A stretch of 64,000 nucleotides of DNA, from positions 1,536,001 through 1,600,000 of the forward strand of contig CAVVUN010000015.1 of NCBI GenBank assembly GCA_963751455.1, given 5' to 3'. Of this stretch, positions 1 to 64,000 are shown piece after piece (positions within the stretch are counted from its first letter, which is position 1; the number at the start of each line of letters is the position of its first letter). The position numbers and the translations under genes are program-made. The DNA comes from Nitrospirota bacterium (GTDB lineage Bacteria; Nitrospirota; UBA9217). The notes beneath the pieces were generated by a model that did no database searches, was not told the origin of the DNA, and saw nothing but the letters and a program-made list of their open reading frames with translations.

Positions 1-1189
1 AGATCAACGCCACGATCCGGGCCATATAGCCACAGCGTTTCAGATCTTTGGTCGTATAGCCTCCCCACCCCCACTGATTTTTCAGTTCATCGAAATTGTT
101 CTCAGCATCGGCCCGATCCCGGTAGTGCTGCGCGATGGTAAGGACTTCGCCCGGAATGGTTGTGGCCAGCACTGCGTATTCATACCGCTTTGCGGTTCCA
201 TTCGTCTCGACGAAACCAAGCTCCATCTGATCCTTGTCTTTCTCACTGATGACGACATCGCCCTTGAGCGCCCGTCGAAGTACGATGACGCGCCGCTTTA
301 TCTTCCACCCCATAAGCTGAAGTTCTTCTTCCACACCTTCCCATCCCTGACCGGCTTGCTGCCAACCATTCCGCTGAAATGTCTTTTCGATGAGCTTCCG
401 CACGTTTTTGGTGAGGCGGAGCTTGACCAGATAGGGCAGGCCTTTTGTTTCCGCCTGGGACATGAAGACGTCATTTCCCCAGCCTGAATCGCCCCGAAAA
501 AACGCGGGCCAGTGACGTTTTGGAATGGAGCCCAGCAACTCCCACAAGCCCGGCGTGCTATAGCAGGTTGCGGTTTTGTTGCCCGCCTGTACCTCGACAT
601 CCAGCACGAGCCGGGTGTTGGCCATCAGATAGCTGTGGTAGGTATGAGACGGCCTGCCAGGCTTGTGAGGATTATAGCCGACCACTGCGCCTTCCTGTTT
701 CCCGTACAGCGGTTTTACCGTGGTGTCGCCATCCATGATCCAGGACACAGAAAGCAGCGCGTCATAACAACGCCTGACATGTTCCTTGAGCCAATGCACC
801 CCCTGAGTTTCATCTATCTGGCGCAGGGCTTTTCGCACCGAGTCCTCACTCACGACGGCGGTCATGCCGAGCAGGCCGGGATTGACGTTGTCGCACCGAA
901 CGTTCGTAATATGCGAGTAGCGATGGTGGCCGGCCAGAACAGACAATAACACCGTGCCCAGCACATCTCGCTTTTCCGGTGCATTGGGGCTTGTGTAGTG
1001 AAGCGGACAATCAGCAACCCAGGGATCGTAGAGACCGCCGGTCTTCAGAAAATCGATGAAAAATGCCATCTGTCCCAGTGGCGTAACGGCTGCAGTCGGA
1101 TCCCATTCTACGTGGATACGACCGCTGAACGTATCGACCGCAACTCCCTCTGGTTTCCGTGCAGACAACGATCTATTTGGTTCACCCAT
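1..1189 (-). CDS. IS1380-family DDE transposase (3' end runs off the window)
   Basis: Hand translation from ATG at 1189 (minus): MGEPNRSLSARKPEGVAVDTFSGRIHVEWDPTAAVTPLGQMAFFIDFLKTGGLYDPWVADCPLHYTSPNAPEKRDVLGTVLLSVLAGHHRYSHIT..., a typical IS1380 N-terminus. Absent from the ORF track, consistent with no stop inside the window. Confidence 0.88.
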   Translation of the reverse strand, partial: MGEPNRSLSARKPEGVAVDTFSGRIHVEWDPTAAVTPLGQMAFFIDFLKTGGLYDPWVADCPLHYTSPNAPEKRDVLGTVLLSVLAGHHRYSHITNVRCDNVNPGLLGMTAVVSEDSVRKALRQIDETQGVHWLKEHVRRCYDALLSVSWIMDGDTTVKPLYGKQEGAVVGYNPHKPGRPSHTYHSYLMANTRLVLDVEVQAGNKTATCYSTPGLWELLGSIPKRHWPAFFRGDSGWGNDVFMSQAETKGLPYLVKLRLTKNVRKLIEKTFQRNGWQQAGQGWEGVEEELQLMGWKIKRRVIVLRRALKGDVVISEKDKDQMELGFVETNGTAKRYEYAVLATTIPGEVLTIAQHYRDRADAENNFDELKNQWGWGGYTTKDLKRCGYMARIVALI

Positions 1190-1272
1190 TGGGCGAGTCC
1201 TCCTCTTCGGGTTAATTGCTGCAATATCCATCAATTAACTTCGTTTGACAAGGACCAACTGCTCTTTTAAGG
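1..1272 (-). mobile_element. IS1380-family insertion sequence, one end at about 1272
   Basis: Transposase plus a terminal sequence reading CCTTAAAAGAGCAGTTG on the minus strand (1256-1272); an unrelated + strand reading frame resumes immediately after. Confidence 0.75.
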
Positions 1273-2423
1273 ATAAATCGGACAGCGAGCAGAAGCAAGC
1301 TGATATCCAAAGGTTGAACGCGCTCCTGACGTCGCTCAATATAACATATACTATGGCGCAGGACATGGACGAATTTACGTCGGCACTGCGATCAGGAAGA
1401 TACAACACCTACATCCTGGTTGACGTCAAGCAGCCCGTCATCGGGCAGGAAGTCCGGGAAGCGATCCACTCCGGCGACGGACTAATCTTCATCAAAACAA
1501 AACCGAACGCAGATCCCTTCCTGGATGATGTGTTTGGCGTTACATTCTCCGGCAAGACGACGAATGAAAATCTTAGTGTTGACCTGCTGTCTAGCCCGAT
1601 CAGCAGTGAGGGAACGCTCCAGACATCCGGAAAGAGTGTCGTATCGACGATAACTTCTACGACGACTCAGATATTCGGCTCGGTTCTTGATAAAAAGAAT
1701 TTGTATCCTTCCGTTATTTTCAACCGTTATGAACAGGGTAAGATGCTTCTTTACACCTTCGATCTTCTGAGGGCATCCGATCAGTCGCTTGCTTCGGCAC
1801 TGCTGATCGAAAGCCTTAACCTCGTACGACCTGCAGCGGAAATACCGAGGGCACTGGCCAGTGTGCCGCTCAGAATAACACTTTCAAATTCGAACGAGTC
1901 TGTGGAAGTGAAGGTAACGGAAACCTTCCCATCCGTCGCCACGGTTGACACCGTCATTCCGAATGTAACGCCTGCAGATAACACGCTAACCTGGCGGAAA
2001 TCGATTGCCGCTGATGAGAAAACCAGGTTCGGGTATTATCTTAATTTGCCCGACCTGCCCGGGAATTACCTTACGAAGACTGAGGTATCATACAACAATA
2101 ACGGTTTATTCAGACCGTACGGTCAGTATGAACTCATGCTGACCGTGATAAATGGTTCCGATGAGCTGCACGATAAAATCATCTCAGATTTGAGAAATAT
2201 AAAGGTAGACAAAGCTGCTGACAATGATCTCGTCGTTGCAGTTATCGACCGGTTATTGTTGATAGATGTGAGCGCTGCAAACAGGAAGCAGTCGGAAGAC
2301 AACATCAGGCACATCATAGAGGCAATTGATGAGCTGCGAAAGATATCGACTGATGTATCTGGTATACGAATCGAGCTGGATCAGCTGCTCAAGATATGGG
2401 AAAAGAAATGGTATTTGATGTAA
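1273..2423 (+). pseudogene. C-terminal remnant of a large, probably exported protein interrupted by the IS
   Basis: Long open frame (ORF 1245..2423) whose nominal start lies inside the IS end; no RBS or signal peptide; beta-rich Ser/Thr-rich sequence. Confidence 0.7.
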
Positions 2424-2881
2424 TAAAATGAGCCCACGAGATGCTTGAGCTAGCTGGTCAAAAAATTCTCGAATTTGGGATAGGCGTGTTGCATAAATGT
2501 TCCCTGCGGTTTACGCAGCAAGCCTCGAAAGAGGACGTTGACCGCGCTTTATTACTCCTGATGAAGGCGTTTGGGCATCACGATCTTCCAAAGCCGCAGC
2601 AAAAGCGAGCAGGTTTACCTGCGCAGATGCGCTGTATTGCCCAAAAATAAATACTCCCCTAAGATTTTTATCCCGCTTGATTTTCGTCCCGTTTGGTTAA
2701 GCAGTACAGGATTATTTTGTTCGTACAGCGGGTTTGCAGGTGTGTTCTACGAGGTCTTGATGACCCGAAACCAGGCCTGTCTCTAAATCTGTGCCCCGGG
2801 AAGAACAGCCTCAAAGAAGGGAACAGGGACTGAATTATTAATAAAGTATTTGCGCGGAGGCGTAAACCTTCTCCTGAACTC

Positions 2882-3112
2882 TCATTTAGCACCAGCGCAC
2901 CTCTGCAACTCCAGTGTTCTGTCCAGGTCATCGGGCTCGAGGGCGCCGAACCGCACAAGGATTTCTCCCAGGCGCTGATTCGTGTACTTCTGATGTTCAA
3001 GAGCCAGTTCAAGATCCTGCTGCAGGATTATTTCGTCCGCGAGCAAAAGAGAGCCGATCGGGACCTTTACTTTGCTGTTCATGGCCGTCATCTCCGCTAT
3101 GGTTTTTTTCAT
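2882..3112 (-). CDS. Small stand-alone MshEN-type (c-di-GMP-binding) domain protein
   Basis: PIGSLLLADEIILQQDLELALEHQ-KYTNQ-RLGEILVRFGALEPDDLDRTLELQ matches the tandem MshEN motif with a 5-aa linker; SD AAGGGAGG before ATG 3112. Confidence 0.75.
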   Translation of the reverse strand: MKKTIAEMTAMNSKVKVPIGSLLLADEIILQQDLELALEHQKYTNQRLGEILVRFGALEPDDLDRTLELQRCAGAK

Positions 3113-3366
3113 CGATGTTGCCCTCCCTTGAGATATATCAAGTTTTAACTTCAAAATATGGATAAACATTAAATTTTGATATAACCAAATTACACTGTAT
3201 AAGATTTTATTTGTCTGACAATTTGTAAAAAACTTAAAAAATGGTTACGAGGGCTATGGTATATAACTTATTGATAATAAATGATAATTATCTGAATAAC
3301 GAAGTTCATGGGCAGATTTATTTTTATTAGCAGGGATAGTTGTAGAGAGCGGACAGACCGACGAGA

Positions 3367-3394
3367 TTGACAAAAAACCATGTGACTATATAAT
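3367..3394 (+). promoter_or_regulatory. Consensus sigma70 promoter
   Basis: TTGACA (3367-3372), 16 nt, TATAAT (3389-3394). Confidence 0.7.
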
Positions 3395-3593
3395 CAATAT
3401 TAGATGAGTACGAATAATTCCTCACTTAAACACGAACCATTTCGTTTTATAGCAATGTTTTGCAGACAGTATTGCGAATGGTCACGCGCTTAGTCTAAGG
3501 AAATGTTTTCCATAAGGTCACCGGTCACCTGGTCGCTTAAGGTTGATTCTACGCCTGCACCCCAGCTGATGGAATTAATCCTCGCCCAATCAG

Positions 3594-3631
3594 CCCATCT
3601 CCCTTTAGGAGAGGGACCGGGTGAGGGGGCC
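3594..3631. repeat. REP-like palindromic element remnant
   Basis: CCCATCTCCC-TTTA-GGAGAGGG-ACC-GGGTGAGGGG, the common CCCTCTCCC..GGGAGAGGG..GGGTGAGGG REP type. Confidence 0.5.
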
Positions 3632-3717
3632 AGTTGGAGTAATACCCTGCTCTTATGGCTGCGTCAAAATGTTTGATCTTAATCAGAAAGGCTCGGCCGG
3701 CAATGACATTCCATGCA

Positions 3718-4167
3718 ATGAAAAGACTTATATTATTCATAATGCTGGTGCAGGTTTCAGTATACGAAGTTGAAGCCAGTGAAAACGTGTGCAGTATGTT
3801 CTATCAGGGTTTAAAAGGCGTTCCCCATGACAGTCTTGTAATCAAGGAACGAATTATTCAATCGCAATTCTACAAGTTTAAAGGGTGTGAAGTCATTTTT
3901 ACGAGCAATGAGCGTCTAATGCACGATTCTAAACTTCCGTCTTTTGAGGCTGAGAAAGGCTCGAAGCTGTATGATACAGGATGGAGGATTGATGAACAAC
4001 ATAGAGCAGACGGTCCCGGAACCGGTTCCTATCGAATCGTGAAGGATAAGATAGAATGCAATATCGATTGGGACCATCATGCCTGGCTTGCGGAACCGGC
4101 TATATTAGAACAAAGTGAATTCATTAATATGACAGTTCAGTGTACGGACGATTCATTATCGAACTGA
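3718..4167 (+). CDS. Exported hypothetical protein (4 Cys)
   Basis: MKRLILFIMLVQVSVYEVEA signal-peptide-like N-terminus; ORF 3655..4167. Confidence 0.65.
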   Translation: MKRLILFIMLVQVSVYEVEASENVCSMFYQGLKGVPHDSLVIKERIIQSQFYKFKGCEVIFTSNERLMHDSKLPSFEAEKGSKLYDTGWRIDEQHRADGPGTGSYRIVKDKIECNIDWDHHAWLAEPAILEQSEFINMTVQCTDDSLSN

Positions 4168-4389
4168 ATTATAAAAATTGAAAGTTTACCGCTGGTACGC
4201 TGCCCTCACCGCACATTCAATACCCTGTTCCTTCCCCCAAATCCGCAACAAATAATTACGTTCGCGGTTCCCTCGCGTAACGACGCAAAGATGCACCGGC
4301 CACAGGCGAGAGCAAGCATGTCTTGGCCTGAGACAAGCTTTTTATTGCATCTTTAAGTAAGCATTGCTATTATTACAAGCAAAAATATT

Positions 4390-4665
4390 ATGAAGAAACC
4401 TATTGGATCTGAAAAATCATGTATCCGTTTCCCGTGCTCTTTTCCTTTGAAAGTCATGGGACTGAACAACGAATTGTTTGAACCCGCGATGAAGAAGGTC
4501 TTCGAAGCGTTTGTCCGGACAGGACCGATCTTCTACGAAAAACAGCTCAGCAGCGGCGGCAAGTACGTATCGATAACCGCTACGTTTACAGCTGTAAGCC
4601 GGGAAAAGTTGGACGCTCTTTACCTCGCACTGAACAGTCATGAACTGGTTGCAATGACGCTTTAA
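4390..4665 (+). CDS. YbeD/DUF493 family protein
   Basis: FPCSFPLKVMG and SSGGKYVSITATF motifs, 91 aa. Confidence 0.85.
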   Translation: MKKPIGSEKSCIRFPCSFPLKVMGLNNELFEPAMKKVFEAFVRTGPIFYEKQLSSGGKYVSITATFTAVSREKLDALYLALNSHELVAMTL

Positions 4666-4810
4666 GACAGTGCAAATTTCAAATTGTAAGTTATGGTGTG
4701 TGGCCTGGGGCCACGCATTGAATAAAAGCATTTGCACCTTGCACTAGCTGCGGCCTTTAAGCCCCGCTATTCAAGCCAGCGCAATATAAACGGAAAGAGA
4801 GCGTAAAGAC

Positions 4811-6340
4811 ATGGAACACAATTCCGAAGAAATTGATAAATGCATTGCAATGCTTGACGCTCTCGCAAGGGATCCGGAACGCTTTGCGACTCTTCCGGAA
4901 GTGCAGAGGATACCTCTTTTAAAGGCGGCCGGAGAGATATCCCGGCCCGGCAGAGCTGAAGCGAAAAAAAGAAGTAAAGCCGCAAAAAAAGCCCTGAGCC
5001 TGACGCTGCTTGAAAAAGATCGGCGCGCCAGAAATACTACGGGCATCCGCAACGCGCGCATGGGTGTGACTTTCAATGCGCCTCCCCGGATAGAGATTGG
5101 TCCGTCCGGCACGGAGCAGCGCAGGGAAACAATCCACGCGCCGCGCAACTGCTACGTATGCAAGAAAGAATATACCGAGCTGCACTTTTTCTATGATGCC
5201 ATGTGCAAAAAATGCGGCGACCTCAATTACCGCAAGCGTTTTCAAACAGCGCCTCTCCACGGGCAGGTTGCTTTGATCACCGGCGCACGCGTTAAAATCG
5301 GTTTTCAGGCCGCGCTCCTGATGCTGCGGGCCGGCGCCACGGTCATTGCGACGACCCGGTTTCCGGTTGACGCAGCCCTGCGGTATTCACGGGAAGAGGG
5401 GTATGCAGTCTGGGGAGACAGGCTTCATATTCACGGTCTTGATCTGCGGCATATTCCGAGTGTGGAGCTGTTTACCCGCTACCTGGAACAGCGGCACGGG
5501 CGCCTTGACCTCTTGATCAATAACGCGGCGCAAACCGTGCGGCGGCCCCCGGGATTTTATGCGCATCTCCTTGAAAACGAAAAGAACGGTTTGAACGCTT
5601 TGTCCGAGGAGGCGCACAAGCTTCTTAGCGACCATGATACATGCAAAAAACAGCTTGTTTCCGTGTCCAATATTAACGGCAATCAGGATATTGCCCTTGC
5701 TCCAGTATGGCAGGACCATAGCCCGGGCATCGGTCTTCGCGAATCCGCGCATCTGTCGCAGATTTCCTATGGCCACGATGATTTGCAGGTTTCGGAAGAA
5801 CTGTTTCCAAAAGGGAAGCTTGACTCCGATCTCCAGCAGGTGGATCTGCGGAAGACGAACAGCTGGCGCTTGCGGCTCGGTGAGATACCCGCCATGGAAA
5901 TGCTCGAAGTGCAAATGGTGAATGCCGTGGCGCCCTTTGTGCTGTGCAACAGGCTGGTGTCGCTTATGCGGAGTGACTACACCGGGCAAAAGCATATCGT
6001 AAATGTGACGGCCATGGAAGGCAAGTTCTTCAGATTCCGGAAGGACGACAGGCATCCGCATACGAACATGGCGAAAGCAGCCCTGAACATGATGACGCAT
6101 ACCTCAGCCGAGGACCTTGCCAGAGACGGCATCTATATGAATGCGGTGGATACCGGCTGGGTCACAGATGAAGACCCCGCCGATCTTTCCCAATTCAAGC
6201 AGAAAGTGCATGATTTCCAGCCCCCGCTTGATATTGTCGACGGAGCCGCCAGGGTCTGCGATCCTTTCTTCGACGGCATCCTGACCGGCAAGCACTGGTG
6301 CGGAAAATTTCTCAAGGATTATTTCCCGATCGACTGGTAG
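4811..6340 (+). CDS. SDR family oxidoreductase with N-terminal CxxC..CxxC zinc finger
   Basis: [39 protein letters not shown]. Confidence 0.88.
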
Positions 6341-6816
6341 GGTGAGAAAGACTTAAAGGCGACATGAAAGCGACGAAATGACAGGCCGACGTAAAAGGGA
6401 TTTCGGATGTGCGAGAGCCTTCCTTTTTTTCTGTACCACCGTTCATATATGATGCGCGTATCAACTGCGACAAGATCATTTATTCCTCCTGCTCGGAGAT
6501 ATATACAGAACTATCGTACGCAATTCTGTTTTAAAAAGCGATGTTTTTTTCGATCGTGTAGCTTGCATCCTGCATCTTTTCTTTTGCCCCAGTCGCCCCG
6601 CCGCCTCTACCCACTCCGCTCGCCGCAATCGCAACTCAGAACTCAGTTTTCGGCGATGTTTTTGTGGGTGCCTTGACAGCTCATTCTTTATATGCAGCAT
6701 GCTCTTATTATCACCGATTTCCTGTATGATAAAATATAACTAGAATGTCTTTTGTATTGACTCATTATAGGGGCCGATAAGAAAGGCATTGAACGTCACA
6801 CGAAGGAGATTATGTT

Positions 6817-7203
6817 ATGGCTACTGTAGCTACGCAAGTTAACCCAGTAATCTGGTTTGAGATCCCGGTGATAGAAATCAAGAGAGCGCAAAAATTCTAT
6901 CAAGCCGTGTTCGGCTACGAACTATCCGCCACTCAAATGGGTCCCATGGCGATGGCAATGTTCCCCATGAACCAGGGTGCGGTCGGAGCAGCAGGTTCGC
7001 TTGTACAGGGAGATTCGTACATCCCGTCGCATGCAGGTCCGATTCTCTATTTCAGCGTTGAAGACATCGAAGCAACATTAAAAACGATAAACGCAAACGG
7101 AGGAAAGACGCTAACACCGAAATCAGGCATCGGAGAATACGGATTTATTGCGCATTTTGAGGACACCGAGGGAAACAGGCTGGCTTTGCATTCTATGAAA
7201 TAA
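6817..7203 (+). CDS. VOC/glyoxalase family protein
   Basis: WFEIPV...DTEGNRLALH; SD AAGGAG. Confidence 0.9.
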   Translation: MATVATQVNPVIWFEIPVIEIKRAQKFYQAVFGYELSATQMGPMAMAMFPMNQGAVGAAGSLVQGDSYIPSHAGPILYFSVEDIEATLKTINANGGKTLTPKSGIGEYGFIAHFEDTEGNRLALHSMK

Positions 7204-7224
7204 AGGAACCGGACACGAAAAAAA

Positions 7225-7255
7225 GACCGGGAAGAAGTTCCCTCTTCCCGGTTTC
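7225..7255 (+). terminator. Intrinsic terminator-like hairpin
   Basis: ACCGGGAAGA-7 nt-TCTTCCCGGT after the VOC gene. Confidence 0.65.
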
Positions 7256-7329
7256 AATATCTGAGCGCGGCAGTATCCTGCCAATAACTTGCGCCGTCAC
7301 CCCGACAGCTCCGCAATTGAATGTCTTTC

Positions 7330-7357
7330 TTGACAAAAAGCTCCATCTCACTATAAT
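7330..7357 (+). promoter_or_regulatory. Consensus sigma70 promoter
   Basis: TTGACA (7330-7335), 16 nt, TATAAT (7352-7357). Confidence 0.7.
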
Positions 7358-7500
7358 CGATCTAACCCAAGTGCCTGACTGAGATCCGGGATATGATATG
7401 ACTGATAGAGTAGCCGGTATATTGTCATAGTTGGCCTACAGCGTCCGATCGATGTCCTCGGAACGGGATGCAACCTCATTCTACTACGCGGGAGAAAATC

Positions 7501-8388
7501 ATGATTAAACCTGCTTCCACTGCAGAAACCTACGGCTTGTTGATTAACCGGGAAACAGCTTTTTCCGACAAGAAGGGGAGGTTCAAAGAGCGCATCAGGA
7601 AGCAGCAGCTCGAGATGCTGAAAAACTATGTGCCGCTGCTGAAGCAGTTCCTCGAACCGGGCGAAATTATACTGCTTGCCATGCGCGGGTGCTCCCCCAT
7701 GACGACCATGGAGCGGATCACCACTGGCTCGACGATCTACTACCTCAAGCGCTGCACCCTGGTCGTGACGGAAAGGCGGATACTGCACTTCCCGGCAAAG
7801 AGGGACTTCTCTCCCCGGCACTCCATCTCGCAGATCCGCTACGGCGACGTGGAGAAGATTAAACCATCTGTCCTCTTGGGCAGGTTTACGGTGAAATACA
7901 AGAGCGCAGCCAAGGAGACCTTCCTCTCTGTGAAGCAGAGCGCGAAGCTCAAGTCCATTCTGCCGGCCCTCAAGTCAGCCGGCCAGCGGCCCACCGCGAT
8001 CGGCGTACGCCAACATCTTTGCCCAAAGTGCAGGGCAGCGCTGACTCCGGGCGTTTATGTCTGTTCCTCATGCAAGCTGGAATTCAAGAACGAGCGGCGG
8101 GCGAGAAATATATCGATCCTTTATCCCGGAGGAGGGTACTTTTACACCAACCACCCATTCATGGGCACAGTTGACGCAATCGTGGAGACGGGCCTGATTG
8201 CCATGGTAATCCTTGGGTTTGTGAACATGCGCTCAGGCGCTCCTGATCAAGCGGACGGGTGGTTACAGGTCATCTTCTTCGGTTTCATGATTATCCTGGA
8301 AAAGCTCTATTCCCTGTATCATGCAAAACACTATGTGAAGGAATACCTGCCCGTGGAAAAGGACATTAGACCGCTGAAGACCGGATAG
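7501..8388 (+). CDS. Hypothetical membrane protein: PH-like domain, zinc ribbon, 2-3 TM segments
   Basis: LVVTERRILHF (bacterial PH-like), CPKC..CSSC, PGGGYFY followed by hydrophobic helices. Confidence 0.7.
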   Translation: MIKPASTAETYGLLINRETAFSDKKGRFKERIRKQQLEMLKNYVPLLKQFLEPGEIILLAMRGCSPMTTMERITTGSTIYYLKRCTLVVTERRILHFPAKRDFSPRHSISQIRYGDVEKIKPSVLLGRFTVKYKSAAKETFLSVKQSAKLKSILPALKSAGQRPTAIGVRQHLCPKCRAALTPGVYVCSSCKLEFKNERRARNISILYPGGGYFYTNHPFMGTVDAIVETGLIAMVILGFVNMRSGAPDQADGWLQVIFFGFMIILEKLYSLYHAKHYVKEYLPVEKDIRPLKTG

Positions 8389-8495
8389 CGGTTTTATTAT
8401 TCTGATTGGTGTGTACGGATCTTTTGGCAACGGATTACAGAGGCGACGAGCAGAAGCGGACAGCGAAATCCTACGGAAACATGTGTGTGATAATA

Positions 8496-8774
8496 ATGAA
8501 CAATCAAGAGATTGACGAGATATTGGGCGTGGTCAGATGCGAACAGTGCGGACACCGGCTCGAAGGCGAGATCGAATGCCCTTTTTGCCCACCCTTCGAG
8601 AAGCCTGTTAGTACGAGATATTTCGCGAAATGGATCTACTTGACAGCCTGCTTTCTTACTTCTCCATTCAGCATTTATTTTATCATCAAAAACAGCCGTC
8701 TGAGCATCATTGAAAAAATATCTGCTTTATCAGGCTGCTGTTTGTGGCTTATTTTGTACCTATCGCAGCTTTAA
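8496..8774 (+). CDS. Small zinc-ribbon membrane protein
   Basis: CEQC..CPFC followed by two hydrophobic segments. Confidence 0.6.
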   Translation: MNNQEIDEILGVVRCEQCGHRLEGEIECPFCPPFEKPVSTRYFAKWIYLTACFLTSPFSIYFIIKNSRLSIIEKISALSGCCLWLILYLSQL

Positions 8775-9300
8775 AGACAAGGCGCCGGGAATGCGTATAT
8801 TGAAAGGGCGCCTGTTCCGCCGCACCCACATGTCGCTGATTTTCAGGTTTCTTTCGCACTTATAACCTTCAAGGAAAAAGATAATAATAAATATTGAGGC
8901 TTCAGCGGGCATTTAAGACGATTCCACCATAACGCTCAATAGTTTATATCTCGCCTTCGCTTTAGCGTCACTACCTTAACCCTCCTTGCGACATTGTGTT
9001 ACAAAAAGTTTTATCAACAAAACCTGCGAAATCATGCTGATTCTTCCTGCATATTTACTTGATAACTGCCTATCTGTATGATACATATTCAAGCTATGCG
9101 GGAAAAGTATCAGTTTCGGCAAAAAGATGCCATGAGAATCGCTAGTTTGAGGACCTTTCATCGGGAGCTTATCGAATAAGAAACTGCATTCATGTAAAAA
9201 AAACATGGCATATGTTTTACCCTGAACTCGGGACCAGGAATCAATACCGGATGTTTCCAAGACTGAGCAGAGCAGTTCCTGCATTTGTCGGGAGGTTCGC

Positions 9301-11715
9301 ATGGCAGACAAAAAAAGACCGCGTGGCAAAAAGAACGGGAAGGCAGATCGATCCTTAAAGATGACTGCACCCGCAATACGGCCTGTAAAACCGCGCAAAC
9401 AGGCATCGCATGGGGACCAAAAAAGTGCCGAGGCTAAACTGCGGGAAAGCGAAGACAAGTTCCGGTCTATATTTGAAGAGGTGATCGACGGGATCATGAT
9501 GGCCGACGCGGAGACCAACAGGCAGATTGAGGCAAATAAAGCCATGTGCACCATGCTCGGCTATACCCATGACGAGATTGTCGGCCTGACTATGGATGAT
9601 ATTCACCCGAAAGAGCATCTGCCCGCCATCCGTCGTCTCTTTGATAAACAGCTGCGCGGCGAGATCTCTCTCGCGCCTGAGGTCCCGATGTTGAGAAAGG
9701 ACTGCTCCGTTTTTTACGCGGACATCAATGCCACCCGGGTGACATTAGGCGGAAAGCAGTGCCTCGTCGGCATCTTTCGCGATATCACAGAGCGCAAACG
9801 AGCCGATGCCGCATTGCGAGAGCGAGAGAAGCAGCTTGCCGAGTCCCAGCGCATCGCGCACATCGGATCCTGGGAGCACAACCTGGCAACCGGCAAAGTA
9901 GTCTGGTCCGACGAGCTGTTCCGCCTGCTCGGGCTTGACCCGGGGAAGGACCCGGCTGACTTCAAGATGTTCTTCGACGGTATCCATCCCGACGACCGGC
10001 CTGCCCTGAAAAAGGCGATCGAAGAGACCGTGGAGACCGGCAAGCATTTCAGCATCGACTACCGGTTCAACCTGCGTGACGGAAGAATCAGGATACTGCA
10101 CGCCCAGGCGGAGCTCATACCTGACGCTTCCGGTAACCGGGTGATCTTGAGCGGAACCGGGCAGGACATCACCGAACAAAAGCTGGCCGAGGAGAAGATC
10201 CGCAAGAATGAGGAGTTTATACGAAGCATTCTCGACACCGTTGACGAGGGCTTCATCGTCATTGACCGGGATTACCGCATCCTGACAACCAACAAGGCCT
10301 ACTGCGCCCAGGTAGGCCTGACCTGTGATGAGGTCATCGGCAAGCACTGCTTCGAGGTATCGCACAAGATCAACCGCCCCTGCTACGAAGAGGGCGAAGA
10401 GTGCTCTGTCCGTGGTGTCTTTGCGACCGGGGAGCCGTACGGGGTATTGCATAAGCATGAGGGTCGCGACGGGCACATTCTCTTCGTGGAAACAAAAGGA
10501 TTTCCCATCAAAGACGCATCAGGAAACATCATCTCCGTGATCGAGACCATCAACAATATCACGGAAAAGCATCTCCTTGAAGAAGAACGGCTCAAGACGC
10601 AGAAACTAGAATCGATCGGCACCCTTGCAGGCGGTATTGCCCATGACTTCAATAATCTTTTACAAGGCATTTTCGGGTATATCTCGATGGCCAAAATGAC
10701 CATCAACGCGCAAGAAAAGTCACTGGCTATGCTCCAACAAGCCGAGAAGGCCCTTCATCAGTCGGTCCATCTCACGACCCAGCTCTTGACCTTTTCCAAA
10801 GGCGGCAAGCCGGTAAAGAAATTGATCGACCTGAGACCGGTAATCGAGAACTCTGCAAGATTTACGTTGAGCGGCTCCCGCTCCGATTTCCGCCTGAACA
10901 TTCCGGAGGACCTGTGGCAGGCTGAGGTCGATGAGGGCCAGCTGGGGCAGGTCATCCAGAACATCGTGCTGAACGCGGACCAGGCAATGCCGGTCGGCGG
11001 CACAATCATAATCAGCGCAGCAAACAGGGCGGAGGGCGATGCAGCGTTGCCCCTTGGACTTGCAAAGGGGAACTATATCCTGATAGCGATCCAGGACACC
11101 GGTGTCGGTATACCGGAACAGTATTTGGGCAAGATCTTCGACCCCTATTTCACGACAAAAGAAAAGGGAAGCGGTCTTGGGCTGGCTACCTCATATTCGA
11201 TTGTCAGAAATCACGGCGGCTTGATCGATGTCAATACGAAATCGGGCGAAGGCTGCACGTTTATGATCTATCTTTCTGCAATCGCCGGGTGCGGCCGGAT
11301 AGAAGCACCAGTGAAGCCGCAAGAGCTTTCCGCGAGGCGCAGAGCAAGGATCCTGGTAATGGATGATGAGGAGCTTGTCAGGGATCTGGGCAGGGAACTG
11401 CTTGGCATGCTGGGCCATGACGTGGAGATCGCTAAACACGGACAGGAGGCTCTGGAAAAATATAAGGATGCGATGGCAGAGGGGCGACCCTTTGACCTCG
11501 TTATCCTGGACCTCACCGTACGGGGAGGCATGGGAGGATCTGAGACGATACAAAAGCTTGTCAAGATCGATCCTGCAGTCAAGGCGATGGTTACGAGCGG
11601 GTATTCCGATGATGCCATAATAGCGAATCATCTGGAGCACGGCTTTAAGGCGTATCTCAAGAAACCATATGATATAGATGAATTGGGCGATATTGTGAAT
11701 TCTCTGTTATCATGA
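9301..11715 (+). CDS. Cytoplasmic hybrid sensor histidine kinase (3 PAS, HisKA, HATPase, REC)
   Basis: GIAHDFNNLL H-box, GSGLGLA G-box, ILVMDDE..LDL..SGYS..KPY receiver domain. Confidence 0.95.
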   Translation: MADKKRPRGKKNGKADRSLKMTAPAIRPVKPRKQASHGDQKSAEAKLRESEDKFRSIFEEVIDGIMMADAETNRQIEANKAMCTMLGYTHDEIVGLTMDDIHPKEHLPAIRRLFDKQLRGEISLAPEVPMLRKDCSVFYADINATRVTLGGKQCLVGIFRDITERKRADAALREREKQLAESQRIAHIGSWEHNLATGKVVWSDELFRLLGLDPGKDPADFKMFFDGIHPDDRPALKKAIEETVETGKHFSIDYRFNLRDGRIRILHAQAELIPDASGNRVILSGTGQDITEQKLAEEKIRKNEEFIRSILDTVDEGFIVIDRDYRILTTNKAYCAQVGLTCDEVIGKHCFEVSHKINRPCYEEGEECSVRGVFATGEPYGVLHKHEGRDGHILFVETKGFPIKDASGNIISVIETINNITEKHLLEEERLKTQKLESIGTLAGGIAHDFNNLLQGIFGYISMAKMTINAQEKSLAMLQQAEKALHQSVHLTTQLLTFSKGGKPVKKLIDLRPVIENSARFTLSGSRSDFRLNIPEDLWQAEVDEGQLGQVIQNIVLNADQAMPVGGTIIISAANRAEGDAALPLGLAKGNYILIAIQDTGVGIPEQYLGKIFDPYFTTKEKGSGLGLATSYSIVRNHGGLIDVNTKSGEGCTFMIYLSAIAGCGRIEAPVKPQELSARRRARILVMDDEELVRDLGRELLGMLGHDVEIAKHGQEALEKYKDAMAEGRPFDLVILDLTVRGGMGGSETIQKLVKIDPAVKAMVTSGYSDDAIIANHLEHGFKAYLKKPYDIDELGDIVNSLLS

Positions 11716-12187
11716 CCCGACGGCGGGAAGGAATAACGGAAACGAACGCTCACGTTCACTTAAATTGATTTAGAATCTTCATACGGCAGATGCTTTAAAT
11801 GACCATGGAAGGTTCGGCAAAAGAAAACATGACTGGAGATCTGTTCAGTTCAGCCGGTCCTTACCATCCCGCTCACCATGCGTAACGCTCATCATTACGG
11901 TTCCTGCAGTTCATTTTGTTTGATCGCTAGCCATCTACTTTTTATCCCGATAATGTCGTTCGAAACGATGCAGACCCGCAAGTCGGCTATTTGCAACATA
12001 ATGAAGTATTCTGCATGCATTTTCATGAAATTGCAGAAACAGTTCTTTTTTCGTTTGACAATACGACATTAGTTTGATACTTATCCGTATAGAGTGATTA
12101 CAGGGTTTCATAGTCTTTAAACTCAACATCGGCGGGAAGAAGCCGGGTCATTATGAATGAAAATATCCACATTGAATGAGGAGGCGT

Positions 12188-13540
12188 ATGAAAAAGAACC
12201 AATCGCGGCTTTGGGCAATTATGGCATCTTTCGCACTACTCGTAGTTATGTCCTGCAGCAGCAGCGGAGACGGCGGCGGCAGCCAGCAGATAACGGAAAA
12301 AGAGGCAGTCGGAACCTTGGACGAGACCTTCGGAAATCACGGGTTTGTGGTTACCGATATCGCCAATGTCGAAATCAAGGGCATGGTCATTCAGGCGGAT
12401 GGCAAGACTGTGGTCGTAGGCAGAACCAATTCGACTTCAACGAATTATGCTTTCATCGCTGTTCGTTACGACACAAACGGTAATCTCGATACCACGTTCG
12501 GTTCATCATTGAGCGGAATTGCCACAGCGTCCAGCGGAACGAGGTACCACTACGCCAAGGCGGCAGCTATACAGTCGGACGGCAAAATTCTGGTCGCCGG
12601 GTACTCGAGTGCCGGGTATTCTAATGATGCCAATGATTTCACCGTTGCGCGATTCAATACAAACGGGACGCTCGATACATCATTCGGACCTAATAACGAA
12701 GGCATAATAACAACACCTACAAGCACACTTGCCGATTATGCCTATGCAATAGCCGTTCAGCCGGACGGGAAAATCGTCGTCGGGGGTTTTTGCGACACGA
12801 ATGCCACGATGTCTTCGAATTACGATTACGTTCTTGTCCGGTATAACAGCAACGGCACCCTGGATAGTACATTCGGCCCAAACCACGATGGCATCGTCGT
12901 CACTTCGAATGGCAGCAATTACGAATACGGATATGCTCTTGCGATACAGCCGGACGGAAAAATCCTGCTGGCCGGAAGCGAAGTGCTTCGTTACAATTCC
13001 GACGGCACCCTGGACACGAATACCGACGCGGACCCCTCCACATGGTTCGGGTCCTTGAAAGGCGGAATCGCTGACCCCAGTCTGGGGGGAAATGCGAATG
13101 CTATTGCGGTCCAGAACGACGGAAAGATCGTGCTCGCGAGCTCGGCATATGTGGGCACGAACAATTACGATATTGTTGTTGCGCGCCTCAATACGGATGG
13201 CACAATGGATACGTCCTTCGGGACCGGCTACGGCCAGGTTAAAACAGCGGTATCTTCTTCTTACGACTACGCCACCGACATAGTAATTCAATCGAATGGA
13301 AGGATAGTGGTAGGAGGGTATTCAATAATAGCCACGGCCCTTAACGGAGATTACGGCGTTCTTCTCCGGTACAATGACGACGGCACCCTCGATACTTCGT
13401 TCAACGACGATGGGTTAATGCTTGTCGGCGGCACAGCGTGGAACGAGCATATGTTCGGCGTTGGAATCCAGCAGGACGGAAAGATTGTGCTGGCAGGCGA
13501 ACGGGATGGGGATGCAGTTTTTGTAGCGAGAATTGAATAA
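12188..13540 (+). CDS. Delta-60 repeat (DUF5122) beta-propeller lipoprotein
   Basis: Lipobox VMSC; repeats AIQxDGKI(L/V)VxG...RYNxDGTLDTxFG; SD GAGGAGG. Confidence 0.9.
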   Translation: MKKNQSRLWAIMASFALLVVMSCSSSGDGGGSQQITEKEAVGTLDETFGNHGFVVTDIANVEIKGMVIQADGKTVVVGRTNSTSTNYAFIAVRYDTNGNLDTTFGSSLSGIATASSGTRYHYAKAAAIQSDGKILVAGYSSAGYSNDANDFTVARFNTNGTLDTSFGPNNEGIITTPTSTLADYAYAIAVQPDGKIVVGGFCDTNATMSSNYDYVLVRYNSNGTLDSTFGPNHDGIVVTSNGSNYEYGYALAIQPDGKILLAGSEVLRYNSDGTLDTNTDADPSTWFGSLKGGIADPSLGGNANAIAVQNDGKIVLASSAYVGTNNYDIVVARLNTDGTMDTSFGTGYGQVKTAVSSSYDYATDIVIQSNGRIVVGGYSIIATALNGDYGVLLRYNDDGTLDTSFNDDGLMLVGGTAWNEHMFGVGIQQDGKIVLAGERDGDAVFVARIE

Positions 13541-13583
13541 ACATTCTTTCGACAAAATCATTATTCCGGGTCATGGTCATATT

Positions 13584-13717
13584 TGATGCATTCGTAAGAA
13601 GTCAGAAAACACCCAATTTCGTCATACCGGCGAACGCCGGTATCAGTCTTTTCAATAAGTTCGATAACCACTGGACCCCGGTTTTCACCGGGGAGACGAC
13701 TTTTTACGAGATCATCA
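13584..13717. mobile_element. 134-bp MITE-like element with TIRs and internal REP hairpins
   Basis: TIRs TGATGCATTCGTAAGAAGTC / GACTTTTTACGAGATCATCA, TATT on both flanks, internal GTCATACCGGCGAACGCCGGTATC and CTGGACCCCGGTTTTCACCGGGGAGAC. Confidence 0.75.
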
Positions 13718-13751
13718 TATTTGACATAACGCAAAACGTCAAGGGAGGATT

Positions 13752-14724
13752 ATGAGAAAGATCAGCCTGGAGATTGTTATTTCACTATCGTTTATTGCAG
13801 CCATGTTGCTTTCAGCCTGCGGTGGAAGCGGAGGCAGCGGTGGCGGCGCAGCAGCCGTAACATGGAAATCAGTGGCAATAGGATCTTCCCATACCGCAGC
13901 GATTGACAGCAACGGCAACCTGTGGACATGGGGGCTCAATATATACGGCCAACTCGGCGACGGGACTAATAACCAGAATAACACGCCTGCCAAAGCAGGC
14001 TCTGCCGCCGATTGGAAGACAATTGCGGCGTCCGGCGATAATGTCGCGATAAAAACGGATGGTACCTTGTGGGCATAGGGAATACTCAGGACAAGACCAT
14101 GCCGGGACTGCTGCTGACTGGAAAAGCGGAGCAATCACTGACCAAAATTCGTTTGCAATAAAGACTGATGGCACCCTCTGGGCATGGGGGGATAATTATT
14201 ATTATCAGCTCGGCATCGGCGATGACTGGAACGACAAATGGTCGCCGACTCAGGTAGGGACGGACACCGATTGGAAGGCGGTGTCGGCACGCTACCGTCA
14301 CGTTCTTGCCATAAAGACGGACGGTACGCTTTATACCTGGGGGGACAATGAGTACGGCCAGCTCGGGAACGGGGACAGCGGCAAATATAAGCAAGTAAAG
14401 GCCCCTGCCCGAATCGGCACAGATAGTGACTGGGCATCCGTATACGCCGGAAGCTACCATTCGTTCGCGTTGAAGACTGATGACACACTCTGGGCGTGGG
14501 GGTTAAACGGGGGCACGCTCGGAGACGGAACCACCGATCTCAAAAGTACGCCGACGATGATCGGCGCGGATACCGACTGGGCGTTCATCGCCACTCAGCA
14601 TGATATTACGTTCGCAATAAAAAATGACGGTTCGCTCTGGGCATGGGGGGAGAACATGTGGGGCCAGATCGGCGACGGAACCACGGACGACAAACTGATG
14701 CCGACCAGAATATCTGTCGAGTAA
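13752..14724 (+). pseudogene. RCC1-repeat lipoprotein, split by a nonsense codon and an apparent deletion
   Basis: Lipobox LSAC; repeats [20 protein letters not shown]; the second repeat reads DGTLWA-TAG (14076-14078) and resumes in another frame. Confidence 0.8.
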
Positions 14725-15160
14725 TTGTGATCCCATGAGGATCAAGGTTCGCAACAGGGGCTGTCTCTGCGCGGGCAATCACGTGCTGCGCCTGAGACGC
14801 CCCTGAAACTTCCTTAAGGGCACTGTCAATTTGAACGGTTTCTGTTTTTTAATTCTAGTTTTAGTTAATATCGAATCAACTTTCACTTCAGTTATCGTAA
14901 TTATCACCCGCGGTTTCATTTCGTTTCAGAGGCAAACCATCTTTAATCCCTGATAATGCCCCCGGGACAATGACTTCATCTTCTCCTTCGGCTCGAGGTT
15001 CCATATCCCCGTTGAGCCCACTCGCACCATCCAGGGAACTACGGTTTCTTCGGGTTTTCACTCGGTTAAATTCCCAACCAAAGAACGGTTATTTTACCGG
15101 TAAGTCATGGGCTGCGAGCTCAATAGTTTTTCAATCGCTTGATTTATCATGAAGTTTGGA

Positions 15161-15177
15161 TTGGCATAGCGGTTGCA
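15161..15177 (+). promoter_or_regulatory. Sigma54 (-24/-12) promoter
   Basis: TTGGCATAGCGGTTGCA, exact GG-N10-GC spacing, upstream of ORF 15302. Confidence 0.7.
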
Positions 15178-15301
15178 AATATTTGCAAATAACGGCGATC
15201 CGGGGAAGCGGATAAATGACAAGGAACGTGGAGAGGTGATCTTAAAGTATATGCGGGAAGGGGTTAAATTGTTCTGATAGCCAAATCAGGAGGAAGAACC
15301 C

Positions 15302-15562
15302 ATGGTGAGCAAAATTGGATTGAGGCGTCCTTGCAGCAGAGCTTCTCAGAGGTTTGACCTGCCGAGTATTCCCATACGGCTGCCTCGTCTGTGGATGATC
15401 CTGCTGGTCCTTGCCGTCCCTTTTATTGGTATATGCGCTATTTTTTTTGAAACATTAGAAAGATCGGGAACAGCCGGAGCCATTATAGCGGACACGCTGA
15501 TGCCCGCAACATTCATCGGTTATATGGTGTTACTCTACCGGTTAAAACAGCATAGAATATAA
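15302..15562 (+). CDS. Small 2-TM hypothetical membrane protein
   Basis: SD AGGAGG; two hydrophobic segments. Confidence 0.6.
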   Translation: MVSKIGLRRPCSRASQRFDLPSIPIRLPRLWMILLVLAVPFIGICAIFFETLERSGTAGAIIADTLMPATFIGYMVLLYRLKQHRI

Positions 15563-15685
15563 TGTTATTTTTTGTGCATGATTCAACTAGACATTCGTGA
15601 ATAAATGAGAGCTGAAAACGGGCTTGCATGTTCTTACAAAAAACAGTAATATCTATTCCGTCATATTTACACACTAAGGAGATTG

Positions 15686-16042
15686 ATGATGAAACGGTCT
15701 AAATTGGTTTTTGCAGTATGTGTTGTGGTTTTAGTCAGCGCCAGTGGCTGTAAGAAAGAAGCCCCCGCACCTGCGTCTCAGGCACAGCCCGCAGCTGCAA
15801 ACATGGCAGCACAGCCTGGAATCGCTCTTTCCGGTAAAGTAGCGGAAACAATGAATGCCGGCGGCTATACCTATATTTCCCTTGAGTATAGCGGGAAGAA
15901 GACCTGGGTCGCCATACCCGCTACGAAGGTGAAGGTGGGACAGCAGGTGACCTGTCAGCCCGGCTCGGAGATGGTAAATTTCACAAGCAAGACTTTGAAT
16001 CGTACGTTCGAAAGCATCATCTTCTCCGCTGGTATCCGCTGA
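15686..16042 (+). CDS. Lipoprotein with OB-fold-like (NrfJ-related) domain
   Basis: Lipobox ASGC; GKVAETMNAGGYTY..KTWVA..F.SKTLNRTFESIIF motif. Confidence 0.75.
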   Translation: MMKRSKLVFAVCVVVLVSASGCKKEAPAPASQAQPAAANMAAQPGIALSGKVAETMNAGGYTYISLEYSGKKTWVAIPATKVKVGQQVTCQPGSEMVNFTSKTLNRTFESIIFSAGIR

Positions 16043-16069
16043 TACCGGGCACCCGGGACATTACAAGCC

Positions 16070-16103
16070 AAGGCCGCTGAGTTGATCAGCGGCCTTTTTA
16101 TTT
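16070..16103 (+). terminator. Intrinsic terminator
   Basis: AAGGCCGCTGA-GTTGA-TCAGCGGCCTT followed by a T-rich run. Confidence 0.85.
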
Positions 16104-16436
16104 AAAAACCTGACTTTTTTCTTTTCTATCCGATATTCTTACTGATGAAAAGAAAGTTGCGGCGGTTTTATTCACGAACGAACATCCTTTTCGGTAGCTT
16201 CAGCATGGTGGTGTGAGCGAACCCGTGCCTTGAACGTTATAAAGCACCCCGAATAGACAAATTGAGATTCATTAAACAAGCCAGCTTCAAAAGCCGCCAT
16301 TTTTTTCGGCTTTAAAAGCAAAGGTTCCTGCGTCCGGCAAGCCAGCGTTTTATCGCGATAAAATCCCTTGACAGGATTCCCGGAAAAAAGCAAAAATAGG
16401 CTAAGAGTATCGGCAATACCTTGCCTACAAGGGCGC

Positions 16437-17729
16437 ATGACGAACGGCAATCAATTACCGAAGAATACAATATCATCAGGTGTCGAAAGTCTGGACACCC
16501 TTATCGACGGTTTTTCCATTGGGGACAATGTAGTCTGGGAAGTCGAATCCGGAACCGCCTACAGCACGTTCACCAGGAACTTCATTTCCCGGTCTTTCCA
16601 GGACGATCAAAAGGTCATTTACGTGAGTTTCAACCGGTCGCCGCAGACCGTGTTGAACGATCTGAACGCGATCATATCCCCCGATCACTTCACGCTGATT
16701 GATTGTTTCACTTCCGGGAAGGGGAAAAACGACAACACCTTTCTGAAATTTTACGAAAAAGCGGACGCGGGCGTCGTCAGGATAGAGGCTCCGCGCGACA
16801 TAGAACGGTTTACCTCGACCTTGAACGCAATCGAGGACCGGCTGCCGCCGGGCGCGCGCTACGTGTTTGACAGCCTTACCGGTATGCAGGACCTCTGGGG
16901 CGACGAAAACGATACACACCGGTTCTTTACCTATATGTGCCCGCGTCTCTACGATCTCGGCACCGTGGCCTACTGGATCCTCGAGAAAGAGGCGCACAGT
17001 CCGCGGTTCAAGGCGAACCTGCGGCACATTACGCAGGTCGTGTTCGATCTCGCAAAGCGCAAGAACAGCCTGTTCCTGAAGGCCCTGAAGCTGGAAGGAA
17101 GACAGGACCGGGAACTGTTCAAACCGCATCAATTCCACATCCGCGGCGACACTGTGGCGATTACTTCGCTCAAGCGCGAGCCGGCAACGGACATCGGCGA
17201 AAAACTGCGGGAGGAGCGGATCAGGGTCGGCATGAGCCAGAAAGAGCTTGCGGATAAGGTAGGTTTGACCGCAAGCTTTCTGTCGCAACTCGAAAACAAC
17301 CAGGTCAGTCCTTCCCTGAATACGTATATGCAGCTCTGCAGGGCGCTTGGCATCAACCCCGGGCACTTTCTCGGACCGATTGAGAAAAAGAACGAAACCA
17401 CGTGGCTGGTGCGAAGGGATGCCATATTTTCGAGAGTTCCGATCAAGGAGGACTACGCAAGGGTCTATGAAGCCGCATCCGGCAGAAAACTTGCGGCAAG
17501 GCTCGTTGTTCTGCCCGTAGGCGCTGCCATGAACCGGCACTTTTTTTATCATAAGGACGAAGAGTTTGTTTGCGTGCTTAACGGCACAGTATCAGTCACG
17601 GTCGAGGGCAGGGAAGAGATGGTCAAGGCAGGAGACATGCTCCATTTGCGCGATTCTTTTCCATCGCATTGGAAGAATGAAGGAGATAGGGAGGCTGAAT
17701 TACTTGTGCTATGGTCTGAAACTCTCTAA
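16437..17729 (+). CDS. Transcriptional regulator: degenerate RAD55/KaiC-like domain + XRE HTH + cupin
   Basis: SSGVESLDTLIDG..VFDSL; MSQKELADKVGLTASFLSQLENNQVSPSL; HKDEEFVCVLNG cupin. Confidence 0.88.
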   Translation: MTNGNQLPKNTISSGVESLDTLIDGFSIGDNVVWEVESGTAYSTFTRNFISRSFQDDQKVIYVSFNRSPQTVLNDLNAIISPDHFTLIDCFTSGKGKNDNTFLKFYEKADAGVVRIEAPRDIERFTSTLNAIEDRLPPGARYVFDSLTGMQDLWGDENDTHRFFTYMCPRLYDLGTVAYWILEKEAHSPRFKANLRHITQVVFDLAKRKNSLFLKALKLEGRQDRELFKPHQFHIRGDTVAITSLKREPATDIGEKLREERIRVGMSQKELADKVGLTASFLSQLENNQVSPSLNTYMQLCRALGINPGHFLGPIEKKNETTWLVRRDAIFSRVPIKEDYARVYEAASGRKLAARLVVLPVGAAMNRHFFYHKDEEFVCVLNGTVSVTVEGREEMVKAGDMLHLRDSFPSHWKNEGDREAELLVLWSETL

Positions 17730-18076
17730 TTAGTAAATTTTACAGGCGAAAATTTTTTATGTTCTTTATCAAGTATTGCTTAATTTAATTATTAAAAATT
17801 AATAAATACTAAGTCTTTATTTGGATCGAAGGGAATGTGGGCCTTCATCATCAGGACGCAGTTTTTAGAATTCCTTTCTATGACAAGAAGAAGGAGGTGG
17901 TTAAAGCTAGCTGCTTGTTCACTGGAAGGTTTTATTAATGTGGATTGCCTGGCTTTTTTTTGCCTTCCCTGTCAAGTAACGCTTAATTTATCTCAAAAAA
18001 CTTAATAGTAGCTAATGTATTTTAGTAATGATATTGACCCATCGCCAGGCAAAAACTAATTTAAAAGGAGAGAACC

Positions 18077-19669
18077 ATGAATCTGTCACAACCAAATGCC
18101 AATGAAGCGACCAGAACAGTCAATCGATCCAGAAGTGTTTCGCCCATGAGCGGGCTATGCACCCGCTGCGTGGACGGATGCAAGGGCAGCTGCGAGGTTT
18201 TTAAAGCGACGTACCGGGGACGGGAGTTGCTTTATCCGGGGCCTTTCGGAAGCATCACTGCCGGCGGCGACAAGAACTACCCGGTCGATTATTCTCACCT
18301 CAACATTCACGGATACGCGCTCGGCGCAAAGGGACTTCCTTCCGGTCAGAAAGGGGACCCCGACACTGCCCGCTTCCCGAATGTCAACACCGAGACAAGC
18401 TACGGCTGGGATAAAAAAGTGAAGATGAGGGTTCCGATCTTCACCGGGGCGCTCGGATCCACGGAGATCGCCCGCAAGAACTGGGAACACTTTGCCGTGG
18501 GCGCGGCGATATCAGGCGTCACGATCGTATGCGGTGAAAACGTGTGCGGCATCGATCCGGGACTCGAATTGAACAGCAGCAAAAAAGTGAAGAAGTCGCC
18601 CGACATGGACCGCAGGATCGAGACCTATAAAAAGTACCATCAGGGTTTCGGCGAACTCCTGGTGCAGATGAATGTCGAGGACACCCGGCTGGGCGTCGCG
18701 GAATATATCATTGAAAAGCACAAGCTCGAAACCATAGAGCTGAAGTGGGGCCAGGGCGCCAAGTGCATCGGCGGAGAGATCAAGGTGGACAGTCTGGAGC
18801 GCGCTCTTGAACTGCAGAAACGGGGCTATATCGTTACGCCCGACCCCTCTGATCCCGTGGTGCAGGCTGCTTTTAAAGAGACGGCGATCAAGGAATTTGA
18901 ACGTCACAGCCGCCTCGGGTTCATCGGCGAGCAGGAGTTTTACGCCGAGGTTAACCGGCTGCGGGGCCTGGGCTTCAAGCGTGTCACGCTAAAAACCGGC
19001 GCATACGGCCTGCGCGAGCTCGCCATGGCTATCAAGTGGTGCTCGAAGGCCAAGATCGACCTGTTGACCATCGACGGCGCACCGGGAGGCACAGGCATGA
19101 GCCCCTGGCGCATGATGGAAGAATGGGGCATGCCCTCCCTGTATCTCCATGCCGCAGCGGCTGAGTTCGCAAAGAAGCTGACAGATAAGGGAGAACGTGT
19201 TCCGGACATCGCTTTTGCCGGCGGCTTCAGCAGCGAGGACGGCATATTCAAGGCCCTGTCGCTTGGAGCGCCGTTCGTGAAGGCCATTTGCATGGGCCGC
19301 GCACTGATGATCCCGGGCATGGTCGGCAAGAACATCGCCCAGTGGATAAAGGAGAAGGACATTCCGAAGTCGGTAAGCGAGTATGGTTCCACGGTGGAAG
19401 AGATATTCGTAAACTACGAGGACGTGAAAAAGCTGGTCGGGAGCAAGGAGATCGCCAACATTCCGCTCGGCGCAATCGGCATTTACAGCTACTCAAACAA
19501 GATCAAAGTGGGACTGCAGCAGTTCATGGCGGGCGCCCGTTGCTTCAATCTCGATTCTATTACGAGGAACGAGCTGATGTCCCTCACCGAGGAATGCGCG
19601 AAGGTCACCGGCATACCGTACATCATGAATTCCTATCGCGATGAGGCGATGAAGATAATAAATTCCTGA
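18077..19669 (+). CDS. FMN-binding glutamate synthase family protein (stand-alone)
   Basis: IELKWGQGAKCIGGE, DGAPGGTG, AGGF, MGRA; N-terminal CTRCVDGCKGSC; SD AAGGAG. Confidence 0.9.
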   Translation: MNLSQPNANEATRTVNRSRSVSPMSGLCTRCVDGCKGSCEVFKATYRGRELLYPGPFGSITAGGDKNYPVDYSHLNIHGYALGAKGLPSGQKGDPDTARFPNVNTETSYGWDKKVKMRVPIFTGALGSTEIARKNWEHFAVGAAISGVTIVCGENVCGIDPGLELNSSKKVKKSPDMDRRIETYKKYHQGFGELLVQMNVEDTRLGVAEYIIEKHKLETIELKWGQGAKCIGGEIKVDSLERALELQKRGYIVTPDPSDPVVQAAFKETAIKEFERHSRLGFIGEQEFYAEVNRLRGLGFKRVTLKTGAYGLRELAMAIKWCSKAKIDLLTIDGAPGGTGMSPWRMMEEWGMPSLYLHAAAAEFAKKLTDKGERVPDIAFAGGFSSEDGIFKALSLGAPFVKAICMGRALMIPGMVGKNIAQWIKEKDIPKSVSEYGSTVEEIFVNYEDVKKLVGSKEIANIPLGAIGIYSYSNKIKVGLQQFMAGARCFNLDSITRNELMSLTEECAKVTGIPYIMNSYRDEAMKIINS

Positions 19670-19824
19670 TCAGAGCGAAGCAATCTCGAAGTTCCAAACT
19701 TGCAGAAAAAGGGAATTGAGCTTCGCGCAATGATGGCAGCGGAGACTTTTGCGAGAACTTCAAAATTGGCATGCACCCGTTCCGTCGGTTCAGCGGCGGA
19801 ACGGGTCATTTCCCGGGAGAGAAA

Positions 19825-20823
19825 ATGATAAATAAAACCCTTCACTCGATTCTTTCCGTACTTGACAAATATCCGATCATTGTCGGATCTCGCGAACTCT
19901 CAAAACAGCTAAAGCAGCACGGCGTGGAGCTGACCGAACGAACCGTGCGGTACTATCTGAAGAGGCTCGATGCGCGGGGCTATACCGAGGTGTTCGGCAA
20001 GGAAGGCAGGAAGATAACTCCGAGAGGAAGAGAGGAACTGAGCAATTCACTCGTTTCGGATAAGGTGGGATTTGTTATCAGCCGGATAGAAACGCTCTCC
20101 TACCTGACTTCGCTTGATATGGCGACGATGGAAGGGGATATTATCCTGAATATATCGTATTTTCCCAAGAATAAATTTAGTAAGGCAATGGATCTGCTGA
20201 AACCTGTCTTTGCTTCTCCGTATGTAATGAGCGATCGTGTTATGGTGGCTTCCAACGGAGATACCATCAACGATATCCCGGTCCCGAGGGGGATGGCTGC
20301 GCTCGGCACTGTCTGCAGCGTCACGATCAACGGCATATTTCTCAAAGCAGGAATCCCGGTAACGTCCCGGTTCGGCGGAGTCGTTGAGACTGCTGATGGG
20401 GCGCCAAAGCGGTTCGTGTCCGTCATCAGTTACGATGGATCGTCGCTGGATCCGCTTGAAATGTTCATTAAGAGTAAAATGACAGCGGTATCAAAAGCGG
20501 TTAATGGACGGTCCGGAAGAATTCTGGCCAGTTTCAGAGAAATTCCGGTTGTCTGCCTGGAAAAGGCAAAAAAACTCGCGAAGAGTATGACGGAAAGGGG
20601 AATCCGGGGCATTCTGATGATCGGAAGTCCGAACAAGCCTCTGCTCGAGATTCCTGTAGGAATTGACAAAGTGGGGGTTGTGATCGTTGGCGGCCTTAAT
20701 CCAATTGCTGTTCTGGAGGAGAACGGTATTGTCACCGACAGTAAAGCCATGTCCACGCTCTACGATTATACACGGCTCGTCTCATTCAGAAATGTTGCCA
20801 GGAACGGCCTTTCCCCAGCTTAA
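19825..20823 (+). CDS. nrpR: NrpR-family (DUF128) nitrogen regulator, wHTH + NRD domain
   Basis: LTERTVRYYL, ITPRGREEL, TVCSVTINGIFLKAGIP, YDGSSLDP, GGLNPIA. Confidence 0.88.
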   Translation: MINKTLHSILSVLDKYPIIVGSRELSKQLKQHGVELTERTVRYYLKRLDARGYTEVFGKEGRKITPRGREELSNSLVSDKVGFVISRIETLSYLTSLDMATMEGDIILNISYFPKNKFSKAMDLLKPVFASPYVMSDRVMVASNGDTINDIPVPRGMAALGTVCSVTINGIFLKAGIPVTSRFGGVVETADGAPKRFVSVISYDGSSLDPLEMFIKSKMTAVSKAVNGRSGRILASFREIPVVCLEKAKKLAKSMTERGIRGILMIGSPNKPLLEIPVGIDKVGVVIVGGLNPIAVLEENGIVTDSKAMSTLYDYTRLVSFRNVARNGLSPA

Positions 20824-21022
20824 TATCCTGATCCCGACAACTATTTAGGCTGTGTGGATCTATTCCCTTTTTTGATGGCATTATATTGCCGTGCAAACAC
20901 CGTGGGAGTCAGTCCTGCTGTCCGAACGCCCGCTGCGTCGGGATGGGCTTTTCTGATGTCCCAATAGGTCGAAATTGCGCCCGCGCTAAAAATTTCTTCT
21001 TTCTTCTCCCTGTAATTTTTTC

Positions 21023-21052
21023 TTGACACTCGAGCAGAAACCGGTGTATTGT
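21023..21052 (+). promoter_or_regulatory. Sigma70 promoter of the mvhD-metVF operon
   Basis: TTGACA, 18 nt, TATTGT. Confidence 0.6.
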
Positions 21053-21080
21053 ACTTTTCGACGGCAACGTTTTGCCGACG

Positions 21081-21110
21081 AAAAAGCCCCTCAGGGAGGG
21101 GCTTTTTTTT
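21081..21110 (+). terminator. Terminator hairpin in the mvhD leader
   Basis: AAAAAGCCCCTC-AGG-GAGGGGCTTTTTTTT. Confidence 0.8.
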
Positions 21111-21150
21111 GCCGCATTTTTAGGCAATCGATAGCGAAGAAGAGGCGGGA

Positions 21151-21609
21151 ATGAAGAAAGCGAACGAGTCAGAATACGCGCCCCGAATCGTGGTGGCTTA
21201 TTGTCATAATACGGTATCGCCCACCGAGGAACTGCGTGAGGGACAATATTCGGGAAAAGGGTTCAGCGCTTTTTTTGCCGCGCTGCCCTGTTCGAGCAAA
21301 ATTGAACCCTCCTATCCGGTTAAAATTCTGGCCGACGGGGCGGACGGAGTGGTGATTGTGGCATGTCCGGAGAGCCGCTGCAGGTTTATGGTAGGCAGTG
21401 TTCGGGCAGAGAAAAGGGTCAACTATGTGCGGGCCCTTTTGGATCAAGCGAAAATCGGCGCCGAGCGCGTCACCTTGGAACGCGGTGAAAGCCTTTCGAC
21501 AAAAGATCTTCTGGAGATCGCGCAGCGTCGTGTAAAGCCGTTGAATTTATTGGGACCCAATCCCATGAAAACATCAAAAAGAACCACAGAGCCCATCGAG
21601 AAAAAATAA
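21151..21609 (+). CDS. mvhD: MvhD/FlpD-type [2Fe-2S] subunit
   Basis: AYC..LPCSSKI..GADGVVIVACPESRCRF..G..ERV. Confidence 0.85.
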   Translation: MKKANESEYAPRIVVAYCHNTVSPTEELREGQYSGKGFSAFFAALPCSSKIEPSYPVKILADGADGVVIVACPESRCRFMVGSVRAEKRVNYVRALLDQAKIGAERVTLERGESLSTKDLLEIAQRRVKPLNLLGPNPMKTSKRTTEPIEKK

Positions 21610-21661
21610 ATAATCAACATCTCTGTGTTATCGAGTAACATCCCATAAGGGGGAATGGAAA

Positions 21662-22333
21662 ATGATCATAGCTGAATGGAAACCCCTGTCCGAACTGGTG
21701 GAAAAGCTGAAGGGGCATTCCAAAGTTCTGGTTGCAGGCTGCGCGACCTGTGTCGCCGAATGCGCCGCCGGCGGTGAACGTGAAGTGGAGACCCTGGCGC
21801 CGCTGCTGCAGATGGCCCTGCAGAAAGAAGGCTGCACCGTTACTGTTCGTACCAAGACGTTGGAGCGTCAGTGCGAATGGGAATTTGTGGAACAACTGGC
21901 CGATGTGGTGCCCGAGGTTGACGCAATCGTGAGTCTTGCCTGCGGCATCGGTGTTCAAGCACTGGCCGAGCGGTTCCCTGATCTATCGGTTTATCCCGGA
22001 GTGAACACAACCTCTCTGGCAATCCGGCAAGAGCCCGGAATCTGGCTTGCACGGTGCGCCGCGTGCGGCGATTGCGTTCTGGGCGAGACCTTCGGCCTGT
22101 GTCCGATCGCCCGCTGCGCAAAAAGCCTGTCGAACGGGCCGTGCGGCGGAACGAGAAAAGACGGGAAGTGCGAAATTGACGAGAACATCGACTGCGTCTG
22201 GTACCAGATCTACCAACGGGCAAAATCCCGGGGCAAGGTAGAGCAGCTCATAAAAGTCCGGAAGCCCAAGAACTGGTCGAACTCAGGCCACGGGGGCCCC
22301 AAACGGATGGTACGGGAGGATTTGCGGTCATGA
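21662..22333 (+). CDS. metV: Methylenetetrahydrofolate reductase small Fe-S subunit (MTHFR_C)
   Basis: GCATCVAECAAGG, RQCE, ACGIGVQ, CAACGDC..CPIARCAKSLSNGPCGG. Confidence 0.9.
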   Translation: MIIAEWKPLSELVEKLKGHSKVLVAGCATCVAECAAGGEREVETLAPLLQMALQKEGCTVTVRTKTLERQCEWEFVEQLADVVPEVDAIVSLACGIGVQALAERFPDLSVYPGVNTTSLAIRQEPGIWLARCAACGDCVLGETFGLCPIARCAKSLSNGPCGGTRKDGKCEIDENIDCVWYQIYQRAKSRGKVEQLIKVRKPKNWSNSGHGGPKRMVREDLRS

Positions 22334-23268
22334 CAAAAGCGGGTACCAGACTGGAAAAAACACTGCGCGCCGGGCATTTTGCCGTGACGGTCGAAGTGGG
22401 GCCGCCGCGCGGCGCTAATCCTGAAGATGTCGTGCGCAAGGCACGGACGCTCAAAGGCATTGCCGACGGATACAACGTCACCGACAACCAGACCGCAGTG
22501 GTGCGCTTGTCGAGCATTGCCGGCGCCCGGCTTCTGCTGGATGCCGGATGCGAGCCCGTCATGCAGATGACCTGCCGCGACCGCAACCGTATTGCCCTGC
22601 AGTCGGACCTGCTGGGCGCCTGGGCATTGGGAATGCGTAACTGCCTCTGCATTTCAGGCGACCATCAGAAAGCGAGCGCATCCGGAAAACTGAAAGGTCA
22701 TCCCGGCGCCAAGAACGTGTTTGACGTTGATTCGATCCAGTTGATCTCAATCATGAAAGATATGCGCGATGCGGGCGTTCTGGAGAGCGGGGACCCTATC
22801 TCCAGCCCCACGCCGTTTTTTATCGGTGCTGCGTGGACGCCGCTTGCACCGCCCGAGGAGTTCCGCGTACTGCGGCTTCAAAAGAAGATCGAGGCAGGTG
22901 CGGATTTTATTCAGACGCAGGCCGTATTCGACATGAAGCGGTTTGCGGCTGCGGTTTCAGCGGCGCGGGAGAGGGGCCTCACTGATAAAGCCGCCATTCT
23001 TGCGGGCATCATCGTTCCGAAATCAGCAAAGATGCTCGAATACATGAACGCCAATGTGCCGGGCGTGGAGGTTCCGGAATCCCTGATCAAGCGAATGGCC
23101 GGGGCCGCGAACCAGCGTGAGGAAGGGTTCAAGATTACAGTTGAGTTGATCCAGGCTGCCCGGGAGATTCCCGGTGTGAAGGGCGTGCATCTGCAGGCCA
23201 TCGAATCCGAAGAGGTACTGCCGGAGATCCTCAAATCTGCCGGACTCCTGCCGCGACCGCAAGTGTAA
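22330..23268 (+). CDS. metF: Methylenetetrahydrofolate reductase
   Basis: EVGPPRG, NVTDNQTA, QMTCRDRNRIALQSDL, KKIEAGADFIQTQ; ATGA overlap with metV. Confidence 0.95.
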   Translation: MTKAGTRLEKTLRAGHFAVTVEVGPPRGANPEDVVRKARTLKGIADGYNVTDNQTAVVRLSSIAGARLLLDAGCEPVMQMTCRDRNRIALQSDLLGAWALGMRNCLCISGDHQKASASGKLKGHPGAKNVFDVDSIQLISIMKDMRDAGVLESGDPISSPTPFFIGAAWTPLAPPEEFRVLRLQKKIEAGADFIQTQAVFDMKRFAAAVSAARERGLTDKAAILAGIIVPKSAKMLEYMNANVPGVEVPESLIKRMAGAANQREEGFKITVELIQAAREIPGVKGVHLQAIESEEVLPEILKSAGLLPRPQV

Positions 23269-23429
23269 ACTGACTCGGCCAAGTTTGAGCCAAAAAAGTC
23301 ACGGTATCGGTTACAACGCCCGTTTCGGTGAGCGGTCTATTTTTGGGCCAAGGCAACCATGTGCCGTAAAACCCGATAGCAAGAATTTGATCCGTAGCTG
23401 ACTACGTTCCCGGATGGTAATAAAACGAT

Positions 23430-26396
23430 ATGTCGAAGAAATATCACATCAAAGTTGAAAATGCGCCGGCCCGCTTTCCGGCCGTGGCCCGGTATTCCCA
23501 GTTGGAAACCGAGGGGTGTCTGGGCTGCCTTAAGTGCGTAAAACGTACCTCGTGCGTTTACTCCGTTCACGAAAAGCGCTCGTTCGATCCGGCCCAGATC
23601 GTGGATAAGGCCGATGCCGCGTGCGTGGGCTGCATGCAATGCGTCCAGGAATGCAAGAAGAACATTCTCAGCCGCGCAAAAAATCCCCGGTACGAAAAAA
23701 TGGGGAATGAGTACTGGACGCCGGCGCTCATTGCCGGCATCTGGAAGCAGGCAGAAACCGGCAAGATACCCGTATCCGGCGCCGGGTACCGCGGCCCGTT
23801 CAGCGGCCCGGGGTTCGATCGGATGTGGACCGACATGTCGGAAATCGTCAGGCCTACCCGCGATGGAATTCACGGCCGCGAATATATCAGTACGGTCATT
23901 GAACTCGGCCGAAAGCCCTCCAAGCTTGTTTTCGATGCTCAGGGCGGCATGGTGACCGAGCCTCCGCTGTTCATCGAACTGCCTCTTCCGATTGTAGTGG
24001 AAGCTCCGCGGTTCCCGCATGTATCGTCCCAAACAATCGAAGCCCTTGCCCAAGCAACGCATCGGAGCGGGACATTGATGCTTGTCGATGTGAAAGCCGC
24101 GCAGAATATTTCGCCCCGCCTGAGAAGCCGTGTGATGGTTATATTTAATCCGGAGAGGGATGATCCGGCCATTCTTAAAGACGTTCCAGCGGCCCAGATT
24201 GCCTATTCGGCAACCGTGCTGAAAGATATACAGAAACTAAAAAATGCAAAGCCTGATCTTGTTGTTTCCGTGCGCGTTCCCCTTGATGAAAATGCGGTAA
24301 AGCTTGCCAGCAAGCTTGCTCTTGCCGGGGTTGAGATTATCCATCTGTATGCGGATGCAAACGGCAGGGGAGTAAAAAACCGAAAAGCCGATTTTGTGAC
24401 CACGCTGCTGAAGGAAGTGCATTTCAAACTGGTCGATGAAGGCGTGCGCCAACAAGTGACAGTCCTGGTTTCCGGCGGCATTGCCATGGCCGAACATGTT
24501 GCCAAGGCGATACTCTGCGGGGCTGACGGCGTGGGCGCGGACATTGCGGTTTTGATCGCGATGGAATGCCGTTTATGCAAGGAATGCAATTCTGCCATTG
24601 CCTGCCCGGTAGACCTGGGCACGGTCCCGGTGGAATGGGCCGAGAAGCGGATCGTGAACCTGCTCGGTTCGTGGCACTCCCAACTGATCGAACTGATGGG
24701 CGCCATGGGTATCCGCGAGGTACGCCGTTTGCGGGGAGAACTGGGCAGGGCAATGTTTTTTGAAGACCTGGAGCGGGAGAATTTCGGCCCGCTGTTCGGA
24801 GAACGGGTGACGGGAAACCATGCAAAACCGCTGGTACTTCGTGACACCCCGCCGCCGGTTCACGGCAACGGACACGTGGAAACGCCGGGCGGTATTCATC
24901 TGGAAGTCAAAACCACTCCTTCCCGCTATCGCAACAAGTTCGGCAAGTTTAAAGTTGTGCGGACTTCCGCCTGCATTGCATGCGGTAAGTGCGCCGAGGT
25001 GTGCGCTTACGGCGTTCTGGTCAAGGCCGGCAGCCGCATGCTTGCCCCCAAATCTCATTTGTGTGTGGGCCGGGAACATTGCCGAAGCAAAAAACGGTTC
25101 TGCGCCGACAATTGCCCGAAAACTGCCCTGCGTGTAGGCAGAGATCCGGTTTTCGAAACGCTCGGAGATTCGCGGTGGACCCCGGATCTTCTGCTGGCGA
25201 CCTGGCATCAGGCCGAGACCGGCCGTCCGCCGAAAGGCGGACTGGAGTACCGGGTGGGAAATTCGGGCGGCGGGTTCGATTGCATGGACTTCAATTTCCC
25301 CGAGCAGCATCCGGATCCTTCTCTGAAGCCGCAGGACATAGACTTGTCCATTCCGCTTAATCGCAGGAAGGACGGCCGGCCCGAGGTGAAGATCGGGTTC
25401 CCGGTCTACGGCGGCGGAATGAGTTTCGGGTCCGTGAGCCTCACCACTATCGTTTCACGAGCGCGTGCGTACACAGCGATGAATTCATTCACCTGCACCG
25501 GTGAAGGCGGTTATCCGGAGGAGCTCAAACCGTACGATGATCATGTTATTACTCAGGTGGCGACCGGGCTGTTCGGAGTCCGCGAGGAAACCATTCAGCG
25601 GGTGCGCATCGTCGAATTCAAATATGCGCAGGGCGCGAAGCCGGGTCTCGGCGGTCACCTGCTCGGCGACAAGGTAACGCCTTCAGTGGCGAAAATGCGG
25701 GAAGCCGTGGTCGGTTCGGCCCTCTTTTCTCCGTTCCCGTTTCACTCGGTCTATTCGGTGGAGGACCACAAAAAGCATGTCGATTGGATGAAGGTGATCA
25801 ATCCCCGCGCCCTGGTTTCGGTCAAGGTTTCCACGCCTTCGGACGTGGACATGGTGGCCGTCGGTAGTTTTTACGCAGGCGCAAACATCATCCATCTTGA
25901 CGGAAGCTATGGAGGCACCGGCGCCGCACCGGACATCGCTAAAAAGAATATCGCGATGCCGATAGAATACGCCATACCCAAAGTGCACCGTTTTCTGATG
26001 AACGAGGGGATCCGCGACGAGATGACGCTGATCGTCTCGGGCGGCTTGCGTACTGCCTGGGATGTTGCCAAGGCGATTGCGCTTGGCGCCGACGGCGTCG
26101 TGATCGGCACGGCAGACATGGTGGCGCTCGAATGCATCCGGTGCGCAAATTGCGAGAGCGGACGGGGGTGTCCGCGCGGCATAGCCACAACCGATCCTGT
26201 ACTGACCAAGATGTATGACGAGGCGTGGGGCTCGCAGAGGCTCATAAATCTTTACCATTCCTGGATGCTGCAGCTCCAGGACATTCTCTGGCGTTTCGGC
26301 ATGAAGAGCGTGCGGGAACTGGTGGGTCGTTCGGACCTGTTAACGCACCGCGACTACGAGAAACGCACGGAATACCGGCGGGCGGAGTCAGGGTAA
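23430..26396 (+). CDS. Glutamate synthase-related protein with two tandem ferredoxin + FMN-binding modules
   Basis: CVGCMQCVQEC and CIACGKCAEVC ferredoxin motifs; second barrel has GMSFGS, TGEGG, EFKYAQGAKPGLGGHL, GGTGAA, CIRCANCESGRGCPRGIAT. Confidence 0.88.
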   Translation: MSKKYHIKVENAPARFPAVARYSQLETEGCLGCLKCVKRTSCVYSVHEKRSFDPAQIVDKADAACVGCMQCVQECKKNILSRAKNPRYEKMGNEYWTPALIAGIWKQAETGKIPVSGAGYRGPFSGPGFDRMWTDMSEIVRPTRDGIHGREYISTVIELGRKPSKLVFDAQGGMVTEPPLFIELPLPIVVEAPRFPHVSSQTIEALAQATHRSGTLMLVDVKAAQNISPRLRSRVMVIFNPERDDPAILKDVPAAQIAYSATVLKDIQKLKNAKPDLVVSVRVPLDENAVKLASKLALAGVEIIHLYADANGRGVKNRKADFVTTLLKEVHFKLVDEGVRQQVTVLVSGGIAMAEHVAKAILCGADGVGADIAVLIAMECRLCKECNSAIACPVDLGTVPVEWAEKRIVNLLGSWHSQLIELMGAMGIREVRRLRGELGRAMFFEDLERENFGPLFGERVTGNHAKPLVLRDTPPPVHGNGHVETPGGIHLEVKTTPSRYRNKFGKFKVVRTSACIACGKCAEVCAYGVLVKAGSRMLAPKSHLCVGREHCRSKKRFCADNCPKTALRVGRDPVFETLGDSRWTPDLLLATWHQAETGRPPKGGLEYRVGNSGGGFDCMDFNFPEQHPDPSLKPQDIDLSIPLNRRKDGRPEVKIGFPVYGGGMSFGSVSLTTIVSRARAYTAMNSFTCTGEGGYPEELKPYDDHVITQVATGLFGVREETIQRVRIVEFKYAQGAKPGLGGHLLGDKVTPSVAKMREAVVGSALFSPFPFHSVYSVEDHKKHVDWMKVINPRALVSVKVSTPSDVDMVAVGSFYAGANIIHLDGSYGGTGAAPDIAKKNIAMPIEYAIPKVHRFLMNEGIRDEMTLIVSGGLRTAWDVAKAIALGADGVVIGTADMVALECIRCANCESGRGCPRGIATTDPVLTKMYDEAWGSQRLINLYHSWMLQLQDILWRFGMKSVRELVGRSDLLTHRDYEKRTEYRRAESG

Positions 26397-29047
26397 TGAA
26401 AACTAAGATGAACACTATTTACAATTCGTGGCGCGGTACGGGCCGAGATCCGCGCTTCCCGGAAATTATTGCCGCATCGCGGGCCGGCCTTTTGACCGGC
26501 GCAGAACATGTACGGGAAAAAGACGCTGAGGAAGGCGGCTGCGGCGTGGTCGGGTTTGCAGCCACTGTGCCGGTGCGCGGGCGCCATATTTTCGAGCCGT
26601 CCATCCAGATGCACAACCGGGGTAACGGCAAAGGCGGCGGGATTGCTGCCGCTTCTCTTGAACCCGGGTACCTGGGAGTGGATGACGCGACCCTGCAAAA
26701 CGATTATATCCTCCAGATTGCGCTGATCGATCCGACCGCCGAGAAAGAGGTGGAGAAGTTCGGCATTGCCCCGTGGCTCCAGGTGGACCACAAAACCCGC
26801 ATACAACCCGTTGCGGACCACCGGGATGTCGGCCTGGATGTAAAGCCGCCGGATATCGTGAGATACTTTGTGCGCGTCAAGGACAAGGTGCTCAGCAAAT
26901 TTGCCAAGGAGCACGGATTGGAAAAATCCGACAGACGCCTGGTGGAGGATGAATTCATTTTTCGCAACAGTATTCAGATCAACCGCCGTTTTTACGCCTC
27001 CTTGGGCAACAAACGCGCCTTTGTAATGTCCCATGCGCGTAATCTCGTGATTTTCAAGATCGTGGGGTATGCTGAGCAGGTGGTGCAGTATTATCAGCTC
27101 TCCGATATGCGGGCCAGAATCTGGATCGCGCATCAGCGCTATCCCACCAAAGGCCGGGTATGGCATCCTGCGGGCGCACATCCGTTCATCGGGATGAATG
27201 AAGCGCTCGTCCATAACGGTGACTTTGCCAACTATTTCGGAGTGACCGAATACCTGCGGCAGCATAACCTCGTTCCCAATTTTTTGACCGATACGGAAGT
27301 CTCAGTTCTTCTTTTCGATCTGCTGACCCGCGTATACAATTATCCGCTTGAGTATGTGATCGAGGCAATGGCGCCTACGACAGAGAATGATTTCGATGCA
27401 TTGCCCGAACCGAAGAAGAAGATATACCGGGCCATTCAGGCGCAGCACATGCACGGATCGCCCGACGGCCCGTGGTTCTTCATCATCGCTCGGAGCAACC
27501 CGGACCAGCTTCAGTACCAGCTTCTGGGTATCACCGACACCTCAATGCTCAGACCGCAGGTGTTCGCGATCCAGGAGGGAGACGTATCCATCGGCCTGGT
27601 CGGTTCTGAAAAACAGGCCATCGATGCCACATTGAAATCCCTGGCCGAGGAGGACCCGCGCTTCCGTCATGTTGCCGACCGGTACTGGAATGCGCGCGGC
27701 GGCAGCCACACCGATGGCGGCGCGTTCGGTTTTACGGTAAAGACGGTCAACGGTAATACGATGCTTTCCTGTGCCGACAAATTCGGTAACCCCATCACTG
27801 CGCCGGCCGGTCAGTGGAGAATCGACGAGAAGGGGAGCATTACCATAGCTGAACAATGGCGCACCCGGATCGCAAACGGCCTTTCAAGCGGCAGCGCTGC
27901 CGAATTATTCAAGGATCTGACTACTGAGTTTCGCTCCTGGGGTCTTGACCAGGTTCGCGAAGCAATTGACGAGATTTGCACGGCTGCCGGCGGCGGTGAT
28001 CGGAATTTAGAGGCGGCTCTGGAGGTGCTCTCGCTCCTGCAGGACCGCCGATACGATTGCGGCCCCAATAAAAGAAGCGCGATTCTCCACCTTATTCAGG
28101 GAGGGATTGACCGGCTTCTTGACTCGGTGCCGGCAATAACAAGCAACGGCTCCGGCCGATATCGCCGGGTGGATTTCTCCACACGCAATCAGCTTGCTGC
28201 GCCGCGGAGAGAAGACGCTATTCTGGTGGTCTTCAGCCGGGATTTCCAGCCTGAGGGGGACGATTGCGATGCCTTGCTGATGGTCCAGGCATACCGGCAG
28301 GGCTGGAAGCGGTTCATCGTGTACGGGCTGAAGGGTCAGCGGTTCACCGGATGCAGCTTCGGACCTGCATCCGATGGGGTCCGCATCGACGTATACGGCA
28401 GTTCAGGCGACTATATAGCATCCGGCATCGACGGAATGGAACTCCATATTCACGGCAACGGCCAGGACCAACTCGGTCAGATACTCAAACGCGGTACGCT
28501 CGTGGTTCACGGCGATGTGGGCCAGGCGTTCATGTATGGTGCAAAAGGCGGCGAGATATTCATCATGGGCAATGCAGCCGGCCGTCCGCTGATCAATGCA
28601 GCGGGCCGTCCGCGCGTCATCATCAACGGAACCTGCCTCGATTTTCTCGCGGAGTCTTTTATGGCCGGCGATCCCTTCAACGGCGGCGGGTTCGTTGTGC
28701 TGAACGGAATAGAATTCGACGACCGTGGCACGGTCCGCGACCAGCATTCGCCGTACCCTGGAGCAAACCTTTTTTCGCTTGCCTCGGGCGGGGCAATTTA
28801 CGTACGGGACCCTCATTCCACAATCGGCAAAGATAAGCTGAACGGCGCCGAGTTCGCCGAAATGACCAATGAGGATTGGAACCTGATTGAGCCATATCTT
28901 CGTAAAAACGAGCTGCATTTCGGTATTTCCATCGAACGAGATCTGCTCGTTATTGACGGCAAACCCAGTTCGCCGCTGTCGGTCTACCGGAAAGTGCGTC
29001 CGGTGAAAGTGGCGGCCCTTGCGAAGCAAACTGTTCCTGCTGATTAA
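26396..29047 (+). CDS. Glutamate synthase-type Ntn amidotransferase + GXGXG domain protein
   Basis: EEGGCGVVG (Ntn Cys after a propeptide), AHQRYPT, VHNGDFAN, C-terminal GXGXG repeats; TAATG overlap with the upstream gene. Confidence 0.88.
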   Translation: MKTKMNTIYNSWRGTGRDPRFPEIIAASRAGLLTGAEHVREKDAEEGGCGVVGFAATVPVRGRHIFEPSIQMHNRGNGKGGGIAAASLEPGYLGVDDATLQNDYILQIALIDPTAEKEVEKFGIAPWLQVDHKTRIQPVADHRDVGLDVKPPDIVRYFVRVKDKVLSKFAKEHGLEKSDRRLVEDEFIFRNSIQINRRFYASLGNKRAFVMSHARNLVIFKIVGYAEQVVQYYQLSDMRARIWIAHQRYPTKGRVWHPAGAHPFIGMNEALVHNGDFANYFGVTEYLRQHNLVPNFLTDTEVSVLLFDLLTRVYNYPLEYVIEAMAPTTENDFDALPEPKKKIYRAIQAQHMHGSPDGPWFFIIARSNPDQLQYQLLGITDTSMLRPQVFAIQEGDVSIGLVGSEKQAIDATLKSLAEEDPRFRHVADRYWNARGGSHTDGGAFGFTVKTVNGNTMLSCADKFGNPITAPAGQWRIDEKGSITIAEQWRTRIANGLSSGSAAELFKDLTTEFRSWGLDQVREAIDEICTAAGGGDRNLEAALEVLSLLQDRRYDCGPNKRSAILHLIQGGIDRLLDSVPAITSNGSGRYRRVDFSTRNQLAAPRREDAILVVFSRDFQPEGDDCDALLMVQAYRQGWKRFIVYGLKGQRFTGCSFGPASDGVRIDVYGSSGDYIASGIDGMELHIHGNGQDQLGQILKRGTLVVHGDVGQAFMYGAKGGEIFIMGNAAGRPLINAAGRPRVIINGTCLDFLAESFMAGDPFNGGGFVVLNGIEFDDRGTVRDQHSPYPGANLFSLASGGAIYVRDPHSTIGKDKLNGAEFAEMTNEDWNLIEPYLRKNELHFGISIERDLLVIDGKPSSPLSVYRKVRPVKVAALAKQTVPAD

Positions 29048-29097
29048 AACCCTACCCTAACGTGGGCACTCAGGCCCCGAAAAGCCAAACACGAATT

Positions 29098-29134
29098 AAA
29101 GCCTGTCAGACTAGGTTATCTGACAGGTTTTTTT
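29098..29134 (+). terminator. Intrinsic terminator
   Basis: CCTGTCAGA-CTAGGTTA-TCTGACAGG followed by a T run. Confidence 0.85.
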
Positions 29135-29354
29135 ATTTGATGACGAGTCCAAATGCATTGGTTGCGGCTTTGTGCCGGTGTCAGCCCATGCGCGCGTGGG
29201 AGAAATAGCCCTTTGCCCGGACATGGTGAAGGGCTTTTTATTATTTGAAATTCATATTGATGCAATGGAAAAAATATTATATGCTATATGCGGATGATTC
29301 TGATTGGCAGAACCGTCTTATTATCATTCGGGAAATCGGTATAAGGAGCAAACC

Positions 29355-30099
29355 ATGCCGGAACAGTTCAAGATCACCTATCAATTCAGATTGAGCAGCG
29401 GAATCGAAAAGAAATTTACTCTCGTGCTTGACGGCAAGACGCTCTCTTTGATACAGGAACAGAAAAATGACCGTCCGGAATGGGCCCGCCTGGAGTTTCA
29501 TCAGTGCGCGAACTGTCCGCTTAATACTACCCTTACACCCTATTGTCCGATTGCAGTCAATCTTTCCGGTGTTGCCTGGGAATTCGGGGAAATTACCTCT
29601 GAAGAAAAGGCAGCCATTACCGTCGTTGTAAAAGAACGTGCCTATTTCAAGGCGGCGATCAATACAGGAGGGGCTGAGCCCTCTGCTCGGCATCATCATG
29701 GCATGCAGCGGATGTCCGGTCATGGAACCGCTCAAGCCGATGGTCCGCTACCACCTCCCATTCGCAAGCCTGGATGAGACAGTCTTCAGGATGACTTCAA
29801 TGTTCCTGATGGCGCAATTCTTACGCAGCCAGTCAGGCAAAAAACCTGAATGGAAACTGGATGGTTTGGCAAAAATATATGCAGAGGTCAAAAAATTGAA
29901 CAAGGACTTCGGGAAAAGAATGATAACGGCGGCACGAAATGATGCAAACGTTCATGCACTTGTAAATTTGAACGTTTTCGCGGTCATGGTGCCGATGAAG
30001 GCTGAAAACATGATGAAGGAGATCGCGCCTTACTTCTCAGTCTTACCTGAGGTAGTCGGGTTTATTTGTCAAAGCCCCGGGAGCAAAGGTACTAATTAA
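29355..30099 (+). CDS. Cys-containing hypothetical protein (DUF6901-like), frameshifted near 29650
   Basis: WARLEFHQCANCPL..CPIA (ORF 29304) continues as QEGLSPLLGIIMACSGCP..KPMVRYHLPFA (ORF 29638); SD AAGGAG. Confidence 0.7.
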
Positions 30100-30221
30100 G
30101 ATCACTAAATAAGTCGCTTGAGTACGCCTTTTTGACATCAGGAAAAGGCGGTGCTAACCTCTAAATGAGGACCATAAAAGTCCTTGATATGAGTCTCTAT
30201 GAACTTAAGAGGAGGTGCTCT

Positions 30222-30488
30222 ATGTCGTACTTAATTCAAAGCCCGCATACTGACGACGAGTGTTTGAAGGCCCTTGATGAGCAACTGGCGATGGGGCCGG
30301 AGGTGCTTGATAAATTTTACTTCGGGTGCAATGCCGGGGACCATACCGGCTATGCAATCGTGGACGTGAACAGCGAGGGCGAAGCTAGGGATCTGGTTCC
30401 GAGTTTTCTCATCGGTAAAACGCGCATAATAGAAGTCGGACAATTTACTCCGGAAATGATCCGCTCTGCTCACAGCAAAGCCGCATAG
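30222..30488 (+). CDS. Small hypothetical protein (His/Cys motif)
   Basis: SD GAGGAGG; SPHTDDEC..GCNAGDHTGY; hairpin at about 30506-30540 downstream. Confidence 0.7.
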   Translation: MSYLIQSPHTDDECLKALDEQLAMGPEVLDKFYFGCNAGDHTGYAIVDVNSEGEARDLVPSFLIGKTRIIEVGQFTPEMIRSAHSKAA

Positions 30489-30562
30489 TTTATCTCTCGC
30501 TTTGGGGATCCGGCCGGGGGTTACACCCTGTCCGGATCTCGCTTTTCGCCATCACGGATGAG

Positions 30563-31120
30563 TCACAGCGCAGGAACTGAAACAGGAACCTGGTTCCTGA
30601 TCGGTTTCATGCTTTTTAGATATGCAAATACAGCCTTGAGATCCTGATCCGAGAGTTTGGCATATTCTGACCATGGCATGGGTGGAAGAATATCCCGTCC
30701 CGACCCCATGAATTTTCCGGTTCTCAGAATCCTTATGAACAGGTCCTCAGTCCATGTTCCCGTACCGGTTTCCGGATCAGGTGTAAGGTTGGTAGAATAG
30801 CTGGTTCCCCACATTCCGACCCACCCCGTAAAATATCTGCTCGCCAGTGCGCCCCATTGATCAGGACCGATGACTGTTGGAGGAACAGCAGGCAATTTAT
30901 CGCCTGCCGGGTGTCCGGAAAGAAGGCGCCCCTTGTCAGGCAAGGGACCCGTTGGCGTCATTGTTTTCGGCGAATGGCAGTCATTGCATCCCGCAGCCGT
31001 TACCAGGTAAAGTCCTCGTTCTACGGAGCTTTCCGCTTTCCGCTTCGCCGCGGCTCCCTCTTGAGCCGGAAGAAGAATGATCAGCGCTGCAATAAAACAT
31101 CCTGCAAGCAAATTCATCAT
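30563..31120 (-). CDS. Periplasmic c-type cytochrome
   Basis: Signal peptide, RGLYL..CNDCHSP, NLTPD.ETG.G.W, PPMPW. Confidence 0.88.
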   Translation of the reverse strand: MMNLLAGCFIAALIILLPAQEGAAAKRKAESSVERGLYLVTAAGCNDCHSPKTMTPTGPLPDKGRLLSGHPAGDKLPAVPPTVIGPDQWGALASRYFTGWVGMWGTSYSTNLTPDPETGTGTWTEDLFIRILRTGKFMGSGRDILPPMPWSEYAKLSDQDLKAVFAYLKSMKPIRNQVPVSVPAL

Positions 31121-31493
31121 GGTATCCTGCTGCTTTGGTAGAAAAATGCGTTCATTGCCTTTATATCGGTTTCGGGAACGACCAAACGGATTAGTTTATA
31201 TCTAACACCCGCTCTGACTCGAGTCAACAGCCACGAAAGTACTTTTGTCGAATGTTGAAGGCGTATTGATGAACTAGTTCAAGGTTAACCTTAGTTTCGC
31301 ACTGATGGCTCACATTACCGGTCGAAGTTATTTAATATTCTAGCGGGGCCGAGCGAATTGCATACTGTCCGTGGACTCCGTTTCGATGCCCTCTGACAGC
31401 CTCATGATTGACATACGTCTTGACTGGAAATACAATTAAGGAAAATCAGCATAGTGCGGTCCATTCTCGGCCAAAATAAAGCGGAGACAATTT

Positions 31494-32636
31494 ATGTTCG
31501 GAAAACGCATCAGCCTCTTTAAAATTCTCGGTTTTGAAGTTCATATGGATCTGAGCTGGCTGATAATTGCGGTGATCGTCTCCTGGTCGCTTGCGGAGGG
31601 AGTGTTCCCCTCTGCATTTCAGGACCTTTCGACAGCAAGCTATTGGTGGATGGGGGTTGGCGGGGCGATCGGACTCTTTTTATCCATCGTTTTTCATGAA
31701 CTTTGCCACTCCCTGGTCGCAAGGCGATACGGGCTTCCCATGAAGGGCATTACGCTTTTTGTTTTCGGAGGTGTGGCTGAAATGACAGACGAACCATCGA
31801 GTCCGAAGGCGGAATTTCTGATGGCCGCAGCAGGGCCTCTTTCCAGTATCTTGTTGGGACTGGTATTGTACCTGGCTGTTGCCGGACTGGAAGGCGGCGT
31901 TTTGCCCCCACAGATTTCGGGCGTAGCTCAGTATCTTGCTTTCATCAACCTGATTCTTGCCGTGTTTAACCTGATGCCGGCATTTCCCCTGGATGGCGGG
32001 CGGATCCTGCGTTCGGCGCTCTGGCAGTGGAAAAAAAACCTGCGTTGGGCGACGCGCATTGCATCCGCCATCGGGTCCGCATTCGGCGTTCTCCTCATTG
32101 CCGTCGGCATCTTTAACGTAATCATGGGCCGCATCGTGAGCGGCATCTGGCAATTCATGATCGGTATGTTTCTTCGAAACGCAGCTCAGATGTCATATCG
32201 CCAGGTGCTGATCCGCAGGGCGCTGGAAGGAGAAACCGTGGGGCGCTTCATGAAGACTGAGCCGGTTACAGCTCCTTCTGAGATTTCCCTGCAGGAACTC
32301 GTGGACAAGTATATTTATGCACACCATTATAAGATGTACCCCGTTGTCGATGACGGCAAGCTTATCGGCTGCGTTACCATGCGCCAGGTAAAGAACGTAC
32401 CCCATGAGCAGTGGAAGGAGCGCACGGTCAGGGATGTCGCAAATCAGTGTTCTTCGGAAAATTCGATCAGTCCGGGAGCGGATGCGCTCAGGGCCTTGGC
32501 AGTGATGAGCAGAACGGGCAACGGCCGTTTGATGGTCGTTGACGAAGGACGCCTGGTCGGTATTATAACGCTCAAGGACATCATGGGATTTCTTTCGGCA
32601 AAAATCGACCTGGGGGGCTTTGAAAACAGCCGGTAA
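31494..32636 (+). CDS. Site-2 (M50) metalloprotease with CBS pair
   Basis: HELCH, FNLMPAFPLDGGR, C-terminal CBS domains. Confidence 0.93.
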   Translation: MFGKRISLFKILGFEVHMDLSWLIIAVIVSWSLAEGVFPSAFQDLSTASYWWMGVGGAIGLFLSIVFHELCHSLVARRYGLPMKGITLFVFGGVAEMTDEPSSPKAEFLMAAAGPLSSILLGLVLYLAVAGLEGGVLPPQISGVAQYLAFINLILAVFNLMPAFPLDGGRILRSALWQWKKNLRWATRIASAIGSAFGVLLIAVGIFNVIMGRIVSGIWQFMIGMFLRNAAQMSYRQVLIRRALEGETVGRFMKTEPVTAPSEISLQELVDKYIYAHHYKMYPVVDDGKLIGCVTMRQVKNVPHEQWKERTVRDVANQCSSENSISPGADALRALAVMSRTGNGRLMVVDEGRLVGIITLKDIMGFLSAKIDLGGFENSR

Positions 32637-32844
32637 TTTCATCGCGTCAGATTACTTCCTTCAAAAAAACCAACGTCCGCGACCATCCAACCTAAGCGTC
32701 GTATTGACGGCGAATATCCTCACAAAATATCATGCAAAGCGCGGAAAACTACTGTATACTTTAAAACAGGACAAGATAAGTCTTAATTAGGGCTGTTAGC
32801 GATCCCGGCCGGCTATGCGTGAAGGGGAGATGCCTTGAAGAGGC

Positions 32845-33843
32845 CTACGCGGCCACGAATTGAAAGATATATTTCAGGGCAAGAGATACGAGCATGACGC
32901 CAAGAATCAACTTTATGAATTTCTGAGGCATGTATTTTTGAAGTCGTGCTCCGATATACATCCCGGCAAAGCCCCCGAGGCCGAACAGGAAGCCCAGCGC
33001 CCAGTCAGGCGCGGTGGAGATTCCGCTTGCTGCGGGCAGCACGCTGTAAAAGAAGACGCCCACGATTGAAGTAAGAAACGTTCCGAGCAGGGCAGCGCCT
33101 GCCACAGTATAGACCGGCAGTTGGAAAACGGCCACGCAGAACGGCGCAATGATGGCGCCTCCGCCGATTCCATATGTTCCGCCGATGATGCCCACGACCA
33201 GGGCGAGGAGGAACATTGCCGGCACGCTGAAGCTGAAGCGCTCGCCCCAGAATTCATATTCGATTCTTCGGGCGTTGAACGTTATGGTCCTGACTACCGC
33301 GTCCGGGGGAAGACCTGCGGCTGCCTGGGATTGCCGTTGTTCCTTGATTCGCTTGGCCCGCTCGGCGAATTTTTTGTCCAGTTCGCTTAATTTAGCCTTG
33401 CTGATTTGGGCCGAACCGGTCATCTCGTACAGCAGTCTGCCGCCTATATAGAGAAGGACGAGCCCTACAAAGAACTTGAACGCGCGCGGATCAGGAAGAT
33501 AGAGGATGCGGAGATAATAACCGATGAAAACACCCGGCAGAGTGCCGATGATGACCACCCAGGTAAGCGGCCAGGCCATCCGGCCTTCCTTGAAATAGCG
33601 GTATACCCCGCTGGGAATAGCAACTATATTGTACACAAAATTCGTTGAGCTGACAGCGGGGCTGGTAAAACCGAGGACGCTCATCTGAAAGGGGAGGAGG
33701 ATAAAAGCGCCTGAAACGCCGGCCATCGAGGTGAATGTAGAGACGACGAGCGCTACGAGCGGAGGGACAAAAACCCATGTTTTTACGCCTGAAACAGGAA
33801 AGAGCGAGTACAGGGCTATCCATGAGTTCGCAGTATACCACAA
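32845..33843 (-). CDS. TauE/SafE family sulfite exporter (true start probably ATG 33823 with an indel near the 5' end)
   Basis: GVSGAFILLP and YGIGGGAIIAP repeats, about 8 TM segments. Confidence 0.85.
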   Translation of the reverse strand: MWYTANSWIALYSLFPVSGVKTWVFVPPLVALVVSTFTSMAGVSGAFILLPFQMSVLGFTSPAVSSTNFVYNIVAIPSGVYRYFKEGRMAWPLTWVVIIGTLPGVFIGYYLRILYLPDPRAFKFFVGLVLLYIGGRLLYEMTGSAQISKAKLSELDKKFAERAKRIKEQRQSQAAAGLPPDAVVRTITFNARRIEYEFWGERFSFSVPAMFLLALVVGIIGGTYGIGGGAIIAPFCVAVFQLPVYTVAGAALLGTFLTSIVGVFFYSVLPAASGISTAPDWALGFLFGLGGFAGMYIGARLQKYMPQKFIKLILGVMLVSLALKYIFQFVAA

Positions 33844-34046
33844 AAATTGGCCGGGTCAATTGCAAAAAACGCATTCGTAGCTCGGTTTATTGCCCCGTGC
33901 GGCGTGGAACGAGGACCCGCGAAATCTTTTTTTTGTGATTTAAATTACAGTTTACAGGTAAAAGAAGATTACAATTATAATACCGTTTGACGCAATGATT
34001 GATTTTGCTATAATCTAAGCAGAGCCATAATAGAAAGGTAGAATGG

Positions 34047-35399
34047 ATGGGCAAAATGGCATTATCTCAAGATAAAAACATACCGGAAGGAGTACCCGAG
34101 GACGTTCTTGAGGAACTTGTGGAAGAGCTTGATGAGGACCATGAAGAAGAACCGTCCTTCGTAGAAGTCGCCGAGGCCGCAGTGGAAGAAGTGAGCGGCG
34201 CCGACCTGGTTGATACCTATCTGAAAACTGTCGGCAAATTTCCGATGCTCAAAATCGAGAAGGAGCAGGAATATGTACGCGTGCTTGAAGACGGAAAAGC
34301 GGAACTCAAGAAGATCGCCTTGGGGTCGCCGCTCGCCATTCCGCGGATTCTCGCGCTTGGCGCTAATATCAAACAGGGCCTGGTGAAGGCCCAGGACGTA
34401 CTTCGGTTCCCGGGAGAATGGAAGGATTCGTTTGAAACCGAGTTCATGCGCCTGTACAACCGGTTGAAGCGGCAGGTTGCGCGCCGCGATATGGAGCGGG
34501 CCACAGTTACTCTAAACGAAATGAGCCTCTCGTTCCGAGAGATAGAAAAGATGCTGAAACGGATTATGTTCATCGGCAAGCAGGTGGAGCGCGGCATTCC
34601 CGGGGAAATGGAAAAGCTCGGCCTGGACGAGCCCGCGCTGCGCGACATGGTTGCCCGCATCGAGCATGCAGACATCAATGTCAAAATAGCCAAGGACGAG
34701 TTGATCAAGGCCAATCTGCGGCTCGTTGTGTCCATAGCGAAGAAATACGTAAACCGCGGTTTGACGCTGCTCGATCTCATCCAGGAAGGCAACATCGGCC
34801 TGATGAAAGCTGCGGACCGCTATGAATCCGGAAAAGGAACAAAGTTCAGCACGTATTCGACCTGGTGGATCAGGCAGCGTATCACGCGCGCTATCCTCGA
34901 CCAGGCACGCACCATCCGGCTCCCGGTCCATCTGATCGAAGAAAGCACCCGGATCAGCAGGATTTATACAAAATTCATGCGCGAGAAGGGGAGGGAGCCG
35001 GCGCCCGAAGAGATCGCGAAGATCATGGGGCTTTCGGTTACACGCGTAACGGAAATTCTGCGTGCCATCCAGGAGCCTGTTTCTCTGGAGACGCCGATCC
35101 TGTCCGAGGAGAAAGAGCTGAAGGACGTCATCGTTGATGAAAAGTCGATCTCGCCTTTCAAGACGTTGGAGAACAATGAGGCCGCCCACCGCATTGAGGA
35201 AGTACTCTCATCGCTTTCCGAGCGGGAAGAGAAAATAATCCGCATGAGGTTCGGCATAGGGATAGGCACTGAGCATACGCTTGAAGAAGTGGGAAAGTTC
35301 TTTAATTTGACCAGGGAACGTATCAGGCAGATCGAAATCAAAGCTCTGAAGAAATTGCGCCATCCGGCGCGAAGCAGGCTGCTCAGGGAGTACGTGTAA
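34047..35399 (+). CDS. RpoD/SigA-like sigma70 factor
   Basis: Region 1.2 [50 protein letters not shown]. Confidence 0.92.
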
Positions 35400-35506
35400 T
35401 TACAAGCTGTCACGCGGGCCCACAAAAGAGACGTGTCTTTTGGGCGGTTGAATGCCGGTTTCAAACGGCGATCACCTGCCGAAAATGACACGTTTTTTTT
35501 GGTCCG

Positions 35507-35953
35507 CTAATCGTTCGTATTCGATATGAATTCGATATCGGACACAATACGGGAGGCTTCATCGAGGGAAGGATGATCGTTTTCCGGGTTGCAAACGTAG
35601 GCGGCCATAAGCGCTCTTGTCCGGTCCACCAGGAACCATACCCTCCAGTGAGTAGGTTCTTCCTTTTCCCGGTATGTATAGTCGAGGGTCGCTATACCCA
35701 AGGGCCCCTGTTCCTCGACCTTGACCGCTTCACGGGGAAACGGAATATCGCGCTCTTCCAGCGTATCTTCAAGAAGTACTCTTGCCGCTTTTGCAGGCGG
35801 TGTTTTTGTCTCTTCGCGCTCTATGAATGAAAGCTGCAGCATTCCTGGCCAGCCGTTCTTCTCGAGCAGCACAAACCCCATTTCCTCCCGTTCGCTCCAT
35901 CCATCCGGCAGGAAAAGGTTGATCCATCTTTCATACGTGACTTTTTTACCCAT
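35507..35953 (-). CDS. Hypothetical protein (PsbP/DcrB-like fold possible)
   Basis: LPDGW motif; promoter TTGACT-17-TACAAT directly upstream. Confidence 0.65.
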   Translation of the reverse strand: MGKKVTYERWINLFLPDGWSEREEMGFVLLEKNGWPGMLQLSFIEREETKTPPAKAARVLLEDTLEERDIPFPREAVKVEEQGPLGIATLDYTYREKEEPTHWRVWFLVDRTRALMAAYVCNPENDHPSLDEASRIVSDIEFISNTND

Positions 35954-36028
35954 GGTAAGAGATTGTATCTGAGTCAAGTGAGGCAGTCAAATGAGTTTCG
36001 TAAATAGGGTCTAAAGAACTGTTTATAT

Positions 36029-36367
36029 CCCTTGATTCCCGTCTCCTGCTTCCCAAGGAGATGGTAGGTAAAGGGTCTATGGTTCACCCTTGATTCCCGT
36101 CTCCTGCTTCCCAAGGAGATGGTAGGTAAAGGGTCTATGGTTCACCCTTGATTCCCGTCTCCTGCTTCCCAAGGAGATGGTAGGTAAAGGGTCTATGGTT
36201 CACCCCTTGATTCCCGTCTCCTGTTTCCCAAGGAGATGGTAGGTAAAGGGTCTATGGTTCCCCTTGATTCCCGTCTCCTGGTTCTCAAGGAGATGGTAGG
36301 TAAAGGGTCTATGGTTCACCTTGATTCCCGTCTCCTGCTTCTCAAGGAGATGATACGTCAAGGGTCT
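36029..36367. repeat. Tandem array of 6 hairpin-forming units of about 58 bp
   Basis: Unit CCCTTGATTCCCGTCTCCTGCTTCCCAAGGAGATGGTAGGTAAAGGGTCTATGGTTCA; units 1-3 identical, units 4-6 diverging. Confidence 0.97.
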
Positions 36368-36407
36368 CACCCGTTCCTCAGGAAGGGTGAACAATGGGTG
36401 AGCATCA

Positions 36408-36935
36408 TTAAATGAATTGTAACTGCTCCAGTTTGTCGATAATTCTGTCAACGCCTGTTTCCGGCCCGGCCTCTCCGCTGACTGTAAGCTCTGGTTTAAC
36501 AGGGGGTTCGTACGGTATCTGGATTCCGGGCACTGTTACGGCGCGGCCGGAGGTCGCACTGGCATATATCCCTTTCGGGTCTCGTCTCATGCAGATATCA
36601 AGCGGACAGTCGACGTAGACTTCAAGGAACCTGGAGATCAGACCGCGGGCATGGTCACGGTACGCCCGTTTTCCCGCTGTCGCATCGAAGATTACATTGA
36701 CGCCGCTCGCAATGATCCGTTCACCGATCAATACCAGCGCCCGGTAAAACTGGTCTCTCTCTTCCAGCCTGTATGTCGGTTCCGGTGTAAGGATCTTTCT
36801 CATCTCGTCCGATTCCAGCGTAACCACAGGTACACCGAGCTCGTTTAAGCGTTTTACCAGCTCACGTGCAATGGTGCTCTTGCCGGATGCCGGAAGTCCC
36901 GTTATCCACACTCCAAATCCCGCTTGTCCCCTCAT
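36408..36935 (-). CDS. Adenylyl-sulfate kinase (CysC)-like P-loop kinase
   Basis: WITGLPASGKST, RDPKGIY, VPGIQIPYEPP. Confidence 0.85.
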   Translation of the reverse strand: MRGQAGFGVWITGLPASGKSTIARELVKRLNELGVPVVTLESDEMRKILTPEPTYRLEERDQFYRALVLIGERIIASGVNVIFDATAGKRAYRDHARGLISRFLEVYVDCPLDICMRRDPKGIYASATSGRAVTVPGIQIPYEPPVKPELTVSGEAGPETGVDRIIDKLEQLQFI

Positions 36936-38014
36936 GCAAGGTACCTGTTGACGTCTTTGGGATCGAACCGGTCCGATCCAAGGACATTTTCAATAAAAGA
37001 GAATATTTTTTTACGGATATCCAGTGACAGATGCGGGTACCAGACAGGGCTGGCAATTACCAAACCGCGCCACGCGTAAAAGGGAGCAATTACCTCGAGC
37101 ATCTCGCGGTCCCCGGTCCCGGCAAGGTAGTTTTCCCAGAACAGGTGATAGAGTTTTTCAAAATCGCCTTGAAAAGCGCCGGACTGCTGCAGCGAAAAAA
37201 AGATAAAATTAATGGTCATCGTGGCTACATCGTCCGCGGCCTCGCCCCATTCCCCCCTGGAGCGGTCAAGCACCGTGAAATCGGCGCCGCTGCGAAACAG
37301 AATATTCCAGGGGTGGAAGTCGCCGTGGACGCGGCAGAGCCGGTGTGATCTTTTTTTGATGCGCCAGCGCCATTCGACGCATGTTGTTTCGATCCGCTTC
37401 AGAGCCACCTGGCCAATGGATTCCAACTTTGGGTAATTATCGATAATTCCCATGATGCATTCGCCGTGGCCGAGAAGCTCCCGAATTCGACGGGCATACA
37501 GGCCGGGAGAATCATGCTTGTCCTGATGCACTTTCACGAGATAATCCGAGAGAGCGGCTGTCCGCATGAAGTCGGCGTCAGCTACCCGTGCTCCGTCCCT
37601 GATCCGTTCAAGATCCTTGAAATATCCTGCACCGTCCACAAACTCTGAAAGAAGAAAAAATTCCTGAGCCTTGCCGGTTGATATCATTTTCCCGGACTCC
37701 AGAAACGCTCCGCTGTCGATAGAGCGCACGTGGCGCAGCAGGGCGTTAAAGGCGGAGTGTTCCCAGAGAATGGTTTGTGCCCTGTCCGAGAAATGGTCGT
37801 GTCCGTAGAAGGAAGGCGCAATGGTTTCGAGCACTGCCTTTTTCCGTTCTCCCCGTACTTCATATTCAACAAAAAGAGGGGAGCCATACCCATAGCCCTT
37901 GAGATCATCTCCTTCTTCCTGGGCGCCGTGTGTAGACACTGAAAAAACACGGACCGGTGTTTCGTACAGGGACTGCAGATACTTGGTGAGCGAATCAAGC
38001 TTGATGGCTGGCAT
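36932..38014 (-). CDS. Aminoglycoside phosphotransferase (APH)-family protein
   Basis: VHGDFHPWNI, VLDRS; SD GAGGAG; ATGA overlap with the kinase. Confidence 0.85.
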   Translation of the reverse strand: MPAIKLDSLTKYLQSLYETPVRVFSVSTHGAQEEGDDLKGYGYGSPLFVEYEVRGERKKAVLETIAPSFYGHDHFSDRAQTILWEHSAFNALLRHVRSIDSGAFLESGKMISTGKAQEFFLLSEFVDGAGYFKDLERIRDGARVADADFMRTAALSDYLVKVHQDKHDSPGLYARRIRELLGHGECIMGIIDNYPKLESIGQVALKRIETTCVEWRWRIKKRSHRLCRVHGDFHPWNILFRSGADFTVLDRSRGEWGEAADDVATMTINFIFFSLQQSGAFQGDFEKLYHLFWENYLAGTGDREMLEVIAPFYAWRGLVIASPVWYPHLSLDIRKKIFSFIENVLGSDRFDPKDVNRYLA

Positions 38015-38218
38015 TGTCTCCTCGTATGAGATCTTTCCTGGTCGCCGTGGGTCATTACAAGCGTCCGCTTGCAACAAAATATCCCGAATATCAGCTTTGA
38101 TTACTTAGGTTGTCTCAGATTGTGGTTAAGAACGATACTGCTTAAATTGTAGCATGTCTCGAAAGAGAAAGAAGGGAATTTGAGATGAGAGGATCAATAG
38201 CGCGTCCCGGAAGGAAAC

Positions 38219-39211
38219 TTAATCATCCGCGCCGACACGCCGTAATCCTGAAGATTTAATAGGAAGCGGTTCTCCCGGATCGAAAATCTCGTCACCGTAC
38301 TTGATTCTGTATGTCAGACCCGGGACCTGTTTACTGTAGGTAATCATGGAGCCGCCCTACGGTCTGTTTAATTCCTGTGTAGCGTCCCCGTTGAGAAGGG
38401 CGACCGGACCGGAAAGCCATGAGGAGTAAACAGATGGTAGTCATGAGATGCCAGCGAAATGAGCATATTGTTCTCGCTGTTGTTGCGCCCAACTACGATC
38501 TTTACTCTTTTATCGAAACGGTAATGGCGGCCGACCGTGAGCAGGCGGATATCATTGGGATTGACATTCTGTTTATCCTCGAAAAGATCGCGCAATTTAT
38601 CCGAGAAGTTTTTATCTAAAGAGGCAGCCGCCTGCCGGGGTGGAGAAATCTTTTATGCCGTACCGGGCTGAAGCTGAAGCTGGACCGTTCTCGACCGCCC
38701 GCTTATGGCGAGCAGATTTTCCCGCCGAATCAGGCCGTTCTGTTCAGCAGCAGTCTCGGGCAGCAGCGCGGCTGAAAGAGGGCGAAGAATAAGCCCTTTC
38801 ATGCCGGCATCGCGTTCAATCACGTTCAAGGCATCACGGCGCTGCGACAGGGACGCGTCCCAGCACTTCGCCGGTCACGACAAAGGATGCATTTGCTTCA
38901 TGCATGATTGTCTTCGCATGTTTCAGCATGAGGATCTTGCAATCGATACAGGGGTTTATGTTTTTTCCGTAGCCATGCACAGGGTTGCGGACAAGGTCGA
39001 CGTACGCCTGCCCCATATCGAAGATGCGGATGTCGATGCCGATCGATTTGTAAACGGTCGCTGCATGCGTCCGGCTTTCGTTACCGTAGCTCTTGGAAAA
39101 GGCGGACGTAAAGTAGAGTGCGGAAACTTCAAAGCCCTGTTCCATGACCAGCTTTGCCGCCAGCACACTGTCAAGACCGCCCGATATCAGGGCAATTGCC
39201 TTTCTGCTCAA
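38219..39211 (-). CDS. ThiI/MnmA-like PP-loop tRNA sulfurtransferase with DUF814-like C-terminus (several frameshifts)
   Basis: ALISGGLDS, HGYGKNINPCIDCK, VTGEVLG, GRHYR..VGRN spread over several frames. Confidence 0.8.
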
Positions 39212-39439
39212 ACTGCCTCCCTGCTACGGATATTGTAAACGTAGTATTATAAATCTCCTTAGCCTGTTTTGGCAATAGATAAGAGCGTATTCCACTATTT
39301 GTCCCTTTTTAAAAAAAGTCGGATAAGACGTTTCTTATCGTCGCTCAGTTACAGGGCCGGGCCTGTTCATCTTCTCCGAGGCAGAGACCGGTTTCTTGCC
39401 GAGAGATCGCAGAAAGGCGGAAAGTTTTGACGTGCGTAA

Positions 39440-40100
39440 TCAAATTTTTATCAACGTGCGGGCTGCCATATCCGCGCATCTCAGCGGTTCCGGAATTCGA
39501 TAGTGGCCGATGCAGCCGGTGGTTATTCTGATCGCGCCGAATACATCAATTCGGTGCCCGGGCGATATGAACAATGGTTTGACAATCCCTGGTTTGTAAG
39601 ACAGCACCGACAACACTCCCGTGGAATTTCAAAGGAGACCAACTGCCCTTCTGGGTGCCAGGTTCGTCGAATTCGCCGATTAACCTTGTCTTTGCGCACC
39701 CGATCGTCGGAATGTCGAGCAGCACGCCGAGATGGGAAGCGCTGCCGATTCCCCTGGGGTGCGCAATCCCCTGGCCGTCTATAAGAAGTACGTCCGGCTT
39801 GTTCTTTAGTTTATCAATAGCGGCGATCAATGTGGGACCTTCACGGAAGAGGAGATACCCGGGAACATAGGGAAAACCCGACTTTGACACGGCGGTTTGC
39901 TGTTCAATCAATTGAAGTTCCGGATAACTGAAAAGGCAGGCTGCCGGGATAACGTTATCTCCGGTAAAAGCAGCATCCACACCTGCAACGGATTCCGGTT
40001 CTTTTTCCAGATGCATGATTCGCACATTGCCGACGTAAATATTTTGCAGCAGGTTCGCTTCTTTAACGGTCACGGGCCATTTGATATCCGTCTGTCTCAT
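39440..40100 (-). CDS. nfi: Endonuclease V (frameshift near the 3' end)
   Basis: [37 protein letters not shown], then [10 protein letters not shown] in another frame. Confidence 0.9.
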
Positions 40101-40270
40101 CTTTTCAGATATAATTATACTATGTACAAACAAAAATTCAATCGGCCGAAATGGATTATCCCACCCCCGCCCGGGCCTAAAAAATACCCGCAAGCCTAAT
40201 TAAAAAGAGATTCACCTTTATAAGATATCTCTAGCGGGGGAAGGCTCTACTTAACGGAGGGAGTGATTTC

Positions 40271-40735
40271 ATGCTGCTTTATCTTGTTCAACACGGTGAA
40301 GCCGGGAAAGAAGAGGAAGATCCCAAGCGCGGTTTGAGCGATAAGGGAATACATGATGTCGAAAAAATTGCAGCCTATCTCCAGAAATTGCCTGTTCGGG
40401 TAAATGAAATATACCACAGCGCCAAGCCCAGGGCGCAGCAGACTGCTGCTATACTGGCACAGCATCTTAAACCGGACAAAGGGATAAACCAGGGAGATAA
40501 TCTTCTGCCCATGGACGATCCCGGACTTTGGGCAATGCGTATCAAGGGAATGGAAGAGGACATGATGGTTGTGGGACATCTGCCGTATATGGCGAAGCTG
40601 GCGGGTCTGCTCCTGTGCGGCGACCAGGAGAAGATCGTTATTGATTTCAAGATGGGAGGTATTGTATGTCTGAAAAGATTTGAAGACGGGAACTGGTTGC
40701 TTGAGTGGATGCTGCTGCCGGGACTGATTAAATGA
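40271..40735 (+). CDS. sixA: Phosphohistidine phosphatase
   Basis: LYLVQHGEA, RAQQTA, VGHLP; SD GGAGG. Confidence 0.9.
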   Translation: MLLYLVQHGEAGKEEEDPKRGLSDKGIHDVEKIAAYLQKLPVRVNEIYHSAKPRAQQTAAILAQHLKPDKGINQGDNLLPMDDPGLWAMRIKGMEEDMMVVGHLPYMAKLAGLLLCGDQEKIVIDFKMGGIVCLKRFEDGNWLLEWMLLPGLIK

Positions 40736-41171
40736 ATCGGAAGAAGCGGATTATACAAACTTATAAACGAAAGTATTAGGATATTTTTTTAAGTTGTTCG
40801 ATTTCACCTGCGCAAACGGAACAGAACCAGACCGAGCCTTTCCCTGATATTCCCACATAAGCTTCCGGAATCATCCTGGTCCGTTCAGACTCTCGTGCGG
40901 ATATTCACCTTTCCTGATCCCATTGCGCTCGTTGAAGTAACATGCAGCTGACAGTCCGCATTCCGGAAACGATTAATTTTTCTGTTCTGCGCGCAAACTG
41001 AGTACTCATGACAGTTACCCCTGCAAGAGAATCCAAATGATGAAATGAGCTTAAGCTAAAACCACAATAAAAAGAAGCGGCCTGAGTCTGATTTTTTTGC
41101 AGGATTATAACTGAATGTCATGTAGGTGTTAGTCTTACACGCTTGAGCGGTTAAGGGGCGTAAACAGGGGC

Positions 41172-41804
41172 TCACTGAGCAAGCTTGTTTTCGAGCGCAT
41201 AGCGCGTCAGTTCCGAGTTGTTCTTCATTTCCATTTTTTCGAGAAGGCGCATGCGGTAGGTGCTTACGGTCTTTATGCTGAGCGACAGCTCCTCTCCGAT
41301 CTGTTTCACAGTTTTCCCCGAGGCAATCATGCAGAGCACCTGAAATTCCCGGTCTGAAAGCCGTTCATGAGGGTATGTTTCAAACTTAACTCCCACGCGA
41401 TCTGCGAGTTTTTCGGCAAGAAAAGCGCTCACATATTTTCCTCCGGAGTTAACTTTTCTTATCGCCGCAATTAATTCGTCAGGTGCACTGTCCTTGGTAA
41501 GATAGCCGGATGCTCCGGATTTAAGAGCGCGAACTGCGTACTGCTCCTCCGGAAACATACTCAGCATGAGGACGGCCAGCGAAGGTTTTTGTCGTTTCAA
41601 TTCCTTCAGGATCTCAAGTCCATCCTTGCCGGGCATGGAAATGTCCAGCAACAGCATATCGTAATTTTTTTTCGCAAGTTTCGCATAGATCTCGTCGCCG
41701 TTGCCCGCTTCATCGGCCACCACGATGTCCGGAGTTTCGGCAAGTATCTGTTTTATGCCTTTTCTTACGACCGCATGATCGTCCGCAATCAGTAATTTAA
41801 TCAT
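41172..41804 (-). CDS. NarL/LuxR-family response regulator
   Basis: MIKLLIADDH, LLDISMPG, LSDREFQVL, KTVSTYR; own SD GGAGGA. Confidence 0.93.
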   Translation of the reverse strand: MIKLLIADDHAVVRKGIKQILAETPDIVVADEAGNGDEIYAKLAKKNYDMLLLDISMPGKDGLEILKELKRQKPSLAVLMLSMFPEEQYAVRALKSGASGYLTKDSAPDELIAAIRKVNSGGKYVSAFLAEKLADRVGVKFETYPHERLSDREFQVLCMIASGKTVKQIGEELSLSIKTVSTYRMRLLEKMEMKNNSELTRYALENKLAQ

Positions 41805-44800
41805 GAATAATTCCTCCGCCAGGGGAATTCGCACCGAAATCTCCGTTCCCGACATACGGGAACCGGTGATCGTCACGCTTCCGCCCCAGAAATACACCCG
41901 TTCCCTGATCCTGATCAGTCCAAGCGACTTCCGGTCACTAATCTGCTTTTCTGTAATGCCTTTGCCGTTGTCCTTCACGCAAAGGTGAAATTCGCCCTGT
42001 CCGCCTGTCAAGCCGATACTGACCTTTGTGGCCTTCGCATGCCGGGCGATATTCGTGAGCGTCTCCTGAAAGACCCGAAAAACCGCTGTCGAACGGTCGC
42101 GATCGAGAACAATCTCGTCCGGACTGAAAACAATGCTGCATTTGATGCCGGTTCTCTTTTCGAATTCTTCAGCCTGCCATTCCACTGCAGCGGCAAGGCC
42201 GAGGTGATCGAGTATGCCGGGCCTCAACTCGGTTGCGATTCTCTTTACGCTCTGCATAGTTGTTTCTATGAGCTCCGACATGGAAGCTTCTTTTTCTACC
42301 AGATCTTTGCGGTCAGAAGGGGTCTTTTTCTTCAACCACGCAAAATCCATCTTCAACGCAGTCATGGCCTGCCCAAGCTCGTCATGGATCTCCCCGCGCG
42401 ATGGAGGCCCGTTTTTTTTCGCGCGCCTCCTGAAGATAGCTGGAAAAACTTCGCAGCTGTTCGTTCAGCATCGTCAGCTCCGCTGTGCGTTCAGCCACCA
42501 GAATCTCAAGGTTCTCGTGCGATCTGCGCAATGCCTCCTCGGCTTCCTTCTGCTCGGTGACATCCTGAACCGTACCGGATTTGATGAGAGGTTTGCCCTC
42601 CGGGTCATAAAATACCTCGCCTATGGTGTGTACGGTCCGTACCGTTCCATCCGGACGGATGAGGCCGGTAATCCAATTCAAAAGGTTGTCGTTCGTAGAG
42701 CGCCGCATTTACTGCGTTTATAAAGGTTTCAGCGTCATCGGGATGCATGGCTTTCCCGACAGACTCGAACGTGGGAACATACTCCTCGGGGTTGACGCCG
42801 TATATACGGTACACTTCCTCGGACCAATAAAGCTCATTCGTAACAATGTCCCATTCCCAATTTCCGACGTGGGCCATTTTTTGCGCTTTGGACAGGCGCT
42901 CCCGACTGGTTGGAAGGGCCTGGTCAGCCTGTTTGCGCTCGGTGATGTCACGTACCACCGCAACCATGTAATCTTTGGTTCCTAAAGTCATGTACGTGAC
43001 GCTTACCTCCACCGGAAATAATGTACCGTCTCTGCGCCTGTTCATGCCTTCTATTGTCAGGTATCCCTTGTTCTTTGACTTTGGTGACATGATGAGTCCC
43101 AGAAGGTCTGATCGGGAAAACGCGCTTCAATATCCATGGTACCCAAACTCAGAAGGGTAGTTTTATCATAGCCGAGATTACTGCATGCCCGGTCATTTAC
43201 CATCAGGAAATGGCCCGTTGCAGGATCATTGACGAGTATTGCATCCTTCAGTGGTTGAGCAGGTTACGGAAAAGCAGTAAAGACTCCCTTGCCTCCTTCC
43301 TGGATGTCATGTCTCTCACCATTTCGATGACCGCACTGACTTTTCCAGACGAGTCCTTCAGCGGTGAAGCAGTGATGTCGAGGCGCAGGGTACCAACGAC
43401 AGATGGTGCGATTCTTTCTCCCCTGTGAACCGTCCCGTCCTGGAACGTCAATTCCACGGGGCAGCCTTCACATATTGCGTCCCTGTTTTCGAACGCTTTA
43501 TAACAGTTTTCGCCTGTATGGTCCCCGACAGTTTGATTCGCCAAATGGTTCTGATAGATGATCCTGAAATCGGGATCGAGGATGACCATCTGGTCACCAT
43601 TGTCGGCAATGATTGCTTCGGATTTGGATTTTTCCTCCTGTGCCGTCAGCAGGGCTGTCTTAAGCCTTTCTTCCGCCTGCTTTCGCCCGGTTATTTCCCT
43701 TATCAGCTCAATGCCGGCAACAATATTCCCCAAGGCATCCCTGAGGGGGATGCTGTTATTTCATAATGGGAGGTTCCCGTCTCAGTGGTCCTGTGCTGTT
43801 CCAGTGTATGGATTTTACCGTCCTTGAAGGACATGGTAAGATGACATCGTTCGCAAACCTGCTTTTTGTTCTGGAATGCCTTATAGCAATATTCTCCGAT
43901 ACGGTCGCCAAAAAAACCTATTGAGGCTTCGTTCTGATACAGGACTTTGTAATCCCGGTCCTGGATATTGATCCCATCGCCGATGGGCCGTGATGATCGA
44001 CTCGGTCCTGGCCTTCGCTTCTTTAGCTCTTGTAACCGCAGTCTTTAAGGATTCCTCGATTAGCTTTTTTCGCTCCGATATGTCCTTGAGAGGACCAGGA
44101 CAGCGCCCGTAATCCTGCCTTCCTCTGTGATTGGCGTGCTGATGTACTCGACAGGGAAGTTCGATCCGTCCTTTCTCCAGAAGACCTCATCAGGGGGGTG
44201 GTGAACGACGCCATCTTTCAGGGAAGCGGAAATGGGACAGTCCTCCGCGGGATAAGGCGATCCATTCAGACGGGAATGGTGCCCCCCAGTGTGCTGGTGT
44301 TTTCCGATGATCTCAGAGACGTTCCATCCCGTCAGCCGTGCCGCTGCGGGATTTGCGAAGGTTATTATGCCGTCAAGGTCGATTCCGCAGATTCCTTCGC
44401 CGGCAGTTTTCAGGATCATCTCGTTCCGGCGGTTGAGCAGCCGGATCATCTCGTCCGCACTCCGGCGTTCTGTTATGTCGCGGCTGACTCCCACCAGCCC
44501 GAGCACATTGCCCTGGATATCATGAATCGGTGCTTTGACGGTGTCGATAAATCTCTTTTTACCGTCGCTTCCGGTCATGATGTCCTCGACCTGGAGGGTC
44601 CGGCCGCTTTTCAGAAGCGCTTCATCGCTTCTTCTGCAGCTCTCCGCCAGTTCAGGAGATATCAGTTCTTCATCGCTTTTGCCGATAACCACTTCACTGC
44701 TTACGCCGGCGATTTCCTCAAACGCCTTGTTGACCAGCAGATAGCGGCCGCTGCAATCCTTAAAGAAAACCGCATCCGGCATGGCGTGAATCAAGGCCTC

Positions 44801-45646
44801 GAGTTTCGCATTGATATCCCTCATTGTTCTGTCCGCCCCCATGCGGTCTTCGATTTCGTTTACGAGACGGTTATTTATCCTCGAAAGCTCAGCTGTGCGA
44901 TCGTGCACCAGCCCTTCGAGCTGGGTCCGGGAAACCGTTGTTTTCTGCAGGTTGTCGACCATCATGTTGAATGTTGCCGTCAATTGCCCGATCTCGTCCT
45001 CCGCCTTTATCGGGATCCTGTACTCTAGGTTGCCGCTTCCCACGGTTTTCGCCGCCTTCACGAATTCGGCAAAGGGTTTTGTGATTCTTACGCTGAAAAT
45101 GATGCCTAGTACGCAGACAAACGCCGCAACACAGATGATAATCCATACGATATAGTTGATGATGCCGGCTATGCTTTTTCTGATCGGCTCGGCGGAAATC
45201 CCGATTCGAACTGTACCGAGGTTGCCTTTTAATATGGGGGCCGCAATGTCAAAGACCGACCCCATATCCATTGTGAGATGCCGGATGCTGTACGTCTGCC
45301 CGGTTTGTACGGCATTCGTTTTCTTCAGGTGTGGCGGGAATGACTCCCCGAACGTATGGGCGAGTACTTCTCCTTGCGGATTTACGACGAAGATATACTC
45401 GATGTCGCTTTCCAGAAATTTATGATCAACACAGAGCAGCCGGAGGGAGAGAACATTCTCCGTCAAAAGAGGATCTACAACCTCTTCAGCGAAGGCTCTG
45501 GCCAGAACAACCGCTCTTTTCTGGAGCTGCGTCTCGAGGATGTCTGTCAGCATGGTACGTATGAGGACAATTGCACCAAAGCCGAGAATCAATACCAGGC
45601 CCAGCGAACCGGCAAGAAATTTTGTTCTTAAACTCGATGCTTTCAT
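41805..45646 (-). CDS. Membrane HAMP/multi-PAS HisKA_3 sensor kinase, fragmented by frameshifts
   Basis: ORFs 44060..45646, 43248..43733, 42605..43090, 42382..42708 and the 5' part of 41172..42365 give TM-HAMP-PASn-HisKA_3-FQETLTNIARHA. Confidence 0.82.
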
Positions 45647-46610
45647 TAATTATGATTACCCGTATCGGCTTTCATCCCTGTTGTCCATTCCCGCATCTCC
45701 CTGATTGAATCGTATGCGGTGTCGTCAGCGGAAACGAACCGTTCTATCATCATCCCTTTCAGGATTTCCCTGCCTGCTTCGTCCTTGTCGATATTGAGTA
45801 ATATTTTTTTAAGTCTTTCCTTGGTTTGAACGTCCAGTTCGCGGCGGACTACCACCGGTGGTATTCCGCAGGGAAGGGATTTCTGGATGATTTTCGTTCT
45901 GGATGTGTAGGTGGGGTCGGTTTGATTCAAATAATCCCAGATGAGGTGGTCCACTGCCGCCCCGTCCACCAATCTCTCCGCGACCGCCTTGATGGACGTG
46001 TCATGGCCGTAGGTAAAAAAATATTTCTTAAAAAAGGTATCCGGGGTCCCCCTGGCGAGCATGTAGGTGGGAACCAGCTTTCCTGTATTTGAATCCGGAT
46101 CGGAAAAAGGGTAAGGTTGTTGTTCTGGCTGGAGGTCATCGAACGTTTTCAGACTGCTGTCGCTTCGCACGATGATATATGAATAATAGACGGTTTTTCC
46201 GTATGCCTGCGGCACAACCAGGAGTTCCAGCCCGAATTCTTCGTGGCCTGCCACATACGGCCCGCTGCAGACAAAGGCAATGTCGAGATCTCCTTTTTTC
46301 AGAAGATTGTTGATCTCCTCATACTTATTTTTTGTAACGAATTGCACGGGCCTCCCCAACTGAACTCCTATATAATCGAGGAGCCTGCGGTAATAAGCAA
46401 ATCCCGCCCGAGGGGTGATCATCGCTCCGACGGCGATCCGCAGGGGATAGAGCCCTGTACAGGCTTGTTTTCCTCCTGGAAAACTTTTCTTTGTTCGAGG
46501 TTCACATTAGCGGTTTTATCCGTTCGGTCGCATCCGCCGGCGCACATGATAAAGGTTACAGTCAGTATAGAATTGACTGCTGAAGCTATTGTCCTGTTCC
46601 AGTATGACAT
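45646..46610 (-). CDS. PhnD/SsuA-type substrate-binding lipoprotein (frameshift near 46430)
   Basis: AGGC lipobox, DIAFVCSGPY, SDPDSNTG, H..SIKAV..VDGAAVD; stop/start overlap with the kinase. Confidence 0.85.
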
Positions 46611-46669
46611 TTTCCACCCCTTTGCTGTCCTGTCATGAATTGCGCCCCGCGGGAGGCTGTGTGTTGCCG

Positions 46670-49279
46670 CTAACCGTAATTCCAGGGTACCACCTTTAAT
46701 GGCTGAGGGGAATCCGGATAGTTATTGCTGTTCCCGATTCCTTTGAATTTTTGATGGCCACCTTGCCGCCCCAGGCATGAACGTACGCGTTCCCGTATCC
46801 CGATCAATCCAAGCGAATTCGGGTCAGCAATCTGCTTCTCGGTAATGCCTTTGCCGTTGTCCTTCACCCGCAGCATGAACTCGTCGGGCCCCCGTGTCAA
46901 CCCTATAGTAACCTTTGTGGCCTTCGCATGCCGGGCGATATTCGTGAGCGTCTCCTGGAAGACACGGAAAATTGCCGTCGAACGATCGCTGGTCGAGAAC
47001 GATCTCGTCAGGACGAAAAACGATATCGCACTTAAGGACCCGGTCCCTAATTCGAACTCTTCAGCCTGCCAATCCACAGCAGCGGCAAGACCCAGGTGGT
47101 CGAGCATGCCCGGCCTCAGCTCTGTAGCAATTCTCTTAACGCTCTCCATGGTGCTTTCGATCAGCTCCTTCATATATTTAGCTTCTTCCTTCGACGAGAT
47201 CCTTCCGTTCGGGAGGGGTCTTTTTCTTTAACCAGGCAAAATCCATCTTCAACGCAGTCATGGACTGCCCGAGTTCGTCTTGCGATTTCCCGCGCCATAG
47301 CGGCCCGTTCTTTTTCCCGGGCCTGTCTAAAGGTAGCTGGAAAAGTTGCGCAGCTGTTCGTTCATCATTGTAAGCTCGGCCGTCCGTTCGTTCACCTGTT
47401 TTTCCAGTTCGTCACGGGACCTGCGAATGGCCTCCTCTGCATGTTTTCTTGAAGTGATGTCCCTGACCATCTCTATAACCGCGATGACCTTTCCGGAGAC
47501 GTCGAGCAAAGGCGACGCAGTGATATCGAGATGCATGATTCCCACTTTCGTGGTTGCGATCCGTTCTCCGCGGTGGACCAGACCGTCTTTGAAAGACAGC
47601 TCGACGGGGCAGTTGTCACAGACAGTCTCCCTTCCTTCAAAAGCTTTGTAACAGCATTTACCCACGAGGTCCCCGTTCATTTTCCGGTCTACCTCGTTTT
47701 GATAGATGATTCTGAATTCGGGATCGAGAATGACGAGATTGTCGCCGATGGCGGCAATGACTGCTTCGGATTTGGCCTTTTTTTCCCCGGCGCTGATAAC
47801 GGCGGCCTTGGGAGTTTTTTCAGCCTGTATATGATCGGAGACATCCTTGAACACCACGACGGCGCCGACCACCGTGTTATTCTCGCGCATCGGCGTACTT
47901 ACATACTCGATCGGGAAAGAAGAACCGTCTTTTCTCCAGAATACTTCGTCTTTGACCTTATGGACAGTCCCGCTCTTCAATGCCTTATGGAACGCGCACT
48001 CCTCGCGCGGGTAGGGGGATCCGTCAGGCCTTGTATGGTGGAATGTCTCGTGTGACCGTTTTCCGATAAGCTCCGCAACGGACCAGCCGATCATTTCCGC
48101 CGCTGCAGGATTAATGAAGGTTATGTTCCCGTCCTGATCCAGACCGTAAATGCCTTCGCCGGCCGATTTCAGGATCATCTCGTTGCGGCGGCTGAGCAGC
48201 TCTATTATCTCCGAGGCCCTTTTTTGTTCGGTGATGTCCTGCCACATCCCGAGACAGCACACAGGCGTGCCGTTTTTGTCGCGAATTGCGGACGGGCTTA
48301 CGATGCCATGTATTATTCGGCCGTCACGGCATATATACCTCTTCTCGAATGAAAGATAATCCGCCTTGCCCGCGATCAGTTTTGAGAGCGCATCAAGCCC
48401 CTTTTTGATGTCGTCCGGATGAGAAATGTCTGAAAAAGTCTTTGACAAAAGCTCCTTTTCCTGGTATCCGAGCATTTCGCACAGTCTTTTGTTGACCTTC
48501 AGGAAACGTCCGCTAAAGTCGACGATGGAAGCGCCCACGCCTGCGTTTTCGAATGCCCGGCGAAAGCGCTCTTCGCTCTCGCGTATCTCTTCATCCTGAC
48601 GTTTTCGGGCAGTGATATCTCTGCTGACCGTGACGAGCCCGACAATGTTCCGGTTGTCGTCAAAAATGGGGGCTTTGAGCGTGTCCAAATATCTTGTTTC
48701 TCCGCCCTTGCCGGGGATCTGCTCTTCAAAATGAACGCTGGTCGTGCTTTTCAGCGCTTCCTCGTCGCTCCTCCTGCACTGTCCAGCCGCTTCCGGAGGA
48801 AACAATACATCGACGGTCTTGCCAAGAAAATCTTCCTTTTTACGGCCCGTGAGATTCTCAACGACTCGGTTGACGAGGAGATGTCTCCCTTCAACATCCT
48901 TGAAGACTACCATATCAGGCATGGATTGTATCAGGGCATGCAGTTTGGCATTCGTCTCTTCAAGCGCTGTTTCGGTTCGAATACGTTCGTCGATTTCCCG
49001 TTTATGAGCGGAAATCAAACTGACAATATAGAGGAACCCGAGCAGCAGGATGCACGATATTATCAACGCGGTAAGCTCTGCCGGCAAGTCGATCTTTACT
49101 GCATCGCCCGTGATCTCTCTGTAGAAAGAAATGGCCCGGCGGAAGGTCATCAATAGCGTCAGGAGCAACATGAAAGCTCCTATTGTCCTCTTGCCTGAGA
49201 GAGCCAGCCGCAAGGCAACGAGCGCTGAAATCATTTGAAGAAAGAGTGACAGGCTTATGATGAGCAGTGATATTTTCAT
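46670..49279 (-). CDS. Membrane multi-PAS HisKA_3 sensor kinase (paralog), frameshifted near 47200-47330
   Basis: 3 TM segments, 4 PAS domains, ELRPGMLDHLGL, FQETLTNIARHA, DNGKG. Confidence 0.85.
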
Positions 49280-49426
49280 ATGCGCAATATCTTAAATAAG
49301 TTACTAAAGTTTACTGATGATGCCGAAAGTATAACTAAATTAGCAGGAGAGATAAAGGATAAAAAGAGGCGTTTGCGGGTGCAGAATATGCAATTTAGTG
49401 AAATTTCAGGTTGGCACGTACGCGCT

Positions 49427-49891
49427 CTATAACCAGCGGCGGACACGTTTGCAGTATGCCTCGAATTCACTACGGAATAGTGATGCCAAAACTTGTTCCT
49501 CAGGCTTTATCTGAAAGCGGTTAAGATATGCGATAAACAATGGGAGCAGCACAAACGAAACAAGGTTTGATAGATAGATCGACCATCCGAGCAGGACTAA
49601 GAGGAGCGACAAGTACATGGGATTCCGGGTAACCGAATAAACACCGGTTGTTACCAACGAAGAGGATTTACGCGGGTCATGCGGGTTTATTGTAGTTTTT
49701 GCGCGAAATATGGAAAGGATGCCTGCGGTTCCGAATATTCCTGCCAGTGCAGCCGTTCCCGCTGCAAGCGCCTTGTGTGCCGGCACGTCAAGCTCAGCCG
49801 TGGGGATTGCTCGGGAAAGCAGCCACATAAGACCCGCGAAGACCGAGAAGACAACAGGCGGCGGGACCTTGAGTTCAAGGTTCTTATTCAT
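49427..49891 (-). CDS. Isoprenylcysteine carboxyl methyltransferase family protein
   Basis: TTINP..LVTTGVY..TRNPMYL..PEE..Y..RVRRW. Confidence 0.9.
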   Translation of the reverse strand: MNKNLELKVPPPVVFSVFAGLMWLLSRAIPTAELDVPAHKALAAGTAALAGIFGTAGILSIFRAKTTINPHDPRKSSSLVTTGVYSVTRNPMYLSLLLVLLGWSIYLSNLVSFVLLPLFIAYLNRFQIKPEEQVLASLFRSEFEAYCKRVRRWL

Positions 49892-49911
49892 TTTATGCCA
49901 GTACAAAAAAG

Positions 49912-50334
49912 CTATAGTTCACCTTCAATTGACCAGTTTATTTGAGTAGAGGGATCAACAGGCCAGGTTGTGTCGCTTACATGATAGATGACGAAGATAT
50001 CGATAGTATCGACAGGATCGCCTGAAAAACGAATATCCACGGGAGTCGGGTAGTCGGTTTTAGACGACAGTACGGTTTTAACCGGCAGAGGCAGCGTTGT
50101 CCTGAATTCAGTAACGTAATAGGTGCCGGTGGTATACGGTGTCATGGTTCCCCATTCATAGACGATATTTCCGTCAATTTGATAACATTTGTTCCCGTAT
50201 GAATCCTCGACACACGTTATGCGGTTTGAAGTAGAGTGACCGCACCCGAACAATCCCAGGACAAGTATAATCAAGAGACCTGTGTCCCGTAATTTGGCGA
50301 TCATTAACCTGCAGCGTTTCTCATATGCGCTCAT
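49912..50334 (-). CDS. Hypothetical lipoprotein
   Basis: Lipobox LFGC; ATGA overlap with the upstream esterase. Confidence 0.65.
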   Translation of the reverse strand: MSAYEKRCRLMIAKLRDTGLLIILVLGLFGCGHSTSNRITCVEDSYGNKCYQIDGNIVYEWGTMTPYTTGTYYVTEFRTTLPLPVKTVLSSKTDYPTPVDIRFSGDPVDTIDIFVIYHVSDTTWPVDPSTQINWSIEGEL

Positions 50335-50852
50335 TTTTTCAAAAACCTTTCCACTTCGTTCGCCCAGACTTCGTATCCTTTGGCGCTCAAATGCACACCA
50401 TCGTCCTGCAGATAGCCGTTTTTTGAGTTCCCTTTTGAATCGACAAAGAGATGATACACATCGAGGTATGCGGCGTTATGGTCGCCGGCTATTCTATCGA
50501 GATCGCGGTTTGTGTTTTTTATAATGTTGTTGTCGATCCATGACAGGTTAACAGGCAGGATGCTTTGGACAACTATTACTGCTTTCCTGTACCAGGTAGT
50601 GAAGTTCCGGACGAGTTCGCTGTAGGGCACAATGATATTGTACTGCTCCATGGCAATGTTGTTTATGCCGGTCATGAGGAAGATGAAGTCGGGATTTTGA
50701 ACGCGGGACCTGATTTGCTCTCTTCGGCCAAGCAGACCTTCGACGGGTTCACTGGAGATGCCGAGGTTCAAGACCTGATAATCCGGGAAGCGCCGCTGCC
50801 AGTCAAACCATTCGGTAAGGGAGTCGCCTATGAACACAAGATGACCGGTCAT
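50331..50852 (-). CDS. GDSL/SGNH esterase
   Basis: FIGDSLT, GINN, DGVH. Confidence 0.92.
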   Translation of the reverse strand: MTGHLVFIGDSLTEWFDWQRRFPDYQVLNLGISSEPVEGLLGRREQIRSRVQNPDFIFLMTGINNIAMEQYNIIVPYSELVRNFTTWYRKAVIVVQSILPVNLSWIDNNIIKNTNRDLDRIAGDHNAAYLDVYHLFVDSKGNSKNGYLQDDGVHLSAKGYEVWANEVERFLKK

Positions 50853-50992
50853 AATGCCTGAGTATAACATTTTTTTCGATGTATGGCTTTCTTTGCTTAA
50901 TCGAAATTACAAATTAGTAAAACCATAGTTTTATATTTCGTGTATAATTAAAACACTTTTCTACGTAACTCGGTGATCCCAAGGGAGGTAAT

Positions 50993-52483
50993 ATGGCGAA
51001 CGAATCCTTGCGGGCCTTTTCTTTGACCATCCTGTTTACCGTTATCTTTCTCTTCTCAATCCCCTTATTCGGCGCAGAACAGCAGCATATGATCTCAGCG
51101 AACGAAAAACTCTCTGTTGAAGACGTAATCCCCCTGACAATGGGAAACCTGCGCGGACACAAGATGCTTTACAATGAAGGGTGGTATGTGGTCACCTCGA
51201 GCAGCAGGGCTTTTGAATATGCCAGGGAAAAATCGATCATCTCATCGAAGACAGCGCTGCAGCGTGTCGTAAAAGACGCATCTACACATTCCGGCCAATA
51301 CAAGGAATCCGTCAAGACCGATATTCTGGATTCGGTAAAAACCGGGCAGAAGCTGGTGGCCGGAGGTTCGAAACTGAGCAATGAAATCATCGATACAACT
51401 CATACGCTTGCCCTGGCTGAACTTGATTACGCCGGAGATCGATTCAAAAAAGCAATGGAGGCATTTGTGCAGGGTAATATGTCCATTGCAAGACGGACGG
51501 AAGAAGACCGCCATGAATTGAGTGTCATCCCCGGGAATTATTATAATTCCATAAAAAGCGATTTCAGCAATATTTTCGATATCACGGAACAGAACCGAAA
51601 ACGCTTTGCGAAAAAGATTGATCCTGCCTGGGAGGCGTCATTCCAGAGGGCAAGCAGGGAGTTCCAGGCAGAGTACGATAAGTCCGGCAGGGAGCAGAAC
51701 ACGCTTATGGCCCTCGGGCCGATCCTCTACGGCTACCTCAAGTCGTTTTATTACGGGCTTGCTGCGCCGGCGTCAAAGACGATCGTGAAAACAACGGTAC
51801 GCGGGGCCACCTATACAGTATTCCTTCCGGTTACGGCCACATCCATCGTCGCGGGCAGAACAATTCAGTCTGTGGGGCTTACAGTCTATTATACAGGCAA
51901 AGCGGGTCTGAAGCTCGTATCGCCGACAGTCGAAGGCGGCCTTCTGAGCGGCCTTTCCCTTTTGTCACTTGGCTCTGTTCCGGTTACGTATGCCGCCGGA
52001 GGCACGATCGGGGCCATCAATCAGGTGGCGTTTTCTACGGTCGGGCCCGCTGCCGGTGTTGTCGAAGGGGTCGGAAGTACGGCGGCCCATTCCGCAGGAT
52101 ATGTCGGCTTTCTGGCGTATGACGCGGTGAAGGGGACTACGAAGGTCGTGATCAATCAGGCTTCTTCCGGCATCGTGCTCGGTTACAATGCTTTGACCGC
52201 GCTCCCGACGCATGCGCTGACCGGTGTGATAGATACCGCAGTCTTCCTGGCCTGGGACGGGCCGCGCCTTGTCATTGCCGCTGCCAAAGGACGCGTGAAG
52301 ATGAGCGACGAACCTGCTGCCGACGAAACCTATTCAATCGGTGATCTGCCTGTCGGGTCCGTCGTTGATTTGAAGAAGCTTGAAAAAACTGAAGGTGTGA
52401 GCCTGGAAATACTTTCAACAGACACTCAAGTCATAAAGAACGTGCTCGAACAAATTCCGGACGATGTGAGGGTGCGGGAATGA
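50993..52483 (+). CDS. Exported hypothetical protein, Gly/Ala/Thr-rich C-terminal half (paralog A)
   Basis: SD AGGGAGG, signal peptide, 496 aa, no recognised family. Confidence 0.85.
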   Translation: MANESLRAFSLTILFTVIFLFSIPLFGAEQQHMISANEKLSVEDVIPLTMGNLRGHKMLYNEGWYVVTSSSRAFEYAREKSIISSKTALQRVVKDASTHSGQYKESVKTDILDSVKTGQKLVAGGSKLSNEIIDTTHTLALAELDYAGDRFKKAMEAFVQGNMSIARRTEEDRHELSVIPGNYYNSIKSDFSNIFDITEQNRKRFAKKIDPAWEASFQRASREFQAEYDKSGREQNTLMALGPILYGYLKSFYYGLAAPASKTIVKTTVRGATYTVFLPVTATSIVAGRTIQSVGLTVYYTGKAGLKLVSPTVEGGLLSGLSLLSLGSVPVTYAAGGTIGAINQVAFSTVGPAAGVVEGVGSTAAHSAGYVGFLAYDAVKGTTKVVINQASSGIVLGYNALTALPTHALTGVIDTAVFLAWDGPRLVIAAAKGRVKMSDEPAADETYSIGDLPVGSVVDLKKLEKTEGVSLEILSTDTQVIKNVLEQIPDDVRVRE

Positions 52484-54337
52484 AAAAAATACGATCCAAT
52501 AAATCCAGCCTGCTCCTGCTGTTCGCGGTTGTAGCAACCGGGGTCAACGGGTGCGCAACAACAAACGGAACCGGCGATCCCCTCGGCAATACGAAAAAGC
52601 TGGTTACCGAGGGCCATGTATCGCTTTACAGGAACGGCGCTTTTCAGGTCCCGAACACCTCGATCAGCGTTATACCGCCCGGTCCCGGCACTATGGACCT
52701 TATTGCGGAACTTACCGGCTCACGCGCAAGGCAGTCATTTGAAATATCGATCAAGCACGCAGCCGACTCTGTCTACATCGTTACAGAAGGAACAAGGGTG
52801 ACATACGGCCTTTCAAAAAAGATCAGCAGCGGCAGCAATAAAGCCGCAGACGAGATAAGAAAGCTAAGCCGGGAGAACAGCACACTCCTTGTCTACCGTT
52901 CAACGGAAATCGGCAAAAGCATCGTCGGCAAGTCCTGGGACCTGTCCGGATATATGTTCCAGGCGCGTGAAAAAGCGGGGCACGCCGTGATCAGGGATGC
53001 GCGATCAGCGGGGAACACGGTCAGTGAAACCGGTACGAAGCAGGGGACGGAACTGGCATCGGCGTCGCTGCAGACCGCCAAAGATATTTCGATATCGAGC
53101 GCGGACCGAAGCGGAGCGGCTCTCGAGTACGGCGGGCATGCCTTCGTTAAGGGGTATGCAGCCGTTCCGTCAAAGGTGAAAAAAGAGGACGTGAGCATCG
53201 GAGAGAGCCTGTCCGAGGCGAACCTTGTCGATATCATCAAGGAACAGAACGAAACACGAAGGGAATGGTCCGGAAAGACAGTTGATCTTATGAGTGATAC
53301 GGCCAGGAATTACAGCTCCGGTGTCTCGTCGTCATTCAGCAAAGCAGGAAAGGAACTGGACGGTAATTATACAACGACCGGATTGAGCCTGGCGCTATTG
53401 AAATCCCTGCGGTGGGTGCTGCAGGGAATACTGTGGGACGCAACCATAGAACCGGCCGCAAAAATGACAGCGGCGTCACTCGGGTATATCGGCGTTAATT
53501 TCGTGGCCTTCCCGATCAATGGTCCTGGTCCAGGAAGGCGTGACTACCACGAAACTTGCCGTTGAGGTGACCTGGGATGCGGCAAAAACCGGGTATGACC
53601 TGGTTGCACCCACCGGGATTGCAGCGGTGGCGGGAGTTTATGCTGTTGTTGATTCTATCGGTTCACATGCCGTTGCGGGCGCTACTGCCGTTACGGGAAA
53701 TATTCTCGGATATGGTGAAGCGGGATTAAGCAAGACCGCCGGAGTTGTTGTGAAAGGAGGCGGATATGCCGCCGGCAAAGGCGTTCAATATATCGGGGTA
53801 CCCCTTGCCAGTGCGGGAATTGCCGTTGGCGGCGGAATTATCGGGACAGCGGTAGGGGGTGTCGGCGCTGTATCCGGCGGCGCGCTCAGGGTGACCGGCG
53901 AAGCCGGCGGTGCGGTAACCCAGGGCTTTGGTAATGTCATAGCAGGCACGACGCTGGCCGCCGGGACGGCGGCGTCAACAGCGGGCGGCGCTGCCTATGG
54001 AGTCTATGAGCTGTCCAAGGCAGTTGTCGTTCCAACGGGATATGAACTCGGCGGCGGGATTGTGCTGAGCTACGGTACGCTTAGCCATCTTGCAGCTCAT
54101 TCGATCCTGGCAGTTTCGGACTGTGCATATATGGTGCTTTCACTTGAAGGCCCACGATGGGTTCTCTACGCTGTCAAGGGAAAATCCGGAACAGGTGAGG
54201 ACCTTCCTGTGGGCGTGGTTGTTGACCTCAAGAAAATGCAGGAGACCGGAGAGGAGATAAAGTATTTGCCCGTTTCGGATGAAGAGATGATGAAAGTGAT
54301 CGATTCGGTTTACGACAATTTGCCGGAGATGAGATGA
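52480..54337 (+). CDS. Hypothetical lipoprotein, paralog B (frameshift near 53515)
   Basis: Lipobox VNGC; ORFs 52480..53565 and 53519..54337; shares motifs with paralog A. Confidence 0.8.
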
Positions 54338-54436
54338 TCGGTTGAATAAAGAGGCTTGCCTTAAGCGACAAAATTATTTCAAAGCGCTCAAGGAGGAACG
54401 ATTCAGACAATTTGCCGGAATAGATCTGAATGCATT

Positions 54437-54511
54437 TGCCACGGATTACACTGATGGCCACGGATGAAACCGGTCTGTTCAAACCGTGTCAAATCCGTGC
54501 CATCCGTGGCA
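54437..54511. repeat. Inverted-repeat element built from CACGGAT-type units
   Basis: TGCCACGGATTACACTGATGGCCACGGAT ... CCGTGTCAAATCCGTGCCATCCGTGGCA. Confidence 0.75.
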
Positions 54512-54559
54512 TGGAAGATATTCTTTATCTGTGTACGCTCATTCTCCTGATCCGGAATA

Positions 54560-54784
54560 TCAGTCTACGTGAATGATCGTGACGGGGCAGGAATCAGCCG
54601 CTTCCTTGACTTTATCCAGCAGATCCGTCGGTGCTTCGCCGCTGGCCGGGTCGCCGCCCGTTTGATACTTGGGTACTACCTCGCTCCAGTTGTCCGTTGG
54701 GTTCTGCTGAAAGAATTCCGGACAAACCGTCCAGCATGATTCACAGCTGATGCATTCTTCCCGATCAATCTTTACACTTGCCAT
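54560..54784 (-). CDS. Single-cluster ferredoxin
   Basis: CISCESCWTVCP ... CPV; SD AAGGAGAGG. Confidence 0.92.
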   Translation of the reverse strand: MASVKIDREECISCESCWTVCPEFFQQNPTDNWSEVVPKYQTGGDPASGEAPTDLLDKVKEAADSCPVTIIHVD

Positions 54785-54879
54785 GAGGGCACCTCTCCTT
54801 AGTTGAATGTGTTTATTAAAAATGCAATTGTTGTAATTATAGCCTATTCAATATCTGCAGATGTCTGTCGCAGTTTTTT

Positions 54880-55206
54880 TTAAAGCTTGTGGTCTTTCTT
54901 TTCGAGGATATCGTCTGTCCAGGAAAGGGCCGCAGAAACCGAGGGAAAGCCTATCGTGCTGGCAAGCAGGATGATGGCATGACGTATTTCTTCGGGGCTC
55001 GCTCCCGCAATAAGCGCACGCCGGGCATGCGAGTGGACTGATCCTTCCGAGAAATTTGCGGCTGCGCCTGCGAGTTGAATAAGACAGCAGGTTTTTTCGT
55101 CCAGAGGTCCGGCCGCTTTGCTTGCCTTGCCAAGGTTTTCCACCGCAGTCATAAAACTTTGGTATTTCTTTTGAAGGTTGGTATATTGATCCGGAAGCTT
55201 TTGCAT
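54880..55206 (-). CDS. Carboxymuconolactone decarboxylase family protein
   Basis: GPLDEKT..LI..VHSHARRAL..GAS.EEI..TIGFP. Confidence 0.9.
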   Translation of the reverse strand: MQKLPDQYTNLQKKYQSFMTAVENLGKASKAAGPLDEKTCCLIQLAGAAANFSEGSVHSHARRALIAGASPEEIRHAIILLASTIGFPSVSAALSWTDDILEKKDHKL

Positions 55207-55328
55207 TGACGTCTCCTTTTGCCGGCTGGTGATCAGCCCGATTCACATAAATTATTATAAGTGTAAGCAAAAAGTAGTTAATAGTCAAGGCGATTGACTC
55301 GACCGTTTTTGTGTGATACATTTTTAGT

Positions 55329-56255
55329 ATGAACAGAATAGACTTTATTCGGGAGATCGTCCAGGTGCTGGCAGGCGATATCGGCTCTCGAACCTTTCAG
55401 GATATCGAAAGGCTTAAGAAAACAGCCGATTATATAACGGGTCAATTCCAGTCCTTCGGCTATGAAGTATTCTGGCAGCCGTTTTTGTACCGCGGAAACA
55501 CTTACTATAACATTATCGCTGAGAAGACGGGCGACACGGATCCTGAAAAAATACTTGTCATCGGAGCACATTACGATACGGTCAGGACTACTCCCGGCGC
55601 TGATGACAACGCCAGCGGCATTGCCGGGCTTCTCAGTCTGGCCAGGTCCTTTGCCGGTCTCAAGGTCCGAAAAACGGTCAGGTTCGCAGCTTTTGCACTT
55701 GAAGAACCGCCCGTATACCGGACGCAGAACATGGGAAGCTTTCATTATGCGCGAAGCCTGAGAGAGCGGAACGAACGGGTCGAGGGCATGATCTGCCTCG
55801 AGATGATCGGCTATTTCAGTGAGCGAGAAGGATCGCAGCATTATCCGCTTCCGACGTTCAGATTGAGATACCCTTCGCGCGGAGATTTTATCTCGATGGT
55901 AGGCAACATCAAGTCCCGTGCTTTTACCGAGCTTATTGGAGCGGGTTTCGAAAACGGCACCGACCTGCAGCTTGTCACCTTGAACGCTCTTCCGGTCGTT
56001 ATTGGTGTAGATTTTTCGGATCATTGGTCATTCTACAAATTCGGGTTCAAAGCGCTCATGGTAACCGACACCGCTTTTTACCGCAACCCTCACTATCATG
56101 CGCCCACCGACCTTCCGGAAACGCTCGATTACAAAAAAATGGCGAAGGTGGTGGATGGGCTGAAGGCCGCGGTCACGGCGTGGAGCGAAGAAGATCCGGG
56201 AGATCTGGAACGGTTATCGGGAAAACGCGACGCTGTAAGCGTGATGGTAAAATAG
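55329..56255 (+). CDS. M28 family metallopeptidase
   Basis: GAHYDT, PGADDNASG, EE, SDH, YH. Confidence 0.92.
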   Translation: MNRIDFIREIVQVLAGDIGSRTFQDIERLKKTADYITGQFQSFGYEVFWQPFLYRGNTYYNIIAEKTGDTDPEKILVIGAHYDTVRTTPGADDNASGIAGLLSLARSFAGLKVRKTVRFAAFALEEPPVYRTQNMGSFHYARSLRERNERVEGMICLEMIGYFSEREGSQHYPLPTFRLRYPSRGDFISMVGNIKSRAFTELIGAGFENGTDLQLVTLNALPVVIGVDFSDHWSFYKFGFKALMVTDTAFYRNPHYHAPTDLPETLDYKKMAKVVDGLKAAVTAWSEEDPGDLERLSGKRDAVSVMVK

Positions 56256-56446
56256 AATATTCCAGCGCATCATTTGCCGCCTTTCGTGTACGCGCGCCTG
56301 TAGTATCCCAAGCTGACCCCCCCATTCTGCAATCTACTATTTTCTGCCGCAAAAATATTGTATAATACTCAAACAAAAAACAGACTGAATCTTGCCATAT
56401 GATCAGGTACTGTGTGGTAAAATAGTGATCGTCATGGGAGGGCCGA

Positions 56447-56674
56447 ATGAAAACAGGAGTGGTATTCTTTACGCTTTTTTTTGCGCTTTTGTCGCCGGCT
56501 ATTGCAGGCGACGGACAATCGGTGAAAGAAGGCTTCAAAGAGGTGCATAAGGGCATGAAGAAAGTGACCCGCACAGTCGATAAGAACGCGAAAAAAGGCG
56601 TCAGAAAAATCGACAAGAACGCAAAGAAGACCTGGAAAAAGGCAGGGCACGACATAAAGCAGGCTACAAATTGA
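56447..56674 (+). CDS. Small exported Lys-rich protein with 11-aa repeats
   Basis: Signal peptide ending AIA; VDKNAKKGVRK/IDKNAKKTWKK; SD GGGAGG. Confidence 0.75.
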   Translation: MKTGVVFFTLFFALLSPAIAGDGQSVKEGFKEVHKGMKKVTRTVDKNAKKGVRKIDKNAKKTWKKAGHDIKQATN

Positions 56675-56793
56675 CCGTTTCGTAACCGTCCCTCGCGGCA
56701 TACGAGGGTGCTGCACTTCCGCATTGACTTTCCCCAAGCGCCCATATATTGTGTTCACATCAAGGAATCCCGAACCTGTTGAAAAGGCGTACA

Positions 56794-59400
56794 ATGATCC
56801 TGATTACAATCCAAGAGACCGCACACCGTTATCCGGATAAAACTGCCGTTCAAATGAAAACCGGGGAGCGGTACCGTCGGTACACGTATCGCGAATTCTT
56901 AAAAGGCATCGCGTCAACGGCCCGCTCTCTTTCAGATGCGGGAATAAGCAAGGGAGACCGGGTCGCACTCCTGTCGGAAAACAGGCCTGAATGGATGTCC
57001 GCCTATCTCTCGGTTGTGTCGCTCGGCGGCGTCATCGTTCCTCTCGATGCCCAGCTCACCGACAAGGAAGTCGCGAACCTGCTCGCACGTTCCGAGGCAA
57101 AAGCCGTTTTTGTATCTAGAGGCACCTTCGAGAAGCTTCCGCCGAAAAGTTCACTGATGATCGTGTCGTTTGACGAGGGTTCGGGCGTCTCTTTCAGCGA
57201 TATGTTGACCGCACATCCTGATGCTTCCGTTCCGGCCACGCCTTCCGCCGGCGATCTCGCCGCGCTTCTGTATACGTCCGGGACCACCGGCGATCCGAAG
57301 GGCGTGATGCTTTCACACGGCAATCTTGCATCGGATTGTGCCAGCTGCGTAAAGCTTGATCTTGTGCATGATTATGACAATATGCTTTGTCTTCTTCCTC
57401 TGCACCATACCTATCCGGCTATGACCTGCATGCTGCTGCCGTTTTCGGTTGGCGCCACAGTAACCATCCAGAACAGCCTCAAGGGCCCGGACATACTTTC
57501 ATGCATGGCCGAAACCGGGGTCACTATTATGCTCGGGGTTCCACAGTTGTACGCCGGACTCCGGCGCGCTATCTTCGACGGGATACAGAAAAAACCCGCG
57601 CCCGTGCAGATGATCGTAAAGCTGCTGCTCAAGCTCAATGGCGCCCTCAGAAAAACGATGGGCGTGAACCTGGGCAAGTCCCTGTTCGGCAAGGTTCACG
57701 CGCTGTTCGGACCTTCGTTGAGGCTGTTCGCAAGCGGCGGGGCGCGGCTCGAACCCGAAGTATACACGGACATGACCAACCTCGGTTTCACGGTCATCGA
57801 AGGCTACGGTCTTACCGAAACCTCCCCGGTAAGCACCTTCAACCCCCTCTCGAGACAGAAGGCGGGCTCGATTGGAATACCGCTTCCTGATGTGGAAGTC
57901 AGGATCGCAAATCCCGATGAAACAGGCCAGGGCGAGATCGCTGTACGCGGCCGGAACGTGATGCTGGGATACTATAAAAAACCCGAAGAAACCGCGGAAG
58001 TGCTGAAAGACGGATGGTTCTATACCGGCGATCTCGGCTATCGGGACAGGGACGGCTATTTTTTCATTACGGGCCGGTCAAAGGAAATGATCGTGCTGTC
58101 AACCGGCAAAAAGATCTTCCCCGAGGAGCTCGAGAAGTTCTACAAGCAGATCCCGGAAATCAAAGAAATATGCCTGCTCCAGGGGGAGCGAGGTCTTGAA
58201 GCGGCAGTCGTCCCGGATTTCGATTACCTCAGAAAAATCAACCTTTCCAACTCGCGTGAGGTCATCGCTTACAAGATCGAAGACCTTTCAAAGGAACTCC
58301 CGCCCTATAAAAGAATCACCGGGCTCAAGATCTTCAAGGACGCACTGCCGGTAACGCGTCTGGGCAAACTGAGGCGCGCCCTTGTGCGCGACCTCTATCT
58401 GAAGCAGGCTGAGAGGGCCGAGAAGGCGGTTGCCGATGCAGACAAAGAGCTGCTCGATACGCCGGAGGGAAAGAAACTGGTCGCCTGCATAGAGCCGTTT
58501 ACCCCGAAGAAAAAGGTTGTGCCGGACGACAACCTCGAACTCGACCTGGGGCTCGATTCGCTCGCCCGGGTGGAACTCGTGGTCAGCATCGAGAAATCGT
58601 TCGGCATTTCCCTGGAGGAGTCTTTCGGATCGAACGTTTTTACCGTGAAGGATGCGCTGCTCAGGATCAAAGAAGCTCTGACTGCTGCGCCGATCGAAGC
58701 CGGGAACCGAGTGCGTTTGTCATGGAACGAAATTCTTGCACAGGAACCATCCGAAGACGCGAAACAGACGCTTACGTTCGAGCCGGGACGATTGTGCATC
58801 GCGGCACGCTACATGATCAAACTGATGCTCAAACTGGTTTTCAAGGTTTACGGCGGTCTGGACGTCCGCGGTCTTCAAAACCTTCCCGAAGCAGGACCGT
58901 ACATTGTTGCGCCGAATCACGTCAGTTTTGCTGATGCCCCCTCGGTAGTGGCTGCGCTTCCCTGGAAGATTGCCTCACAGACGTTCTTTCTGGGAGCGAC
59001 TGCCTATTTCGGGGGCCCGTTGACGTCCATTGTCGCGAAGGGAATCCAGGTCATACCTGTCGATATGGAGGCCAGGCTCTATAACGCGCTCCAGTTGTCC
59101 GCATATGTTCTGCGAAACAGAAGGATACTCTGCGTGTTCCCCGAAGGACAACGGTCGCGCGACGGCTCGCTCAAAGAATTCAAGAAAGGCGTCGGCATCA
59201 TAGCGAAAGAGCTTAAGGTGCCTGTTATCCCGGTGGCGATTGAGGGCACTTATCGTATGCTTGCGCCGGGAAAGGCATTTCCGAGACCGGCAAAGGTAAG
59301 GATCACGTTTGGAAAACCGATCCAGCCAGGAGATCAAGACTACGAATCGATCGTTAAAAAGCTCTCCGAGGAAGTCGCCAGGCTGGCGGGGCAGGCGTGA
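56794..59400 (+). CDS. Long-chain acyl-CoA synthetase + ACP + PlsC acyltransferase fusion
   Basis: YTSGTTGDPKG, GYGLTE, LGLDSL, NHVSFAD, FPEGQRS. Confidence 0.93.
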   Translation: MILITIQETAHRYPDKTAVQMKTGERYRRYTYREFLKGIASTARSLSDAGISKGDRVALLSENRPEWMSAYLSVVSLGGVIVPLDAQLTDKEVANLLARSEAKAVFVSRGTFEKLPPKSSLMIVSFDEGSGVSFSDMLTAHPDASVPATPSAGDLAALLYTSGTTGDPKGVMLSHGNLASDCASCVKLDLVHDYDNMLCLLPLHHTYPAMTCMLLPFSVGATVTIQNSLKGPDILSCMAETGVTIMLGVPQLYAGLRRAIFDGIQKKPAPVQMIVKLLLKLNGALRKTMGVNLGKSLFGKVHALFGPSLRLFASGGARLEPEVYTDMTNLGFTVIEGYGLTETSPVSTFNPLSRQKAGSIGIPLPDVEVRIANPDETGQGEIAVRGRNVMLGYYKKPEETAEVLKDGWFYTGDLGYRDRDGYFFITGRSKEMIVLSTGKKIFPEELEKFYKQIPEIKEICLLQGERGLEAAVVPDFDYLRKINLSNSREVIAYKIEDLSKELPPYKRITGLKIFKDALPVTRLGKLRRALVRDLYLKQAERAEKAVADADKELLDTPEGKKLVACIEPFTPKKKVVPDDNLELDLGLDSLARVELVVSIEKSFGISLEESFGSNVFTVKDALLRIKEALTAAPIEAGNRVRLSWNEILAQEPSEDAKQTLTFEPGRLCIAARYMIKLMLKLVFKVYGGLDVRGLQNLPEAGPYIVAPNHVSFADAPSVVAALPWKIASQTFFLGATAYFGGPLTSIVAKGIQVIPVDMEARLYNALQLSAYVLRNRRILCVFPEGQRSRDGSLKEFKKGVGIIAKELKVPVIPVAIEGTYRMLAPGKAFPRPAKVRITFGKPIQPGDQDYESIVKKLSEEVARLAGQA

Positions 59401-59523
59401 AGGCCGCGAGTGCTGCATCTGCGATAAAGCTTTTAAGATTTCGAAACCGGATCGGGTTTCCTTCGATCTGTGTAATCTGTGGATAGCTGCGGTTACTTTC
59501 ATTTCAGAAATAGGGTGAAGCTT

Positions 59524-60462
59524 ATGAAGCATGGTATACGTTTGATGGTGCTGTTCCTTGTTCTTTCCTGTTCATCGTGTGCGACGACACCGGACCCTTC
59601 TGCAATAGAGACTTCGGAGCCGCCGGCAACCGGGATTTTGAAACCGAAAGTAGCGCTGGTTCTGGGAGGCGGCGCTGCGCGGGGTTTTGCACATGTCGGT
59701 GTGATCCGTGCACTGGAGCAGGAAAAGATCCCGATCGACCTGATTGTCGGTACCAGCGTAGGCAGCCTGATCGGCGCCATTTACGCGCATGACCTGAACA
59801 GCTTTGAGCTGGAGTGGACGGCATTTGCCCTCGAAAGAGAACACCTCTTCGACTTCGCCATGTTCGCCGCGCTTACCAGTATGGGGCCGGTCAAGGGGGA
59901 CAAACTGGAGGAGTTCGTGCGTTCAAAAGTGCCTGTCGAGAACATAGAAAACCTCAAACTCCCTTTTGCCGCCGTAGCAACCGATCTGAACCGCGGCACA
60001 CGTGTTGTGCTTGAACGCGGATCGGTGGCAAAAGCAGTGCGTGCAAGCAGCGCCATCCCGGGGGTGTTCAATCCGGTCGAGCATCAGGGCAGGCTGCTCG
60101 TGGACGGCGGCGTGGTGGACAATATCCCCATAGCCGTGGCCAGGGAGAAGGGCGCCGATATCGTGATTGCCGTAGATATCAGCGAGAACGTGGTCAACTT
60201 TAACGTTACAACCCTGGTTGATGTCGTGCTCCAGTCCGTGAACATCATGTTCAGCGAGAATGTGGGCTACAAAAAAAAGGATGCGGATGTGCTGATCATG
60301 CCGGCCGTCGGGAATGTGGCCATGCTGGATTTCACCCAGAAGAAGAGGTGCATGCAGGCGGGGATCGAGGCTGCGCAGAGGGCCATGCCTGAGATCAAAA
60401 GGAAGATCGACGAATGGACGAAAAACGCGAATTCGAAGCACGACGTCCGATCACCCAAATAA
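59524..60462 (+). CDS. Patatin-like phospholipase (exported/lipoprotein)
   Basis: GGGAARG, GTSVG, DGG. Confidence 0.93.
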   Translation: MKHGIRLMVLFLVLSCSSCATTPDPSAIETSEPPATGILKPKVALVLGGGAARGFAHVGVIRALEQEKIPIDLIVGTSVGSLIGAIYAHDLNSFELEWTAFALEREHLFDFAMFAALTSMGPVKGDKLEEFVRSKVPVENIENLKLPFAAVATDLNRGTRVVLERGSVAKAVRASSAIPGVFNPVEHQGRLLVDGGVVDNIPIAVAREKGADIVIAVDISENVVNFNVTTLVDVVLQSVNIMFSENVGYKKKDADVLIMPAVGNVAMLDFTQKKRCMQAGIEAAQRAMPEIKRKIDEWTKNANSKHDVRSPK

Positions 60463-60520
60463 AATAAATAAAATTTAAAAAAGTAACTACTTGCTTCTTA
60501 CATAATCTGATTGAAAAAAG

Positions 60521-60664
60521 CTTTAGCCGCAGATTTCGCAGATGGACGCAGATTTTATAACCGGAATATGAAAGACTTGTATGTCTTTATAAATCCGTGT
60601 CTAAGGCTCTCTTCAGTTAATCCGTTTGCATTATCTGCGCAATCTGCGTAATCTGCGGATAAAA
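60521..60664. repeat. Inverted-repeat element built from CGCAGAT-type units
   Basis: GCCGCAGATTTCGCAGATGGACGCAGATT ... ATCTGCGCAATCTGCGTAATCTGCGG. Confidence 0.75.
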
Positions 60665-60724
60665 AACTCGAACATCTCTACCCAAATTAAAGAAATTCAT
60701 CAATCAGGTTCGGTGAAAATCAGA

Positions 60725-61576
60725 ATGCTCGAAAAAGTAAAAATCATCCTGGAGATGATCAAGTTCGAACATACCGTCTTTGCGCTGCCCTTCGCCTTTA
60801 CCGGTGCGCTGCTGGGAGCACGTGGACTGCCATCATGGTGGAAAATCTTCTGGATCACGGCAGCGATGGTCGGTGCGCGCTCGGCGGCCATGGGCTTCAA
60901 CCGCTGGGCAGACAGGGGGTTTGACGCTCAAAACCCGAGAACCAAAACACGCGCGCTTCCTCTGGGGCTCGTGACCCCGGCACAGGTGGCAATGTTCAGC
61001 GGGATCTCGTCGCTGCTGCTGGTGTTTGCCGCCTGGATGCTGAATACACTCAGTTTCTGTCTCTCCCCGATTGCGCTCGCCGTGGTGTTTTTCTATTCTT
61101 ACACCAAACGCTTCACGTTTCTATCGCATGCGTTCCTTGGTCTTGCCATCTGTCTTGCGCCAATCGGCTCGTGGATAGCGGTTACAGGAAAGCTGGAACT
61201 TCCGGCGCTCGTGCTGGGAGGGGCGGTGCTTTTCTGGCTTTTGGGGTTTGACGTCCTGTACGCGCTCCAGGATATGGATTTCGACCGCAAGTCGGGTCTG
61301 CACTCGATTCCCCAGAAGTTCGGAATTCGGCGCTCGCTCTGGATAGCCCGGCTCTCGCACACGATAACCATGGTGTTTCTGTTCGGGCTAGGGAACCTCC
61401 TCTCTCTCGGCTGGTATTACTATGCCGGAGTATTTGCCGCACTTTTCCTTATGTTTTACGAGCACATGCTGGTTAAGGAAGGAGATCTGTCGAAGCTTGA
61501 TATTGCCTTCTTTAACATGAACGGTTATATAAGTGTTACAATTTTTATTTTTACACTCCTGGACGTACTGCTATAA
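60725..61576 (+). CDS. UbiA-family prenyltransferase (MqnP-like)
   Basis: MIKFEHTVFALPFA, NRWADRGFDAQNPRT, FDVLYALQD.DFD, AFFNMNG. Confidence 0.9.
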   Translation: MLEKVKIILEMIKFEHTVFALPFAFTGALLGARGLPSWWKIFWITAAMVGARSAAMGFNRWADRGFDAQNPRTKTRALPLGLVTPAQVAMFSGISSLLLVFAAWMLNTLSFCLSPIALAVVFFYSYTKRFTFLSHAFLGLAICLAPIGSWIAVTGKLELPALVLGGAVLFWLLGFDVLYALQDMDFDRKSGLHSIPQKFGIRRSLWIARLSHTITMVFLFGLGNLLSLGWYYYAGVFAALFLMFYEHMLVKEGDLSKLDIAFFNMNGYISVTIFIFTLLDVLL

Positions 61577-61725
61577 GACATACCTCGCTTTTACCCTGCC
61601 TCTTTCTTCCCTTATAAAAAAGTATAAGAAAAAAATCAGACATTCTGGTATTATGTACGCAGACTGTAATATTGTGTCATCCCTTTTATTTGTCGTTTAA
61701 TACTGGTACGAGGCTTATTGCGGCC

Positions 61726-63051
61726 ATGCGAAAACCCATAAAAATACTGGTTGCGGACGACGAAAAAAATATCCGGCTTTTATTGAAAAACGAACTGTCC
61801 GGGAACGACACGGAGGTACATGAAGCGGCCACGGGGCAGTCGGCCCTGGACATGCTCAAAGGGGACGAATACGACATACTTCTCCTGGATCTCAACATGC
61901 CGGGTGTCAGCGGCATTGAAGTGCTGAAAGAAATCAAAAACCAGCTGATCACAGCCGAAGTAGTAGTTCTTACAGCCCATGCCACCGTAACCACAGCGGT
62001 CGAAGCAATGAAGCTCGGAGCGTATGATTTTATCACCAAGCCCTTCAAGATCGAAGAGCTCAAGGCCGTTATCGAGAAGGCTTTTGAGAAGAAAACAATT
62101 CTGAGCGAGAACCTGCTCCTGAAAACCCAGATAAAAATCCAATCGGAAGCCGCCACGATCATAACCGGCAACCGGCAGATGCTCGAGATTCTCGAAACGG
62201 TGAAAAAGGTGGCTACTTCGGATTTGCCGGTCCTTATCAGCGGCGAGAGCGGGGTGGGCAAGGAGCTCGTCGCAAGGGCGGTGCATGATGACTCGGGCAG
62301 GCGTGGACAGTTCATCCCGATCAATTGCGGCGCCATACCTGAAACCATGATCGAGAGCGAGCTTTTCGGAAATGAACGGGGCGCTTTTACCGGTGCTCAG
62401 GCTAGAAAACTGGGTCTGCTTGAAATAGCCGACAACGGCTCCCTTTTTCTCGATGAGATCGGGGAGCTGCCGCAGTCTCTTCAGGTCAAGCTGCTGCGGG
62501 TTCTGGAAACAAAGCAATTCTTCAGGATCGGGGGCGTCAAGGAAATCAAGGTGGACGTCAAATTCATATCCGCCTCCAACAAGGATATCAAGGCAGAGGT
62601 CGGAAAAGGCGCTTTCAGGGCGGATCTCTATTACCGGATCAGCGCCCTGGGCCTGACCGTGCCGCCGCTCAGGGAACGGAGAGAAGACATCCCTGTCCTG
62701 ATCGAACATTTCAAAAAGAAAAATCCCGCCTTTAAGCGCAAACACTTCAGCAACGAAGCGCTCGCGGTTCTCTCTCAGTACCCCTGGCCCGGGAATGTCC
62801 GCGAACTTCATAATCTTATCCATCGGGTTCTCCTCCTTTCGCCCGGCGACACAATCGAACCATGCGACCTGCCGCCGGATCTTATCAACTGCGGGAAGGA
62901 AAGCAGCATGCTTCTGGACGACGTGGAAAAACAGCATATTCTCGCCATTCTGAAGCAGGCAGGCGGCCATCGCGGCAAGGCCGCTGAACTTCTCGGCATA
63001 AATCCCAAAACGCTTTACCGGAAACTCCTGGATTACGGGGTGAAGGAATGA
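61726..63051 (+). CDS. NtrC-family sigma54-dependent response regulator
   Basis: REC domain, GESGVGKE, GAFTGA, WPGNVREL, Fis HTH. Confidence 0.95.
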   Translation: MRKPIKILVADDEKNIRLLLKNELSGNDTEVHEAATGQSALDMLKGDEYDILLLDLNMPGVSGIEVLKEIKNQLITAEVVVLTAHATVTTAVEAMKLGAYDFITKPFKIEELKAVIEKAFEKKTILSENLLLKTQIKIQSEAATIITGNRQMLEILETVKKVATSDLPVLISGESGVGKELVARAVHDDSGRRGQFIPINCGAIPETMIESELFGNERGAFTGAQARKLGLLEIADNGSLFLDEIGELPQSLQVKLLRVLETKQFFRIGGVKEIKVDVKFISASNKDIKAEVGKGAFRADLYYRISALGLTVPPLRERREDIPVLIEHFKKKNPAFKRKHFSNEALAVLSQYPWPGNVRELHNLIHRVLLLSPGDTIEPCDLPPDLINCGKESSMLLDDVEKQHILAILKQAGGHRGKAAELLGINPKTLYRKLLDYGVKE

Positions 63052-64000
63052 GCATCAGCAGGAAGTTCGCGCTCTGGATCGTGTCAGTGCTTCTGGTTGC
63101 TGCCGCGGTGAGCATTTACCTTTTCTACGTGGTTGAAATGCGGGCTGAGGCGAAGAAACTGGAATTATTCGGAAAATTGTCCGGCCGGGTCATCGAGGAA
63201 AGCCTGATGACGTTCATGCTGAACCGGGACAATGCAGGGCTCAATCGAAAACTGGACGAAGTTAAAGCGGCCAGCGATACCGTCAGCCGGATATTATTGC
63301 TCGACACGTCGGGTGAGGTCAGGGCCTCTTCAGAGAAGGGGCTGATCGGGAAGAAATTTTCAACCAGGGATCCCGGGTGCCGGGAGTGCCATGAAAAAGG
63401 GCACAAGGGCATTCTCATGAACGGCAACAGCTCCTATCGCTGGGCTGCACCGGTCCTCAATAAGCCCGTGTGTCACGGCTGCCATGATTCCCGGACCCTA
63501 AACAACGGCCTGCTCATCATCGATTTTTCCGTCAGCGAATTTGTCGTACCACGTCAGGCAGGAACTCTTCGCCGGTTCTGCCTTCATCGTCACGGCCCTG
63601 TTCATTATCGGCTGGATGATGGTTTTTTTATCGGAGACACTCGTCAGCCGCAGGTTGAACGGCATGGTAGTCAGAATGAAGGACTTCCAGGACGGTGATA
63701 TTGCGGCACGGGCGCCGGTGGAAGGAAACGACGAGATTACGAGACTCGAAACCGGCTTCAACGAGCTTGCGCAGGCTGTCACGACACGGGAGTGGGAAAA
63801 AAACCGGCTGGTTGAAGAGGTCAACGCAACAAACGAACAGCTGCAGCGCGAAATTGCCGAGAGGGAGCGCTGGGAGCGCACGCTGCACGAGCAACTCCAG
63901 TTTCTCCAGCGCATGATCGATACTATCCCCATGCCAATTTTTTACAAGGACCTTGCCGGGGCCTACCTGGGCTGCAATAAGGCGTTCGAGCTTTTTCTCG
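63048..64000 (+). CDS. Sensor protein (probable histidine kinase) with periplasmic diheme domain, HAMP and PAS; frameshift near 63545; truncated by the window end
   Basis: TM, CRECH and CHGCH, then in another frame TM-HAMP (DEITRLETGFN) and PAS (DTIPMPIFYKD..YLGCN). Confidence 0.82.

Follow-up and report, generated by a model that had tools for sequence, protein, structure and literature searches.

Genes and features of the nrpR locus

The window, a stretch of 64,000 nucleotides from a 5.7 Mb Nitrospirota genome, contains a gene for the nitrogen regulator NrpR, a gene for an XRE-cupin regulator (xre), a stand-alone FMN-domain gene of the glutamate synthase family and, downstream of nrpR, the genes mvhD, metV and metF followed by a split glutamate synthase (Table 1). 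Both profile matches of the NrpR protein are above cut-off (PF08461, 51 bits; PF01995, 282 bits). It is 32% identical to the NRD domain of MJ0159 (PDB 3NEK, E 1.9e-32), and its model aligns with that structure with a TM score of 0.88 over the target, i.e., it has the NRD fold. A protein search listed 150 distant homologues. The sequence ERTVRY is invariant across 22 aligned homologues and takes the form ERAVRY or ERVVRY in four two-domain proteins, of which two carry labels of methanogen origin. The helix motif ER[TA]VRY, common to archaeal two-domain proteins, is the putative recognition helix and may be the one that reads DNA. The stand-alone FMN-domain protein has no sequence match in the PDB.

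Table 1. Features of the nrpR locus, in window coordinates. Scores and genome ranks are those of the longer element, except for box 2.
Position	Strand	Feature	Score (bits)	Genome rank	Remarks
16368..16397	+	xre promoter, sigma-70-type			-35 TTGACA, 18-base spacer; placement same in relatives
16410..16427	.	Operator 1 of xre promoter, predicted (string at 16412)	17.0	5	conserved
16444..16461	.	Operator 2, predicted (site at 16446)	22.0	2	in first xre codons, 34 bases downstream of operator 1
16437..17729	+	xre: KaiC/RecA-like domain, XRE helix-turn-helix and cupin regulator
17768..17814	.	Extra tandem pair of box 2 (TTWAGYA-W-TRCTWAA), 30 bases apart	16.4 and 8.4 (box 2)		genome's best tandem pair
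17951..18017	+	T-run and -35 box TTGCCT (17960-17965), then box 2 at 17971 and 18001	-2.0 (string at 17951)	3225	likely xre-controlled promoter
18077..19669	+	Stand-alone FMN-domain gene, glutamate synthase family			PF01645
19825..20823	+	nrpR: winged helix and single NRD domain			PF08461, PF01995; 3NEK
20875..20892	.	Site 186 bases upstream of main operator (string at 20877)	17.1	4	auxiliary or relic
21023..21052	+	mvhD operon promoter, sigma-70-type			conserved
21061..21078	.	Main operator, predicted (string at 21063)	22.8	1	conserved
21081..21110	+	Leader G+C hairpin and T-run			terminator-like; little covariation
21151-21609	+	mvhD			PF02662
21662-22333	+	metV			PF12225
22330-23268	+	metF			PF02219
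23343..23367	.	Decayed copy of dispersed miniature inverted repeat (string at 23352)	10.6	49	likely not an operator
23430-26396	+	Split glutamate synthase, double FMN/ferredoxin gene			PF01645, PF01493, PF13522 (over 23430..29047)
26396-29047	+	Split glutamate synthase, amidotransferase-GXGXG gene			as above

A palindrome at two promoters

A sequence-only reading of this DNA had proposed GGCA-N6-TGCC as a new NrpR operator upstream of four transcription units. The four perfect strings and the one-mismatch string at 17951 are indeed present, and all five are intergenic provided that xre starts at the ATG at 16437; a longer xre open reading frame, from 16368, starts at a TTG within the -35 box. 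Perfect matches are seven in the window against 1.15 expected, including three not previously listed (7269, 9118, and 38623), and one-mismatch matches are near chance (43 against 30.9 expected). Across the genome, the 8-base pattern does not show the enrichment predicted for it: there are 150 matches, compared with 138-221 for other spacers of 0-12 bases, and 23 of them are intergenic, compared with 19-53, intergenic counts that are generous because our own simple gene-calling script gave 76% coding. The published GGAA-N6-TTCC is not enriched in the genome either (184 matches, 26 intergenic), and both times that it occurs in the locus it lies in coding sequence.

The actual element extends further and reads WCGGYAA-N4-TTRCCGW. 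A scoring matrix was built from 55 sites found in relatives, and by it this locus holds four of the genome's five best sites, including one at 16446 that had been missed, but ranks 1-5 are not fully independent because the training sites were chosen by likeness to a consensus begun from the window's motif. Across 142 promoter-linked sites, the element starts a median of 9 bases past the sigma-70 -10 box (10-90% range 6-15), a position relative to predicted promoters, as transcription start sites were inferred from sequence. Some sites in relatives retain a GGAAA half. In sigma-54 promoters GG and GC are 10 bases apart; in the motif they are 9 bases apart, and we rejected it as a promoter of this type. 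True sigma-54-type sites occur at the nif and amt genes of this genome.

Footprinting, all within Nitrospirota and with six close loci from a one-protein search of genome contigs, shows that the motif is kept in orthologous loci. In the region before xre, each of the 53 nrpR-bearing loci reaches at least 5 bits and 49 of them at least 11 bits. Of 15 close relatives, 14 have their second-best site 34 bases off (at least 11 bits in 11 of the 15). Protein-coding constraint may contribute to the conservation of xre operator 2.

The five reported strings are different kinds of thing, and those at 23352 and 17951 are other than operators. The former is a copy, with one base deleted, of a dispersed repeat present in 23 copies, and none of six orthologous metF-glt spacers has a site; we rejected it as likely not an operator. 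The latter, also rejected, combines a T-run with the -35 box that belongs to a further conserved promoter. The element is thus carried by two promoters and not by four units. The site at 20877 is unconserved: the other 26 nrpR-downstream regions with a site carry just one, and no promoter adjoins it. Considered as the relic of a second promoter cassette, it shows no nucleotide similarity to any relative locus compared.

The promoter of the stand-alone FMN-domain gene carries a second palindrome, box 2, that matched no described site in literature searches. The arrangement of T-run, -35 box and box 2 is found in 52 of 60 xre-downstream spacers and has a single match in this genome. Box 2 tracks xre: it was detected in 19 of 34 held-out xre-bearing genomes, 2 of 28 with nrpR but no xre, one of three with xre only, and none of five with neither. 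This distribution suggests that the promoter is likely controlled by xre.

Distribution of the element and its targets

We surveyed a strict form of the pattern in 401 genomes, with the reversed pattern as control. It was detected in 59 of 70 genomes with both nrpR and xre (control 12) and in 21 of 28 with nrpR but no xre (control 1 of 28), and the held-out genomes of the latter type gave 16 of 22 (control 0). It occurs in one of three xre-only genomes, and genomes with neither gene are at background frequency (61 of 300, control 77). The element tracks nrpR and not the XRE-cupin gene. Against a link with NrpR, the strict pattern is missing in 7 of the 28 and 11 of the 70 nrpR-bearing genomes.

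In 80 metagenome nrpR loci (548,825 bases), 42 sites score at least 15 bits, and 41 of them lie near the start of xre, glutamate-synthase-family, mvhD or glnA genes; the reversed matrix gave no sites and 20 permuted matrices gave 0-2. Near-duplicates of training genomes may be present among these loci, and relatives are non-independent samples. In 25 genomes with nrpR but no xre, the site precedes glnA, an amidotransferase-glnA pair, nifA, glnB/glnK-amtB or glutamate synthase genes in 39 of 45 loci. The sites expected at glnA, amtB/glnK and nif are not found in this genome, which has none upstream of glnB-glnA, amtB, glnK or nif; other Nitrospirota do have the site at these targets.

The placing of the operator on the mvhD promoter is supported, as the site is there in all five nrpR-bearing genomes with this operon. 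Rather than a nitrogen-controlled folate pathway, mvhD-metVF is better read as the probable front of a glutamate synthase operon. Behind the operator, a hairpin plus T-run was found in 32 of 36 long glutamate synthase leaders and 6 of 11 long mvhD leaders. Covariation across 18 close leaders gives this hairpin no support, as the term is -0.05 and only 2 of 13 pairs show a two-sided change. In Rfam, the window had no match that reached the gathering score, and six loci gave four weak sub-threshold matches.

Which factor binds the palindrome

The palindrome is very probably the operator of the single-domain NrpR of this locus, which would repress two promoters when nitrogen is plentiful and be released by rising 2-oxoglutarate. 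As the earlier reading held, it would be a variant operator that shares its geometry with the Methanococcus site, predicted to be that of NrpR rather than XRE given its co-occurrence with nrpR and the separate box of xre. The XRE-cupin protein is itself DNA-binding, has two sites on its own promoter, and is encoded in 73 genomes of which 70 also have nrpR, so that autoregulation through the palindrome could be imagined. However, most genomes with nrpR but no xre keep the motif, at nitrogen genes; where xre remains and nrpR is not found, the site upstream of xre is weak or lost (-17.4, -10.8, and 11.0 bits in three genomes); and box 2 follows xre instead. We regard binding by XRE as highly improbable. 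A regulator unlinked to the locus, with nrpR only travelling with the same genes, is unlikely but would account for G343. This genome, 100% complete in five contigs, keeps a 26.6-bit site in front of mvhD although neither nrpR nor xre was matched in it; along with an 18.1-bit site in G013, which is 86% complete, it counts against NrpR as the binding factor. Nevertheless, genomes with neither gene are at background, the site has the geometry of the known NrpR operator, and among the genus-mates of G343 the site is decayed in G363 (16.8 and 11.0 bits) and missing in G230, as expected after recent loss.

The palindrome always lies within the transcribed leader and can fold as a 6-pair hairpin. 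Together with the terminator-like hairpin behind it in many glutamate synthase and mvhD leaders, this could indicate an RNA element bound by an antiterminator. Compensatory pairing is not seen: the variable position is C-G in 63, T-G in 40, C-A in 27, T-A in 8 and C-T in 4 of the 142 sites, as for half-sites that vary independently. A terminator is present in only 2 of 21 long leaders of other targets, and no Rfam family was matched, making an RNA role very unlikely. Chance plus repeats describes the strings at 23352 and 17951 and fits the lack of genome-wide enrichment of the 8-base pattern. As an account of the whole cluster it has next to no probability, given that 16412, 16446 and 21063 are supported by conservation, position and controls, and it is refuted for the core sites by the metagenome loci.

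A possible two-repressor circuit

In the mechanism that we favor, with NrpR as the binding protein, a dimer would bind the palindrome via its winged helix and block initiation, and the two xre sites may be bound cooperatively. The genes mvhD, metV, metF and both glutamate synthase genes would form one transcript from the promoter at 21023. The role of 2-oxoglutarate as inducer is carried over from the archaeal protein. The regulon here would be local, consisting of xre and the glutamate synthase operon, to which other Nitrospirota would add glnA, nifA and glnK-amtB.

The second tandem palindrome, tracking xre, suggests a two-repressor cascade. Tentatively, and with less than even probability, this could be a double-negative loop: NrpR would repress the KaiC-XRE-cupin gene, whose product would repress the promoter of the FMN-domain gene (or of glutamate dehydrogenase) and with it nrpR, which lies behind. 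The cell might then flip between a nitrogen-rich route (the stand-alone FMN enzyme or glutamate dehydrogenase) and a nitrogen-poor route (glutamate synthase fed by MvhD-MetVF), with the leader terminator as a second control. The sign of the second step, repression by the xre product, is suggested by position only.

Comparison with known systems

NrpR homologues are known in bacteria, and our literature searches found no described bacterial NrpR operator or regulon. A defined site makes nitrogen regulons readable from genomes of uncultured Nitrospirota, offers a way to study the action of an archaeal repressor at sigma-70 promoters, and links the MvhD-MetVF module with glutamate synthesis, not folate metabolism; box 2 and the leader hairpin make a circuit concrete enough to be tested. 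Taken by itself, the motif is less surprising, as it differs from a known operator by one base.

Methanococcus NrpR has two NRD domains; the protein here belongs to the same winged helix and NRD family and has one (332 amino acids). The Methanococcus maripaludis operator is GGAA-N6-TTCC (PMC2723118; PMC9765008, PMC11957540). Both sites are 14-base inverted repeats with GG...CC ends and equal spacing, whereas the third base of each half is C or T here, not A. We therefore file the site as a variant operator, as the geometry is the same though the consensus GGYAA-N4-TTRCC differs; 3NEK cannot explain the changed base preference because the structure is without the DNA-binding domain. The target classes in relatives (glnA, nif control, glnK-amtB) are those of the Methanococcus regulon as described in PMC2723118, and the position at the transcription start is likewise repressor-like. 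Unlike in Methanococcus, the host is bacterial, the promoters are sigma-70-type, nif is reached via nifA, the main targets are split glutamate synthases, and this genome has two promoters only. In addition, nrpR sits in or behind a site-bearing cluster, in contrast to archaeal NrpR, whose levels are described as not nitrogen-regulated.

The xre product resembles XRE-cupin repressors such as PuuR, to whose model it has a weak match, in combining an XRE helix-turn-helix with a cupin and in its association with tandem A/T-rich palindromes over a promoter; it differs in its additional N-terminal KaiC/RecA-like domain. In the NtrC-Nac cascade of E. coli, a second regulator is under the control of a nitrogen sensor and may itself switch off a gene for a glutamate-forming enzyme. 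The arrangement described here is similar, with a predicted NrpR site on xre and a box linked to xre at the FMN-domain gene or at gdh, but the proteins are unrelated and both steps would be repression.

An extended palindrome around nrpR

The sequence-only reading had proposed GGCA-N6-TGCC as a variant NrpR operator, and the four perfect strings and one near-match lie where it placed them. The locus genes were likewise confirmed as the xre regulator (KaiC-like, XRE and cupin domains), a stand-alone FMN-domain gene, nrpR, mvhD, metV, metF, a double FMN-domain gene and an amidotransferase-GXGXG gene; related loci carry Nitrospirota titles. The perfect eight-base pattern occurs seven times in the window against 1.15 expected by chance. 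Genome-wide it is not enriched: with 150 matches (23 intergenic), it does not stand out from the same pattern with other spacers.

A longer palindrome, WCGGYAA-N4-TTRCCGW, emerges from relatives' loci around nrpR. The operator matrix was trained on 55 relatives' sites, picked for likeness to a consensus begun from the window's motif, and a further test was therefore made on 80 metagenome nrpR loci, some possibly near-identical to training genomes. It returned 42 sites of at least 15 bits in 548,825 bases, spread over 30 of the 80 loci; 41 lie close to where an xre, glutamate-synthase-family, mvhD or glnA gene begins. The reversed matrix gave no sites and permuted matrices 0-2. In the source genome (5.7 Mb), four of the five top-ranked sites are in this locus, the second having been overlooked by the sequence-only reading; the third is a coding site on another contig (18.8 bits).

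The motif begins a median of 9 bases 3' of the -10 box across 142 promoter-linked sites. The variable position pairs as C-G (63), T-G (40), C-A (27), T-A (8) and C-T (4), and this independent variation of the halves is expected of a DNA site, not an RNA stem.

Features of the window (scores against the operator matrix; ranks genome-wide)
Feature	Position	Score (bits)	Remark
Putative operator	21063	22.8	rank 1
Site overlooked earlier	16446	22.0	rank 2
Candidate auxiliary or relic operator	20877	17.1	rank 4
Putative operator	16412	17.0	rank 5
Weak third operator-like site	21121-21138	9.4	60 bases 3' of main mvhD operator
Near-match, rejected	17951	-2.0	
Copy of a miniature element	23343-23367		element ~60 bases, inverted ends TGGACCRAG, core GGCAA-N5-TTGCC
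Other match or near-match, not counted as operator	1996	11.4	
Other match or near-match, not counted as operator	7269	-1.2	
Other match or near-match, not counted as operator	9118	10.8	
Other match or near-match, not counted as operator	38623	-4.5	
Box 2, tandem pair	17768-17814		
Box 2, tandem pair	17960-18017		
Terminator-like hairpin	21081-21110		directly 3' of operator
Split repeat-protein gene	13752-14724		apparently two frames, near 14059-14078; RCC1-like by eye
DUF6901 gene	29304-30099		two overlapping ORFs, profile positions 1-95 and 92-221; likely frameshift

Predicted operators in the window

Of the five strings first reported, 16412 and 21063 qualify as conserved putative operators on sigma-70-type promoters. 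A partner site 34 bases 3' of the 16412 position is found in 14 of 15 close relatives (at least 11 bits in 11), although it occupies the first xre codons, so protein constraint may contribute to its conservation. Site 20877 is strong and without a promoter. Only one equally good site exists beyond the locus, making a chance origin unlikely, and it may be an auxiliary or relic operator; elsewhere, each of 26 site-bearing regions downstream of nrpR has a single one, unlike 20877 plus 21063.

The remaining two were rejected. The right half of 17951 serves as -35 box in another conserved promoter. Site 23352 is a one-base-deleted copy of a dispersed repeat, and none of six orthologous spacers has an equivalent scoring above -5. 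The core of this miniature element (GGCAA-N5-TTGCC), present in 23 copies over several contigs, accounts for the excess at its spacer length in the spacer comparison.

NrpR or the XRE regulator

The palindrome could be read by NrpR or by the xre product, and co-occurrence across 401 genomes (nrpR in 98, the xre N-terminal domain in 73) points to NrpR. The strict pattern is found in 59 of 70 genomes with both genes. For genomes that have nrpR alone the figure is 21 of 28, against 1 for the reversed control (16 of 22 after removal of training genomes); it is one of three where xre is alone, and 61 of 300, against 77 for the control, where neither gene is found. As relatives are not independent, these counts are not test statistics. 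In 45 loci taken around matches from 25 of the 28 nrpR-only genomes, the site precedes glnA, amidotransferase-glnA, nifA, glnB/glnK-amtB or glutamate-synthase genes in 39 and lies otherwise in six. The region ahead of xre scores at least 5 bits in all 53 loci that have nrpR, and -17.4, -10.8 and 11.0 in the three whose genomes gave no nrpR match. Two loci (L026, L029; genomes G009, G031) have a duplicated nrpR, with both split glutamate-synthase operon types in tandem and an nrpR copy ahead of each.

The amidotransferase gene of the mvhD operon (mvhD-metV-metF plus split glutamate synthase genes) occurs in 10 of the 401 genomes. The operator is on the mvhD promoter in all five that have nrpR. 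Among the five without an nrpR match it is present in G343 and G013 and absent from G135 and G230, and the G174 contig ends before it. Counting against NrpR, G343 is complete by markers and has a 26.6-bit site. In most relatives the same promoter-operator precedes a three-gene NAD(P)H-type glutamate synthase, which is absent from the source genome. A second metV/metF pair lies elsewhere in that genome, and we infer that mvhD-metVF serves the glutamate synthase.

Sites anticipated at glnA, amtB and nif did not materialize upstream of these genes in the source genome, where promoters of sigma-54 type stand before nifH, nifB-like and amt/glnK genes. A nif and amt/glnK cluster (G000:C15:1046653-1083052) has five such promoters, with a PAS kinase and response-regulator pair beside it (by eye); no close match to the GAF domain of relatives' NifA was found.

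Leader hairpin and a second palindrome

A hairpin with a T-run 3' of the operator marks most long glutamate-synthase leaders (32 of 36) and more than half of the mvhD leaders (6 of 11), also with divergent genes, but is rare in other long leaders (2 of 21) and among promoters of the source genome (2 of 242). Covariation is weak; our best guess is a leaky attenuator.

Behind xre, 52 of 60 spacers carry a T-run and a -35 box followed, 5 bases on, by two copies of TTWAGYA-W-TRCTWAA (box 2) 30-31 bases apart. The strict form occurs in 19 of 34 held-out xre-bearing genomes, 2 of 28 with nrpR only, one of three with xre only and none of five with neither. Box 2 tracks xre and is likely the operator of its product, and its location between the -35 and -10 boxes of xre's own promoter in one family (f16) points to repression. 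The guarded gene is the FMN-domain gene or, in two genomes, glutamate dehydrogenase. Since nrpR follows it and none of the 109 gap rows, a set in which some loci appear twice, shows a TTGAC-type promoter, a double-negative loop between NrpR and XRE is possible. Against a fixed logic, G337 and G144 place the FMN gene or gdhA directly under an NrpR site.

In L035 and L036 (G024, G032), glutamate dehydrogenase takes the FMN-domain gene's place between xre and nrpR with the same box 2, and a divergent 879-aa gene has xre's N-terminal domain. L258 (G313) and L259 (G131) keep the NrpR site and box 2, with xre apparently largely deleted.

Comparison with known NrpR systems

The protein belongs to the NrpR family, as domain content, fold (MJ0159 structure 3NEK) and helix motif agree. 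PMC2723118 gives the NrpR operator as GGAA-N6-TTCC, names nif, glnA and glnK-amtB among its targets and places NrpR in certain bacteria; release by 2-oxoglutarate is described in PMC9765008 and PMC11957540. The literature found on NrpR operator, regulon, taxa, structure and glutamate synthase described no bacterial operator, though subscription journals, RegPrecise or supplements may hold one. The palindrome here keeps the geometry of the published operator, with C or T instead of A as the third base of each half-site, and comparison across genomes supports well that this predicted operator and NrpR form a variant of the known system.

What the first reader, a model, noticed from the sequence alone, without database searches (positions are those of the whole stretch)
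18077..29047. MvhD-MetVF clustered with three glutamate-synthase FMN barrels and no GltD: possible coupled C1/nitrogen redox system
Seen: mvhD-metV-metF lies directly upstream of a double ferredoxin-FMN protein and an Ntn-GATase/GXGXG protein. A third stand-alone FMN barrel and two regulators are nearby, and there is no GltD or HdrA in the window. Known: MetVF associates with MvhD/Hdr in some acetogens (e.g. Moorella), and split GltB-like subunits form both archaeal-type GOGAT and N-methylglutamate synthase (MgsABC). Inference: electrons or C1 units may pass between methylene/methyl-THF and a GOGAT/Mgs-like enzyme, for example for anaerobic methylamine-nitrogen use or methyl-THF-linked glutamate synthesis.
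Basis: partly seen in the sequence, partly recalled or inferred. Interest (0 to 1): 0.72.

Follow-up and report, generated by a model that had tools for sequence, protein, structure and literature searches.

The report
Rebuilt glutamate synthase with methyl-folate partner
Five genes that stay together in anaerobic bacteria of at least eight phyla encode a predicted two-chain glutamate synthase (the main nitrogen-assimilating enzyme) with no gene for the usual NADPH subunit beside it, which likely draws its electrons from a methyl-folate enzyme through a small iron-sulfur adaptor, a link between carbon and nitrogen metabolism that would be new.

Summary
The genes are real. The conserved unit is five genes: mvhD-metV-metF-(double ferredoxin-barrel)-(glutaminase/beta-helix). 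All three electron-input genes precede the barrel gene in 38 of 48 informative loci, and mvhD does in 48 of 48. No Hdr gene occurs in 80 loci, against 34 of 40 other metF loci from the same genomes.

The two large proteins keep the glutamate synthase (GOGAT) catalytic motifs, and their models cover 629 + 583 residues of GltB. Only one barrel looks catalytic. The other has lost the FMN/2-oxoglutarate site and takes the place of GltB's central domain. The third barrel is a separate, rarely linked enzyme.

The module's MvhD and MetF form their own clades. Its promoter is shared with an ordinary GOGAT operon in relatives. The methylamine (Mgs) idea is unsupported.

Best reading: a glutamine-dependent GOGAT (about 0.9), likely reduced by methyl-THF oxidation through MetVF-MvhD (about 0.45). 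Binding and direction of electron flow are untested, and known GOGAT cofactors lie uphill of methyl-THF.

I found no paper on it in ten searches of an open-access library. This scan noted the same module in at least eight other genomes.

The parts
21023..21052 (+). sigma-70-type promoter of the mvhD operon (-35 at 21023, -10 ending 21052)
   Evidence: One of the two best of 15 consensus matches in 16000-30000. Both boxes are invariant in 8 of 8 aligned leaders: 5 mvhD leaders and 3 leaders of a standard split-GOGAT operon in relatives.
21063..21076 (.). palindrome GGCA-N6-TGCC just downstream of the promoter; likely operator of the NrpR-family regulator (an RNA hairpin role is not excluded)
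   Evidence: Four exact copies in 16300-23430 (16412, 20877, 21063, 23352) against 0.19 expected from the genome-wide rate, a post hoc test. Upstream of mvhD in 4 of 10 loci with nrpR in the locus (4 of 4 where nrpR is directly upstream) against 3 of 40 without.
21081..21111 (+). terminator-like hairpin in the mvhD leader; function unexplained (possible attenuator)
   Evidence: Leader folds with z = -4.6. The hairpin is recognisable in the 8 aligned leaders, degenerate in one. The terminator scan did not list it.
21151..21609 (+). MvhD-like [2Fe-2S] protein, predicted adaptor
   Evidence: PF02662; PDB MvhD chains at E 6.5e-12. Four Cys kept in 52-53 of 53 homologues. 50 of 54 module copies form one clade that lacks the motif after the first Cys seen in Hdr-linked MvhD.
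21662..22333 (+). MetV, Fe-S subunit of methylene-THF reductase
   Evidence: PF12225; 13 of 14 Cys invariant in 40 of 40 homologues.
22330..23268 (+). MetF, flavin subunit of methylene-THF reductase
   Evidence: PF02219. E22, D111, Q197 and H287 invariant in 40 of 40 (their catalytic roles are recalled from E. coli MetF). 39 of 41 module copies form one clade apart from 45 other copies.
23430..24809 (+). N half of the double-barrel protein: 2[4Fe-4S] ferredoxin plus a catalytically dead barrel that stands in for the GltB central domain
   Evidence: Synthase residues lost, 12 cluster Cys kept in 56-61 of 61. Invariant block at residues 133-153 is homologous, through single-barrel GltB2, to the central-domain loop of GltB. 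The model superposes on 1EA0 448-1184.
24897..26396 (+). C half of the double-barrel protein: 2[4Fe-4S] ferredoxin plus the predicted catalytic FMN/2-oxoglutarate barrel with a four-Cys cluster motif
   Evidence: 1EA0 match at E 3e-52. K731, K737, R757, E778, K799, T830, R874 and four cluster Cys invariant in 67 of 67.
26396..29047 (+). Ntn glutaminase (propeptide, catalytic Cys at codon 26540) + helical linker + GXGXG beta-helix
   Evidence: PF01493 and GlmS/PurF-type hits. Cys49 in 74 of 77 (3 gaps); H246, R248, N274, G275 and D299 in 77 of 77. The model aligns 583 residues to 1EA0 1-1465 at 4.0 A.
19825..20823 (+). NrpR-family transcription regulator, likely local nitrogen-responsive repressor; accessory
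   Evidence: PF01995 E 5e-84 + PF08461. In 10 of the 50 loci tabulated. Divergent from mvhD in G357.
18077..19669 (+). stand-alone GOGAT-like barrel protein of a separate family; not part of the conserved unit
   Evidence: Weak PF01645 match; only 82 columns align to the catalytic barrel profile. Linked in 3 of 80 loci; about 1.7 Mb away in G357.
16440..17729 (+). KaiC-like + XRE + cupin regulator; lineage-specific neighbour
   Evidence: A full-length orthologue sits at the same place in G009; other loci give only 23-27% hits to its N-terminal domain.

Best explanation
The five genes from mvhD to the glutaminase gene likely encode one nitrogen-regulated, glutamine-dependent glutamate synthase complex that has no NADPH subunit gene beside it and is likely reduced by oxidation of methyl-THF at MetVF, with electrons predicted to pass through MvhD and the ferredoxin domains to the single catalytic FMN barrel.

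Steps. (1) Shown by sequence, and by predicted structure: the two large chains rebuild a whole GltB alpha subunit in a new order, glutaminase + beta-helix on one chain and dead barrel + live barrel on the other. (2) Inferred: the dead barrel does the job of the GltB central domain, lining the ammonia tunnel and carrying extra Fe-S clusters. (3) Shown: MvhD and MetVF are dedicated paralogues inherited with these chains. (4) Inferred, untested: they bind the barrel chain. (5) Inferred, untested: net reaction methyl-THF + glutamine + 2-oxoglutarate -> methylene-THF + 2 glutamate.

Why it would pay: a Wood-Ljungdahl organism would fund nitrogen assimilation with its weakest reductant (-200 mV) and spare NADPH and ferredoxin. 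Confidence that the enzyme is a GOGAT is about 0.9; the figure given is for the whole mechanism.
For: Synteny in the best 80 of 207 GTDB relatives: catalytic barrel gene beside the glutaminase gene in 72 of 73; mvhD or metF upstream in 54 of 54; mvhD-metV-metF in 38, mvhD alone in 9 and mvhD-metV in 1 of 48.

No HdrA/B/C hit in any of the 80 loci, against 34 of 40 other metF loci from the same genomes.

Catalytic motifs invariant. Models align 629 residues (3.5 A) to GltB central + synthase domains and 583 residues (4.0 A) to glutaminase + beta-helix.

39 of 41 module MetF and 50 of 54 module MvhD form their own clades. Pairwise identities of MetF, MetV and MvhD track those of the glutaminase chain (rho 0.71-0.82). 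34 of 37 genomes with a module metF hold a further MetF-like match.

The same promoter-palindrome-hairpin leader precedes an ordinary GOGAT operon in three relatives. Recurrent neighbours are NrpR, Amt, glutamine synthetase and GDH. In the single-contig genome G357 this is the only full synthase barrel.

Overall energetics are favourable, -26 to -28 kJ/mol (-200 mV from PMC8760232, other inputs recalled). MvhD pulls down MetF in Sporomusa (PMC9430772).
Against: No activity, binding or expression data.

In A. brasilense GltS the FMN is at -240 mV (-270 with 2-oxoglutarate) and the [4Fe-4S] clusters are estimated at or below -360 mV (PMC8097209), so steps inside the wire would be uphill from methyl-THF.

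10 of 48 loci lack metF, so the enzyme can exist without a co-encoded MetVF; 12 of 13 such genomes have metV elsewhere. In the MvhD-MetVF systems I read about, the partner is proposed to be the donor and MetVF the sink.

The ferredoxin domains alone could take electrons from soluble ferredoxin. The own genome and 13 of 50 carriers also have a canonical GltB. Acetyl-CoA synthase is in 38 of 50 carriers but also in 19 of 21 members of the own family, most of which lack the module.

The MetF tree is a quick tree without bootstrap and needs two origins. AlphaFold may reproduce the GltB arrangement from memory. Kin are not independent in any of the counts.
Confidence: 0.45

Rival explanations
1. 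Same complex, other donor. A low-potential donor (soluble ferredoxin, or an HdrA or other flavoprotein encoded elsewhere that docks on MvhD) feeds the wire. Electrons then go both to the GOGAT FMN and, through MvhD, to MetVF, which reduces methylene-THF.
For: All steps run downhill given the GltS potentials. MetVF alone uses reduced ferredoxin in vitro (PMC8760232, PMC9430772). MvhD stays when metVF is lost from the locus (9 of 48). A sister MetF sits behind a GltD-like-ferredoxin-MvhD fusion (L162). An earlier scan note mentions a similar enzyme in an operon with HdrA (e1-9813340; not checked).
Against: No donor gene in any of 80 loci. Module MvhD has lost the motif kept by Hdr-linked MvhD. 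Carriers mostly have another MetF already. Nitrogen-type control fits a reductant supply for GOGAT better than an extra methyl-THF supply.
Confidence: 0.3
2. Co-regulated but separate enzymes: an ordinary ferredoxin-dependent split GOGAT and a MetVF(-MvhD) reductase share an operon without exchanging electrons.
For: The barrel chain carries its own ferredoxin domains. metVF is dispensable at the locus. The window has a 161-bp gap with another palindrome copy between metF and the barrel gene. [quoted passage not shown]
Against: mvhD precedes the barrel gene in 48 of 48 informative loci, even without metVF. Dedicated clades. A second MetF lineage was recruited to the same position (L101, L102). 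The metF-barrel gap is 100 bp or less in 37 of 44 other loci.
Confidence: 0.17
3. An anaerobic N-methylglutamate-synthase-like (Mgs) system that brings methylamine nitrogen and carbon into glutamate and the folate pool.
For: MgsABC is built from the same three domain types and resembles GOGAT. In M. extorquens GmaS is not needed for methylamine as a nitrogen source (PMC6237917).
Against: No type III GS (GmaS family, TIGR03105) over cut-off in 51 genomes, with the control over cut-off in 1 of 14. The own genome has one GS gene and no MttB. No mgd-like family among recurrent neighbours. The neighbours and leader are those of ammonium assimilation. It is the only full synthase barrel in G357.
Confidence: 0.04
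4. A three-barrel system in which the stand-alone protein at 18077-19669 is a subunit of the complex.
For: It is adjacent here and in 3 of 80 loci. G357 also encodes one elsewhere.
Against: Missing from 33 of 36 loci with a full 10 kb upstream. It is separated from mvhD by nrpR and a distinct promoter, and it is very divergent from the catalytic barrel.
Confidence: 0.04

Closest known systems
Glutamate synthase alpha subunit GltB (A. brasilense 1EA0/2VDC/6S6S; Synechocystis Fd-GltS 1OFD; B. subtilis 7MFM)
   Same: All four structural parts are present and are predicted to sit in the same arrangement; glutaminase and synthase motifs are invariant; propeptide before the catalytic Cys.
   Different: Two chains in a different domain order. 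The central domain is replaced by a full-length dead barrel with its own ferredoxin and cluster motif. Four-Cys cluster motif instead of three. About 200 extra helical residues between glutaminase and beta-helix. No gltD at the locus.
Archaeal-type split GOGAT (separate glutaminase, ferredoxin-barrel GltB2, GXGXG), e.g. L187, L188, L190; four-subunit form noted in Ca. Nitrosocosmicus arcticus (PMC6657660, passages)
   Same: Ferredoxin-fused barrel subunits, 34-35% identical to the live barrel and 23-27% to the dead one over the whole length.
   Different: GltB2 carries both the central-domain loop and the active site on one barrel. Here these are divided between two copies, the glutaminase is fused to the beta-helix, and mvhD-metVF sit in front.
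Type IV (Hdr-type) methylene-THF reductase HdrCBA-MvhD-MetVF of Moorella thermoacetica and Sporomusa ovata (PMC8760232, PMC9430772; passages)
   Same: Gene order mvhD-metV-metF; MvhD Cys set; intact MetVF. The own assembly has such a cluster at C3:7791-14802.
   Different: No hdr gene in 80 module loci. The partner is a nitrogen-assimilating electron sink. MvhD and MetF belong to separate clades (window MvhD is 21% identical to the Hdr-linked copy).
N-methylglutamate synthase MgsABC of Methylobacterium extorquens DM4 (PMC6237917, passages)
   Same: Same three domain types, encoded in pieces.
   Different: No gmaS/mgd context, different fusion pattern, ammonium-assimilation neighbours; strict anaerobes.
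NrpR of methanogens (operator GGAA-N6-TTCC, recalled)
   Same: Winged helix + NRD domains; palindrome just downstream of the promoter.
   Different: Palindrome is GGCA-N6-TGCC, and the spacer is shorter in G357. The pattern was not listed in front of glnA, amt or gltB in the own genome, so control looks local.

Membership tests
Glutamate synthase (GOGAT) | Ntn glutaminase with N-terminal Cys nucleophile and glutamine-binding motifs | tested here: met
   Cys49 74 of 77 (3 gaps), R75 76 of 77, H246/R248/N274/G275/D299 77 of 77; fold matches GltB. Residue roles recalled.
Glutamate synthase (GOGAT) | FMN/2-oxoglutarate barrel with catalytic Lys/Arg/Glu/Thr and an Fe-S motif | tested here: met
   C barrel: positions matching 1EA0 K931, K937, R957, E978, K999, T1030 invariant in 67 of 67.
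Glutamate synthase (GOGAT) | Central domain lining the ammonia tunnel | tested here: met
   Filled by the dead N barrel in a predicted model: 629 residues aligned to 1EA0 448-1184 at 3.5 A, Z 31.3; loop homology through GltB2. PF04898 itself does not match the N barrel.
Glutamate synthase (GOGAT) | C-terminal GXGXG beta-helix | tested here: met
   PF01493; model.
Glutamate synthase (GOGAT) | Glutamine + 2-oxoglutarate -> 2 glutamate activity | not testable with these tools
   Needs an assay.
NADPH-GOGAT (GltBD) | gltD beta subunit with the alpha subunit gene | tested here: not met
   No GltD-like hit in the window; the only one in the assembly follows an NfnA-like gene at C15:584-587 kb. GltD-like genes occur in 6 of 80 loci, where they belong to a neighbouring second GOGAT.
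Archaeal-type split GOGAT | Ferredoxin-fused FMN barrel on its own gene | tested here: met
   separate genes for the two barrels occur in several loci.
Archaeal-type split GOGAT | Single barrel type; glutaminase and GXGXG on separate genes | tested here: not met
   Two specialised barrels, and glutaminase fused to GXGXG in 76 of 80 loci read at 80% length or more without a stop.
Type IV MTHFR (HdrCBA-MvhD-MetVF) | mvhD-metV-metF with intact cofactor ligands | tested here: met
Type IV MTHFR (HdrCBA-MvhD-MetVF) | hdrABC in the same cluster | tested here: not met
   0 of 80 module loci against 34 of 40 other metF loci.
Type IV MTHFR (HdrCBA-MvhD-MetVF) | NADH oxidation at HdrA coupled to methylene-THF reduction | not testable with these tools
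   Needs an assay; an HdrA encoded elsewhere cannot be excluded.
N-methylglutamate synthase (MgsABC) | Linked gmaS (type III GS family) | tested here: not met
   TIGR03105 over cut-off in 0 of 51 genomes, control 1 of 14; family assignment from PMC6237917.
N-methylglutamate synthase (MgsABC) | Linked mgdABCD (N-methylglutamate dehydrogenase) | tested here: inconclusive
   SoxD family not found in the own genome, but no control genome rang; none among recurrent neighbours.
N-methylglutamate synthase (MgsABC) | Barrel groups with MgsC in a tree | not tested
   No MgsC sequence was obtained from a tool.
NrpR regulon | NrpR domain architecture | tested here: met
   PF01995 + PF08461.
NrpR regulon | Archaeal operator GGAA-N6-TTCC upstream of targets | tested here: not met
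   0 of 50 mvhD leaders; a GGCA-N6-TGCC variant in 7 of 50. Archaeal operator recalled.
NrpR regulon | 2-oxoglutarate-sensitive DNA binding | not testable with these tools
   Needs a binding assay.

The most novel reading that the evidence does not exclude
This is a methyl-tetrahydrofolate-dependent glutamate synthase: a five-subunit complex in which MetVF runs backwards and wires the Wood-Ljungdahl methyl branch directly into nitrogen assimilation, a new reductant class for GOGAT beside NAD(P)H, ferredoxin and the proposed F420. Its dead second barrel is a living intermediate that shows how the GltB central domain arose by duplication of the FMN barrel.
Probability: 0.42. Interest if true: 0.88.

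Novelty: new variant of a known kind. Interest (0 to 1): 0.72.

Why it matters
Bioenergetics. Methyl-THF (-200 mV) is the awkward reductant of Wood-Ljungdahl metabolism: oxidising it with NAD+ is uphill. A GOGAT that accepts these electrons would let energy-limited anaerobes assimilate nitrogen without spending NADPH or ferredoxin, and would give MvhD-MetVF a partner class unlike Hdr or RnfC2.

Enzyme evolution. A 2021 review leaves open whether the GltB central domain came from duplication of the FMN barrel or arose independently (PMC8097209, section 10). The series seen here speaks directly to that question: single-barrel GltB2 with both motif sets, then a dead + live pair, then GltB. It does not show that GltB descends from this particular pair.

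Annotation and testability. Databases label the barrel chain 'glutamate synthase-related' or even 'alpha-hydroxy-acid oxidizing protein'. Both large subunits are listed for a cultured sulfate reducer, Desulfoferula mesophila, so the idea can be tested.

Tried and rejected
Complex prediction: barrel chain residues 1-620 as partner, with MvhD and MetV. The tool's verdict was 'no answer'. Median score 0.71; the two partner-replaced controls scored 0.00; the control with MetV replaced scored 0.75.

RNA runs: none was listed; no evidence on expression. Rfam: no match in the window at gathering thresholds.

Direct profile comparison of the N barrel with the GltB central domain was not significant (hhalign probability under 1%; block HMM E 0.52). 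The link appears only through GltB2 and through the model.

Acetyl-CoA synthase co-occurrence does not discriminate within the own family. The SoxD search was uninformative because no control rang. The careful MetF tree did not finish and the quick tree is reported. The MvhD tree is FastTree with long branches.

A genome-wide NrpR regulon was considered and not found: the palindrome pattern was not listed before glnA, amt or gltB. An ANTAR-type RNA motif was considered for the palindrome and dropped, because the loop letters are not conserved (ANTAR consensus recalled).

Literature: ten searches. No listed title or abstract opening describes this module. I read passages of three papers that hold 'glutamate synthase', MetV and MvhD together, and they mention the terms in unrelated places. 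The library lacks most subscription journals and I read no supplements, so a description in a genome table or a closed paper is not excluded.

Full report
1. Observation. ORF calling and family scans confirm every gene named, all on the + strand: a stand-alone PF01645 protein (18077-19669), an NrpR-family regulator (19825-20823), MvhD (21151-21609), MetV (21662-22333), MetF (22330-23268), a 988-aa protein of two ferredoxin + barrel repeats (23430-26396) and an 883-aa Ntn-glutaminase/GXGXG protein, best started at ATG 26396. No GltD-like or Hdr hit lies in the window.

The host assembly G000 carries sulfate-reduction genes (read from translations), acetyl-CoA synthase, an HdrCBA-MvhD-MetVF cluster on C3, a canonical 1440-aa GltB and one glutamine synthetase. 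Its nearest relatives are labelled Nitrospirota. The C3 cluster partly duplicates the start of C15 at 84% identity and the assembly is 5.4% contaminated, so C3 may come from a second organism.

2. What is conserved. The glutaminase chain found 207 relatives among GTDB species; I examined the best 80. Their record titles name Nitrospirota, Desulfobacterota, Planctomycetota, Chloroflexota, Verrucomicrobiota/Lentisphaerota, Fibrobacterota, Myxococcota and Poribacteria. The catalytic-barrel gene is present in 72 of 73 loci with enough upstream DNA. mvhD or metF lies upstream of the barrel gene in 54 of 54. Of 48 loci with 2.4 kb or more upstream, 38 have mvhD-metV-metF, 9 mvhD alone and 1 mvhD-metV.

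No HdrA/B/C hit occurs in any of the 80 loci. As a control, 34 of 40 other metF loci from the same genomes have one (these 40 are the more similar of 79 non-module matches, with 5-kb flanks). The stand-alone barrel is linked in only 3 of 80 loci. Recurrent neighbours are NrpR (10 loci), Amt, glutamine synthetase and GDH (6 each), PurF and NadE (5 each) (labels read from the translations). The module is patchy: 3 of 31 close relatives and 7 of 301 phylum members. Kin are not independent and most genomes are incomplete MAGs.

3. The two large chains rebuild GltB. The C barrel matches 1EA0 at E 3e-52. The positions of K931, K937, R957, E978, K999 and T1030 (counted from the alignment; roles recalled) and four cluster Cys are invariant in 67 of 67 homologues. 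The glutaminase keeps its Cys nucleophile (74 of 77, 3 gaps) and its glutamine-site motifs (76-77 of 77).

The N barrel has lost the synthase residues. The K999 position is Arg in 53 of 61, the E978 and T1030 positions vary, and a Gly of the predicted phosphate site is Asp in 53 of 61, so it likely binds no FMN. It keeps 12 cluster Cys (56-61 of 61) and an invariant block at residues 133-153.

Single-barrel GltB2 proteins from other Nitrospirota (L187, L188, L190) carry both the active-site motifs and a block nearly identical to the GltB central-domain loop. A profile of that block (3 sequences) hits the central domain of 5 of 6 GltB at E 5e-6 or better (the sixth at 0.019) and the N barrel at 3.7e-8, but not the C barrel (0.096).

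The AlphaFold model of the 988-aa chain (pLDDT 85) aligns 629 residues at 3.5 A to 1EA0 448-1184, that is the central (423-780) plus synthase (781-1202) domains as defined in PMC8097209. The model of the mature second chain (pLDDT 81) aligns 583 residues at 4.0 A across 1EA0 1-1465. So there is one catalytic barrel, one central-domain stand-in, and an unrelated third protein. These are predictions and may lean on known GltB structures.

4. MvhD-MetVF are dedicated. MvhD keeps four Cys (52-53 of 53), MetV 13 Cys and MetF its recalled catalytic residues (40 of 40). In an 86-row quick tree, 39 of 41 module MetF form one clade (SH-aLRT 95) and two sit elsewhere, which points to at least two recruitments. 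50 of 54 module MvhD form one clade (FastTree 98) apart from 25 other copies, and lack the motif that follows the first Cys in Hdr-linked MvhD. Loci without metVF nest inside that clade, consistent with later loss; 12 of 13 such genomes have metV elsewhere. Pairwise identities of MetF, MetV and MvhD correlate with those of the glutaminase chain (rho 0.82, 0.79, 0.71), which shows joint inheritance, not function. 34 of 37 carriers of a module metF have a further MetF-like match, some of them distant.

5. Regulation. A near-consensus promoter (21023-21052) is followed by a GGCA-N6-TGCC palindrome (21063) and a terminator-like hairpin (21081-21111). The same leader stands before mvhD in four relatives and before an ordinary split-GOGAT operon in three of them; the exact palindrome is in 5 of the 8 leaders. 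It lies upstream of mvhD in 4 of 10 loci with nrpR in the locus (4 of 4 where nrpR is directly upstream, a subgroup chosen after looking) and in 3 of 40 without. That it is the NrpR operator is an inference; shorter spacers in G357 leave an RNA role open.

6. Methylamine. GmaS belongs to the type III GS family and mgsABC-gmaS lies beside mgdABCD in M. extorquens (PMC6237917, passages). TIGR03105 is over cut-off in 0 of 51 genomes. The own genome has no MttB; the SoxD test was uninformative. Mgs is unlikely, though that paper notes GmaS is dispensable for methylamine as a nitrogen source.

7. Mechanism. With methylene/methyl-THF at -200 mV (PMC8760232, passages) and recalled values for 2-oxoglutarate/glutamate and glutamine hydrolysis, methyl-THF-driven glutamate synthesis gives -26 to -28 kJ/mol. 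The locus offers no other donor, MvhD is a known MetF partner (PMC9430772, passages), and it never leaves the barrel gene in the informative loci. I therefore favour MetF -> MetV -> MvhD -> ferredoxin clusters -> FMN.

Against this: known GltS cofactors are more negative (FMN -240 to -270 mV, [4Fe-4S] estimated at or below -360 mV), 10 of 48 loci lack metF, a canonical GltB coexists in 13 of 50 carriers, and ferredoxin could feed the same wire. Acetyl-CoA synthase is in 38 of 50 carriers but is equally common in the own family without the module (19 of 21). Binding and direction of flow are untested.

8. A way to test it. Both large subunits are listed for the cultured Desulfoferula mesophila (WP_338606509, WP_338606510). 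Genome G357, a single contig encoding a protein identical to P0323, has nrpR divergent from mvhD-metV-metF and both large genes. There the module holds the only full synthase barrel, and its metV is one of four.

9. Prior knowledge. Papers seen: PMC5736913, PMC7325909, bioRxiv 2021.09.25.461819, PMC8760232, PMC9430772, PMC6657660 and PMC6237917 as passages; PMC8097209 as passages plus all of section 10; no supplements. Ten searches listed no description of this module in a library that lacks most subscription journals. Eight earlier notes of this scan describe the same module in other genomes, and three describe dead barrels as central-domain stand-ins (seen after my own). These notes are leads, not independent support.

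Verdict: a real, widespread and apparently undescribed variant of glutamate synthase. The enzyme identity is well supported, the electron donor is not shown. Interest 0.72.

Noticed in passing
window 21081-21111; L031-L034 leaders: A terminator-like hairpin sits about 25 nt after the predicted transcription start, both before mvhD and before an ordinary GOGAT operon in relatives. In the window only about 40 nt separate it from the start codon, so it must be read through; no Rfam match.
   Followed up: partly
L162 6148-8247 (-): A GltD-like flavoprotein + ferredoxin + MvhD fusion directly before metV-metF, whose MetF lies close to the module clade: a possible NAD(P)H-fed MTHFR without Hdr.
   Followed up: no
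L187 4376-5698, L190 2758-4074: A 438-440-aa protein, HdrB-like by eye (not scanned), lies next to a single-barrel split GOGAT in other Nitrospirota.
   Followed up: no
L026 6842-10164; L031; L032: Two tandem paralogues (56% identical to the window protein for the second) of the stand-alone barrel, and two nrpR paralogues, one before the module and one before a standard split GOGAT.
   Followed up: partly
window 16440-17729; cluster 6 (e.g. L100 2216-4819): The KaiC-like N-terminal domain of the XRE-cupin regulator also begins an ~870-aa protein found in 12 of 80 module loci, often near GDH or a NifA-like gene: a possible nitrogen-linked sensory domain.
   Followed up: no
window 29304-30099: Two overlapping ORFs match consecutive parts of DUF6901 (profile 1-95 and 92-221): apparently one frameshifted gene or an assembly error.
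   Followed up: no
G000 C3:1-8326 and C15:1-8345: Two copies of the metF-to-acsB region at 84% nucleotide identity. The C3 MetF is 99% identical to that of a relative, so contamination or duplication is possible.
   Followed up: partly
G000 C15:1329131-1333453 (-): Canonical GltB without an adjacent gltD; the only GltD-like gene found is part of an nfnAB-like pair at C15:584-587 kb.
   Followed up: partly
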